From the IMG/VR virus record IMGVR_UViG_2778261631_000002: a stretch of DNA of 64,000 nt; one strand, 5' to 3'. The translations under genes and the position numbers were made by a program. Positions within the stretch are counted from its first letter, which is position 1, and every line of letters starts with the position of its first letter. This document shows positions 1 through 64,000 of this stretch, piece by piece. Source of the stretch: a virus. Taxonomy: Duplodnaviria > Heunggongvirae > Uroviricota > Caudoviricetes. Below the pieces are notes generated by a model, which worked only from the letters and a program-made list of their open reading frames with translations, was not told the origin of the DNA and did no database searches.

Positions 1-155
1 TCGGCGTTCCCTGTCAGCGCCCCGGTGATCCCGCCGTTGAAAGTCTGGCGCGCACTCCATGTGTTAGCCGTGCTCAACAGGGGGATCTTTTCACCGCTGG
101 TACCGAGTTCTCTTAAACCAAGGTATTGGATTGAAAGGATGACGCCGGAAACTTC
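1..155 (-). CDS. partial open frame at window edge, possibly the 5' part of an unexpressed tail-fibre variable segment inside the invertible C segment
   Basis: Minus-strand frame is open from 155 to the window edge with no ATG, reading through the cix site into Gly-rich sequence (…NGGITGALTGN); position next to cin matches the Mu/P1 invertible-segment layout. Other frames are also open here, so the frame choice is uncertain. Confidence 0.3.
108..133. other. cix crossover site for Cin invertase
   Basis: TTCTCTTAAACCAAGGTATTGGATTG closely matches the hix/gix/cix 26-bp family (AAACCAAGGT core); overlaps the 3' end of cin. Confidence 0.55.
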
Positions 156-685
156 TTATAAAGCGTGGAAACAGCCACATCATAGATGATTGCAACCTGC
201 TTACGGGGGATGCCATTCTCCAGCAATCGCCGCATTTGCTGCCATGTTTCTTCTTGGTATTTAGGTCGACGCCCACCTATACGACTTTCTGCGCGAGCTG
301 CATCAAGTCCAGCGCGTGTACGTTCAACGATAAGCTCACGTTCCATTTCTGCCAGCGCCCCCATTACGTGAAAGAAAAAGCGCCCCATTGGTGTACTGGT
401 GTCGATGGAGTCAGTGAGACTCCGGAAGTTAATGCCTCTGTCACGCAGCTCTTCCACCAGCACAACTAAGTGACGCATGCTGCGCCCAAGACGGTCTAAC
501 TTCCATACGACCAGGGTATCACCTCTGGAAAGCATACGGAGTACCTTTTTTAACCCAGGGCGCTCAGCCTTTTTGCCGCTCGCCTTGTCCTCAAAAATTA
601 GCTCACATCCTGCGCTTTCAAGAGCGTTTCGTTGTAAAGCAGTGTTTTGTTCATTTGTTGATACGCGTACATAGCCTATTAGCAT
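113..685 (-). CDS. cin: Cin DNA invertase (serine recombinase, Gin/Hin family)
   Basis: 190-aa ORF starting MLIGYVRVSTNEQ with the catalytic-serine resolvase N-terminus and C-terminal HTH (…QVAIIYDVAVSTLYKK); near-colinear with Gin. Confidence 0.92.
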   Translation of the reverse strand: MLIGYVRVSTNEQNTALQRNALESAGCELIFEDKASGKKAERPGLKKVLRMLSRGDTLVVWKLDRLGRSMRHLVVLVEELRDRGINFRSLTDSIDTSTPMGRFFFHVMGALAEMERELIVERTRAGLDAARAESRIGGRRPKYQEETWQQMRRLLENGIPRKQVAIIYDVAVSTLYKKFPASSFQSNTLV

Positions 686-812
686 ATTTTCTGCTCACTA
701 TCGTTATTTATAGCAAGCTGCGGATTTTAATTAACAAAAACCTGTGTGTGTGGAAATCACAAAGTACATACCGTTTCCCAATGAGATTTAATTCACTATT
801 GAGGAAATAGTT

Positions 813-998
813 ATGTTTGATTTCACAATAATGTTCCTCTCCATCCTTGGCGGGGTGCATTCGTTTCTGAATGGGGTTCGTGAAAAACGTTACGAAGCGT
901 CATGCAGGCAATTGATGGCCGAGTGTATTGCTGCCGTACTTGCAGGCTTTATAGGCATGTATTTCGCGGAATATAAGGGTATGGATGAAAGTCTTTAG
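813..998 (+). CDS. small membrane protein, holin-like (first gene of the darA operon region)
   Basis: 61-aa ORF with strong SD (GAGGAA) and a hydrophobic helix; sits between cin and the holin gene. Confidence 0.45.
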   Translation: MFDFTIMFLSILGGVHSFLNGVREKRYEASCRQLMAECIAAVLAGFIGMYFAEYKGMDESL

Positions 999-1161
999 AA
1001 TTGCGTGACTATTATTTGCAGCATCAATAACAGGCTCATTCTTGAAAAGTCACAAAGGATTATCGATTCGTACCTCAATAGAAATGCCTCTTAAGCAACA
1101 AATGACCGGTTGAGAAGTTACTTTGCATACCATTACCTCCTGACAACGTAGGAGGGAACTT

Positions 1162-1491
1162 GTGCTTGACACACAGGAATTAGCTCCAGTTGCTATTGCG
1201 CTCCTGCTTTCAGTAATTGGTGGGATAGGCACGTTCCTGATGGATGTCCGAGACGGTCGCCAGTCTGGCAATTTGTTGGGATTGGTTACGGAGATCTTTG
1301 TTGCAGTGACAGCTGGCGCGGTGGCGTACCTATTGGGGCAACACGAGGGCTGGGAGTTATCAATTACGTACTTAATGGTAACGATAGCCAGCAATAACGG
1401 TCATGAGGTGATTTCAGGGATGAAACGAGTGAATATCGATAGCATTCTGAATGTTCTTACAAGTTTGGTGAAAAAGGGAGGCGGGAAATGA
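1162..1491 (+). CDS. lydA: holin
   Basis: 109-aa protein with three predicted TM segments; GTG start preceded by AGGAGGG; first lysis gene of the darA operon by position. Confidence 0.65.
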   Translation: MLDTQELAPVAIALLLSVIGGIGTFLMDVRDGRQSGNLLGLVTEIFVAVTAGAVAYLLGQHEGWELSITYLMVTIASNNGHEVISGMKRVNIDSILNVLTSLVKKGGGK

Positions 1492-1931
1492 TTGGCTGGG
1501 GTGTATGCGTTCTTGCGTTAGCCTTAGCCGATCGCTATTTGCTAAAACGCAAGGACATCACGCATTTAGAACTTGGTGATGTGGAAATTAAACCGGGTTT
1601 CATCCGGGTGCCGTTCAAATACCGGTCTAAATTCCCGTTTTTGCGCGGCGCAACGGTCAGATATTGGATCCGCGATGTTCAGAAGCCGACGACAGTGATT
1701 GAAGGCGAACAACGTTGTCTGACGTCGGCTGAACAGGGCGAAAACAGTGAATGGTTGTACATACCCACTGAATATATGGGTAAAGGAGAGCGACTGTGGC
1801 ATTTCAACGTCATGGTTACGCATGGCGACTCGTTCATTAACCCGTTGTATCGGATTTTCCCTGTTACTCAGCAAATCCGCAGAAGTTACGTAATAAATCT
1901 CGCACAGGATGTGTCAGATGACGAAAAATAA
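1488..1931 (+). CDS. lydB: antiholin / lysis regulator
   Basis: 147-aa ORF with 4-bp start/stop overlap with the holin gene; position matches P1 lydB. Confidence 0.6.
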   Translation: MIGWGVCVLALALADRYLLKRKDITHLELGDVEIKPGFIRVPFKYRSKFPFLRGATVRYWIRDVQKPTTVIEGEQRCLTSAEQGENSEWLYIPTEYMGKGERLWHFNVMVTHGDSFINPLYRIFPVTQQIRRSYVINLAQDVSDDEK

Positions 1932-2520
1932 GTATGCAACGGTCGATTTTGACCAGGTTAATGAAAAGGGGCTGAAATCCCTTATCGCGGCGATCAATAA
2001 AACCGGTGTTACGGTAATTGAGGTTGACTCCAGCAACCGCGCAACAACGAAAGATGGCGTTAAAGTTAAAACCGCAAAGCTGGTTCTTAACGACGGACAA
2101 ATTCTTGCCATACAGGTAAACGATACTGGCGATATATCGTCTGTGAAGCTGAATGGAAAAGCTATTCCTAACGCTCAGTCGCCGGATATCAAGACGCTTG
2201 GTACCGTCATGGGGCAAGCGGCCCGCAAAAACTCCGCAAAATTCCAGAAATCACTGATCGCCAAAGCGAAACGTGTTGCCAATCCGGTAGACAAGAAACC
2301 GGCAGTAAAATCCAACTTTCAGCGCCTGCAAGAGGCAAAACAGCGGAATGCTCAGGTGGTTGCCGCTTATAAGTCCGCGCAGAATTCGGTGTCTTTCAAT
2401 CAACAGCAGATCACTGATTTGCGGGCGAAGCTGGATAAGGAGACGGGCCGACTCAATAACGAAAAGGCACGGAATGGCGAACTCAAACGTCGTCTTAAGC
2501 AACTGAAAGCAGGAAATTAA
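1909..2520 (+). CDS. hdf: homolog of a DarA fragment
   Basis: 203-aa protein with clear similarity to the downstream DarA N-terminal region (LNDGQILAIQVN / KNSAKFQK versus LSDGQTISILFH / KNSSKFQR). Confidence 0.65.
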   Translation: MCQMTKNKYATVDFDQVNEKGLKSLIAAINKTGVTVIEVDSSNRATTKDGVKVKTAKLVLNDGQILAIQVNDTGDISSVKLNGKAIPNAQSPDIKTLGTVMGQAARKNSAKFQKSLIAKAKRVANPVDKKPAVKSNFQRLQEAKQRNAQVVAAYKSAQNSVSFNQQQITDLRAKLDKETGRLNNEKARNGELKRRLKQLKAGN

Positions 2521-2521
2521 C

Positions 2522-4441
2522 ATGGAACAGTTAAATATCAATAAAGGGGTGACGATCAAGCCTGGGCTTGACGTGCTTCCCCCGCCAGTGACTGATGATG
2601 AATATCGCGCATTAATGGCCGGTGAGGACCGCTATCTGATGACGGAATCCAACACCCTGGAGGAAATCGAGGCTACGTTCTTCTATGACACGCCGATCCA
2701 CTGGTGTGCTACGGATTTACTGGAGGCGATTAGTTCTACTCGTTTGCAGTTACACCGGACCATGCAGGCATTTGTCCGGGCATTGAACCAGAAGCTGAAT
2801 GGTACCGGAATCTCTGCGGGGAGTGATAAAACGGGGGAGGTGGCCCAGAGCGGCGCGCGCGCGATCGGCGGTGCTGAAATTGGCCGGGCACGTAACGTTA
2901 ACGGGCTGCCGGTCCTGCCAGCCATTATTCCGCTCAGTGATGGTCAGACTATCAGCATTCTGTTTCATAGCCCGACAGCGGAAAACCGGATCACCAATAG
3001 CGATACGCTGGTTGCTTTCCAGTTCTTACTGAATAAAAAAGACGTTACTCACACCGTTGCTCCGATGAGTGGACGTGATATGACGCTGGCGCAGGTCACC
3101 ATGAAACTTGCCAACCTTGCAGAGAAAAACTCGTCAAAATTCCAGCGTGCGCAGAAGAAGAAAAAAGCCCTTGTTGATGAAATAACCCAACTACAGGCTG
3201 ACAGTGACCAGAAAGAGGATGCCATGAGCGACCTCGCGGATCAGGTGGCAGCGGTAGAAGGGCAGAAGGCAGATCTGGAGCAGAAAATTAACGCTGTTGC
3301 ATCGGAAGCGGATTCTCTTTATGAAGAGAATGAGCGTTTGCAGACGGAGATTGATCAGCTCAATCGCACTGGTGGGCGCGATACCATTGCTCCAGCGGGG
3401 ATGACTGGTGGGCACTCTCGCGCGCTGACGGATCGCCTTGCCAGTATCAAAAATCGTATGCATATGGACGGGGAAGCGACGCTCAGTAATGGTGCATCAA
3501 TGAAGCAATTCATTGGGGATGGCGAAGGGTATATCCAGTTAACCGATCCGGATGGCAGCGTATACATGATCAAGGCTAAATCCATACAGGGTGTGGACAT
3601 GGCAGATGCGATCGGCAAGCTGTTTAAAGCCTATAAAGCGGGTAATGTATCGGAATATCTGGTCCAACCAGAAGAACATAAACCGGAAAACGTCGAACCT
3701 GAACCAGCGGAGGATACCGGTAGCTCTTCGCCTGAACCAGAAGTCTCTGTAGGTGCATATCGATATGCCCTGCAAATGCGTCCGGCGGCCCCTGGCGCAA
3801 TACCTGAAGGTAACAAAGCGATTCTGCCGCGCCCTGATGAAGGTGACCCGTATTATGAATATGCACGCTACGGCATTGCTACTTACGATACCCCGCTTTC
3901 TGATCAGCAAATGAGTGAGTACGACCTGAAGTTATTGCCTCGCGAGGATTCTTTCGACTTCCTGGCGAAGACACTTACTAATGGTCCGTTTGGCAAATAT
4001 GCACAAAAAGCTCTGGAGCTGGCCACCAGCTCACCAGACGAGTTCCGCGTAATGCTGAAAACTCAGTTTCAAAAAACTTTCCCCAATATTGCGTTTCCGG
4101 GGGGCGCTGGCACCGAGAAAATGGTGCAGAGCATGATCAATGCATTGCAGGCCGAAGTCGGTGAGATTACTCAGCCAGAACCTGTCCCGGCACAGCCTGA
4201 TGAAACGGTTAGCGAAGCAGATGCAGAGGCTAATAAAGCCATTGAATATCTCAATAACGTGATGGATATGCAAAGCACTGACATGGCGGAGATCCGTAAC
4301 GCCCGGGGTAATGTCCGGGAAGCGATTGCAGTCCTTCAGGCTGCCGGGCGTTTTGAGGAAAACGAAGAGCTGGTTAATGGCGCTGCTCGCCACCTGGCTG
4401 ATCTGCTGGTAGCAATCCAGAAAGCGGGGGTAGCGGCATGA
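2522..4441 (+). CDS. darA: DarA, internal head protein required for defence against restriction
   Basis: 639-aa ORF, coiled-coil centre, acidic/Pro-rich segments; size and operon position match P1 DarA. Confidence 0.82.
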   Translation: MEQLNINKGVTIKPGLDVLPPPVTDDEYRALMAGEDRYLMTESNTLEEIEATFFYDTPIHWCATDLLEAISSTRLQLHRTMQAFVRALNQKLNGTGISAGSDKTGEVAQSGARAIGGAEIGRARNVNGLPVLPAIIPLSDGQTISILFHSPTAENRITNSDTLVAFQFLLNKKDVTHTVAPMSGRDMTLAQVTMKLANLAEKNSSKFQRAQKKKKALVDEITQLQADSDQKEDAMSDLADQVAAVEGQKADLEQKINAVASEADSLYEENERLQTEIDQLNRTGGRDTIAPAGMTGGHSRALTDRLASIKNRMHMDGEATLSNGASMKQFIGDGEGYIQLTDPDGSVYMIKAKSIQGVDMADAIGKLFKAYKAGNVSEYLVQPEEHKPENVEPEPAEDTGSSSPEPEVSVGAYRYALQMRPAAPGAIPEGNKAILPRPDEGDPYYEYARYGIATYDTPLSDQQMSEYDLKLLPREDSFDFLAKTLTNGPFGKYAQKALELATSSPDEFRVMLKTQFQKTFPNIAFPGGAGTEKMVQSMINALQAEVGEITQPEPVPAQPDETVSEADAEANKAIEYLNNVMDMQSTDMAEIRNARGNVREAIAVLQAAGRFEENEELVNGAARHLADLLVAIQKAGVAA

Positions 4442-4803
4442 CACTATCAGCTATTGAGTTAATGGATCTCAGCGATAAGTTGGATGCTCTGATGTCCAAA
4501 GCGGCTACCGCGAGTGGCATGGAGTTGCTGGATATCAGCGATGAAATTGACCAGATCATGCAACAGATGGGGTACGGAGCGTCCGGCGGCAGTAGTGGCG
4601 AGGAAAAACAACCTTCGGTACATGATGGTGTGCCAAAACTGGTTGCTGATTTCCTGGCTGATAAATTCGTCGATCAGAGCACAGATGCATTTATCGGTAC
4701 CTTGCAGGACTTGAGTCAATATGTTGGCACATACATCGACTTGGACCAGGTTAAACAGCACACGGCGGCATGGATAGCCGCCAACATTAAAGAGGCAGCA
4801 TAA
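4438..4803 (+). CDS. ddrA: DarA-operon accessory protein
   Basis: 121-aa ORF overlapping the darA stop by 4 bp; position only. Confidence 0.6.
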   Translation: MTLSAIELMDLSDKLDALMSKAATASGMELLDISDEIDQIMQQMGYGASGGSSGEEKQPSVHDGVPKLVADFLADKFVDQSTDAFIGTLQDLSQYVGTYIDLDQVKQHTAAWIAANIKEAA

Positions 4804-4815
4804 GGCGTAACAGGG

Positions 4816-7803
4816 ATGAGCTTAAGCGATCAGGTGGTAATGGCCACCAGCATAGAAACGCTGATCGAGCTGCTAAAGAACCTGCCCGATTATGGGCGGG
4901 TTTCGTATGTGGTGACAGCGAAGGGAGACGAGGTAAAAACAGCGTTTGATATCGTCGATGCCTCAGCTCTTTTGGTATCCAATACTCTGGATGGGAAAAT
5001 TAATCCAGACTATCCCCAGGAACTTCAGCCGCGCGACCGGACCCGCGCATCCAGCCTTCTTCAGGTCAACCAGATATCCAAGGATTTGCGTCCTGCCCAG
5101 CTTACCGATTCCGGTTTATCCAGCCATGGCGCGCCAATAATTGGTGAGGACAATGCCGTTGAGTCAGGTAATGGGCGGACCATGGGGATCATTAAAGCCT
5201 ATCAGGACGGTAATGCGGATCGGTATCGGGAGTACCTGATTGAACATGCGACCGAATTCGGCATACGGCCTGAAAAGGTTGAATCAATGACGGCTCCGGT
5301 ACTGGTGCGCCGCCGGTTAACGAAGGTTGACCGTGTTCAGTTTGCCAAGGACTCAAATATTTCTGATCTCCAGGAAATGGCAGCCAGTGAAAAGGCTTTT
5401 GTTGATGCCGACAGCATAACACCGGCGATGATGGCGTTGTTTAACCCGTCAGAAAGCGGAGATCTGCTTAGCCGCAGTAATGACGCGTTTATTCGCGGAT
5501 TCATGACGCAAGTTGGTGCCACACAGGCTGCTGGCCTTGTAACGGAAGATGGGCGACCAACACGGCAACTTGTAGACCGTATACAAAACGCGATCTTTGC
5601 CAAGGCATATAAGGATGCGCGCCTGGTAAGGATGGTTGCAGAAGAACCTGATCCGGATATGCGTAATGTTCTGACGGCGCTTAATGCGGCAGCCAATGAT
5701 TTTGTCCAGATGCAGGCTTTATCAGGAGAAGCGCACAAGCAGGCTGTGACAACTATTGTTGATGGTATTGAGACAGCGGATAGTCTCGATAAAAAGGCGC
5801 TGGCGGCATTGAAAGATGCGGTAGACCTGGTAAGGCAATCGAAGGAGTCAGGCCAACATATTACCGATGTTATTGCTCAGGGGGATATGTTCAGCGAAAC
5901 AGCCCCGGAAGTGAAAGCTCTCGCGTTGTTCATCGTCGCGAATAACCGTAGCGCGAAGCGTATGGCCACCGCCTTTAAATTGATGGCTCAACGTATCAAT
6001 GATGAGTTACAGCACCAGGGCCAGGCGCTGGGGGATATGTTTGGCGGTGGTGATGTGTCGTTACAGGATATCCTTCGCCAGGTGTCTCAGGAACTGGAAA
6101 ACGAAGGCATGCAAGGGATATCCGGCGGTCTTTTCGAGTCCGTTTCCGGCGGTAGTTACAACGGTGTTGCTCCATATACCAGCTTGCTATTACATCGGGC
6201 ATCCGGCATCAAAGACATTATTCATCTGATCAGGCTGCTTTCCCGTACAGATCCCCAGGATGAACAGCTTGTACCAGTGCTTGCGCATTTTGTTCGAATG
6301 CCTGTTGCCGACGTGAATAAATGGTGCCGATTATTCGGTATCAGCAATTCGTTACTTCGCGGATTGTTAAATCACGCATCCTCCCTTGGGCGCGACGGCT
6401 TTGATGAGATAGCGCAGGCGATAAAAAACGGAGATATGCCACCAGCTATTGACTGGTTTTCCATTCGCCCAACCAGGGTGAAAGCATTCCTTAGAGCGGC
6501 GCAATCAGCATCACCATTGGCAGAAATGGTTCAGAGGTTATCGCTCATATTCACAGACCATACCGCGTTGGGTGATCTGACTCTGGACGAGATGAAAGAA
6601 GCCTCCATTCAGTGGGCCGATCAACAAAATGAGGTTAACTCAGACTTCTTGCCAGCATTCAGGAAGGCCGTTAGTAAAGCGGATGATGCCCGTGAAATTC
6701 TGAAGGCATTTAAGGCATTGCAAAGTCGTGTTAATAAACATGTCGGTGATATCGATGGGGTAACGGCGGAAGGCCGGGATATCCTTAAAGAGCACGGCAT
6801 AACGCCAGAGTTTATTGATGAGATCAGGACTGATATGCAGCGTGAGGTCGTATCGTCCCTGCAAATCGTAGCCAGAGCGTTGGCGGATGCTAATCCGAAG
6901 AGTGCGGCCATTGTTAACCGGGTTATTGGTGATATTGAAGCATCGGAGGGCATGGGGGCGCTGAAACTCTTCCTTTCGCGAGCGTTTAATCCTAACGGCA
7001 ATATTCTCCCTGGCATTATTGGTGAGGCTAAAAAGTATGTCAGTGAAGAAGAACTTGAGCAGCTTGACCAACTACTTAAGCGATTCTCATATAACCCGCA
7101 GACACGCTGGCAAATGAATCAGCGAAGTATGGGTTCGGTCCACGAGAAAGTGTTATCTGCCATGAACAGTGCGATCGCAAACTCATCCGTATCTGAAGAA
7201 AAAGCTCTTGAGTGGGCCGACTCTTTTATCACAGAAGAAGTGGAAGAAGCCCGCGCTGGACAGAATGGTGGGATAGACCTGCGCAAGGAACTTGCTGATA
7301 TTTATCGCCTGACTGGCGGGAAAATATCGACCTTATCAAAGGTAGTTCACCACCAGGGAAGGGCATATGCAAATCTAAATGGTGTTGTTGCTGTCAATTT
7401 GAACGATGAAAATGCAAGTGCACTGTGGCACGAGCTGGGTCATCATCTTGAGTACAGTAACCCTGGTTTGTTAGAGAAAGCCCGGTCATTCCTGAAGGCC
7501 AATGTTGAAGGGGATAAGCCATCTTTCGTCAATATCGGTGGGCGTGGCAAGCCTGAATGGTGCTTCAGATCTCGATTGAGTAATATTTATATGGCGAAGG
7601 TATACCCGCCAGCCTCAGTGAGTAATTCCGGGAAAATTCGGCAGAAATCACCGACTATTTCCAAAACGTCAGCAACGGAAGTATTCTCTATGGCTCTTCA
7701 GTTGTATCATGACAAAGAGGCCGCTGCCGCATCACTGATGAATGGTGACGGATTGCTGGAACTGTTATTAGGTGTGGCAAAGGAGCTAAATAATGCAGAT
7801 TAA
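4816..7803 (+). CDS. ddrB: large DarA-operon protein with a putative zinc-metallopeptidase HExxH motif
   Basis: 995-aa ORF following ddrA; contains WHELGHH (nt 7426-7446). Name by position and size. Confidence 0.75.
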   Translation: MSLSDQVVMATSIETLIELLKNLPDYGRVSYVVTAKGDEVKTAFDIVDASALLVSNTLDGKINPDYPQELQPRDRTRASSLLQVNQISKDLRPAQLTDSGLSSHGAPIIGEDNAVESGNGRTMGIIKAYQDGNADRYREYLIEHATEFGIRPEKVESMTAPVLVRRRLTKVDRVQFAKDSNISDLQEMAASEKAFVDADSITPAMMALFNPSESGDLLSRSNDAFIRGFMTQVGATQAAGLVTEDGRPTRQLVDRIQNAIFAKAYKDARLVRMVAEEPDPDMRNVLTALNAAANDFVQMQALSGEAHKQAVTTIVDGIETADSLDKKALAALKDAVDLVRQSKESGQHITDVIAQGDMFSETAPEVKALALFIVANNRSAKRMATAFKLMAQRINDELQHQGQALGDMFGGGDVSLQDILRQVSQELENEGMQGISGGLFESVSGGSYNGVAPYTSLLLHRASGIKDIIHLIRLLSRTDPQDEQLVPVLAHFVRMPVADVNKWCRLFGISNSLLRGLLNHASSLGRDGFDEIAQAIKNGDMPPAIDWFSIRPTRVKAFLRAAQSASPLAEMVQRLSLIFTDHTALGDLTLDEMKEASIQWADQQNEVNSDFLPAFRKAVSKADDAREILKAFKALQSRVNKHVGDIDGVTAEGRDILKEHGITPEFIDEIRTDMQREVVSSLQIVARALADANPKSAAIVNRVIGDIEASEGMGALKLFLSRAFNPNGNILPGIIGEAKKYVSEEELEQLDQLLKRFSYNPQTRWQMNQRSMGSVHEKVLSAMNSAIANSSVSEEKALEWADSFITEEVEEARAGQNGGIDLRKELADIYRLTGGKISTLSKVVHHQGRAYANLNGVVAVNLNDENASALWHELGHHLEYSNPGLLEKARSFLKANVEGDKPSFVNIGGRGKPEWCFRSRLSNIYMAKVYPPASVSNSGKIRQKSPTISKTSATEVFSMALQLYHDKEAAAASLMNGDGLLELLLGVAKELNNAD

Positions 7804-8101
7804 AATCGCAGCGCCATTAGGCGGAGATGCCATTATCGAATTTGATGATAATGAAGAAGTTTCCGGGCGTTTAAGCATTATCTCCGGTGACATTACCGAG
7901 GACATGATCGCTGAAGCCATAGCTGGAGCAAATCCCAATAGCTATATGGGATTCGTTAACACCCTTGATGCTCCCGCAAGTGATGTTCTCCGAACGCTGC
8001 ATCTTTACGCTGGCTGGTTTGTTGATTGGCCAGCAGTAGATGGTGGTGATGAGGACGACGACGATGATTTTGGTGATCATATAGACCAGATCATATATTA
8101 A
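7793..8101 (+). CDS. small acidic protein with poly-Asp tail, last gene of the darA operon
   Basis: 102-aa ORF overlapping the ddrB stop; C-terminus DGGDEDDDDDFGD; followed directly by a terminator. Confidence 0.5.
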   Translation: MQIKIAAPLGGDAIIEFDDNEEVSGRLSIISGDITEDMIAEAIAGANPNSYMGFVNTLDAPASDVLRTLHLYAGWFVDWPAVDGGDEDDDDDFGDHIDQIIY

Positions 8102-8103
8102 AG

Positions 8104-8129
8104 AAATCCCGCCAATCGGCGGGATTTTT
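8104..8129. terminator. bidirectional rho-independent terminator between convergent operons
   Basis: AAATCCCGCC-AATC-GGCGGGATTT hairpin with T-run on the plus strand and A-run upstream (T-run on the minus strand). Confidence 0.65.
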
Positions 8130-8132
8130 ACC

Positions 8133-9227
8133 TCACGAGAAGCTCTTTTCTGATGTCAGCCAACAGTGCTCGTGCAAATCTCTTGGTGGTTTTTCGACAA
8201 ATGCCTCTTCAGCCACATCCTGCCAGGGGATTTGTTTAGCCCATTCAGCTATAGCGTTATGGTTTGCCGAGAATAACGGTATTGTATAGGCCTTCAGCCA
8301 GTCTAATGTGCTGGAGTTGTGTTTTTGAGCGTGATGTTTCGCATGGTGTTTGGCGATCACGATCGTAGGCACTACCCATTTACTACCGTCAGTCATTGTG
8401 AAGTGCATATTACGGGGAACAGATGACTTTTCCATCAACTCCCGAATCCCGGGAAATTTCCCCAAGATCAATCGGCGATATTCATCGCTATTGCGCCCAC
8501 CAAACTCTTTGGCTTTGAATTCAAGATATGCTTCAGAAACGAGAGGTGAATCCTCTGTGTTTAGAGTTATCGCCGTGAAAAAACCAGCAGGATTGTTTTT
8601 ACTATGGGCCAACCGGTGATGCGAATCATAAAAGTACCCTTTCTCGCGTTCCGATGGTTTCGACAGCAACAGCAGGCGCGAGTCATAATTGGTTAAATTG
8701 CCAGTTATCACTGCATGAGCGCGATCGCTGATTTCCGCCGAGTTAATAACGATGAAAAGATCGTGCGGTCCAGTAAAACCAGCCAGAGACACTTCGTTAT
8801 TCAGACAATAGGTTATATAGACGCATCCCCATATTTCACTGATATGCACCAACCCTTTGTCAGGGTGCATTCTGAAATGATTGCCAAGAAAAGGGTGTTT
8901 TTGGGTAACTCGCTCCCAATAACGGAACATATAGTCAATTATTGTTTTTCGACTATCGTTAATAGCAGGAGAAACAACCACTGTACGGGAACACGAATAC
9001 AGTATTGTTTGCAGGATGCTAATCACTGCCACAATAGAGGTTTCCCCAATACCATGTGGTGTGGTGGCAGTGACTTTGGCTCCGGTGTTCTTTATCGCGT
9101 TAATAATTTTTGCTTGATGAGGTGTTAACTCAATATCAAGCAACTCTTTCGCTGCCAGTTCCCAATTGTCTTTATACTGTTCTATCAGTGCTAACCAGGC
9201 AGGTTCATTCTGTATACGATTAGTCAC
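8133..9227 (-). CDS. PacB-like protein: terminase large-subunit ATPase-domain paralog with degenerate Walker motifs and no nuclease domain
   Basis: 364-aa protein sharing [11 protein letters not shown] and flanking blocks with PacB (32101..33585), but Walker A is PHGIGET (PacB: SGHGTGKS) and the Walker B DE is replaced (FIVINSAE versus YIIDEASG). Confidence 0.6.
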   Translation of the reverse strand: MTNRIQNEPAWLALIEQYKDNWELAAKELLDIELTPHQAKIINAIKNTGAKVTATTPHGIGETSIVAVISILQTILYSCSRTVVVSPAINDSRKTIIDYMFRYWERVTQKHPFLGNHFRMHPDKGLVHISEIWGCVYITYCLNNEVSLAGFTGPHDLFIVINSAEISDRAHAVITGNLTNYDSRLLLLSKPSEREKGYFYDSHHRLAHSKNNPAGFFTAITLNTEDSPLVSEAYLEFKAKEFGGRNSDEYRRLILGKFPGIRELMEKSSVPRNMHFTMTDGSKWVVPTIVIAKHHAKHHAQKHNSSTLDWLKAYTIPLFSANHNAIAEWAKQIPWQDVAEEAFVEKPPRDLHEHCWLTSEKSFS

Positions 9228-10008
9228 TTTCCACCTCTTCCGTGGTGTTTTCTTGCAGTTCTGTTAATGCAGCACGACACAGGTTCCGGGCCTTGGCTAT
9301 AGCCACACTTTTGACTTCATCTGTCATCGTGCAGGTAATGTACTGATCGAGTTCTTCAGCGCGGATGATGCTTTTGCCAATCAGAAACTGTATTTGCCAG
9401 AGCAGATCGGCATCCATAATCAGAATTTCTGCCGGGCCTTCAGGGCCAGCCGGGAAGGAAACATAAGACTGTTTGCCAAGGCCGATAACTCGACAACTTG
9501 CTTCAAGAATTGCGCGCTTGAGGTCTGACTTTGTAACTGAAACAGGTTGATTTTCACCTGCGATTACGCCGTTGACATGGATGTGGAAGGGCATGTAGCT
9601 TGAAATTCGCTCTACTTTCCATACGCCAGCAAGCGATCCTTCATGCAGCACAATGGGGGTAACAGCGAGTTTCATCTCACCATATAACTGCTGGCAGATA
9701 GCTGGATTGCTGAATACATCCAAAGGTTCACACTCAAACAGCGGTGCAATCTGCATGAGGTCCATCATGGTCATACCTGGGGTACGAGCGGTAATGAATC
9801 TGCGCATGCCAGTATCCATTGTTCGCCAGATAGCTACACCATGCTTTTTGCTCACTTCTTCAGTAAAGCCAAGCTGGCACATGATGGTTTTTTCGATAGC
9901 CAGATCAGAGATAGAAACCTTTTCGCCAGGTACACCATCATTATTGATGGTCACTTCGACACTCTGGCCATTACGCAGGCGGTATTGAATTGCTTTAGTA
10001 TTTTCCAC
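9220..10008 (-). CDS. hypothetical protein (early operon with ssb)
   Basis: 262-aa ORF, start overlaps the upstream stop, same strand as ssb. Confidence 0.55.
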   Translation of the reverse strand: MENTKAIQYRLRNGQSVEVTINNDGVPGEKVSISDLAIEKTIMCQLGFTEEVSKKHGVAIWRTMDTGMRRFITARTPGMTMMDLMQIAPLFECEPLDVFSNPAICQQLYGEMKLAVTPIVLHEGSLAGVWKVERISSYMPFHIHVNGVIAGENQPVSVTKSDLKRAILEASCRVIGLGKQSYVSFPAGPEGPAEILIMDADLLWQIQFLIGKSIIRAEELDQYITCTMTDEVKSVAIAKARNLCRAALTELQENTTEEVESD

Positions 10009-10014
10009 GTTAAA

Positions 10015-10692
10015 TCACTCCACTACAAACCAGTCACATGCCAGTAAGTCGCATACAGAAGGCACCCACGGAACAACTACACCTTGTGCATTTTTTAAGG
10101 CGAAATAAGCACCATACGGAACGAGGTCGCCGGGGAAATATCCCTTAATGGCTTCCATTCGTGCCGGGTACTGTCCTTCAGGAACCAGCCAGCAGAATTG
10201 GTTTTCGCCGTTCCACCCGCGTCGAGCAACTTTCTTGCCATCCTTCAGCCACATCAGCGCGTCAGAAAAGTCGGCTGCTTCAAGGTCGATTTCTTCTTGT
10301 GTGGTAATGATGCCACTGGCAGCAATAGTTACGTCCCTGGCTGTAATGAATGTCACCCCATTGTGACCTTCAATACTGAGCGATACCCCATTTTCGAAGA
10401 AGTCGTTAGTCCGACTAAAGCCTTCTTCAAATGTTTTTTCTGGTGAATAGGACAGAGATCCGTCCTCATAAGCGACCAGATATCCGCCAATTTCTGGTCG
10501 GTGTTTTTGCAAAAACATTTTATCAACATGGACTTTTACCCCTTCTGGCTCAACGACTTCGATGTTGCAAAAAAGGACCACATCCATTAGGGCGATAATT
10601 TCGATATCTTTGATTTTTGAGGCGCGAACTGTTTTATGGCTTTTGTATTTTGGAAGTGCCGTCAAAAGCTCTTTCGTTGTCATGTTATTCAT
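10015..10692 (-). CDS. hypothetical protein with DUF2829-like C-terminal region
   Basis: Likely start at MNNMTTKELL (the listed ORF extends to 10812); C-terminal DALMWLKDGKKVARRGWNG resembles the phage DUF2829 pattern, from memory. Confidence 0.5.
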   Translation of the reverse strand: MNNMTTKELLTALPKYKSHKTVRASKIKDIEIIALMDVVLFCNIEVVEPEGVKVHVDKMFLQKHRPEIGGYLVAYEDGSLSYSPEKTFEEGFSRTNDFFENGVSLSIEGHNGVTFITARDVTIAASGIITTQEEIDLEAADFSDALMWLKDGKKVARRGWNGENQFCWLVPEGQYPARMEAIKGYFPGDLVPYGAYFALKNAQGVVVPWVPSVCDLLACDWFVVE

Positions 10693-10889
10693 AGTCTTTC
10701 CTCTGCTTAAAACCTGATGTATTGCGCCTTCAGGTGGGTCAGGAATGTTTTCCCACCAGCGAAAGCAATATCTCGGGGTGTTCTTTTCGTGAAAAGCGCG
10801 TGCCATTGCCAACTTTGGCGTTTTTTAGCGAGTTCGTGCTTTTGTTGGCGTTTGGACCACCGCTTTTCTTTCAGTCGTTTTTTACACAT

Positions 10890-11378
10890 TCAAAACGGAA
10901 TATCGTCGTCAAAGTCCATTGGAGGTTCGTTATTGGCGTTGCTCTGAGGTTTACCGCCACCGCTGTATTGCTGGTGGTTTTGAGGTTGGTTTGATTGCCC
11001 CCAGCCATTTGAGGACTGTGAATCGTCACGGCGAGCGCCGATCATTTGCATGGTGCCGCCCTGGCTGACGATAATTTCCGTCGTGTAACGTTCTACACCG
11101 GCGTCATCTGTCCACTTACGGGTTTTAAGTTTCCCTTCGATGTAGACCTGAGAACCTTTTCGTAAATACTCACTCGCAATTTCAGCAAGTTTTCCGAACA
11201 AAACGACTTTATGCCATTCTGTTTGCTCTTTCTGTTGGCCCGTTTGCTTGTCGCGCCATGATTCATTCGTTGCGATGCTGAGTCTTCCGACCGCGCCGCC
11301 ATTTGGTATATACCTGATCTCCGGGTCTTGCCCCAGGGTACCAATCAGGATGACTTTGTTTACACCGCGTTGTGCCAC
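10890..11378 (-). CDS. ssb: single-stranded DNA-binding protein
   Basis: 162-aa protein, N-terminal OB fold nearly colinear with E. coli SSB, Gly/Gln-rich linker and acidic C-terminal tail DFDDDIPF. Confidence 0.95.
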
Positions 11379-11397
11379 TTATCTTACCTAATAAAAT

Positions 11398-11414
11398 AAA
11401 TTAATTAGAGCAAT
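11398..11414. promoter_or_regulatory. C1 operator-like site (1 mismatch to consensus) upstream of ssb
   Basis: AAATTAATTAGAGCAAT versus the reverse complement of ATTGCTCTAATAAATTT. Confidence 0.6.
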
Positions 11415-11546
11415 AATGTATATCTTTGAAACGTAGCTAACAAGTGATTTGCATTATCCTGTGTCTTCTAAAGGGATCGAGTCAGTCGGTATTGGCTGTG
11501 AATGGGTGTTTGTCCTGGAGCGTAAAAATTCGCTTATGAGGTCTTT

Positions 11547-12104
11547 ATGAAGGGAAAAACAGCCGCAGGAGGCGGTGCAATTTGCGCTATCGCGGTGATG
11601 ATTACCATCGTGATGGGTAATGGCAATGTGCGAACCAACCAGGCGGGGCTTGAGCTTATCGGAAACGCTGAAGGTTGCCGACGTGACCCATACATGTGCC
11701 CGGCGGGTGTATGGACTGACGGGATTGGTAATACACACGGGGTAACGCCAGGCGTGCGAAAAACCGACCAGCAAATCGCCGCTGATTGGGAAAAGAATAT
11801 CCTGATCGCTGAACGCTGTATTAATCAGCACTTCCGGGGCAAAGACATGCCCGATAATGCCTTCAGTGCAATGACAAGCGCGGCATTCAATATGGGATGC
11901 AATAGCTTACGGACCTACTACAGCAAAGCGCGAGGCATGCGAGTAGAAACGTCCATCCACAAGTGGGCGCAGAAAGGGGAATGGGTGAATATGTGTAACC
12001 ATCTCCCTGATTTCGTGAACAGTAACGGCGTGCCCCTGCGAGGTTTAAAGATTCGCCGTGAAAAAGAACGCCAGCTTTGCCTGACGGGACTGGTCAATGA
12101 ATAA
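11547..12104 (+). CDS. lyz: SAR (signal-anchor-release) endolysin, lysozyme
   Basis: 185-aa protein with an N-terminal weakly hydrophobic Gly/Ala-rich SAR domain (AAGGGAICAIAVMITIVMG) and a T4-lysozyme-like catalytic region. Confidence 0.93.
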   Translation: MKGKTAAGGGAICAIAVMITIVMGNGNVRTNQAGLELIGNAEGCRRDPYMCPAGVWTDGIGNTHGVTPGVRKTDQQIAADWEKNILIAERCINQHFRGKDMPDNAFSAMTSAAFNMGCNSLRTYYSKARGMRVETSIHKWAQKGEWVNMCNHLPDFVNSNGVPLRGLKIRREKERQLCLTGLVNE

Positions 12105-12351
12105 ACTCCGGCAGCTCCGCCGACTTTCGACAATGAAGTTATCGCTGGCGGCGATAGTTTTTGACTCGATTTTCATGGCGGTATATGTGCTCAATGAGAC
12201 GTGGCCACTGGAACCGCTATTGTATGCCGGGCTTCGGCTGTGCCTGACATTTTTGAGCATGGCTGCAAGATTGATGCAGCAGAAAGAAACCGCTTCAGAT
12301 TGCCCACGTCGCGCGGTGCGCAAATATATGGCACGCAGACGAAGGCGATAA
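12097..12351 (+). CDS. small membrane protein downstream of lyz (lysis accessory, LydD/E-like?)
   Basis: 84-aa ORF overlapping the lyz stop, one TM helix and a basic C-terminus (ARRRRR). Confidence 0.45.
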   Translation: MNKLRQLRRLSTMKLSLAAIVFDSIFMAVYVLNETWPLEPLLYAGLRLCLTFLSMAARLMQQKETASDCPRRAVRKYMARRRRR

Positions 12352-12362
12352 TAGTTAACGAT

Positions 12363-12390
12363 AACCCCGGCAGCCGCCGGGGTTATTTTT
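12363..12390 (+). terminator. rho-independent terminator after the lyz operon
   Basis: AACCCCGG-CAGCCG-CCGGGGTT hairpin followed by ATTTTT. Confidence 0.7.
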
Positions 12391-12395
12391 GATGG

Positions 12396-15126
<2,731 letters not shown>

Positions 15127-15163
15127 TTAATTAGAATAATTCGCATCGTGTTTGAACGGAATT

Positions 15164-15184
15164 TAACACTAGTCACTTGTTAAG
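15164..15184. promoter_or_regulatory. inverted repeat TTAACA-N9-TGTTAA in the prt/darB divergent region (candidate late-promoter element)
   Basis: TTAACACTAGTCACTTGTTAA; contains a TGACTAG core also seen upstream of the baseplate operon at 50219. Confidence 0.3.
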
Positions 15185-15192
15185 GATTACCA

Positions 15193-18100
15193 ATGAACAA
15201 GCTATCTATGGGGGTGTTTCGCTGTTCAAGTGTCAGCGAAATATTGAAATACATTAGGGCAATAACATCTCACCGAGCGCCGATTAAATACGGCGTGGAA
15301 AAGGTGGAAGGCAAAAGCTATGACCGACTGCGCCGGGAGGCGAATCAGAAGGCGATAGATTTGCTTAATTCACTGGTGGACAGCGCGACACTGACAGATG
15401 AACAGCGCCAGATCCTGGCTGGGTACACCGGTGAAGGCGGCATTGGCGGGTCCGTCTCCGAATATTACACACCAAAGCCGATCGCTGAAGGTGTCTGGGA
15501 GATCATGAAGCTCTACGGCGCGGACGTAGGTAACACTCTGGAACCATCGGCGGGCACCGGCGTTTTTAATGAGACAAAACCGGTTGGTACGGTGATGACT
15601 GCGACTGAGATCAGCAGTGTTTCCGGTCGTATAAACCAGTTGTTACACCCGGAAGACAGCGTACAGATTTCCCCGTTCGAACAGCTGGCTATAAGCACAC
15701 CTAACGATTCATTCGACCATGTTGTGGGTAACGTTCCGTTCGGCGGTCGTGATAACACACGCAACATCGATAAGCCTTACGCAGAAGAAACGGACATGGG
15801 TTCTTACTTCATGCTCCGCATGCTGGACAAGATAAAGCCAGGCGGATTCATGTGCGTGATTGTGCCGCCGTCCATTGTTTCAGGTTCAAACATGAAGCGG
15901 TTACGCCTGCGCCTATCACGGAAAGCAGAATTTCTTGGTGCCCACCGCTTGCCTACCGGTACTTTTGACGCAAACGGGACCAGTACGGTCGTAGATGTGG
16001 TGCTGATGCGCAAACATCCGGCAGAGATGGCTGAGAAAATCCCCCTGGTGGATGAAAGCACTCTTGAATCAGCAAATGTGCTTTGGCCAACGTTTATTTC
16101 TGGCAAGTGGTTTGAAAAGGATGGCCGCCGGTTTGTTCATGGCACCCAAGAAAAGGGCTTCCGGGGGCGTATTGAGGTTCGTGCCGACGGTCAGATTGAT
16201 AACCAGGCTCTTAAAGCGAAGCTGATTCATCGTTTCGAAAGCCGTATCGACTGGTCTTTGCTCGATATGGCTGAACCGTCACCGACCGCAGACGTTGTTG
16301 GTGAAGGGGAAATGCGCCTGATTAATGGCGTATGGCAAAAATATGCTGGTGGTCGCTGGATTGAAGCTGATGCCGGGAAGGAACTTAAGATCGATGCTGC
16401 CAGTTATGGCGCGGATAGCTGGGAGGCTCTTCAGCGTAACCTGACTACAACAGAAGGCCGTCTCGGTATGACATTTACCCAGATGGCAAATGTCCGCGAT
16501 AAGTACACCACATCAATCAGCGACGATATGGTGCAGCTGGTGGACTGGATTAACAGCCAGCCTGAAAAATACCGTGAACGCTTGTATCGCGGGGCGATGA
16601 TTGGCCGGATGTTAATTGAATATCAGGATATGAAGGCCGCCGGGCATAGTGCTGAACAAATCGAACAGCAGCGCCTTTCTCTGGTATCCCGTTTGCAGGC
16701 AGAGATTGACCGTTTTGGTAACCCCGGTCGCGGTCCGATAGCGAAATTATCGGGGAGCGGTGCGCGCGCCTGGTTTGCTTTCCGTGGTGCAATTAAGCTG
16801 GATGGCACTATTTCTGACGAGCTGACAGGAAAACTGGTTACGCATGATTCCAGCGCCAGTTATGACTCCACCAGCTATCAGGACACCCTGCGTTATCTCT
16901 ACAGTGATCTCACTCGCGATCCAATCCAGCTCGATGATTTCCGCCTTGCGTTTACCGGCGAACTGCCAGCCAGTGATGATGAGTTGCTTAATTTATTGGC
17001 CAGCACCCCTGGTATTGCGGTTTCGCCGTATGGCGGGATTGTTCCGTTCGCCCGCGCCACCAGCGGCGACATTAACGAGATAGTAGCTCCAAAACAGGAA
17101 TTTCTCGCCACGCTCCCCGATGGTCCAGTAAAGAACAACGTCCTTAATCAGCTGGCAGCGATCGAAGAGAAGCGCATCAAGACGCCAGCAGAGAATATCC
17201 GCTTTAAGCTCAATAGCCGTTGGTTCGACCGCTCCGTCATTCTGGAGTTTTTGCAGGAAAACGGCTATCCGGATCTGCGCTATGTGCAGTCAGTGCAGCT
17301 GGAAGGCGACGAAATGGTTTCTGACACCTATCACGGTGGTGATGGTCTGTTCGTCGGGCACCGATACGGTGTCGTCCAGCGCAAGGATAAAGAAACAGGC
17401 GAGATCCGCTATGAGTGGGACCGTAAATCAGGTGAAAACGCGACCGGGTTCCCGGCACAGCTGGAAAAGTATCTCAATGGTGCGCGTATCGGTGGCAAAG
17501 ATAGCGCGACGGCGAACGGCTACCGCGAGCAGATGGCACTGCTTGAGGACCAGTTCAATAAGTGGATCAAGACGCACGATCGCTACGATGAGTTGGTTGC
17601 CAAATACAACGATGTGTTCAATAGCAATATCCCGTATGAACACTCTGGCGATCCGCTTGGGTTGAAGGGATTAAGCGGTAAGCGCCAGCCATTTGATTAC
17701 CAGAATAGCGAGGTGCGCCGACTGTCCGAAGATGGGCGCGGCATCCTGGGCTTCGGCACCGGGCTGGGTAAAACGACGACCGCGCTGGCGCTTGAGGCGT
17801 TCAACTATGAGAACGGTCGCTCCACCCGTACTGCTTATGTAGTGCCTAAAGCAGTGCTGGAAAACTGGTATTACGAAGCAAAAGAGTTCCTGAGTGAAGA
17901 GGCATTCAGTAACTACCTGTTCGTCGGTCTTGATGTGCTGATGGATGGCGATCAGATTCGCCAGGTGCCGGTGCTCGATGAGAACGGTAAACCTGTTCTT
18001 GGTACTGATGGCACTCCAGTTATGCGCGATGCTCTTAAGCTGGCAGATGAAGCCACTATCACGGCGCGGATGAACGCGATCCCGCACTCAAATTACCGTG

Positions 18101-21100
18101 CAGTCGTGTTTACCAAAGAACAATACGCCCGCATTCCGCTACGTGATGACACCGTAGATGAGCATGCACAGGATATGCTTTATGACTTCGTTGCCGCCGG
18201 GCGCGTAGCCAGCGCAATGGATTCCGATTCCCATCGCAAAGAGGCCGCGCGTCGCCGGGTATTGTCGGAGTATTCAGATACCGGCACCGAAAAAGCAGAG
18301 AAGTATCCGTACTTTGAGGATATGGGCTTCGATAGTGTGATCGCTGACGAAGGTCACAACTACCGCAATAGCTATAAAAATGGTCGCGAAGCGTCACAAC
18401 TGGCCTATCTGCCCACCAGCGCGGTGGCGCAATCGGCGCGAGATATGGCAATTAAAAACGCGTACCTGATGAAAAAGAATGGCGGGCGCGGGCCGGTTCT
18501 CCTGACTGCAACGCCAGTCGTTAACACCCCGATCGATGCATACAACATGCTTTCTCATGTTCTGCCGAAGGAATACTGGCAGAAGATGGGGATCTACGGT
18601 CCTGATGACTTCGTTAAATTCTTCGGCAAGACCAGGCTGGAAACGGTACAGAAAATCAGCGGTGAAGTTGAAGAAAAAATGGCGCTGGTGGGCTTTGAAA
18701 ACCTTGATGCGCTGCGCGGTATATTCCATCGCTGGGTAACGCTTAAAACGGCGGAAGACGTTAAGGATACCGTGGAGATCCCGGAGCTGGACGAACACCA
18801 GCAGGATGCACCACTTACTGAAGAACAACTGGCGGCGTATGAAGAATTGCGTCAGCAGGCGGAAGCGGCAGCAAAAGCCAACAATGGCGTAACGACCTCG
18901 GTCAATGAAGACGGCGTGATTGAGCACGAGAAAGCCCGTCCGATCTTCTCAATAATCAGGGATATGGACCGCGTATGTACTGACATGGACCTGTACTATC
19001 GCCGGATCACCTATCGTTTCCTGCCGGAGTACGCCGATGCGGTGCAGCAGCTGGCGGACAGTTTGCCTAAACAAGCCACCAGCGAAGACGACGACAGTGA
19101 TGATTCAATCACGCAGCAATCGCAATACTCCCTGATAGATAAGGGCGAGTTTATTCAGTTGCAGGTTCCGGAGGCGTTCGAGCAGGAAGTGAATAAGCGC
19201 CTGGCCAGGTTTGGCATTGACGAACAGACCGTAACTCACCCCGTTACACCCAAATACGCGAAGCTGATCGCCACGCTGAAGGAGTTTTTCCCGGAAGGTA
19301 AGCAAATCATCTTCACGGACGAAAAAACGCAGCACCAGAAGCTCAAGCGCATTATCTGCAATGCTCTTAACCTTGAACCTTCAAAGGTGGGGATCCTGAA
19401 TGCTCAGACGGTTGCCGAGGCAGGTAAAACCGGTAAGAAACTGAAAGCGGTTAAACCGCCGAAAGAGTTACCGGATGAACCAACAGATGCACAGATAGCG
19501 AAATACAACGAGCAAATGGCTCTGTATGACGCCTATATCGCGCAGCAAAATGAAATGTCGTTGGGCGGTCTGGAAAAGATTGCAGCAGACTTCCAGGAGG
19601 GCCGGACTCCGATCATCATCTGCAACAAAAAGGCAGAGGTGGGTATCAACCTGCATCGAGGAACGACTGACATCCATCATCTGACGTTGCCATGGACTCC
19701 AGCCAGTATCGCACAACGTAACGGTCGCGGTGCCCGAGTTGGCTCCAACCGTGCAAGCGTTCGCGTTCACTACTACTGCGGCAAGGGTTCTTTCGATGAA
19801 TACCGACTGAAGACGCTGAAGCGTAAAGCAGGCTGGATATCCGATATCCTCCGTTCAGATAAGTCAGAAATGGAGAACGCCGACGCCAACGATATGATCG
19901 AAATGCAGATGTATACCGCTAAGGATGATGGCGAACGTCTGGCAATGATGCAGGTTCAAATGGATAAGGCGAAAGCCGCGCAACGCGCTCGCCAGAAAGA
20001 ACAGGCTACTATCGACCTTCAGAACTACATCAAGGCGCAGCACGCAGCTGGCGAGGATGTGGAGGTACTTACCGCTGAATTAGAGCGAAACAAAGCGGAA
20101 CTTGAAAAGACCACCGCCGAGGTAGCTAAATTCAAACAGGCGGTAATGGCCAAAGCAGCTGATAACGCAGACTGGAAAGCCCGCTGGGGTAGCGTCCATC
20201 ACACAGACCGTACGTTGTTAGCACAGTATCGCGCGTCGTTGAAAAGCGCCATTCAGCGCAAGGCTAATATCTCTCAAGCCATCTCCCGCTATGAGAAATT
20301 ATTAAACCGTACTCAGAAGGCCGCGACGGATATCAAACGCCTGCGCCCGCTGGTGGAGGATGCAATAAATAAAGGCATTCTGGATGTTGATCCTGATCTG
20401 GTTAACCATGCGAATGAGTTCCTTGTTATCGGCGATCGCTCATGGCGTGTAGGCCAATACTACGATTGTGCCGGTGATATCGTTCGCATTAAGTCGCTGG
20501 ACTTCGACAGCCAGCGCGCAGACGTGGAGATCATCTTTACCTTCAAAGGCACCAAATCGGGTAACTGGGATGTGAAGACGCTGGATAAACAGGTGGATGT
20601 CACTCCCGATGAAGATGCTGTTATGCAGAAAATCAGTGGTGGCGTCCCCATCGCCGGGATTAACGACATCATTTCCTGTGACGATTTCTACCGTTTCCAG
20701 CAGCGCGGCATGATCAAAATCACTGACTCATACGGCGTTCAGACTACAGAGTCAGGCTATAGCATTGATTTTGTTGGTACCTATACGGACCCACTGAAGC
20801 ATGCGGTTTACCCGGATCGCCGTGACGGCGCGCTGAAGTCGTCAATTGCAAAATGGGTGCTTGGTATGATGTCGGAAGGGAATAACCGCCAGGTCCGTTT
20901 GGCAGAAGTATTCCTGACTGAACTGTTTGGCTCCAATTATGGCGATGTAATCGCGTCATACGGAGATACGCTATCCCCTGAAGCAATTCAGGAGAAAATA
21001 GTGGATGCGATCGCAAAAATGCCGGAGAAAACAAGCCAGGGGGCTACTCGTAACGGGGATTCTGAACTTGAGGTCACCAATGCCATTTTCGGTACCCATG

Positions 21101-21960
21101 AGTTCCGGGCGTCAGATTATGAGATCACCACAGCACAGTTTGGCACTATTGGCATTTACAGCAATAAAGCCGAGATCAAGCAGGCAATGGACGCAGCAAG
21201 CGCGCGCATCGCAGCAGAACGGGAAGCCAATCTGAATCATGCAGTCGCCGCGCTGACTCAATCGTGGGTAACAGCAATCAGGGAGGCCGCCACCACAGGG
21301 AAAATCACACCTGCAATTGCGGATGTAGTAAACGACGGCTCTAAATTTATGGATGCCTATCAAATGGATGCGGTGAAGTTGCCATCAGCCTATGGTCAAC
21401 TCAGCTATCGCATGACCTACAACCTGGTATCAATGTTTTCCGACCTTGCCATCCTTGGGCTGGTGGATCTTAACGAGGTTACGCCGGAATTGCTCAGCAT
21501 GCGCAAGAATCATGTGGAGATATTGCAGAGAATTAACACGGTTCTTGCCGGGCGCACCGATGAAGAGAAACAGGCCGACGCTGATCGGATAAACCTGGCC
21601 CTTGGCAACATCACGGAGGAAGAAATTGCCGCCAGAAACGAGAAACAAGAAGAGTTATCATCAATACAGGGTGATGCCACCAGCATAGCTCAGTCTCTTG
21701 GTCTGAATTATCGCGTATCCACCGCCGACCTGAAGATGATGTACGCACCAAAATTCGCCGCTGGCGAGGTATTTGGGCTTCAGGAAGCCTCAGGCATGAA
21801 AGGCGTTCTTTTCCGTGCGAAAGACGCAATCAAGGCGAAATTCGGCGCTCGCTGGCTGCCAGCGAAGGCGAAGAACAGCGATTTCCCGGGTAACTGGTGG
21901 ATTATCGAGACAAAACACAACGTGGCGGACGTTCTGGCCGTCATCCAACAATACGCATAA
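15193..21960 (+). CDS. darB: DarB: fused DNA methyltransferase / DExH helicase anti-restriction protein
   Basis: 2255-aa ORF; N-terminal MTase-like motifs (HVVGNVPFGG), helicase Walker A GFGTGLGKTTTALAL and DEGHN motif II. Confidence 0.92.
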   Translation: MNKLSMGVFRCSSVSEILKYIRAITSHRAPIKYGVEKVEGKSYDRLRREANQKAIDLLNSLVDSATLTDEQRQILAGYTGEGGIGGSVSEYYTPKPIAEGVWEIMKLYGADVGNTLEPSAGTGVFNETKPVGTVMTATEISSVSGRINQLLHPEDSVQISPFEQLAISTPNDSFDHVVGNVPFGGRDNTRNIDKPYAEETDMGSYFMLRMLDKIKPGGFMCVIVPPSIVSGSNMKRLRLRLSRKAEFLGAHRLPTGTFDANGTSTVVDVVLMRKHPAEMAEKIPLVDESTLESANVLWPTFISGKWFEKDGRRFVHGTQEKGFRGRIEVRADGQIDNQALKAKLIHRFESRIDWSLLDMAEPSPTADVVGEGEMRLINGVWQKYAGGRWIEADAGKELKIDAASYGADSWEALQRNLTTTEGRLGMTFTQMANVRDKYTTSISDDMVQLVDWINSQPEKYRERLYRGAMIGRMLIEYQDMKAAGHSAEQIEQQRLSLVSRLQAEIDRFGNPGRGPIAKLSGSGARAWFAFRGAIKLDGTISDELTGKLVTHDSSASYDSTSYQDTLRYLYSDLTRDPIQLDDFRLAFTGELPASDDELLNLLASTPGIAVSPYGGIVPFARATSGDINEIVAPKQEFLATLPDGPVKNNVLNQLAAIEEKRIKTPAENIRFKLNSRWFDRSVILEFLQENGYPDLRYVQSVQLEGDEMVSDTYHGGDGLFVGHRYGVVQRKDKETGEIRYEWDRKSGENATGFPAQLEKYLNGARIGGKDSATANGYREQMALLEDQFNKWIKTHDRYDELVAKYNDVFNSNIPYEHSGDPLGLKGLSGKRQPFDYQNSEVRRLSEDGRGILGFGTGLGKTTTALALEAFNYENGRSTRTAYVVPKAVLENWYYEAKEFLSEEAFSNYLFVGLDVLMDGDQIRQVPVLDENGKPVLGTDGTPVMRDALKLADEATITARMNAIPHSNYRAVVFTKEQYARIPLRDDTVDEHAQDMLYDFVAAGRVASAMDSDSHRKEAARRRVLSEYSDTGTEKAEKYPYFEDMGFDSVIADEGHNYRNSYKNGREASQLAYLPTSAVAQSARDMAIKNAYLMKKNGGRGPVLLTATPVVNTPIDAYNMLSHVLPKEYWQKMGIYGPDDFVKFFGKTRLETVQKISGEVEEKMALVGFENLDALRGIFHRWVTLKTAEDVKDTVEIPELDEHQQDAPLTEEQLAAYEELRQQAEAAAKANNGVTTSVNEDGVIEHEKARPIFSIIRDMDRVCTDMDLYYRRITYRFLPEYADAVQQLADSLPKQATSEDDDSDDSITQQSQYSLIDKGEFIQLQVPEAFEQEVNKRLARFGIDEQTVTHPVTPKYAKLIATLKEFFPEGKQIIFTDEKTQHQKLKRIICNALNLEPSKVGILNAQTVAEAGKTGKKLKAVKPPKELPDEPTDAQIAKYNEQMALYDAYIAQQNEMSLGGLEKIAADFQEGRTPIIICNKKAEVGINLHRGTTDIHHLTLPWTPASIAQRNGRGARVGSNRASVRVHYYCGKGSFDEYRLKTLKRKAGWISDILRSDKSEMENADANDMIEMQMYTAKDDGERLAMMQVQMDKAKAAQRARQKEQATIDLQNYIKAQHAAGEDVEVLTAELERNKAELEKTTAEVAKFKQAVMAKAADNADWKARWGSVHHTDRTLLAQYRASLKSAIQRKANISQAISRYEKLLNRTQKAATDIKRLRPLVEDAINKGILDVDPDLVNHANEFLVIGDRSWRVGQYYDCAGDIVRIKSLDFDSQRADVEIIFTFKGTKSGNWDVKTLDKQVDVTPDEDAVMQKISGGVPIAGINDIISCDDFYRFQQRGMIKITDSYGVQTTESGYSIDFVGTYTDPLKHAVYPDRRDGALKSSIAKWVLGMMSEGNNRQVRLAEVFLTELFGSNYGDVIASYGDTLSPEAIQEKIVDAIAKMPEKTSQGATRNGDSELEVTNAIFGTHEFRASDYEITTAQFGTIGIYSNKAEIKQAMDAASARIAAEREANLNHAVAALTQSWVTAIREAATTGKITPAIADVVNDGSKFMDAYQMDAVKLPSAYGQLSYRMTYNLVSMFSDLAILGLVDLNEVTPELLSMRKNHVEILQRINTVLAGRTDEEKQADADRINLALGNITEEEIAARNEKQEELSSIQGDATSIAQSLGLNYRVSTADLKMMYAPKFAAGEVFGLQEASGMKGVLFRAKDAIKAKFGARWLPAKAKNSDFPGNWWIIETKHNVADVLAVIQQYA

Positions 21961-21993
21961 CAGGAGCGCCCGGTTCGCCGGGCGTCGCATAAT

Positions 21994-22434
21994 ATGGCCA
22001 CACTATCTGATACAATAAAACCGAATAAAACATATCTTGAGGCGGTACTGCGTACGGCGTTGTTAGGAAAGACAGAAGACAAATACGTTGATTTCTTCCT
22101 GTCAGGGCTACGCGGGCGATTACTGAAAAATCCCCGCCTGTACCGCAGCTATGGCCCATACTGGCCGGAAATTAAAAAATTATTACTGGAGCGCGGTTAT
22201 GGTAATTTCGGTCGTCTCGTTGACCGTGACGTTCGCAAAATTTACCGTTATGACCGCCCGGCGCTGACGCTCATAGCTGCGACGCTCTACAGCCAGGAGC
22301 GTTTTGATAATGGTCAGATATACTCAGCCTGGCATTTACTGCCAGTGCCTGAAGAAGTTGACGACCAGGACTATGAGTTTGAGTCTTACGATTTGGAAGT
22401 TGAAGCCTTGGCACAGGCTGGAGAGAAAACTTGA
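21994..22434 (+). CDS. hypothetical protein downstream of darB (possibly ulx)
   Basis: 146-aa ORF, same strand and operon as darB. Confidence 0.5.
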   Translation: MATLSDTIKPNKTYLEAVLRTALLGKTEDKYVDFFLSGLRGRLLKNPRLYRSYGPYWPEIKKLLLERGYGNFGRLVDRDVRKIYRYDRPALTLIAATLYSQERFDNGQIYSAWHLLPVPEEVDDQDYEFESYDLEVEALAQAGEKT

Positions 22435-22679
22435 AAAAGCGATACTACACAGTAAAGCATGGGACGCTACGAGCATTACAAGAGTTTGCTGACAAGCATA
22501 ATGTGGAGGTGCGCAGGGAAGGGGGAAGTAAAGCTCTGCGCATGTACCGTCCGGACGGGAAATGGCGGACGGTCGTCGATTTCAAAACAAACAGTGTTCC
22601 CCAGGGCGTCCGTGACCGGGCATTCGAGGAATGGGAGCAGATCATCATAGATAACGCATTGCTCCTGAATGCTGATTGA
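22431..22679 (+). CDS. small protein, possibly Lxc (lowers expression of c1)
   Basis: 82-aa ORF overlapping the previous stop; assignment by remembered position only. Confidence 0.45.
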   Translation: MKKRYYTVKHGTLRALQEFADKHNVEVRREGGSKALRMYRPDGKWRTVVDFKTNSVPQGVRDRAFEEWEQIIIDNALLLNAD

Positions 22680-22726
22680 TATATCTGAGTATATCGAATA
22701 ATCTCGGCTACTGTTCCATCCGATAC

Positions 22727-31223: not shown

Positions 31224-32075
31224 ATGATAAATTATGTCTACGGCGAACAACTGTACCAGGAGTTCGTCAGCTTCAGGGATCTCTTTCTAAAAAAAGCTGT
31301 TGCACGCGCCCAACACGTTGATGCCGCCAGCGACGGTCGTCCTGTTCGCCCGGTTGTCGTTCTGCCGTTCAAAGAAACGGACAGCATTCAGGCTGAAATT
31401 GATAAATGGACTTTAATGGCGCGGGAACTGGAACAGTACCCAGACCTCAATATCCCAAAGACTATTTTATATCCAGTGCCTAACATCCTTCGCGGTGTGC
31501 GTAAGGTTACAACTTATCAGACAGAAGCTGTGAACAGCGTCAACATGACCGCTGGCCGCATTATTCATCTGATTGATAAGGACATTCGCATCCAGAAAAG
31601 CGCGGGGATCAATGAGCACAGTGCGAAATACATAGAGAACCTGGAAGCAACAAAAGAGCTAATGAAGCAGTACCCGGAGGATGAAAAATTCCGTATGCGT
31701 GTACACGGCTTTAGCGAAACAATGTTGCGCGTCCATTACATTTCCAGTAGCCCTAACTACAATGATGGTAAATCAGTTAGTTACCATGTGCCGCTGTGTG
31801 GTGTGTTTATCTGCGATGAAACTCTCCGTGATGGAATCATCATCAACGGTGAATTCGAGAAAGCAAAATTTAGCCTTTATGACTCTATAGAACCGATCAT
31901 CTGCGACCGCTGGCCGCAGGCAAAAATATATCGCCTGGCAGATATTGAAAATGTAAAAAAACAAATTGCCATCACTCGCGAAGAGAAAAAGGTCAAATCA
32001 GCCGCATCAGTTACGCGCAGCCGTAAAACTAAGAAGGGGCAGCCAGTAAACAGCAACCCCGAAAGCGCGCAATAG
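31224..32075 (+). CDS. c1: C1 repressor of lytic functions
   Basis: 283-aa ORF starting MINYVYGEQLYQEF; size, position next to coi/loxP and the operator network match P1 C1. Confidence 0.93.
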   Translation: MINYVYGEQLYQEFVSFRDLFLKKAVARAQHVDAASDGRPVRPVVVLPFKETDSIQAEIDKWTLMARELEQYPDLNIPKTILYPVPNILRGVRKVTTYQTEAVNSVNMTAGRIIHLIDKDIRIQKSAGINEHSAKYIENLEATKELMKQYPEDEKFRMRVHGFSETMLRVHYISSSPNYNDGKSVSYHVPLCGVFICDETLRDGIIINGEFEKAKFSLYDSIEPIICDRWPQAKIYRLADIENVKKQIAITREEKKVKSAASVTRSRKTKKGQPVNSNPESAQ

Positions 32076-32100
32076 TTTTCCATCCGGCATGGTCAAATTG

Positions 32101-33585
32101 TTATTCATTAAGCCATGCCAGAGCTTCATCAACCTGCGCTTCGTCTTCGACGCTAAGCACTTCATCTTGGGGAACATAGTTCGCCAACATAGCGAAACAA
32201 TATGTATCCCAATGGTCCGGTGAGTGCAGGTTGAGTTTTTTCTTCATATCTTCCTTTGACATCACCTTCCATTGACCTGCGGAATTTATCCCTACCGGTA
32301 TCTTTGATGCTTCCTCTATAGTCGCAGCCCCCTTATCAAGCCGCATACGCCCTGATTTTACAGCTTCTGCCGCCTGAATATTCGCGAAAGCGCGCATATC
32401 GAAATAAAGGCTTTTATCTTCACGGCTGTGCATCTTTTTACCCCAGCGGATACGCTGGACGGTAATGCCATAGCGTTCGTACATTAGATCAGCCGTCGAT
32501 TTCCCCAAGCCATCGCCATCAATAGCTATGGTTATGTTCGGGAACCGTTCTGGGTTACATTCTGCGAAAATCTTGGCGGCTAACTGCGTTTCTGTAACGT
32601 CTGTGTATTCCAGCATACGATAGTTGATTACACGGCGTTTATTTCGCTGGCCGGACACCATCATGATATTAATAACGGACTTATCTCGTCCTGTGCCACC
32701 AGCAACGTCAACACATGCAACCCAGCCCCATCCTTTGGCAATCTTGACCTTTCGCCGCGTCGCCCGCTCAACCTCATCACGACCAAGAAGAAAGCCATCT
32801 TGAGATTTGGGAAATTCACCACGTACTTTGATCATGTACATGGGGTTATCACGACCGCCATACTCCGCAAGTTTTGCTCGTATAAATTTTGCATCTACAA
32901 GCGGAGATTCTTCACTATTCAGTATTATCGCAGTAAACAATCCATCAGGATTTCCCGGGCGAATAGCTAGTCTGTGGTGTGAATCGTAGAAATAGCCTGA
33001 AGGTCGCGTAGGCTGGGAAAGAAGCAGAATACGGTTATCCTTACCGGTCAGCGCACCTGTTATCACACTGAATGCTTTATCACTCACACCCGACGCTTCG
33101 TCGATGATATACAAGAGATGATCGGCGTGTTCACCAGCCAACGCCTCCTCATTTCCGGGGCGACAGGACTTTATCAATATTGTCCAAACACCCTTGCCAG
33201 TCACCTCAAAAAAAGACGTTTCTGTAAGAATGAAATACTTCGACAACCACGGGAATCTGCTAACAGCAGTAGCCCAATTGCTCTTTATGTATTTGAAAAT
33301 ACCATCAAGGACTTGCTGTCTTTTGTTAGCGACCAGAATGACGCGAGCGCCGGGGAAAAACATGATGAAGAGTATTGCAATGATACTCGTCATATCCGAT
33401 TTACCAGTACCATGGCCGGAGGTCACACTTGTCCAACTGCCGTCCTGCTGCGTGGACTCAATGATCTCATCCTGCTGCCAGGTTGGTGTCTTCCCAAACA
33501 ACACATCAGCGGCCGCAATCCAGTCATAACGATATAGCGCCACAAGCTCGCGCCAACGTGGGTCCGTTACGCAACTTCTGGCCAT
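32101..33585 (-). CDS. pacB: terminase large subunit (pacase)
   Basis: 494-aa protein with Walker A SGHGTGKS, Walker [10 protein letters not shown] and a C-terminal nuclease-like domain; follows pacA. Confidence 0.93.
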
Positions 33586-34778
33586 TAATCATCATCCCCG
33601 TACAGTTTGCGGGTAACTTCTTCGTCTTCCTCCTCGTCTTCGTCCAGATCCTGTTCAAGCCATGCTTCGTTTGATATGCCTTCCGCATCGACATCACCAT
33701 AACCACCTGTATCGACGATATCGGCAATTTCTTCTCTACGATGCTCAATCCACAATGCCGCATCAGCGCGGCGGCTGGCGGCCCGTTCTCGCGCGATTTT
33801 ATCCAGATCTTCAAGTGATGGAGCGCCAGATGCTGTTTGGTTTTCCTCATCATCGGTATTGGTCTTAGGAGCACGCAGATCGGCTTTGATTTGCTCCAGC
33901 ATCAGGGGCGGCACTTTTCCTCCATGCGCCTCGATGAATTCAGCCGCTTCCAGCACTGACCAGTTATTTTCACGCTTTCGTTCGTATGCCAGCTTAACAA
34001 TGCCAGCTTGCCCCATAGACAAAGCGTGCTTTTCCGCCTCCCGGCTTTCTTTTCGATAGTTATTCCGGATGCTGTAAATGGTGTTGATCAGACTGCTTAT
34101 CTGCGCGGAACAGCTGTTTAGCATGCTCGCGATACGGTATTCAGGCGGAGTACCTTCATCATCGTCTTTTTGCTGATCGCGCATTTCCTGCACCAGGCGA
34201 ATACACGTATCCCTGGCGTTCTCCAGCATAAGGAGATGAGAAAGAGACTTTTCAAGAAGAGTGGTTTCCAGAACATCGGCCCCGGACCGACGCAACATAG
34301 CGCGCGCGGCCTTCCGCGCTTCAACGTTATCTATCAGGTAATCGCCAGCTTCGAATTCAAAGCGTTCACCATCATCATCCAGGGTGTCGCGTTCCAGGCG
34401 ATCACGTAAGGTCCGGTGGGCGCGGTTGATCACGTCATGATCATCCGAACGATCATTTATGCGCTTATTTTGGCGCTTCGCATTCTCGACTGCGGCACTG
34501 ACAACGGCATTAACTCTCTGTTTTTCCGCTATTTCAGCCGCAATATGATCACCTGCATGTTGATCATTAGAGTGATCAATGATCATGCTTTTTAGTGGCT
34601 TCCTGACTGGCTTATTTGGCTTGCGGCTGTCCGCAGTCCTGGTGTCTTCTTTGAAGGCACGGAGATAACGACGTGCGGTATTAGGGTTAAGATTAAACTC
34701 GGCGGCATACTGTGCGATGGTGTAACCACCATCTCGCGCCAGGCGAGCAAAATTCTTCTTGTGATCGTCCCAGGTCAC
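33585..34778 (-). CDS. pacA: terminase small subunit / pac-site recognition protein
   Basis: 397-aa ORF with an acidic C-terminus; the pac GATC-hexamer site is embedded in its 5' coding region. Confidence 0.9.
34400..34586. other. pac packaging site: two clusters of TGATCA/G hexamers (Dam sites) flanking the cleavage region
   Basis: GATC-containing hexamers at 34400, 34429, 34439, 34451 and at 34547, 34562, 34574, 34581, inside pacA. Confidence 0.75.
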
Positions 34779-34863
34779 TTATGCTTCCTTTCGTAAAAAC
34801 TCTTTTTGACGCGAGGGTAACGAAAGTCACATGTCAAAAGGCCCGGAACGGGCAAGTAATCAA

Positions 34864-35316
34864 TCAGATACGTGCGGATGTGGCATTACCGTAATGACGG
34901 TGCTGACGGGCCACCTTATTGAAAAGTTGACGCGCCATTACCCAAGGCTGGTGCTCCCGGCGTTCCTTTTCGTCCTGCGTCATATAGAGTTCATTCTGGA
35001 GTTTTTCATCAAACCGGCGCGGAGCGCGGCTACGGCGAAAGAATTCAGGATTCAGAGAGTGGATCTGAAATCTACGTGGGCGTGTACTGTCATCAATCAA
35101 AACAGACGAATACTTAGACACAGCGATAGCCTTTAAGCGCAGATAAACATCGCGCTTATCGACATCCAGATGCGGGTATTCCTTTTCAAGAATTGCTGCG
35201 AGTTCTTTCGCTGATAGAAGAGATTTAGTGCGGATCATGTAATCCGCAATCTCGTACGATGTTATTCGTGAGTGATTTATTTCCATGAAGTGGCGTCCCT
35301 GCCAGTTAAGTAACAT
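34864..35316 (-). CDS. lpa: late promoter activator (gene 10)
   Basis: 150-aa ORF immediately upstream of pacA with a C1-operator-like site in front; size and position match P1 Lpa. Confidence 0.8.
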   Translation of the reverse strand: MLLNWQGRHFMEINHSRITSYEIADYMIRTKSLLSAKELAAILEKEYPHLDVDKRDVYLRLKAIAVSKYSSVLIDDSTRPRRFQIHSLNPEFFRRSRAPRRFDEKLQNELYMTQDEKERREHQPWVMARQLFNKVARQHRHYGNATSARI

Positions 35317-35386
35317 CCTGTCACCTACTGATTAGCCCATGTCAACTAATCAACGTGGAATATAATACCCTCGACTAAAGAAATAG

Positions 35387-35403
35387 CAATACATTAGAGC
35401 AAT
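35387..35403. promoter_or_regulatory. C1 operator-like site upstream of lpa (3 mismatches)
   Basis: CAATACATTAGAGCAAT. Confidence 0.5.
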
Positions 35404-35404
35404 T

Positions 35405-36448
35405 TTATCTAACACTCGACGAATGACTTGTGATAACGCCAACTCCAAGCGCGTAATCAAAGAACAATCGTTGATGCATCGCCAACCTACCGTGCGTCTT
35501 CTCCCAATTATCGCGGTCACGCTCAATATCACGCTGGCATGACTGGCACAGAGGAATTGCGTAAATGTCATGCGCGCATAATCGACTATGACGAACGATA
35601 TAAGGCGTAATGTGAGCGCCAGCTCCCGCAGCTCCACACCCACAGCATGGACGGGAAGCAACAAAGTCCATGTACTCAGGTAATTTTAGCGATTGCAGTT
35701 TTGGTATTTTGAAATGCGCCATGCCAGGGTCGGAGTCAACATCCACAGGGCATACTTTTGCACGCATCGGCGCGGCGCGTTCTTCCATCATCTGAACATA
35801 TGCTGTAGCGCGATCGTCATACGGGCGAATATCCGCCTCTTTCAGAGGTCCGCTATCCTGCGGAGTAGCCTTCATCTTATTTATTGATATGCGGCAGACT
35901 TCTTCCGGCATCAGGTGCATCATGTTGCGCATGAAAGCCCACCAGCACAGCTCCTGAATACTTAAATCATGGCTATTTGAAAGGCCCATTTCCTGACGGG
36001 CGACATCCAGTATCCAGTTAACGCGATTATTGTGCAGCGTTTCTTTCAGCTCATTAAAACCACGCATCCGATAATGGTTATCGTGATGCCAGCACAACAA
36101 CACCGCGCTATTGTCTCGTTCAGCGTGGACAATATGGTTGTCACACCAACTACGATCTGCGGCCTGGCATTGACCCTCTTTCCTACGCAACCACGCCACC
36201 AGCGCGTCAATTCCACCAATACGGCGAAACAGTTCATCGCTGTTAAAAAACGGCTGCAACGCCTCATTTGTTGCCATGGTTTGCTCGGTAACAACGAGGC
36301 CGTCTTCCATGTGCTCGATTAACTCACGCGGCACCGGCTCCATAATAAATTTACGGCCAGCCTCCACCAGCTTTCTGACCTCCTGATCCACTTTGAATGT
36401 GGCGACGCCAAGCTCTTTCTGTACAAAGGGAGTAATTACGGCTTTCAC
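35405..36448 (-). CDS. pdcB: hypothetical protein downstream of doc (post-doc region) with Cys-rich C-terminus
   Basis: 347-aa ORF; CCGC/CQSCQ cysteine cluster; name from position only. Confidence 0.5.
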
Positions 36449-36475
36449 ATCACACCTTTCATCACTGATTGGGCT

Positions 36476-36676
36476 TTATCTGCTGCCCGGCATTCTCTGT
36501 TTAAGCGCAACCATTTCCTGACGGCATAACACAGCAATAGCGGTCCTGACTCCAATTTGCTTACCAACCAGGTATTGCTTTACCTTGCGGCGACTCACGC
36601 CATCAAGAAGCATCTTTAACGCTTCACGGGACAATTTGTTGTATTTGCGTGCCATTAATCTACTCCGCAGAACCAT
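36476..36676 (-). CDS. pdcA: small basic protein downstream of doc
   Basis: 66-aa ORF overlapping the doc 3' end; name from position only. Confidence 0.4.
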
Positions 36677-37040
36677 ACAATCTACGTAACGTGTCGGCGA
36701 CAGAAGATACAGATATCTCGCCAGTCGCAGCGCCTACAGTAAGGTCTGCCAGTTCAGGTGAATCAAATACCTGCACCCCGTTACGGCGTAGAAATAACAG
36801 CGCACTGTTTAGCGCGGTACGCTTATTGGCATCATTGAATATATGCCCTCTCGCTGTAGCCACCAGGTAGGTGGCGGAGACTTCGAAAAGGTCGGTGATC
36901 TCTTCGTAGGCAACTCTGGCCTGAACTCTCCCGATAATGGCCTCTGCCCTACCCGGATCTGACATTCCCGGCAGGCCGCCGTAGCGGTTTATATTCGCAT
37001 CATGAAGCGCAATAAGTTCTTCCGGTGATATATGCCTCAT
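36660..37040 (-). CDS. doc: Doc toxin (Fic-fold kinase) of the phd-doc addiction module
   Basis: 126-aa protein with the Fic motif [11 protein letters not shown]; start overlaps the phd stop. Confidence 0.95.
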
Positions 37041-37261
37041 TATCGGTTAACCAGTTCCTTGTTGGTGGAGTCCAGGGTGTCAAACAGGGATGCAAATTCA
37101 GCATCCAGCGCCGCTTTTTTGTAGGCTTCGAAAGTAGCCTTGCTGACAATTACTGCTGGCTCACGGCCTCTGCGGGTGATTTCAACCTCTTCCCCGGCTT
37201 CAACATTGTTGAGCACTTCAGAAAGGTTGCCGCGCGCGGTACGGAAGTTAATGGATTGCAT
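37040..37261 (-). CDS. phd: Phd antitoxin
   Basis: 73-aa protein [39 protein letters not shown]…; the listed ORF has a 2-codon N-terminal extension. Confidence 0.95.
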
Positions 37262-37270
37262 AAACACCTC

Positions 37271-37298
37271 GTGTACTCGTTATGTGTACATAATTATA
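37271..37298. promoter_or_regulatory. phd-doc autoregulated promoter with two GTGTAC palindromic operator sites
   Basis: CTCGTGTACTCGTTATGTGTACATAATTATAA, with a TATAAT on the minus strand. Confidence 0.6.
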
Positions 37299-37333
37299 AA
37301 CTTCACAGGCATAAAGCACCAGCACTTTGCAGC

Positions 37334-37723
37334 TTAAATGACCGGACAATCATCAAACTCCCCACTCCGGGCATCATTGATGACATGAGTGATCACACCA
37401 AAAACAGCATTACTACCCGTGTAACCATCGTCATCTACTGGTAACGCCTCTTTCTTCCCGGTGCTTAAATCCTCCAGGTGCTGGCGCGGATACTTTCGGT
37501 ATCTCTTTATGCGATATTCACCCTCCATAGCGCACACAAGCAGAGAACCATCAACCGGAGTAAGCGAGGAATCAACCACCAGCAAAGCACCCTGCAATAT
37601 TCCCTCACGGTGATGGCTATCAGCTGCCCGCATGAAGTAGGTTGCTGATGGATGCCTGATTAGTTGCTGATCAAGAGAAATTCGGCTTTCAACATAATCC
37701 GCCGCAGGAGAAGGGAAGCCCAT
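37334..37723 (-). CDS. humD: UmuD homolog (SOS mutagenesis protein)
   Basis: 129-aa protein with a LexA/UmuD-type C-terminal peptidase fold; LexA box just upstream. Confidence 0.85.
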   Translation of the reverse strand: MGFPSPAADYVESRISLDQQLIRHPSATYFMRAADSHHREGILQGALLVVDSSLTPVDGSLLVCAMEGEYRIKRYRKYPRQHLEDLSTGKKEALPVDDDGYTGSNAVFGVITHVINDARSGEFDDCPVI

Positions 37724-37742
37724 AGCGTTTTTACCTCAATAA

Positions 37743-37762
37743 TACTGTTCATTTATACAGTA
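37743..37762. promoter_or_regulatory. LexA (SOS) box in the humD divergent promoter region
   Basis: TACTGTTCATTTATACAGTA fits CTGT-N8-ACAG exactly. Confidence 0.8.
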
Positions 37763-37897
37763 TACATTAAAGAGACACCTTTGGTGCAAACGCGTTACGT
37801 ACATCAACCACCGCTGATGATTTTGTGCTCTTTGCTACTATTCATCACCGCGGGATCAGCGTAACCTCGTTGCCAATCAGTTAATAAGGAATTAGCT

Positions 37898-38482
37898 ATG
37901 CCTAATCGCATTCCTCTCGATCCTGTATTGCCCAAAAATTTTGACTGCACTCCTAACGAGAAACGCTCTAAAGCTCAGCTGGACGCCTGGTGGGACCATC
38001 CATATGGGGTTACACAACCTGACGGGAAAATTGTAGTTTATTGTCTGAATGGTGGGGCGTGGGACCGTCCATCCGTGCTTTGTTTGGCAGATAACTATGA
38101 TGAAGCCTGTGAACTTGCCGAAAGACAGCAGGCAAGCTGGGTAAAAACACGGTCTGAACCGACATTCATGTTTTCAAAAGAACCGCCATTTATACTGGCG
38201 AGGATGCCGCAGCGACCGGATCATCAACAAGAAATTGTTGCTGAATTTTCCTCAAGGGATGAGATGAATCTCTTCTCATTAAAGCAGGAAGAAAGGGATC
38301 GCGTCGAAGTGTCTCCAACTCTCGACCACAACCGGATGAACCTAGCCCAGCTCGCCTGGTACAGCAAAGAATTAGAGATGTCTATTGCCCGGCTTGAAAA
38401 CGAAAAAGCCGCTATCCAAGTCCAGCACGAAGTAGTTCTGAACCGGATTAGAGAAATGCAAAACGATAACAGGGGATTTTGA
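37898..38482 (+). CDS. hypothetical protein divergent from humD (possibly LexA-regulated)
   Basis: 194-aa ORF. Confidence 0.55.
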   Translation: MPNRIPLDPVLPKNFDCTPNEKRSKAQLDAWWDHPYGVTQPDGKIVVYCLNGGAWDRPSVLCLADNYDEACELAERQQASWVKTRSEPTFMFSKEPPFILARMPQRPDHQQEIVAEFSSRDEMNLFSLKQEERDRVEVSPTLDHNRMNLAQLAWYSKELEMSIARLENEKAAIQVQHEVVLNRIREMQNDNRGF

Positions 38483-38839
38483 ATGGCTAAAATCGAGTAC
38501 CATCGCGATCGCGGTAATTACCTGGAAATATACGATCATGAATCTCTTAACGATATCAACGATGCGTTATATGAATACTGTGAAAAAACGAGCATCACAG
38601 ATGCACCTGATGCATTTGTCGAGATGCCGGTATATCTCCGCGACATCTATGCAATACGAACACCGCCCGTATCGGTGATTCACATTGGCTATGTCCGCCT
38701 GTCCATCGAAGAAGATGAAGATCGTTATATCGTGCGCCACTATACATTGGACAGAAAAGAACTTCCTAATGAATGGAACATGAGTAATTTCTACAACGGT
38801 GAATATGGCTTAAAATCCGCTAATAATTTACGGTCATAA
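38483..38839 (+). CDS. hypothetical protein
   Basis: 118-aa ORF immediately following the previous gene. Confidence 0.55.
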   Translation: MAKIEYHRDRGNYLEIYDHESLNDINDALYEYCEKTSITDAPDAFVEMPVYLRDIYAIRTPPVSVIHIGYVRLSIEEDEDRYIVRHYTLDRKELPNEWNMSNFYNGEYGLKSANNLRS

Positions 38840-39701
38840 TCTATACAGGCATGTATAACAACAACGAGCCTATTAGCTGTCAACAACGTTATTTCCTCAA
38901 ATAAGAAAAAGCAGAAAAAAAATTGTTTAAGGTCACAAATTGTGGCCTTGATGGAGGAGGGAGGCTTATTGGCTATGGCTAAAAATCAAATTAGACACTT
39001 CATGTTGCTGTAGCTCATCAAGATCCGAGGCCACAAAACCTTTTCCGAAAAACTTCACAAGTAACTCACTAGCCGCATCATTGTCACCTATTACACGAAA
39101 GTCATACGGCAACGTCGCAAGTTGACGATGTAATCCTGCTGAGAAAGTCGAATCTAACAGCGCCCAGAATTCCCACCGCAGGATAATACTCGCCTCTTAA
39201 TACTGTATATATGTTGTTACGATATGTTTTTCTGTCTCTAAAAAAAGATGTTAATAGAATGCTAACCATTGAAGGGGATAAAAATATACAATTCCAACAA
39301 ACGTTATTTTTAACAATTTTTTTCTTTGCGTTGACTTTCCCGGACACCTTGTCTGACCGAAGGTGCGCGAAAGCCACTTTTTCCTTCCTGAGTTATCCAC
39401 AAAGTTATGCACTTGCAAGAGGGCCATTTTCTACATATTGTGGTGGCTAACAGATGAAATGAATGTAGATTAATTGAAGATAAGGAGAAAATTTGAGATG
39501 CAATCATGACGTTAATAGATAGGGTCTGCATTACAGACCCCACCCGCATCAAGGAATTAGCCGTTCCCTGATGTTTTTCCGAAAACATGTGCCGTAAGCT
39601 CACGTTAACGACTTTCATTCACCGAATCCAACTATATAGGGGTTGGGTTTCTACGTCAACGTGAGCAAGTGCACCTTTACATTTGACAAGGAACCACCTG
39701 A

Positions 39702-39839
39702 ATGAACGCTTTTTTTCAGTTCCTGAGTGCATTTTTAGATGCGCCTATTATTAGCCAGATTCTGGCTATTATCCTCATCATCGTTTTGATTTTGCTTTTA
39801 AGGTCAGTAAAAAATGGAATTATGCACTGGCTTACTTAA
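39702..39839 (+). CDS. small hydrophobic peptide (45 aa), candidate membrane-active toxin-like ORF
   Basis: MNAFFQFLSAFLDAPIISQILAIILIIVLILLLRSVKNGIMHWLT with SD AAGGA; leader flanked by a long-range inverted repeat (CACGTTAACG … CGTCAACGTG); followed by the palindrome TGTTTCAGTGAAACA. Confidence 0.4.
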   Translation: MNAFFQFLSAFLDAPIISQILAIILIIVLILLLRSVKNGIMHWLT

Positions 39840-39914
39840 TGTTTCAGTGAAACATTAAAATCTCCTTGATGTGGAAACAATCATTTTCTGTATGTGCTGG
39901 TGGGCACCTGTAGT

Positions 39915-40277
39915 TCAGCTTTCGTTGGCATTTAACTTCGTCTTTGCTTTCTCCACCAGCAACTTCCAGATGCCTATTTCATTAGCAGCCGCCTTGATGG
40001 CGGCATAAAAAGCATCTTGCTGATCGTAACGCTGGATCTGTTTTTTCAGTTTTGCCTCCACCAATTTAATTTCATTACGTGCTTTCTGAAGCCGCATCAC
40101 CGCCCGGTTACATCTGTTCTTGTATAGCGTGTTAATCTCTGACAATTGCTTTAATTTACCAGCCTGACTGCGGATTATCGCCTCCCTGGCTTCTGCCGTG
40201 CGTCTCATCTGATCTCTTAAGAGTTCACCGTTTTCGATAATTCTTTCAAGGTGTTTGATGTGATCTGCAACTCTCAT
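39915..40277 (-). CDS. coiled-coil hypothetical protein (last gene of a 7-gene C1-controlled operon)
   Basis: 120-aa ORF. Confidence 0.55.
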   Translation of the reverse strand: MRVADHIKHLERIIENGELLRDQMRRTAEAREAIIRSQAGKLKQLSEINTLYKNRCNRAVMRLQKARNEIKLVEAKLKKQIQRYDQQDAFYAAIKAAANEIGIWKLLVEKAKTKLNANES

Positions 40278-41572
40278 ACTTCACCCTCGCTTGTATCACC
40301 AGCGTCCACCAACGACAATAAAGCCCTGGCCATCTTATGAACCAACAGTGCATCAATAATGCCAAGCGTATGCCCCGGCTTAATGTTTAATGCTGCCTCA
40401 AGATGACACCTTTCCAGACCGCTTTTCTCGGCTTGTTTATGATGATATGGCGTAATAACGTCGCCCAAAACACGGCTAATTCTTTCTCGTAATTGCTGGG
40501 TGCCAGCACACTTGATCGCTGTATCGTGGAGACGGTTAACCAGTTCGCGATAAACATGCGGCTTAATGCGGATACGTTCACCGGTGACGCCCTTTCCTGG
40601 CGCTGGCACCGAACTATCCGGAATATCCGGATAGTTGCCAGCCTCGTAAGCTACCCGCAGCCAGTGCATGAATGTTTCAGTGGACACACAACCACAGTCC
40701 ACATCGATTTTCCCGCGTTGCTGTTCCAGCCATTGCCCAAAATCCAACCTGTAAGTCTTACTTTGGCTTACAGGTTGGCTACCCTGAAGCATGGCAGCGT
40801 GGCAGGCATACTCAACGCCCTTAACTGCATCTGCGCAGTAGTTATAGCGATTGCATTCCACTAATTTCCGTTTGAGTTTTTCAATTGCCTGCGCGACATC
40901 AGCCTGTATTACAGGAACTGGCGGAACGGCTGTTTGCTCTCGAACGTCATTAGTCGCTATCGGTTCTGCTGCCAACTGACTGGCATATTTGTTAATGGTA
41001 ACGATAAGCTCTTGCTCAGCCTCATCCAGACAATCACCGATACCTCGCCTGTCACCGTCAAAATCATCGAAATCGGCACGAATCTTGGCAACCTTCAGGA
41101 TTGCGGACAACACCTCACTAGGAATTACCGGATAGTTGGTTGACGTTTCCGCGATTTCCCGAAAATTATTGGTTGACGAATTCTTGTTTTCCCGAAAGTT
41201 TCCGGACTGAAGCATGGCGGCGCGGCAGGCGTTCCAGCCATCTGCGTAACAATCTCTGTGTGTCTTGAAATATGTCACCGCCCTTGGTACATCGTTTACG
41301 TCTATTTCATCCGGCACAACCGGCGCAGGTGAGTCAGCATAAACAGGAATAACGTCCGGTTGCTCTTTATTGCTTTCATCCGTTAAAGCCCAGAATAATT
41401 TCCCGGCCGGATGTTTGAAAATATAAGCAACTGGTTCTGCTTCCAGCGATGCCAGAGCAATTCGTGCCAGTTCTTCCGCTTCTTCTGCTGGCAGTACAAC
41501 GTTGCTACCAGGTCCGTATGTTTCGCGCCACTGCTTGATTGTCAGTAGTCGCTCTTTGGTAATAGTGATCAT
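40274..41572 (-). CDS. hypothetical protein
   Basis: 432-aa ORF, overlapping start/stop with neighbours. Confidence 0.6.
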   Translation of the reverse strand: MITITKERLLTIKQWRETYGPGSNVVLPAEEAEELARIALASLEAEPVAYIFKHPAGKLFWALTDESNKEQPDVIPVYADSPAPVVPDEIDVNDVPRAVTYFKTHRDCYADGWNACRAAMLQSGNFRENKNSSTNNFREIAETSTNYPVIPSEVLSAILKVAKIRADFDDFDGDRRGIGDCLDEAEQELIVTINKYASQLAAEPIATNDVREQTAVPPVPVIQADVAQAIEKLKRKLVECNRYNYCADAVKGVEYACHAAMLQGSQPVSQSKTYRLDFGQWLEQQRGKIDVDCGCVSTETFMHWLRVAYEAGNYPDIPDSSVPAPGKGVTGERIRIKPHVYRELVNRLHDTAIKCAGTQQLRERISRVLGDVITPYHHKQAEKSGLERCHLEAALNIKPGHTLGIIDALLVHKMARALLSLVDAGDTSEGEV

Positions 41573-42084
41573 GCCGCGTTTCCTTCTTTCTTATTAACAA
41601 TTACACCGTCATATATTTCATTAAGGTGCCCTCTCAACTCCATGCGCCTTAATGCAGATAACATGTAATCGCATTCAACCTGCTTATTTCCAGTAAATGG
41701 CTTATCGTCAGGATTACCCCAACAGCAATTACCCTTGGGCCACCCATGTACTTTCCGTACTCTTCCGTTAACAACGTGAAGTAATCCCCAGCCAGGTGGT
41801 AAATCCTCAATTGAAATAATTCCCGGCTCACTAATAAAGAATCGCCAGTCGCCCATTCCAAGAGACGGATTTTTACGAAAACGCTTTTTTCTATCTGCCA
41901 ACAAGTCAGCACGAGAACACTTCGCCTCTATCAGGCATGATGCTGAATTTCTGAATCCCATAGCATCTGGCTGTTCTCCGGTACTGGTTACAGCTATAAA
42001 GCGGTCATGAAAACAAACCTTGAACCCGTTGCGCTTAAGGAACTTGTACGCAATCTGACAGAGTTCGCGGTGTGTTAACGCCAT
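41569..42084 (-). CDS. putative PD-(D/E)xK-family nuclease
   Basis: 171-aa protein with GEQPDAMGF … CLIEAKCS (PD … ExK spacing typical of the fold). Confidence 0.5.
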   Translation of the reverse strand: MALTHRELCQIAYKFLKRNGFKVCFHDRFIAVTSTGEQPDAMGFRNSASCLIEAKCSRADLLADRKKRFRKNPSLGMGDWRFFISEPGIISIEDLPPGWGLLHVVNGRVRKVHGWPKGNCCWGNPDDKPFTGNKQVECDYMLSALRRMELRGHLNEIYDGVIVNKKEGNAA

Positions 42085-42085
42085 A

Positions 42086-64000: not shown

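What the first reader, a model, noticed from the sequence alone, without database searches (positions are those of the whole stretch)
1..160. Window begins inside the Cin-invertible segment; start-less tail-fibre frame reads across cix
A hix/gix-like 26-bp cix site overlaps the cin stop. On the minus strand an ATG-less open frame runs from the cix region to the window edge with Gly-rich tail-fibre-like sequence, as expected for a variable S segment that is expressed only after inversion fuses it to the constant part. Orientation of the segment cannot be decided from this window.
Basis: partly seen in the sequence, partly recalled or inferred. Interest (0 to 1): 0.2.

Follow-up and report, generated by a model that had tools for sequence, protein, structure and literature searches.

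The report
Edge of phage P1 invertible tail-fibre segment
The window starts 120 bases inside the well-known invertible tail-fibre switch of a P1-like phage-plasmid, so the start-less frame is an ordinary silent alternative tail-fibre tip and nothing new.

Summary
The observation and the interpretation are both confirmed, and the feature is textbook P1 biology.

- **Origin.** Window 1-1200 is 98.6% identical to phage P1. The window is 99.99% identical over its first 38,862 bases to E. coli plasmid CP056895.1.
- **cix site.** A 26-bp cix site lies at 108-133 (TTCTCTTAAACC AA GGTATTGGATTG). The crossover falls at 120/121.
- **cin.** The gene is at 113-685 on the minus strand. Its stop codon lies inside the site.
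- **Open frame.** The minus-strand frame 155..1 has no ATG. In the near-identical relative it continues 1,437 nt further left.
- **Simulated inversion.** Inverting the segment fuses this frame in phase to the constant part of gene S. The product is a 972-aa protein, 96% identical to P1 S'.
- **Natural inversion.** A second assembly has identical flanks, and its 4,550-bp segment is exactly inverted at the cix cores. Inversion therefore happens in nature.
- **Orientation.** Window 1-131 is 100% identical to the other inverted-repeat arm. The orientation, and which variable part lies to the left, cannot be told from the window.

The one small departure from P1 is two substitutions that make the cin-side half-site cixR-like. 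They remove P1's cin stop, so Cin is 190 aa and ends inside the invertible DNA. This variant is rare (4 plasmid records found).

The parts
1..120 (-). cin-proximal end of the invertible C segment. It holds the first 40 codons (LGLRELGTSGEK...TGNA) of a start-less variable part of tail-fibre gene S. This could be either Sv' or Sv, because the stretch lies inside the inverted repeat.
108..133 (.). cixL, the 26-bp Cin recombination site: inner half 108-119, core AA 120-121, outer half 122-133. The outer half is cixR-like at 10 of 12 positions.
120..121 (.). Core dinucleotide, which is the crossover point and the left boundary of the C segment. It lies within the Leu codon CTT (122-120) of the S frame.
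   Evidence: The P1 annotation places the crossover at the equivalent position. The natural inversion breakpoints coincide with it.
113..685 (-). cin, a serine DNA invertase of 190 aa. It differs from P1 Cin (186 aa) by G134S, K157N and a 4-residue read-through (NTLV) that ends in the inner half-site.
596..667 (.). Recombinational enhancer of C inversion, located inside the 5' part of cin. It is 100% identical to the enhancer annotated in P1.
121..155 (-). The part of the open frame that lies outside the segment. It is open only incidentally, overlaps the cin 3' end in another frame, and is not part of any S protein.
1..131 (.). The portion of the left arm of the 199-nt inverted repeat that falls within the window. 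In CP056895.1 the arms are at L002 3560-3758 and 7933-8131.

Best explanation
Window 1-120 is the cin-proximal end of the P1-type invertible C segment of a P1-like phage-plasmid. The proposed mechanism has four steps.

1. Cin (window 113-685, minus strand) binds the two 26-bp cix sites, which lie in inverted orientation about 4.55 kb apart.
2. Helped by the enhancer inside its own gene (596-667), Cin exchanges strands at the central AA/TT dinucleotide (120/121).
3. This flips the segment, which carries two alternative promoter-less, start-less 3' parts of tail-fibre gene S. Each part is followed by its own chaperone gene (U or U').
4. Whichever part faces the constant 5' part Sc is translated as the C-terminal receptor-binding half of the fibre. 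Sc lies outside the window and has the late promoter and the ATG. The other part lies silent next to cin.

**Shown here:** the anatomy, the frame continuity after inversion, near-identity to P1, and natural occurrence of both orientations with breakpoints at the cix cores.

**Inferred from P1 and Mu work:** dependence on the enhancer, catalysis by Ser9, and the change in host range.
For: - **Identity to P1.** Window 1-1200 is 98.6% identical to P1. It aligns to annotated cin, cixL, the C-segment boundary and Sv'.
- **Published sites.** The published cixL and cixR sequences match.
- **Cin.** It has Resolvase and HTH_7 domains, the N-terminal VRVSTNEQ motif and an enhancer identical to P1's.
- **Site count.** The near-identical plasmid has exactly two cix sites in 10 kb, in inverted orientation. 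About 0.08 are expected by chance.
- **Leftward extension.** It shows 530 open codons, then U'.
- **Simulated inversion.** It gives a 972-aa S', 96% identical to P1 S', and leaves Cin unchanged.
- **Natural inversion.** Contig AAWIEU010000014.1 (L009) has flanks 100% identical over 10,000 nt on the cin side and 3,570 nt on the Sc side. Its 4,550-bp segment is 99.98% identical when inverted and 34% identical when not.
- **Literature.** The C-segment mechanism and the P1(S') host range are described in bioRxiv 10.1101/2022.07.24.501295.
Against: - Nothing contradicts the explanation.
- The true left flank of this window's own source was not available. The extension rests on a relative with 4 mismatches in 38.9 kb plus an IS insertion.
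- The cin-side half-site and the Cin C-terminus differ slightly from P1. Their effect on activity is untested.
- No inversion assay is possible with these tools.
Confidence: 0.95

Rival explanations
1. The segment is a frozen remnant. The altered cix half-site and the 4-residue Cin extension (plus G134S and K157N) have inactivated the switch, so the frame next to cin is permanently silent.
For: Two substitutions in the outer half-site and three protein differences from P1 Cin.
Against: - Elements encoding exactly this 190-aa Cin are found in both orientations, with breakpoints at the cix cores. L009 carries the variant site; in L010, L011 and L015 the orientation was read from gene order only, without inspecting the site.
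- The new half-site is identical to the functional P1 cixR half-site at 10 of 12 positions.
- The extension lies after the HTH_7 domain, which ends at residue 181.
Confidence: 0.03
2. The minus-strand frame is an independent gene with its own internal start, as automatic annotation suggests, and is not a fusion-dependent gene part.
For: Gene callers annotate a 'phage tail protein' there: 431 aa in CP056895.1, and 504 aa or 617 aa in other assemblies.
Against: - The gene callers disagree on the start.
- There is no ATG for 283 codons and only a TTG at window 77.
- No promoter-like site was found on that strand between cin and the frame.
- The frame is exactly in phase with Sc after inversion and then matches full-length P1 S'.
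- The first 64 or so codons duplicate part of the expressed S gene as an inverted repeat.
Confidence: 0.02
3. It is a multi-site shufflon-like system of the p15B Min type, with several invertible sub-segments, and not a simple two-site switch.
For: P1-like plasmids such as p15B carry six mix sites (Table 3). Parts of this region are annotated as similar to p15B.
Against: Only two cix-like sites occur in the 10 kb spanning R to lydA, even with 3 mismatches allowed. The two natural arrangements differ by a single inversion of the whole 4,550-bp segment.
Confidence: 0.01

Closest known systems
Phage P1 C segment with Cin invertase, cixL/cixR and S/S'-U/U' tail-fibre genes (NC_005856)
   Same: - The gene order is the same: R, Sc, cixR, Sv, U, U', Sv', cixL, cin, lydC.
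- Window 1-1200 is 98.6% identical in DNA.
- The inner half-sites, core and enhancer are identical.
- S' has the same length (972 aa) and is 96% identical.
   Different: - The cin-side outer half-site is GGTATTGGATTG (P1: GGTTTAGGATTG). This removes P1's cin stop, giving a 190-aa Cin that ends inside the segment.
- The other variable part, Sv, is not P1's. S is 1085 aa and diverges from P1 S after residue 518.
- The inverted repeat is therefore 199 nt, compared with about 0.65 kb in P1.
Phage Mu G segment with Gin invertase and gix sites
   Same: It has the same architecture and mechanism: a constant Sc part, alternative Sv/U and Sv'/U' parts, and a Din-family invertase next to the segment. 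The P1 annotation records 92-94% DNA identity between parts of the P1 C segment and the Mu G segment. Functional overlap is described.
   Different: The gix core is GA and its half-sites differ. I did not compare Gin's sequence with this Cin or align Mu directly. The element here is a P1-type phage-plasmid, not a transposable phage.
Salmonella Hin/hix flagellar phase switch
   Same: It uses a serine invertase of the same family, 26-bp sites with an AA core, and an enhancer inside the recombinase gene (established knowledge).
   Different: In the Hin system the recombinase gene lies inside the invertible segment, and the switch moves a promoter, not a coding 3' end.
Min multiple-inversion system of plasmid p15B
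   Same: It sits on a P1-related plasmid backbone, uses a Din-family invertase, and exchanges tail-fibre 3' ends.
   Different: p15B has six mix sites and many permutations. Only two sites and a single invertible unit are found here.

Membership tests
Din/Hin-family serine invertase switch (P1 Cin/cix) | The recombinase has an N-terminal resolvase catalytic domain with the active-site serine and a C-terminal HTH domain. | tested here: met
   PF00239 scores E = 6e-50 and PF02796 scores E = 2e-18. Ser9 lies in MLIGYVRVSTNEQ, and residues 1-186 differ from P1 Cin at only 2 positions.
Din/Hin-family serine invertase switch (P1 Cin/cix) | A 26-bp recombination site made of two 12-bp half-sites around a 2-bp core, matching the family consensus. 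| tested here: met
   Window 108-133. The inner half and core are identical to published cixL and cixR. The pattern gives a unique hit where 0.03 are expected.
Din/Hin-family serine invertase switch (P1 Cin/cix) | A second site in inverted orientation with an identical core. | tested here: met
   The second site is not in the window. It is present in the 99.99%-identical plasmid at L002 3558-3583, in inverted orientation, identical at 24 of 26 positions.
Din/Hin-family serine invertase switch (P1 Cin/cix) | A recombinational enhancer in cis. | tested here: met
   Window 596-667 is 100% identical to the enhancer annotated in P1 cin. Fis binding itself cannot be tested with these tools.
Din/Hin-family serine invertase switch (P1 Cin/cix) | The segment actually inverts at the site cores. 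| tested here: met
   L009 compared with CP056895.1 has identical flanks. Its 4,550-bp segment is 99.98% identical only when inverted, and the breakpoints fall at the cores.
P1/Mu-type split tail-fibre gene S (Sc + alternative Sv/Sv') | The silent variable part lacks its own start and comes into phase with Sc after inversion. | tested here: met
   There is no ATG for 283 codons. Simulated inversion gives one open 972-aa frame.
P1/Mu-type split tail-fibre gene S (Sc + alternative Sv/Sv') | Homology of the variable part to a known tail-fibre tip. | tested here: met
   The variable part is 93.8% identical to P1 Sv' over 519 aa and carries a gp37_C domain.
P1/Mu-type split tail-fibre gene S (Sc + alternative Sv/Sv') | A cognate tail-fibre assembly chaperone lies directly downstream of each variable part. 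| tested here: met
   U (175 aa) and U' (177 aa) both match Caudo_TAP and are convergently arranged.
P1/Mu-type split tail-fibre gene S (Sc + alternative Sv/Sv') | Host range changes with orientation. | not testable with these tools
   This is known for P1 S and S'. The Sv partner here is not P1's and its receptor is unknown.

The most novel reading that the evidence does not exclude
The rare cixL variant has a cixR-type outer half-site, so the two sites are identical at 24 of 26 positions. cin loses its P1 stop and terminates inside the DNA that it inverts. The variant may be a product of gene conversion spreading the inverted repeat across the crossover point. It might change the inversion rate or bias, or the properties of the Cin C-terminus, compared with P1.
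Probability: 0.12. Interest if true: 0.25.

Novelty: already known. Interest (0 to 1): 0.07.

Why it matters
This matters little beyond correct annotation. It is the classic P1 Cin/C-segment host-range switch.

There are three practical consequences.
- The 'phage tail protein' ORFs that pipelines call next to cin (431, 504 or 617 aa) are start-less gene parts with arbitrary starts. They should be annotated as Sv or Sv'.
- The orientation in any assembly is one snapshot of a switching population.
- Short-read contigs tend to break at this inverted repeat.

The minor cixL/Cin variant is a curiosity. It could be used to ask how half-site symmetry affects Cin inversion.

Tried and rejected
- **Idealised palindromic site.** I searched for TTATCNNAAACCNNGGTTTNNGATAA with up to 3 mismatches and found nothing. 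Real cix half-sites deviate by 4 positions. I replaced it with a pattern derived from the published hix/gix/cix sites.
- **IMG/VR scan.** An exact scan of viral contigs for the variant cixL plus cin flank returned no contig.
- **Assumed source record.** I first took CP056895.1 to be the source of the window. I rejected that because it has 4 mismatches and a 1,229-bp IS3-family insertion that the window lacks. It is used only as a near-identical proxy for the left flank.
- **Independent start at TTG 77-75.** I considered and rejected this. There is no ATG, no promoter-like site was found, and the phase with Sc is exact.
- **p15B-type multi-site system.** I considered and rejected this because only two sites are present.
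- **Not run.** Identity to an experimentally characterised system made them unnecessary.

Full report
**1. What is at the coordinates**

Window 1-160 reads ...GGTACCGAG TTCTCTTAAACC AA GGTATTGGATTG AAAGGATGACGCC.... The 26-bp block at 108-133 has the layout of a Din-family recombination site: two 12-bp half-sites around an AA core.

- Its inner half and core are identical to both published P1 sites. These are cixL (TTCTCTTAAACC AA GGTTTAGGATTG) and cixR (TTCTCTTAAACC AA GGTATTGGATAA), from PMC3241671 Table 3.
- A degenerate pattern built from the hix/gix/cix sites hits the 64-kb window once, at 108-131 with 0 mismatches. About 0.03 hits are expected even with 2 mismatches allowed.
- The ORF 113-685 on the minus strand encodes a 190-aa protein with Resolvase (E = 6e-50) and HTH_7 (E = 2e-18) domains. 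Its TAA stop at 113-115 lies inside the site.
- A different minus-strand frame is open from 155 to the window edge. It has no ATG and reads ...IQYLGLRELGTSGEKIPLLSTANTWSARQTFNGGITGALTGNA.

**2. What the window is**

- Window 1-1200 is 98.6% identical to phage P1.
- In the annotated P1 record the aligned positions are Sv', the left C-segment boundary, cixL, cin, the enhancer inside cin, and lydC. The crossover is annotated at the equivalent of window 120/121.
- The closest record is E. coli plasmid pRHBSTW-00046_2 (CP056895.1; IncY; wastewater, UK).
- It is not the exact source. It differs at 4 positions in 38,862 nt and carries a 1,229-bp IS3-family insertion that the window lacks. I used it only as a near-identical proxy for the missing left flank.

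**3.

- In CP056895.1 the frame continues to a stop 1,437 nt left of window position 1. That makes 530 open codons, with the first ATG at codon 283.
- It is followed by a Caudo_TAP chaperone gene (U'), then a convergent U gene, then a 1085-aa S gene preceded by R.
- A second cix site lies in S at L002 3558-3583, in inverted orientation. It is identical to the cin-side site at 24 of 26 positions.
- These are the only two such sites in the 10 kb. About 0.08 are expected by chance, and 0 of 200 shuffles gave two.
- Simulating inversion of the 4,550 bp between the two cores joins the frame in phase to Sc. The product is a 972-aa protein, the same length as P1 S' and 96% identical to it throughout. 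Cin is unchanged.
- The variable part alone is 93.8% identical to P1 Sv'.

**4. Does it really invert?**

I looked up contigs that encode exactly this 190-aa Cin. They show both arrangements.

- L010, L011 and L015 have cin next to the Sv'-type part, with the 1085-aa S intact.
- L009 has cin next to the other variable part, with the 972-aa S' intact.
- L009 is 100% identical to the window over 10,000 nt on the cin side. It is 100% identical to CP056895.1 over 3,570 nt on the Sc side.
- Its 4,550-bp segment is 99.98% identical to that of CP056895.1 only when inverted. It is 34% identical otherwise. The breakpoints fall at the cix cores.

This is direct natural evidence for site-specific inversion of this element.

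**5. Orientation**

- The inverted repeat here is 199 nt at 98% identity.
- Window 1-131 is 100% identical to the other arm. The first arm-specific differences lie just left of position 1.
- No other part of the 8 kb to the left (R, Sc and the rest of the C segment, including U and U') recurs in the window.
- Window 1-131 is also identical in the inverted natural variant.

So neither the orientation nor the identity of the adjacent variable part (519-codon Sv' or 632-codon Sv) can be decided from the window.

**6. Mechanism**

- **Shown here:** the anatomy, the phase continuity, identity of the enhancer (596-667) to P1's, the Cin domains and Ser9, and both orientations in nature.
- **Inferred from established P1 and Mu work (and the references cited there):** Cin, helped by the enhancer, exchanges strands at the 2-bp core. 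The variable part facing Sc is expressed from the late promoter upstream of R, together with its chaperone. The other part is silent. The switch changes host range.
- **Supporting scan:** no promoter-like site was found on the minus strand between cin and the frame, and no terminator-like site either.

**7. Difference from P1**

- Substitutions at window 125 and 127 turn the outer half-site GGTTTAGGATTG into GGTATTGGATTG. That is cixR-like at 10 of 12 positions.
- This destroys P1's cin stop, so Cin gains the residues NTLV and stops at 113-115, inside the inner half-site. Its last codons are therefore encoded across the crossover.
- Because the inner half-sites are inverted repeats, Cin is the same in both orientations.
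- The variant is also in NZ_CP099360 (sequence read), NZ_CP058059 (100% match over 131 nt) and CP042641. That makes 4 of about 178 plasmid records that cover the query.
- P7, D6 and NZ_CP026938 have the P1-type site.
- Gene conversion between the repeat arms is a plausible origin, but this is inference only.

**8. Rivals**

- A frozen remnant is contradicted.
- An independent gene is contradicted, and by the inconsistent starts chosen by gene callers.
- A Min-type multi-site system is contradicted.

**9. Verdict**

The feature is the well-characterised P1 C-segment boundary, so it is already known and of low interest.

Noticed in passing
window 113-133: cixL variant. Substitutions at 125 and 127 make the outer half-site cixR-like and remove P1's cin stop. 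Cin is 190 aa and terminates inside the invertible segment. I confirmed it in only 4 plasmid records (CP056895, NZ_CP099360, NZ_CP058059, CP042641). P1, P7, D6 and NZ_CP026938 have the P1-type site.
   Followed up: yes
window 813-1094 (stop at 996-998): lydC, a putative holin, carries a nonsense change relative to P1 (CAG to TAG, Q62*). The ORF is 61 aa, against 93 aa in P1. Some Logan contigs call the same 61-aa product.
   Followed up: partly
window 22824-26495, minus strand: A LuxR/GerE-type HTH gene (113 aa) and a 1074-aa autotransporter (AC_1 + Autotransporter beta-domain) lie between ulx/lxc and mat. P1 carries the EcoP1I res-mod genes in this slot, by my recollection of the P1 map. No phage record in the collection matches this insert; only the flanks match (15% coverage).
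   Followed up: partly
window 38862/38863: The closest record, CP056895.1, has a 1,229-bp IS3-family insertion here that the window lacks. It also differs from the window at 2659, 12435, 22081 and 37291. The window therefore comes from a sibling element and not from that record.
   Followed up: partly
L002 2210-5467 (CP056895.1), left of the window: The S gene as assembled in this lineage is 1085 aa and diverges from P1 S after residue 518. That is a different receptor-binding tip, paired with a P1-like S'. As a result the inverted repeat is only 199 nt, compared with about 0.65 kb in P1.
   Followed up: partly
L013, L014, L016, L017 (Logan contigs): Several short-read contigs end exactly 11 nt past the cin stop, at about window 102, inside the cix/inverted-repeat region. 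This is consistent with assembly breaks at the repeat or with mixed orientations in the sample.
   Followed up: no
window 8133-10692, minus strand: This is a three-gene block: 364 aa and 262 aa products with no Pfam match, and a 225-aa product annotated DUF2829 / Tad2-like (PF11195). Other elements with the same Cin carry an HD-domain gene there instead (L010, L013). It looks like a variable accessory slot, possibly for anti-defence genes.
   Followed up: no
L004 17787-18131 (NZ_CP099360.1, E. fergusonii): A P1-like plasmid with the same cixL variant carries an ompC porin gene downstream of the ddrB region, and a 1294-aa S gene. This is further cargo and tail-fibre diversity on the same backbone.
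   Followed up: no
L002 6563-7858; L010 10609-12123; L009 10609-12462: Annotation pipelines give the start-less silent variable part arbitrary internal starts (431, 504 or 617 aa 'phage tail protein'). This is a systematic mis-annotation of Sv/Sv'.
   Followed up: partly

Follow-up and report, generated by a model that had tools for sequence, protein, structure and literature searches.

The C-terminal metallopeptidase module of DdrB in a P1-like phage: conservation, predicted zincin fold and candidate roles

Described metallopeptidases and the ddrB locus

The closest described systems are the zincin-like metallopeptidases (MPTases) of polyvalent proteins. [quoted passage not shown] The MPTases of that study have in common with DdrB an HExxH motif on the first C-terminal helix with a glutamate on the second, an acidic residue at the third position beyond the motif (+3) and a setting in virion-delivered multi-domain proteins. 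The DdrB clade differs from the widespread phage-type MPTase clade (PMC5512222) in having an invariant arginine (R849) rather than histidine at a strand position, and glutamate rather than aspartate at +3; it is matched by no Pfam model.

ArdC of plasmid R388 (PDB 6SNA) resembles DdrB in that it serves a mobile element in anti-restriction and has an HExxH motif and a glutamate-helix ligand (H201, H205 and E229), and a neighbouring glutamate (E228) orients a histidine ligand, a residue to be compared with E879 of DdrB. It is the only polyvalent-protein relative whose structure has been studied; its anti-restriction activity does not require the protease site, for which the search for a substrate was negative. 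The M34/ATLF-like peptidases (PPEP-2, PPEP-3 and anthrax lethal factor) are only 12-15% identical to DdrB in sequence and act as secreted toxins or effectors, in contrast to DdrB, which resides inside the capsid. MtfA (Mlc titration factor A, peptidase M90, PDB 3DL1) has 12% identity to DdrB and is a host regulator from an unrelated context. P1 Pro, a prohead protease like T4 gp21, works on head-internal proteins during capsid maturation and is credited in the literature with the cleavages of gp23 and DarA, but a separate gene encodes it, with the T4 prohead core protease as its match, and it is not a zincin.

The metallopeptidase domain of DdrB is already known, from the 2004 annotation of the P1 genome and the formal description of 2017. 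The P1 reference (RefSeq) record has ddrB as a 'possible metallopeptidase', the P7 record has the orthologue as prt, a 'putative protease', phage JL22 is annotated with a 'putative metallopeptidase', and Lenart 2013 (PMC3650047) treated the ddrB family as suspected zincins whose formal description was then pending. These records answer an earlier note on the present sequence, which had picked out the HExxH motif of DdrB and was uncertain whether it had been described. We found no demonstration in the literature of enzymatic activity, metal binding or a cleavage site for DdrB or any other member of the family.

The window, i.e. the whole stretch of 64,000 nucleotides analysed here (IMGVR_UViG_2778261631_000002), belongs to a P1-like phage, as positions 4000-9000 align at 98-99% nucleotide identity with P1, P7, SJ46, RCS47 and relatives. 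Its DdrB is the orthologue of the P1 protein, given this level of identity to P1, P7 and SJ46 and the matching gene order: the late operon runs hdf-darA-ddrA-ddrB-hxr, identical to the P1 reference record. With a ddrB-ParB domain and a peptidase module within one ORF, the protein is polyvalent, the term of Iyer 2017 for phage or conjugative-element polypeptides that carry at least two effector-type domains and are delivered along with the DNA. The genes and domains are as follows.

1909-2520, plus strand: hdf (ORF list; P1 annotation agrees)
2522-4441, plus strand: darA (ORF list; P1 annotation agrees)
4438-4803, plus strand: ddrA, ending directly upstream of ddrB (ORF list; P1 annotation agrees)
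4816..7803, plus strand: ddrB, 995 aa plus stop (ORF translation; ddrB in the annotations of P1, P7 and other P1-like phages)
4921..5316, plus strand: N-terminal DdrB-type ParB domain, aa 36-167 (Pfam PF18763, E 1.2e-39; high pLDDT in the full-length model)
7018..7800, plus strand: predicted C-terminal peptidase module, aa ~735-995 (helical N-subdomain, then zincin core from ~aa 835)
7793-8101: hxr, the ORF after ddrB (position as in the P1 reference record)

Published P1 proteomics located DdrB in the virion (39 peptides, 59.5% coverage), and the protein enters the head later than Hdf, DarA and DdrA. The gene is reported to be non-essential, and the sole function assigned to DdrB in the literature is that it 'aids DarB addition to capsid'.

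Motif, conservation and predicted fold of the C-terminal module

The 995-aa DdrB does contain an HExxH motif, HELGH at aa 872-876, within the segment WHELGHHLEY (aa 871-880, nt 7426-7455). The range of 7426-7446 previously given for this segment starts correctly and covers WHELGHH only, ending nine bases short of 7455. From the length and composition of DdrB, 0.024 HExxH motifs would be expected, and 2.5% of shuffled sequences contained at least one, so by chance statistics the motif on its own is suggestive and not decisive. One other HExxH was present in the long ORFs of the window, an HEGGH in a 1096-aa autotransporter (Pfam beta-domain at residues 815-1074), and it looks like a chance occurrence.

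We searched exhaustively with HMMER, using DdrB residues 751-995 as the query and a threshold of E <= 1e-3. This gave a diverse C-terminal family of 393 cluster representatives, 34 of them at E <= 1e-10; nearly all matches from a word-indexed homologue search were near-identical E. coli fragments. Architectures among the 393 representatives are of the virion/polyvalent type, with ddrB-ParB, Mu F, InPase and LPD3 domains, and the databases also hold deletion variants that lack the motif (P0014). H872, E873 and H876 were identical in all 158 homologous segments aligned over the motif, and because it is conserved in this way across homologues the HExxH is not fortuitous. Two MAFFT alignments were made, A1 from 55 full-length proteins and A2 from 39 domain segments with 21-53% identity to DdrB. 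R849, H872, E873, H876, Y925 and E955 were invariant in both, and G835, E879, E914, Y930, S958 and G986 were conserved at 90% or more in both. The conservation across homologues that the earlier note asked about therefore extends, for the motif, down to 21% identity, and the 43 viral loci outside the P1-like group all carry HExxHxx[E/D] (43/43). The principal conserved positions are the following.

7360..7362, plus strand: R849, in an RAxA motif in the predicted beta-sheet region ahead of the active-site helix (invariant in A1 and A2)
7429..7443, plus strand: HELGH, aa 872-876, with H872, E873 and H876 (158/158) on the predicted active-site helix
7450..7452, plus strand: E879 at motif +3, i.e. 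HExxHxxE (Glu in 158/159, Asp in one)
7555..7557, plus strand: E914 (+38), on a predicted beta-strand (135/142; at least 90% in A1 and A2)
7588..7605, plus strand: Y925 to Y930, consensus PYVGKVY, before the predicted glutamate helix (Y925 invariant, Y930 at least 90%)
7675..7689, plus strand: TEVFS, aa 954-958, with E955 (+79) as the proposed third zinc ligand (E955 invariant, S958 at least 90%)

From the 39-sequence alignment, AlphaFold2 predicted a domain model for residues 751-995, with a pLDDT of 91 and a pTM of 0.88. In the model a helical N-subdomain is followed by a helix (822-832) and two strands (842-845 and 857-860), and then by the active-site helix 868-881 (domain residues 118-131), which bears HELGH and E879. 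Beyond it come a helix (883-896), short strands, one of them with E914, a low-confidence insertion specific to P1, and a helix (956-965) that begins right after E955. The HExxH is thus placed on an alpha-helix, as in zincins and gluzincins, and a mixed beta-sheet with an N-terminal helix behind it, followed by the active-site helix, is the order of a zincin core. The structural relatives of the model were PPEP-3 (score 8.1), PPEP-2 (7.6), the lethal-factor-like domain of Certhrax (7.2), MtfA (6.9), anthrax EF/LF (6.2-6.9) and the M32, M1 and M30 peptidases (5.1-5.9), which puts the ATLF/M34-like peptidases and MtfA nearest to it among solved structures.

Of the two checks that the earlier note suggested for a metalloprotease fold, HMM searches or structure prediction, it was the latter that gave a result, in the form of the AlphaFold2 zincin fold. 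Pfam matched no family to the C-terminal 245 aa at E <= 10, NCBIfam matched none to DdrB at E <= 1, and across Pfam, NCBIfam and PHROGs the sole annotated match was the N-terminal ParB domain; those PHROG families that extend over the C-terminus carry no annotation. Pfam searches with 39 diverse members returned sub-threshold matches only (Reprolysin_5 at 0.0035, ATLF at 0.035 in 1/39, M91, M60 and Zincin_1). The PDB, searched by sequence and by profile, gave only non-significant matches centred on the HExxH (a botulinum-like toxin, ADAM8 and FtsH), a Foldseek search of the PDB returned nothing significant, and a BFVD search returned uncharacterised phage homologues only. DdrB thus matches no curated peptidase family of Pfam or NCBIfam above threshold, and this holds also for the models of the polyvalent-protein MPTases and of ATLF.

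The conserved residues can be assigned putative roles in a catalytic site. In M34-type enzymes such as lethal factor, a tyrosine stabilises the transition state, and either Y930 or Y925 of DdrB may act in the same way; one of these tyrosines, together with R849, would also line the substrate cleft, R849 with a putative role in binding of the substrate or the active site. [quoted passage not shown] The gluzincin glutamate-helix motif quoted in the ArdC structure paper (PMC7213743) is (E,H)xx(A,F,T,S,G), and E955-V-F-S958, which is invariant or near-invariant and stands at the start of helix 956-965, fits it. Because of this match, we propose that E955 is the third ligand; E879 would then belong to the second shell and, by analogy with E228 of ArdC and the +3 Asp of Iyer 2017, would orient a histidine ligand. 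E914 is disfavoured as the third ligand, as the model places it on a strand. The earlier note had pointed to candidate glutamates about 20 residues downstream of the motif; E887 and E898 are indeed present there but are not conserved (E898 in only 52/153, which also speaks against it as a ligand), and the conserved glutamates are E879, E914 and E955.

Since the domain is conserved, its zincin fold is predicted with confidence and its catalytic-type residues are invariant, a peptidase is the best reading, and the last ~260 residues of DdrB probably form a genuine zincin (gluzincin) metallopeptidase module that is conserved by selection, as already described. The suggestion that DdrB is a protease gains support from the same sequence comparisons and fold prediction.

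Pairing of the peptidase with DarA_N genes

We scanned IMG/VR with a pattern derived from a closer alignment of 10 sequences, which samples one subgroup of the family with some redundancy, and obtained 80 loci, 43 of them not P1-like. In 40 of these 43 a DarA_N ORF lies upstream of the peptidase ORF on the same strand, and in 19 the two directly abut. Pfam confirmed DarA_N in all nine of the upstream ORFs tested (9/9), which are mostly InPase-DarA_N multi-domain proteins. Four distant metagenomic homologues were also placed on their contigs, and three lie directly downstream of a Pfam DarA_N gene. The fourth (P0035) is a fusion, with an Hdf-like DarA_N domain at residues 1-143 (hhalign probability 98.7%, E 2.5e-16) and the peptidase at 538-789.

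None of the 43 peptidase ORFs at the non-P1 loci has a ParB domain (0/43), and at one locus (L037) the ParB domain is carried by the DarA_N protein instead. The peptidase, rather than ParB, is therefore the conserved part of DdrB-like proteins. The adjacency to DarA_N genes can be explained by co-packaging rather than by a relation of enzyme and substrate; with this pairing, a role in processing Dar cargo keeps a low probability.

Candidate substrates and roles in the Dar cassette

The role best supported for the peptidase is to process packaged cargo, the leading candidate substrate being DdrB. This reading follows from the virion location of DdrB, from the crediting of the gp23 and DarA cuts to Pro and from the restriction of Dar protection to DNA of the same virion. 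The module would most likely act on the packaged cargo of the P1 Dar anti-restriction cassette, where it would cut DdrB itself at a linker between domains, as proposed in Iyer 2017, and possibly also neighbouring multi-domain Dar cargo. Self-processing of DdrB specifically is a tenable but tentative proposal.

A passage of Iyer 2017 (PMC5512222) cites a 76-kDa processed form of DdrB and proposes autoproteolysis by the MPTase before packaging. The AlphaFold2 model of full-length DdrB (pLDDT 78, pTM 0.48) contains two low-confidence linkers as candidate processing sites.

5713..5781, plus strand: linker aa 300-322, candidate processing site (pLDDT <50 in the full-length model)
6997..7014, plus strand: linker aa 728-733, second candidate site, just before the peptidase module (pLDDT <50)

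The computed masses are 75.9 kDa for a C-terminal fragment of residues 301-995 and 79.4 kDa for an N-terminal fragment of residues 1-727. The size of 76 kDa would thus fit either end of DdrB, and the size does not tell which end is retained. The 59.5% peptide coverage from virions is high if only ~70% of the chain is present, a point against such processing, and may mean that virions contain most of DdrB. The dispensable protease site of ArdC likewise counts against a processing role.

Several other readings of the module have to be weighed against processing of packaged cargo. That the HExxH is a chance occurrence without functional meaning recalls its appearance in 2.5% of DdrB shuffles and the apparently fortuitous HEGGH of the autotransporter, but its conservation in 158/158 segments, the co-conserved partner residues and the predicted zincin fold exclude this reading for practical purposes. 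A purely structural adaptor, with DarB and Ulx brought into the head by the domain and its catalytic site left unused, would agree with the only function assigned to DdrB and with the database variants from which the motif is deleted. We regard it as quite improbable, as a full set of catalytic-type residues that stays invariant down to 21% identity and across domain architectures would not be expected of a disused site. An effector protease, injected so as to attack restriction enzymes or other proteins of the host once ejected, would suit the published findings that Dar proteins leave the virion together with the DNA and act against type I restriction, and also the presence of secreted toxin and effector peptidases (lethal factor and the PPEPs) among the closest structural relatives; host-directed proteolysis is among the possible roles in Iyer 2017 (PMC5512222). 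However, Dar proteins protect only the DNA of their own virion and do not rescue a co-infecting Dar-minus phage, which argues against a diffusible enzyme that destroys restriction systems, and ArdC left its candidate target undegraded and could dispense with its protease site. This reading is likewise a doubtful one.

The role put forward in the earlier note, proteolytic maturation of Dar and head proteins, amounts to DdrB acting in trans on other proteins, e.g. by taking off the N-terminal ~9 kDa of DarA, trimming the targeting sequence of DarB or cutting multi-domain DarA_N cargo between its domains. Several observations are consistent with such a role: the DarA_N neighbours at 40/43 non-P1 loci, 19 of them abutting; the natural fusion of an Hdf-like domain to the peptidase; upstream proteins that are often multi-domain (InPase-DarA_N-...), the kind of substrate expected by Iyer 2017 (PMC5512222); the reported cut in DarA, whose residues 1-69 are missing from the cryo-EM density, just ahead of the DarA_N match at ~residue 69; and the published requirement of DdrB for loading of DarB. 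Against it, the gp23 and DarA cleavages are attributed to Pro, ddrB is non-essential, DdrB gets into the head after DarA, co-packaging accounts equally well for the gene adjacency, and the proposal in the literature is self-cleavage. Maturation of other Dar or head proteins is not borne out by the current literature, and we consider a maturation protease acting in trans unlikely.

A broader form of the same idea is that the DdrB-type peptidase is the conserved core of a widespread Dar cassette, running from a small Hdf-like gene through a DarA_N polyvalent protein and the peptidase protein to, in many cases, a giant protein. The peptidase would then be a second in-capsid protease, separate from Pro, that cuts DarA_N multi-domain cargo, which in P1 might be DarA or DarB, so that anti-defence proteins can be loaded or released; at present this is a rather improbable extension.

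Processing of packaged cargo, beginning with DdrB itself, thus remains the reading to which we hold. Our additions to the earlier descriptions are modest, i.e. a fold model with its nearest solved relatives, a list of residues (H872, E873, H876, E879, E955, Y925/Y930 and R849), the identification of the peptidase as the conserved part of DdrB-like proteins, its near-constant adjacency to DarA_N, and the caution that the 76-kDa species could derive from either end. An active peptidase would mean that P1 and many other phages package a dedicated zinc protease among their anti-defence proteins, with consequences for the way in which large multi-domain cargo enters the head and is released in the host.

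The region 3' of hxr

Comparison of the window with P1 showed that the similarity stops at about 8102, directly past hxr, the gene that follows ddrB, and isaB and IS1 of P1 are not present at 8102-10008. This site is occupied by two ORFs without a Pfam match, whereas P7 and JL22 have a porin gene there. Next to these two ORFs is one with a Tad2-like (Thoeris anti-defence 2) domain, placed between hxr and ssb, where P1 has isaB, IS1 and isaA.

ORFs of the window outside the peptidase region
5337-5738, -: 133-aa ORF, antisense, within ddrB; counterpart of P1 iddB
8133-9227, -: 364-aa ORF, no Pfam match
9220-10008, -: 262-aa ORF, no Pfam match
10015-10812, -: 265-aa ORF, Tad2-like domain at the C-terminus (Pfam PF11195, E 5e-23)
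23271-26561, -: 1096-aa autotransporter on the P1-like element, with Autotransporter beta-domain and autochaperone domain

The iddB gene is annotated in P1 as 'unknown protein function'. The autotransporter contains HEGGH, the sole further HExxH among the long ORFs of the window, and this motif is apparently fortuitous.

Variants and domain partners of the DdrB-type peptidase

No model in Pfam-A or NCBIfam fits the peptidase clade (window 7066-7800 (+) and its homologues) despite 393 cluster representatives; the DdrB-type peptidase family is without a curated profile. Two DdrB variants among the database proteins carry internal deletions, P0014 (699 aa) of aa 592-877, including the HExxH motif, and P0013 (537 aa) of aa 198-654. 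They may be true deletion derivatives in P1-like prophages, or else assembly artefacts.

Natural fusion on the locus L009
4047-6413: P0035, 788 aa; at aa 1-143 a DarA_N domain of the Hdf-like kind (98.7% probability in hhalign), at aa 538-789 a peptidase domain of the DdrB type

The Hdf-like domain of P0035 was missed by the DarA_N model of Pfam. In the loci L037, L011, L015, L017, L022, L025 and L031, InPase-DarA_N multi-domain proteins are encoded upstream of the peptidase gene. The upstream protein of L037 (3494-7249) additionally contains LPD3 and the ddrB-type ParB domain; ParB thus shifts, from lineage to lineage, between the two adjoining cassette genes.

What the first reader, a model, noticed from the sequence alone, without database searches (positions are those of the whole stretch)
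8133..9227. Catalytically degenerate PacB (terminase ATPase) paralog in the ssb early operon
The 364-aa product shares an 11/11-identical block [11 protein letters not shown] and extended flanking similarity with the genuine terminase large subunit PacB (32101..33585), so it is a paralog. Its Walker A is PHGIGET instead of SGHGTGKS (no P-loop lysine), the Walker B acidic pair is replaced, and it lacks the roughly 130-aa C-terminal nuclease domain. It is co-transcribed with ssb under a C1 operator, not with packaging genes. This looks like a pseudo-terminase repurposed for something other than ATP-driven packaging (regulator, scaffold, or decoy).
Basis: seen in the sequence. Interest (0 to 1): 0.65.

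Follow-up and report, generated by a model that had tools for sequence, protein, structure and literature searches.

The report
Dead terminase copy in P1-like phages
This P1-like phage-plasmid carries, besides its working DNA-packaging enzyme, a conserved second copy of that enzyme's motor domain with every tested catalytic residue lost and a new small domain attached, so it probably acts by binding something; what it binds is unknown, and an immune decoy is only the leading guess.

Summary
ORF 8133..9227 (-) encodes a 364-aa protein that is 34% identical to PacB (32101..33585, -) over 295 residues (E=1e-51), including [11 protein letters not shown]. Its AlphaFold model (pLDDT 88) matches terminase ATPase domains. 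Walker A Lys/Ser, Walker B Asp/Glu, the SQPT coupling motif and an invariant His are conserved in at least 98% of 131 genuine PacB-type terminases. All are replaced here. The whole nuclease domain is absent, and an unrelated ~100-aa phage-specific domain takes its place.

It is not a decaying copy. It is full length in 119/120 plasmid records and 100 E. coli genomes, dN/dS is about 0.2-0.6, and relatives 47-53% identical keep the same architecture. About 15 further sequence clusters of motif-dead PacB-like proteins exist in P1-like elements, mostly ATPase domain only.

The gene is accessory and is absent from P1, P7 and D6. It lies in the known ssb-hxr variable slot, beside the Dar anti-restriction operon, in a cassette with a Tad2-like anti-Thoeris gene and the P1 IsaA homolog, downstream of a C1 operator.

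Function is untested. My best guess is a non-catalytic terminase mimic, possibly a decoy for terminase-sensing immunity. Packaging interference and a replication or recombination role remain open.

The parts
8133..9227 (-). CDS of the 364-aa pseudo-terminase (PacB ATPase-domain paralog plus C-terminal domain). GTG start; Shine-Dalgarno GAGGTG lies 6 nt upstream; the start overlaps the stop of the upstream gene (GTGACTAA).
   Evidence: full-length match to phrog_5902, E=1e-183
8442..9227 (-). Residues 1-262: terminase-large-subunit ATPase-like domain, catalytically degenerate.
   Evidence: BLASTP to PacB. AF2 model with pLDDT mostly >90 in this part. Foldseek top hits are Sf6 gp2, P74-26, T4 gp17, D6E and HK97 TerL.
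9039..9065 (-). Degenerate Walker A: TTPHGIGET, against TSGHGTGKS in PacB. Lys62 becomes Glu.
8736..8759 (-). Degenerate Walker B: LFIVINSA, against LLYIIDEA in PacB. Asp-Glu becomes Ile-Asn in the profile alignment or Asn-Ser in the BLASTP register.
8607..8639 (-). [11 protein letters not shown] block, identical to PacB. F199 and Y200 are kept in 12/12 motif-dead paralogs, G197 in 11/12, H203 and H204 in 10/12 each.
8136..8441 (-). Residues 263-364: C-terminal domain of about 95 aa (beta-hairpin plus helices, motif TMxDGSxWxVP...T.PLF...W). It is unrelated to the PacB nuclease domain. Homologues stand alone or are fused to other proteins in other phages.
9220..10008 (-). Upstream partner gene, 262 aa: homologue of P1 IsaA (95% identical). 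Its stop overlaps the start of the pseudo-terminase by 8 nt.
10015..10692 (-). Tad2-like (DUF2829, anti-Thoeris family) gene, 225 aa from Met41 of the listed ORF 10015..10812.
   Evidence: Pfam PF11195, E=5e-23, 81.8 bits against a cut-off of 25; bioRxiv 10.1101/2025.09.12.675607
10890..11378 (-). ssb, the first gene of the presumed operon.
11398..11414 (-). C1 repressor operator (Ossb/Op21 of P1), 1 mismatch to the consensus.
8104..8127 (.). GC-rich hairpin between the convergent pseudo-terminase and hxr genes. Likely a bidirectional terminator that ends the operon.
32101..33585 (-). Genuine large terminase PacB (494 aa, intact SGHGTGKS and IIDEAS): the parent-type gene used for comparison.

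Best explanation
What it is (shown, about 0.9 confidence): a selectively maintained pseudo-enzyme.
- Residues 1-262 are a paralog of the PacB (TerL) ATPase domain. It keeps the fold, the adenine-contact Gln38, the P-loop glycines and the GYFYDSHH block.
- It has lost the Walker A Lys/Ser, Walker B Asp/Glu, the SQPT coupling motif and an invariant His. It therefore should not hydrolyse ATP or translocate DNA.
- It has no nuclease domain, so it cannot cut pac.
- Residues 263-364 are a small phage-specific domain gained by fusion.
- The gene is an accessory gene of P1/D6-type phage-plasmids. It forms a cassette with IsaA and usually a Tad2-like gene, and here lies downstream of ssb and a C1 operator.

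How it works (inferred, about 0.3 confidence): it acts by binding, as a mimic of the monomeric terminase ATPase domain, and is made early, before PacB appears.

Favoured target: host immune sensors that recognise the terminase ATPase domain (Avs1-3, Upx). Lacking the ATP/Mg site, the mimic would occupy or titrate the sensor without giving the signal that assembles the active oligomer. It would thereby shield the late-made PacB.
For: Identity:
- 34% identity to PacB over 295 aa, E=1e-51.
- AF2 model pLDDT 88, pTM 0.84. The top 31 Foldseek PDB hits are all TerL structures.

Loss of catalysis is family-wide:
- K62, E163, Q191, T193 and H153 are kept in 0/12 motif-dead sequences, and D162 in 2/12. 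All are conserved in at least 98% of 131 PacB-type terminases.
- Q38, A150, G151, F199 and Y200 are kept in 12/12 (motif census).

Selection:
- Full length in 119/120 PLSDB records and in 101/101 records from 100 E. coli genomes.
- No internal stops, and dN/dS of 0.20-0.61 in ten pairwise comparisons.
- Homologues 47-53% identical keep the same two-domain architecture, in elements whose PacB is 56% identical.

Accessory, anti-defence neighbourhood:
- Absent from P1, P7, D6, RCS47 and SJ46.
- Lies in the known ssb-hxr variable region (PMC6906374, PMC9603915), next to hxr and ddrB of the Dar anti-restriction operon.
- Forms a cassette with a Tad2-like gene. That cassette recurs at a different genomic site in D6-type elements.
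- Tad2 is scored as an anti-defence gene in 56% of P1-type and 93% of D6-type phage-plasmids (bioRxiv 10.1101/2025.09.12.675607).

Early control: the C1 operator, same-strand genes and the terminator.

Plausibility of the target:
- EcAvs2 needs only the ATPase domain of the terminase and contacts its bound ATP through a bridging ATP.
- T4 vs.8, a stand-alone TerL-ATPase paralog with intact Walker motifs, triggers EcAvs2. The authors suggest such proteins may be anti-defence factors (PMC13601566).
Against: - No experiment bears on function, and the decoy step is guilt by association.
- The one comparable known protein, T4 vs.8, activates Avs2 rather than blocking it (PMC13601566). A mimic could therefore be a liability.
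- No hit in PADLOC or any named family.
- ATPase-only relatives sit next to a Ref-like nuclease, a radical-SAM gene or unknown small genes, not next to recognised anti-defence genes.
- The C-terminal domain elsewhere accompanies DnaB, RecT, exonuclease and SSB genes. That points towards DNA metabolism.
- IsaA is much more widespread than this gene (406 against 120 plasmid records), so the cassette is not obligate.
- Early transcription is inferred from sequence only.
Confidence: 0.35

Rival explanations
1. Packaging modulator or interference factor. The dead ATPase domain keeps the surfaces by which PacB meets PacA, other PacB subunits or the portal. It either tunes the phage's own pacase (for example by holding PacA inactive early) or poisons the terminase of a competing P1-like element in the same cell, as a dominant-negative subunit.
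For: - The N-terminal 35 residues and the GYFYDSHH block, which are specific to PacB-type terminases, are the best conserved parts shared with PacB.
- The paralogs nest inside the PacB clade of P1-like elements.
- They have diverged about as much as PacB between the P1 and D6 lineages (52% against 56%), consistent with long co-residence with that machinery.
- Every element with enough sequence also has a genuine pacB.
Against: - P1, P7 and D6 package normally without it, so it is not needed for packaging control.
- The PacA- and portal-binding surfaces of PacB are not mapped, so 'retained interface' is conjecture.
- Control by C1 argues against a role in protecting the lysogen from superinfecting relatives.
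Confidence: 0.25
2. DNA replication or recombination accessory protein. The RecA-like dead ATPase domain binds DNA or a replication protein statically. The C-terminal domain docks it to SSB, DnaB or recombination proteins. Possible roles are protecting or marking replication intermediates, or handing concatemers to the packaging machinery.
For: - It lies in the ssb operon.
- The C-terminal domain is a separate gene immediately downstream of a DnaB-type helicase gene in Cronobacter phage JK004.
- The same domain ends a DUF1351/coiled-coil protein beside recombinase, exonuclease and SSB genes in Xanthomonas phage Tenjo.
- ATPase-only relatives overlap the stop of a Ref-like RecA-dependent nuclease gene, and another relative lies near one.
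Against: - In D6-type elements the cassette is not near ssb.
- The gene is dispensable in the reference phages.
Confidence: 0.2
3. Non-functional relic of a pacB duplication that is slowly decaying.
For: - Catalytic motifs are lost.
- GC content is slightly lower than in pacB (44.4% against 47.8%).
- Presence among relatives is patchy.
Against: - Intact reading frame in essentially all copies.
- dN/dS well below 1.
- The same architecture is kept at about 50% identity.
- About 15 diverged motif-dead clusters retain the fold-defining residues.
- Confident AF2 fold.
- A second domain was gained, and was fused in both orders in different lineages.
Confidence: 0.03
4. A still-active NTPase that uses non-canonical motifs.
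For: Gln38 and the P-loop glycines G59 and G61 are conserved in (nearly) all members, so some nucleotide or nucleotide-like ligand binding cannot be excluded.
Against: There is no Lys or Arg at a fixed P-loop position across the family: the column reads E, H, R, M, T, I, C, T, D, R, R, R. There is no conserved acidic residue at Walker B, and the coupling motif is lost.
Confidence: 0.04

Closest known systems
PacB, the large terminase (pacase B subunit) of P1-like phages
   Same: Homologous over the whole ATPase domain: 34% identity, the same N-terminal helices, the same GYFYDSHH block and the same predicted fold. The paralogs branch inside the PacB clade.
   Different: - No Walker A Lys, Walker B Asp-Glu, SQPT coupling motif or His153.
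- No nuclease domain; it has an unrelated C-terminal domain instead.
- Not adjacent to pacA.
- Behind a C1 operator with ssb instead of in the packaging gene pair.
- Accessory rather than universal.
T4 vs.8 (stand-alone terminase-ATPase-like protein that activates EcAvs2; PMC13601566)
   Same: A second, stand-alone copy of the phage's own TerL ATPase domain, encoded outside the packaging genes, dispensable and of unknown function. It has been proposed as a possible anti-defence factor.
   Different: vs.8 keeps the Walker A and B motifs and is predicted to bind ATP in the Avs2 pocket. The P1-type protein has lost them and carries an extra domain. No sequence relationship between the two was tested here.
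Ksap2 of Stephanstirmvirinae phages (KpAvs2 activator; PMC11564622)
   Same: A small accessory phage protein with weak structural similarity to a TerL ATPase domain, restricted to one phage lineage and dispensable.
   Different: Ksap2 has no sequence homology to terminases and is much smaller. The protein here is an unmistakable sequence homologue of its own phage's terminase.
phrog_5902 (PHROGs family, function unknown)
   Same: End-to-end match (residues 2-364 to profile positions 2-359 of 359, E=1e-183). This is the database family the protein belongs to.
   Different: The family carries no annotation. PacB also scores against it through the ATPase domain.

Membership tests
Terminase large subunit (TerL / PacB) | ASCE ATPase fold of the terminase type | tested here: met
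   AF2 model pLDDT 88. The top 31 Foldseek PDB hits are TerL structures, E down to 6e-9. BLASTP to PacB E=1e-51.
Terminase large subunit (TerL / PacB) | Walker A GxxxxGK[S/T] with the P-loop lysine | tested here: not met
   TTPHGIGET: Lys becomes Glu. No match to the motif in any frame. Lys is present in all 131 PacB-type sequences and in 0/12 paralogs.
Terminase large subunit (TerL / PacB) | Walker B hhhhDE with the catalytic glutamate | tested here: not met
   LFIVINSA. D162 is kept in 2/12 paralogs and E163 in 0/12, against all 131 PacB-type sequences.
Terminase large subunit (TerL / PacB) | Coupling (C) motif after beta-strand 4 (SQPT in PacB) | tested here: not met
   SKPS here. Q191 and T193 are kept in 0/12 paralogs; S190 is kept in 11/12.
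Terminase large subunit (TerL / PacB) | C-terminal RNase H-like nuclease domain | tested here: not met
   No similarity beyond residue ~285. Residues 263-364 belong to a different domain family that also occurs without any terminase.
Terminase large subunit (TerL / PacB) | Encoded next to the small subunit gene (pacA) among packaging genes | tested here: not met
   It lies about 23 kb from pacA/pacB, between the isaA homologue and hxr.
phrog_5902 | Full-length profile match | tested here: met
   E=1.1e-183, residues 2-364 on profile positions 2-359 of 359.
Stand-alone TerL-ATPase paralogs of the T4 vs.8 type | Second copy of the phage's own TerL ATPase domain, without nuclease domain, outside the packaging module | tested here: met
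   (only two PacB-like ORFs in the window)
Stand-alone TerL-ATPase paralogs of the T4 vs.8 type | Conserved Walker A and B motifs (PMC13601566) | tested here: not met
Stand-alone TerL-ATPase paralogs of the T4 vs.8 type | Binds or activates Avs2 | not testable with these tools
   Needs co-expression toxicity assays or multimer modelling.
Phage anti-defence proteins | Co-location with known anti-defence genes in a variable, early-expressed region | tested here: met
   Tad2-like gene in the same cassette. The Dar operon genes hxr and ddrB are adjacent. Known hypervariable slot (PMC6906374, PMC9603915). C1 operator upstream.
Phage anti-defence proteins | Demonstrated inhibition of a defence system, or homology to a protein with that activity | tested here: not met
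   No hit in Pfam, NCBIfam or PADLOC. No report found in four literature searches. The activity itself is not testable here.

The most novel reading that the evidence does not exclude
P1-like phage-plasmids carry a family of early-expressed, ATP-site-dead mimics of their own terminase ATPase domain. These bind terminase-sensing immune receptors (Avs1-3, Upx) non-productively and so hide the one protein a tailed phage cannot do without. This would be the first decoy for a conserved phage 'pattern' protein. The conserved adenine-contact Gln and P-loop glycines leave a second unexcluded variant: that the domain soaks up a nucleotide-derived immune signal, as its Tad2-like neighbour's family does.
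Probability: 0.2. Interest if true: 0.85.

Novelty: new variant of a known kind. Interest (0 to 1): 0.6.

Why it matters
- The large terminase is the most widely sensed phage protein in bacterial immunity, and how phages cope with that is an open question. A conserved, early, catalytically dead copy of the sensed domain, sitting beside known counter-defence genes, is a concrete candidate that standard co-expression and plaque assays can test.
- If the answer is instead packaging interference or a replication role, this would still be the first pseudo-enzyme derived from a viral packaging motor.
- It has gone unnoticed because the laboratory phages P1, P7 and D6 lack it. About 2% of complete E. 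coli genomes, and roughly half of P1-type plasmids, carry it.
- It also flags an annotation error: some records call it 'terminase large subunit'.

Tried and rejected
1. P1 isaB as a remnant of this gene split by IS1. Rejected: P1 and the window lose all similarity right after the hxr stop on one side and right at the isaA stop / paralog start on the other. isaB is unrelated cargo.
2. P1 Mat as an ATPase-only paralog, because relatives sit just after ref, where P1 has mat. Rejected: no significant similarity to PacB, the paralog or P0131.
3. An alternative frame restoring the Walker motifs: none found.
4. A third PacB-like gene in the window: none found.
5. Named-family searches. Pfam, NCBIfam and PADLOC gave nothing for the protein or for the IsaA homologue. 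Pfam also gave nothing for the tail domain.
6. Tail domain identity.
   - Profile search against PDB sequences: nothing.
   - BFVD returned only uncharacterised homologues.
   - afdb50 was not available.
7. The word-indexed homologue search with the tail found only two fragments.
8. P0002 could not be located on a contig.
9. The search for related loci failed on the diverse alignment and found nothing for P0128 in viral contigs.
10. Monophyly of all dead paralogs. The NJ tree puts all but P0164 in one clade, but bootstrap support is weak: 0/100 for the full set and 26/100 for a nine-member core. One origin against several is left open.
11. A separate tail-domain gene in elements with ATPase-only paralogs: none in the stretches fetched.

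Full report
**Setting.** The window is a P1-like phage-plasmid. The stretch 7800..11400 matches Punavirus records at 97-98% identity. It carries ddrB, hxr, ssb, pacA/pacB and many C1 operators.

- ORF 8133..9227 (-) encodes 364 aa.
- BLASTP against PacB (32101..33585 -, 494 aa) aligns residues 1-285 of both at 34% identity and 54% similarity, E=1e-51, and includes the identical block [11 protein letters not shown].
- Walker A reads TTPHGIGET against TSGHGTGKS. Walker B reads LFIVINSA against LLYIIDEA.
- No reading frame of the region contains a P-loop motif. Only two PacB-like ORFs exist in the window.

**Fold.** An AlphaFold2 model built on 36 sequences has pLDDT 88.4 and pTM 0.84. Its 31 best Foldseek matches in the PDB are all large terminases: Sf6 gp2, P74-26, D6E, T4 gp17 and HK97.

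**The C-terminus is a gained domain.** Beyond residue ~262 there is no similarity to PacB. The ~95-aa tail is a beta-hairpin followed by helices, with the motif TMxDGSxWxVP...T.PLF...W. It has its own relatives:
- a 98-aa stand-alone gene directly after a DnaB-type helicase in Cronobacter phage JK004;
- the C-terminus of a 471-aa DUF1351/coiled-coil protein beside recombinase, exonuclease and SSB genes in Xanthomonas phage Tenjo;
- proteins of Bordetella phage PHB04 and Sinorhizobium phage phiM9.

In one metagenomic relative (P0143) the tail domain precedes the dead ATPase domain. That gene is cut by a Tn3-type transposase. The two modules have thus been joined in both orders, which argues that they work together. 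The tail resembles no solved structure.

**Catalytic death is a family trait.** An exhaustive profile search of 1.84 billion representatives found 1,182 relatives. Among the best 150, genuine terminases almost all keep GxGK[S/T] and DE. About 15 clusters lack both.
- Full-length forms: the window protein, P0124, P0002.
- ATPase-only proteins of 244-268 aa: P0125, P0127, P0128, P0131, P0133, P0164, P0166.
- One with a different C-terminus: P0129.

I compared columns conserved in at least 90% of 131 PacB-type terminases with 12 dead paralogs.

| Position (PacB numbering) | Kept in dead paralogs |
|---|---|
| K62, E163, Q191, T193, H153, S56 | 0/12 |
| D162 | 2/12 |
| S165 | 1/12 |
| Q38, G59, A150, G151, F199, Y200 | 12/12 |
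| G61, S190, G197, S227, P228, F258 | 11/12 |

So the fold and some surfaces are kept and the chemistry is discarded. A neighbour-joining tree places all but one of the dead proteins in one clade, nested in the PacB clade of P1-like elements, but with weak bootstrap support.

**Not a relic.**
- The gene is full length in 119 of 120 PLSDB plasmid records, at 93.7-100% identity.
- It is full length in 101 records from 100 of 5,426 complete E. coli genomes.
- Ten pairwise comparisons among five alleles give dN/dS of 0.20-0.61 with no internal stops. In the most diverged pair the tail (0.16) is at least as constrained as the ATPase-like part (0.33).
- D6-type elements carry versions 47-53% identical with the same architecture, while their PacB is 56% identical. 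The paralog has therefore been kept for about as long as these lineages have been apart.

**Genomic context.**
- The upstream 262-aa gene, whose stop overlaps the GTG start (GTGACTAA, with a GAGGTG Shine-Dalgarno sequence), is the homologue of P1 IsaA at 95% identity.
- Upstream of that lies a Tad2-like/DUF2829 gene (PF11195, E=5e-23).
- Next come ssb and a C1 operator with one mismatch.
- A GC-rich hairpin at 8104..8127 separates the gene from convergent hxr-ddrB, part of the Dar anti-restriction operon.
- In reference P1 the same slot holds isaA-IS1-isaB. Homology with the window breaks exactly at the isaA stop on one side and the hxr stop on the other. This slot is a published hypervariable region, RD-2 or 'region 2' (PMC6906374, PMC9603915).
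- In D6-type elements the trio Tad2-like / IsaA-like / paralog recurs about 4.5 kb from pacB, near cre and a dUTPase gene, and not near ssb. D6 itself has the first two genes but not the paralog.

Prevalence in PLSDB by megablast:

| Gene | Records |
|---|---|
| pacB | 594 (220 at 90% identity or more) |
| isaA-like | 406 |
| Tad2-like | 229 |
| paralog | 120 |

Among deposited phage genomes only three carry the paralog. P1, P7, D6, RCS47, SJ46 and JL22 have PacB only.

The ATPase-only relatives lie in arrays of small early or accessory genes of other P1-like elements that also encode PacA, PacB, C1 and a Cre-like recombinase. One overlaps the stop of a Ref-like nuclease gene and another follows a radical-SAM gene.

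**What is known.** I found no paper on this protein.
- PHROGs holds it as phrog_5902, function unknown.
- RefSeq calls it hypothetical. Two GenBank records call it 'terminase large subunit'.
- The nearest described things are T4 vs.8, a stand-alone TerL-ATPase paralog with intact Walker motifs that triggers EcAvs2, and Ksap1/Ksap2. The authors speculate that such proteins are anti-defence factors (PMC13601566, PMC11564622).
- EcAvs2 needs only the terminase ATPase domain and contacts its bound ATP through a bridging ATP (PMC13601566).
- Tad2 is scored as anti-Thoeris in 56% of P1-type and 93% of D6-type elements (bioRxiv 10.1101/2025.09.12.675607).

**Interpretation.**
- Shown: a conserved, selected, catalytically dead PacB ATPase-domain paralog with a gained C-terminal domain. 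It is accessory and lies in a variable slot with anti-defence neighbours.
- Inferred: early co-transcription with ssb, and action by binding.
- Favoured mechanism (about 0.3): a terminase mimic that engages terminase-sensing immunity non-productively.
- Rivals: interference with or tuning of the pacase through retained PacB surfaces (about 0.25); a DNA replication or recombination role suggested by the company the tail domain keeps (about 0.2). Relic and cryptic-NTPase readings are unlikely.
- None of the three live options can be separated without experiments or multimer modelling.

**Limits.**
- dN/dS rests on five alleles.
- The tree is distance-based.
- Promoter and terminator calls are consensus scans.
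- Context for several relatives comes from short metagenomic contigs.

Noticed in passing
window 10015..10812 (-): A Tad2-like/DUF2829 (anti-Thoeris sponge family) gene sits between ssb and the IsaA homologue. The listed TTG start at 10812 is probably wrong: profile matches and RefSeq annotation of relatives start at Met41 (10692), giving 225 aa with an extra ~130-aa N-terminal domain that the short Tad2 proteins lack.
   Followed up: partly
window 9220..10008 (-); L001 4515..5477: The 262-aa gene is the homologue of P1 IsaA, named only for lying next to IS1. It is present in 406 PLSDB plasmids, has no Pfam or PDB match, and is a conserved partner of the pseudo-terminase in both P1- and D6-type elements. 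A weak homologue (27% over 146 aa) lies about 3 kb from the ATPase-only paralog in L021/L022.
   Followed up: partly
L001 (P1 NC_005856) 2800..4520 against window 8100..9230: Reference P1 differs from the window by a clean cassette swap. Its boundaries are exactly the hxr stop codon and the isaA stop codon. isaB, IS1 and about 95 nt of unrelated DNA replace the pseudo-terminase.
   Followed up: yes
L031 4001..4297 (Cronobacter phage JK004); L032 1894..3309 (Xanthomonas phage Tenjo): The ~95-aa tail domain is an undescribed, mobile phage domain. It stands alone just after a DnaB helicase gene in JK004. In Tenjo it is fused to a DUF1351 plus long Ala/Glu/Gln/Arg-rich coiled-coil protein in a recombinase-exonuclease-SSB cluster.
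   Followed up: partly
L037 8001..10384: A relative with the permuted order (tail domain first, then the dead ATPase domain) is truncated by a Tn3-family transposase gene. The same contig carries AbiH and a Ref-like nuclease.
   Followed up: partly
L021 9336..10792; L022; L023: In a distant P1-like lineage the 263-aa ATPase-only paralog overlaps by 4 nt the stop of a Ref-like RecA-dependent nuclease gene (PF16786). That is the position where P1 has the unrelated mat gene.
   Followed up: yes
window, 15 sites (e.g. 30566, 30649, 44410, 60247, 63769): There are fifteen matches to the C1 operator consensus with at most 3 mismatches, against 0.37 expected by chance. Several are paired or overlapping (60236/60247; 30566/30649; 46502/46551).
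   Followed up: no
window 8000..9400: The pseudo-terminase has the lowest GC content of its neighbourhood (44.4%, against 47.8% for pacB and 48.1% for the window). [quoted passage not shown]
   Followed up: partly
MH422554.1 16006..17100; MH445380.1: Two GenBank phage records annotate this gene as 'terminase large subunit', which the motif and domain analysis shows to be wrong. Those genomes therefore appear to have two large terminases.
   Followed up: yes

Follow-up and report, generated by a model that had tools for sequence, protein, structure and literature searches.

Face-to-face promoters upstream of a very hydrophobic mini-ORF are a hallmark of type I toxin-antitoxin loci, as in hok/sok and ldr/rdl. 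A further point of comparison for the locus described here is the nrdAB promoter of E. coli, on which DnaA has both positive and negative effects and which responds to DNA damage by an SOS-independent induction (bioRxiv 10.1101/2021.05.20.444958). Our locus carries the same two DnaA boxes abutting the same -35 hexamer, TTGCAA, followed by a homologous -10, but the product encoded downstream is a 45-aa peptide and not a reductase.

P1, a classical model phage, is also the prototype of the phage-plasmids that are now spreading resistance genes in Enterobacteriaceae. Two parts of the locus are already on record separately, the nrdA-like promoter as a 1993 GenBank annotation and the hypothetical ORF in RefSeq. 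A literature search found no paper that mentions the peptide and none that links the promoter to the ORF, gives the peptide family a name or puts forward a toxin under RNA control. The locus is best explained as a self-contained conserved transcription unit that is absent from the P1 and P7 reference annotations, and we tentatively interpret it as a type I toxin-antitoxin-like module, an interpretation that we hold to be nearly as probable as its opposite.

Genomic context and lineages of the locus

The window, the whole stretch of 64,000 nucleotides that was analysed, is a phage-plasmid of the P7/P1 type. The interval from 38800 to 40300 is 99.9% identical to phage P7, in which it carries an IS903 that is absent from the window, and 99.7% identical to several P1-like phage-plasmids; identity of the window to P1 is 96.6% from 39363 rightwards. 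The P1 counterpart lies between pmgV and hot, and the interval falls within one of the regions that are hypervariable among P1-like phage-plasmids (PMC9603915). The genes phd-doc, humD and the LexA-regulated lxr are found within ~2 kb of the locus.

DNA searches covering phage, plasmid and E. coli genome collections detected the locus in ~230 plasmids and in 216 of 5426 complete E. coli genomes. The copies form three DNA lineages, the P7/window type, the P1 type and a divergent type (~81% identity), which with one distant lineage make up all the lineages recovered. In the divergent type, a type I restriction-modification operon follows the locus in place of pmgV.

The first-pass annotation of this DNA had placed the locus in an otherwise gene-free kilobase, pointing convergently at a seven-gene operon. 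The operon is there, as seven abutting minus-strand ORFs at 39915-44231. The reference records do list small minus-strand ORFs in the interval, namely upfM, upfN and upfO, with predicted promoters and nothing else, for P1 and Upf91.3-91.7 for P7, but the description as gene-free is effectively right because upfM/N/O and Upf91.x are broken or absent in the divergent lineage. There upfM and upfN are missing or frameshifted, and we reject upfM, upfN and Upf91.x as genes because of this breakage. The only match of UpfM was a full-length one to phrog_31823, a PHROG of unknown function. During P1 lytic growth, knock-downs of upfN and upfO and published deletions were non-essential, upfM not being among the targets (PMC10695390).

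A conserved 45-codon ORF

The 45-codon ORF to which the first-pass annotation drew attention is present at 39702-39839 on the plus strand and encodes MNAFFQFLSAFLDAPIISQILAIILIIVLILLLRSVKNGIMHWLT, a candidate toxin in the form of a predicted single-pass membrane peptide. It is the sole conserved ORF between the nrdA-like promoter and the converging operon. In P1-type plasmids PGAP annotates the product as WP_000123562.1, 'hypothetical protein', and in P7-type records the ORF has been passed over by gene callers.

Conservation of the frame and its Ka/Ks ratio among relatives had been suggested as a check, and the frame is kept across 33 substitutions. In the divergent lineage, the ATG, the stop codon and the length of the ORF are retained despite differences at 33 of 138 positions, and the product reads MIVFFQFLSAFLNAPVLSQVLAIVFIVVLIWFFKSVINRGVRWLI, with 19 of 45 residues differing from the window type. 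The dN/dS for this pair is 0.41, which is only moderate, and the substitutions are spread over the three codon positions as 12:8:13. When the same substitutions were redistributed by simulation, the frame stayed open in 30% of trials, and the joint simulated probability of an open frame together with a dN/dS and a hydrophobicity at least as good as those observed was ~0.012. Among the full-length copies in the loci that were retrieved, the ORF is interrupted in one, by IS1, and intact in all the others.

The ORF had also been credited with a good Shine-Dalgarno (SD) sequence. An AAGGA at 39688-39692 on the plus strand does lie 9 nt 5' of the ATG, but its strength is moderate and not strong. 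The divergent lineage has GAGGA with an 8-nt spacer, kept despite an indel and flanking substitutions. The GG core of the SD is predicted to be paired in three lineages (unpaired probability <=0.13) with partners that differ; no consistent partner was found across lineages. In the P7 type specifically, the start codon pairs perfectly over 8 nt with 39614-39621. Taken together, we regard the plus-strand ORF at 39702-39839 as very probably a real gene.

Properties of the peptide and a homologue on IncFII plasmids

As the first-pass annotation had proposed, the peptide has one strongly hydrophobic segment, a predicted transmembrane helix at aa 16-33. The GRAVY is 1.56, and the Hessa-scale sum over aa 16-32 is -4.55 kcal/mol. 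Hydrophobicity is kept in all lineages. Changes in natural variants are confined to the C-terminal tail, with aa 1-31 retained: IS1 has inserted after codon 39 in the P1 type and at about codon 37 in the divergent type, and the further variants comprise a recombination junction after residue 31 and two frameshifts. Because natural variants alter the C-terminal tail alone, the conserved core of the peptide would appear to be about aa 1-36, in keeping with the length of the IncFII form described below.

The peptide and its homologues gave no meaningful match in Pfam, NCBIfam, PHROGs or PADLOC, and the peptide matched none of the known type I toxin families (Ldr, Hok, TisB, DinQ and others). At the RNA level, an Rfam cmscan of 38800-40300 with E values up to 10 returned four chance-level matches only. 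Wider homologue searches, word-indexed with single sequences and with a profile, found the same lineages only, as did a full HMMER scan of 1.84 billion representatives and searches of metagenomes and IMG/VR; neither a protein pattern nor a degenerate DNA pattern gave a confirmed homologue in GTDB genomes. Exhaustive protein searches yielded unnamed members of the same small family alone.

With the divergent peptide as the query, tblastn identified a 33-aa ORF on IncFII plasmids of Klebsiella, Enterobacter and Citrobacter (E = 0.1), encoding MVLLLDAFLSAPL[L/M]SQCAATVFLLLLIWLKKME. Its start and stop fall exactly at the ends of the aligned core, and it is preceded by the same SD context as the 45-aa ORF, ACAAGGAA. 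The positions invariant between this homologue and the phage peptide are L-x-AFL-x-AP-xx-SQ...A...LI. Its two alleles differ by five synonymous changes versus one conservative change (p ~0.005 by our own calculation, which takes about one quarter of random changes as synonymous). No recognisable antisense promoter was found at the IncFII locus, and its leader is unrelated to that of P1, with which it gave no alignment. The neighbours of the homologue are a DqlB/AgrB type I locus, parA and a resolvase. The DqlB/AgrB locus is DinQ-like and lies ~1 kb away, and AgrB RNA was detected by the same Rfam tool in one of these loci (L063).

An nrdA-like promoter with two DnaA boxes

The plus-strand segment 39300..39438 is homologous to the region upstream of nrdA in E. 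coli K-12, including its promoter, with 93% identity over 142 bp (blastn match to K-12 positions 2344608-2344748). Identity to the K-12 nrdA upstream region is 93% for the window, 82% for P1 and 78% for the divergent lineage. On the minus strand, the same segment holds a ypaB-like ORF with 74% aa identity to YpaB.

Two DnaA boxes can be read from the plus strand, TTATCCACA at 39393-39401 and TTATGCACT at 39405-39413. They stand directly upstream of the -35 and abut it, in the arrangement TTATCCACA AAG TTATGCACT TGCAA, and these two abutting boxes give the sequence the architecture of an nrdAB-type promoter. K-12 nrdA, the window and the divergent lineage have an identical 26-nt core, TTATCCACAAAGTTATGCACTTGCAA, that covers both boxes and the -35; in P1 this core is present from its second base, the first base of box 1 being different.

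The predicted sigma-70 promoter at 39413..39441, identified by alignment with K-12 nrdA as the homologue of the nrdAB promoter, has a -35 of TTGCAA (39413-39418), a 17-nt spacer and a -10 of TATTGT (39436-39441). Both the window and the P1 types have TATTGT as the -10, for which the divergent lineage has TACTGT or TACCGT. Transcription is predicted to start at ~39447 +/- 3, in agreement with the nrdA start site, which we take to lie 110 nt before the nrdA ATG. The likeness to nrdA ends at the -10, beyond which the transcribed sequence bears no relation to the nrdA leader. An 'nrdA-like promoter' has been annotated in GenBank M95666 on the P1 counterpart of window positions 39377-39432, plus strand, together with a dnaA box in the same orientation, and according to the P1 record the sequence resembles a stretch of E. 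coli for which two DnaA boxes are predicted.

A conserved structured leader

The leader of the ORF would be much longer than first proposed, beginning at ~39447, at the nrdA-like promoter with its DnaA boxes. The predicted 5' leader spans ~255 nt of the plus strand (39447..39701) and contains a conserved core block at 39478-39668. Between the window type and the divergent lineage, ~16 of 188 positions of this block differ (8.5%), compared with 33 of 138 in the ORF (24%, with a dS of 0.57) and with flanks that cannot be aligned; the block is about three times more conserved than the ORF.

Five plus-strand helices are 100% paired in 14 variants: H1 (39491-39520), H2 (39522-39540), H3 (39549-39571), H4 (39599-39610 with 39654-39665) and H5 (39624-39633 with 39641-39650). 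RNAalifold and pair counts gave 65 pairs in eight helices, with 100% of 908 cells paired, in a sample of 14 distinct variants in which nearly all variation comes from one lineage split. Two pairs are compensatory, U-A to C-G in both cases, one in the hairpin at 39522-39540 and one in the 3' hairpin. Each of the six one-sided changes leaves a wobble-compatible pair on the plus strand, where the minus strand would have A.C. The remaining leader substitutions are in loops or linkers. Folding of a 383-nt region gave z = -4.1 for the plus strand and -4.8 for the minus strand. Collectively, these results suggest that the leader is a conserved RNA structure, with support that is real but thin because nearly all of the variation stems from a single lineage split.

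The long-range inverted repeat that the first-pass annotation saw bracketing the leader is present and longer than described, with GCTCACGTTAACG at 39598-39610 and CGTCAACGTGAGC at 39654-39666 (13 nt, 92% complementary), and it encloses the second hairpin formed by 39624-39633 and 39641-39650. At the 5' edge of the block, a strong plus-strand SD (AAGGAG, 39482-39487) stands 10 nt before a mini-ORF, ATG CAA TCA TGA (39498-39509), which is ATG TAA in the divergent lineage; this SD and mini-ORF, 39482..39509, are a possible ribosome-loading site. A 21-codon leader ORF (39506-39571) is open but was rejected as a conserved peptide because eight of its nine substitutions are non-synonymous, two of these being the H2 compensatory pair.

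A perfect palindrome had likewise been noted after the ORF. It too is longer than described, an 11+1+11 hairpin, TTAATGTTTCA-G-TGAAACATTAA, at 39836-39858 on the plus strand that overlaps the stop codon. Most P1-type copies lack 1 nt of it through a deletion. The divergent lineage keeps a 3' hairpin of different sequence, in which one pair has changed in compensation (UA to CG) and a G-C has become G-U. The palindrome was rejected as a canonical terminator because no U-run follows it. No canonical intrinsic terminator for the mRNA was found, the lone terminator-like match being inside the ORF. Just 3' of the hairpin is a plus-strand anti-SD-like element, CTCCTTG (39862..39868), of which CCTTG forms a conserved island in a diverged flank. 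The alifold model pairs 39687-39691 with 39864-39868, the alternative partner being the upstream SD, and the partner of CTCCTTG is inconsistent between lineages; by this modelling the element could pair with either SD.

An invariant antisense promoter inside the leader

A search for an antisense promoter on the minus strand of the leader, also suggested by the first-pass annotation, identified a sigma-70 promoter at 39659..39631 where one had been proposed. Its -35, TTGACG (39659..39654), and -10, TATAGT (39636..39631), are separated by 17 nt, and it matches the consensus at 10 of 12 positions, one of only seven sites with a match of >=10/12 on both strands of the 64 kb. The promoter is invariant in all 14 variants and in all lineages, the two variable positions of the H5 loop being outside its -10 hexamer, and it corresponds to the predicted PupfN of the P1 record. 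Two other predicted minus-strand promoters, P1upfM and P2upfM (39818-39879), are not conserved.

Minus-strand transcription is predicted to start at ~39624, facing the nrdA-like promoter with an overlap of ~178 nt. The putative cis-antisense RNA, 39505..39624 on the minus strand, would be complementary to the leader and is predicted to form three hairpins (-44 kcal/mol, z = -4.6), an architecture shared by the divergent lineage. No canonical terminator for this RNA was found. In P1 and the divergent lineage hot, a real gene encoding a homologue of the theta subunit of DNA polymerase III, is located ~360 nt downstream of the antisense promoter. Because of this position, the antisense promoter may serve hot as well, or it may have another role.

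A model of the locus and its alternatives

In the model that we propose, the nrdAB-homologous promoter with its two DnaA boxes would fire rightwards at ~39447, giving a transcript with a ~255-nt leader of five conserved helices followed by the coding sequence of the 45-aa peptide, which combines a transmembrane helix and a short basic tail. The minus-strand promoter within the leader would fire leftwards from ~39624 to give an RNA fully complementary to ~110-180 nt of the leader. This antisense RNA, together with occlusion of the SD by mRNA structure, would keep the membrane peptide silent. Derepression of the nrdA-type promoter, at low DnaA-ATP or under replication stress, would increase synthesis of the peptide, and so would loss of the antisense RNA.

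We favour a type I-like reading because the locus brings together face-to-face promoters, a hydrophobic mini-ORF, a folded leader, a putative target region well upstream of the SD, a stress-linked promoter and a neighbourhood of plasmid maintenance and DNA-damage genes. The likeness to type I toxin-antitoxin loci that the first-pass annotation had drawn holds for the conserved ORF, the antisense promoter and the leader structure, but not for family membership, no known toxin or antitoxin RNA family having been matched. In its fullest version, which we think unlikely, the peptide would found a new family (motif L-x-AFL-x-AP-xx-SQ) of type I membrane toxins on P1-family and some IncFII plasmids, with the P1-family copies having captured an nrdAB/DnaA-box promoter held in check by a cis-antisense RNA; the prophage would read the replication status of its host, from the DnaA-ATP level and replication stress, and depolarise or arrest the cell.

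A possible, though not a likely, alternative is that the peptide is a non-toxic small inner-membrane protein, a modulator or accessory made from the DnaA-controlled promoter alongside the replication and repair accessory genes of the variable region (hot, humD and lxr). The minus-strand promoter would then serve above all as the sigma-70 promoter of hot, overlapping the leader incidentally or with no more than transcriptional interference as the result. The coding, promoter and transmembrane evidence fits this alternative as it does a toxin, and the position of hot downstream of the minus-strand promoter in P1 and the divergent lineage favours it, as do the want of a terminator that would delimit a small RNA, the absence of a toxin family match and the IncFII homologue without an antisense promoter. 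Natural variants that change only the tail and keep aa 1-31 also fit a protein that is tolerated and still functional. However, the window/P7 type has lost hot, yet its minus-strand promoter and leader block are intact. Conservation of the leader goes far beyond the usual need of a simple 5' UTR, and a face-to-face layout 5' of a hydrophobic mini-ORF in a plasmid maintenance region is what marks type I loci.

It is improbable that the ORF is untranslated and the region purely regulatory or non-coding, consisting of DnaA boxes, convergent promoters and a structured RNA that is the 5' UTR of hot, a plus-strand sRNA or a source of transcriptional interference with the converging pmg operon. Such a reading would account for a leader that is more conserved than the ORF, for a codon-position spread that does not strongly favour third positions, for an open frame that by itself survives nearly a third of the simulations, for the omission of the ORF by gene callers in P7-type records and for the equal folding of both strands. 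Against it stand the joint simulation, the retention of SD and ATG across an indel and the hydrophobicity kept in all lineages, and also the independent 33-aa homologue, with its 5:1 ratio of synonymous to non-synonymous changes, the same SD context and the exact core ends.

A small lysis, holin-like or superinfection-exclusion peptide of the P1 life cycle, the other likeness drawn by the first-pass annotation, is suggested by a single-pass membrane peptide in a phage genome whose ORF converges on a C1-controlled morphogenesis-type operon, but nothing was found in its support and it is very improbable, as the ORF has a host nrdA-like promoter and neither a late promoter nor a C1 operator of its own, P1 can grow lytically without the upfM-upfO interval, upfM itself not being targeted (PMC10695390), a homologue is found on non-phage IncFII plasmids and no PHROG with a lysis or exclusion function was matched.

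If the type I-like reading is true, the reference annotation (upfM, upfN) is on the wrong strand, and the real gene encodes a conserved membrane peptide under host-like DnaA control. P1 would carry a second addiction or stress module beside phd-doc, profile libraries would have missed a new toxin family, and the locus would be the first type I-like one tied to the DnaA/nrdAB regulon rather than to LexA. It could then help to maintain the plasmid, to bring on dormancy under replication stress or to decide between lysogeny and lysis, with possible effects on the stability of P1 plasmids, on host physiology under replication stress and on P1-derived vectors. Even if the peptide is non-toxic, it would still be an unannotated small membrane protein driven by a DnaA-box promoter in a well-studied genome.

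Comparison with known type I systems

With hok/sok (and pnd and srn), the locus shares a plasmid or prophage site beside other maintenance functions, the face-to-face promoters of a toxin (here a candidate) and an antisense RNA (here putative), and an mRNA that is predicted to be highly folded and may have an anti-SD element towards its 3' end. In some natural copies of our locus IS elements are present at the 3' end; the hok loci of K-12 also carry IS elements at the 3' end. Neither the Hok/Gef HMMs of Pfam and NCBIfam nor the Sok RNA of Rfam gave a match. There is no mok-like overlapping frame, as no upstream frame enters the 45-aa ORF, and no hok-like 5'-3' tac/fbi pairing is conserved between lineages.

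The ldrD/rdlD system is similar in having a cis-antisense promoter inside the 5' UTR of the toxin and in the order of its peptide, in which AF..(D)..AP precedes a hydrophobic helix that is followed by W and basic residues. BLASTP gave seven identities in 15 residues, LDAPIISQILAIILI against LAAPVIAGILASMIV, with a pairwise E of 0.002. Unlike Ldr, the peptide has a different motif spacing and a length of 45 (or 33) aa as opposed to 35, and the locus is without the chromosomal long direct repeats. The Pfam model Ldr_toxin (PF13940) did not match the peptide at E values up to 10, while LdrD itself scored 93.7 bits; hhalign of the peptide to Ldr gave a probability of 7.6%, and no Rdl-type antisense RNA was matched in the cmscan of 38800-40300. 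Membership of the Ldr family was rejected on the Pfam model and hhalign, which leaves a local resemblance over 15 aa.

For TisB and DinQ there was no sequence or profile match to the peptide, and for IstR and AgrB no Rfam match in the window. Unlike tisB/istR-1, in which the antitoxin is a divergent, partly complementary sRNA, the putative antitoxin here would be a cis-antisense RNA from a face-to-face promoter. In other respects the locus resembles tisB/istR-1 and dinQ/agrB: it encodes a very small hydrophobic peptide predicted to reside in the inner membrane, its promoter would be tied to a regulator of DNA stress, its predicted 5' UTR is long and structured, and the target of its putative antitoxin RNA would be far upstream of the SD of the candidate toxin. 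The regulatory sites differ, with nrdAB-type DnaA boxes here in place of the LexA boxes of tisB and dinQ. If the peptide does prove to be a toxin of this kind, the locus would parallel tisB and dinQ, with DnaA control in place of their SOS control.

Natural variation in the 45-aa ORF and its leader

The 3' third of the 45-aa ORF (39702-39839, plus strand) was found to be altered by independent natural events, all of which left aa 1-31 intact. An IS1 element was inserted after codon 39 in a P1-type sequence, a second IS1 insertion was located at about codon 37 in a divergent-type sequence, and a recombination junction was identified after residue 31. These events were observed in a metagenome contig (L085) and in the genomes GCA_003291425.1 (L091) and GCA_902846855.1 (L090). 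Two explanations are possible: the A-rich run GTAAAAAATGG is a hot spot for IS1, or selection accounts for the events.

Examination of the leader revealed a consensus Shine-Dalgarno sequence, AAGGAG, separated by 10 nt from a three-codon mini-ORF, ATG CAA TCA TGA (39482-39509). The stop codon of the mini-ORF overlaps a second ATG, which opens a 21-codon frame (39506-39571). The mini-ORF was reduced to a start-stop, ATG TAA, in the divergent lineage. This element may serve in ribosome loading or standby.

Minus-strand reading frames and possible transcript ends

Reference annotation places upfM (P1) or Upf91.3 (P7) at 39619-39732 and upfN or Upf91.4 at 39310-39618, both on the minus strand. The reading frames of these genes were not kept in the divergent lineage, and they are probably wrong-strand annotation artefacts.

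An imperfect hairpin (AAGGCCACAA / TTGTGACCTT), with a T8 run 6 nt beyond it, was present on the minus strand at 38921-38950, and was not flagged in the terminator scan. This element is a possible end for leftward transcripts from the predicted antisense promoter (39659..39631, minus strand) in the P7 type, which lacks hot. The converging seven-gene operon (39915-44231, minus strand) is under C1 control in P1, and no terminator-like structure was detected between its end and the 3' terminus of the 45-aa ORF. Thus, read-through from this operon during lytic growth would be antisense to the peptide mRNA.

Lineage differences in the flanking sequences

Within the P7 type, a 142-bp stretch (window 39300-39438) was 93% identical to the region upstream of nrdA in E. 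coli K-12, as compared with 82% for P1 and 78% for the divergent lineage, suggesting that the P7 type has exchanged sequence with the host chromosome more recently. Also part of the P7-type stretch is a 58-aa ORF on the minus strand (39251-39427), which encodes a product with 74% identity to the K-12 small protein YpaB. P7 itself (AF503408) carries IS903 at the position matching window ~39103. This element is absent from the window, which therefore shows the P7-type arrangement without interruption, as does phage SJ46.

Comparison with the divergent lineage placed the right end of the conserved sequence near window 39900 (GTGCTGGTG). In ~30 P1-like plasmids of this lineage (including L005, from 2400 onward, and L006), a type I restriction-modification operon beginning with hsdM comes after the module in place of the pmgV operon.

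A homologue on IncFII plasmids

A 33-aa homologue of the 45-aa peptide was found on non-phage IncFII plasmids of Klebsiella and Enterobacter (L062 and L063, 1992-2093 in each). The leader of this homologue (~110 nt) was more conserved than the ORF, with differences at 2 of ~100 positions versus 6 of 102. In L063, the 33-aa homologue lies ~1 kb from DqlB, which is annotated as a DinQ-like type I toxin, and from a match to AgrB in Rfam.
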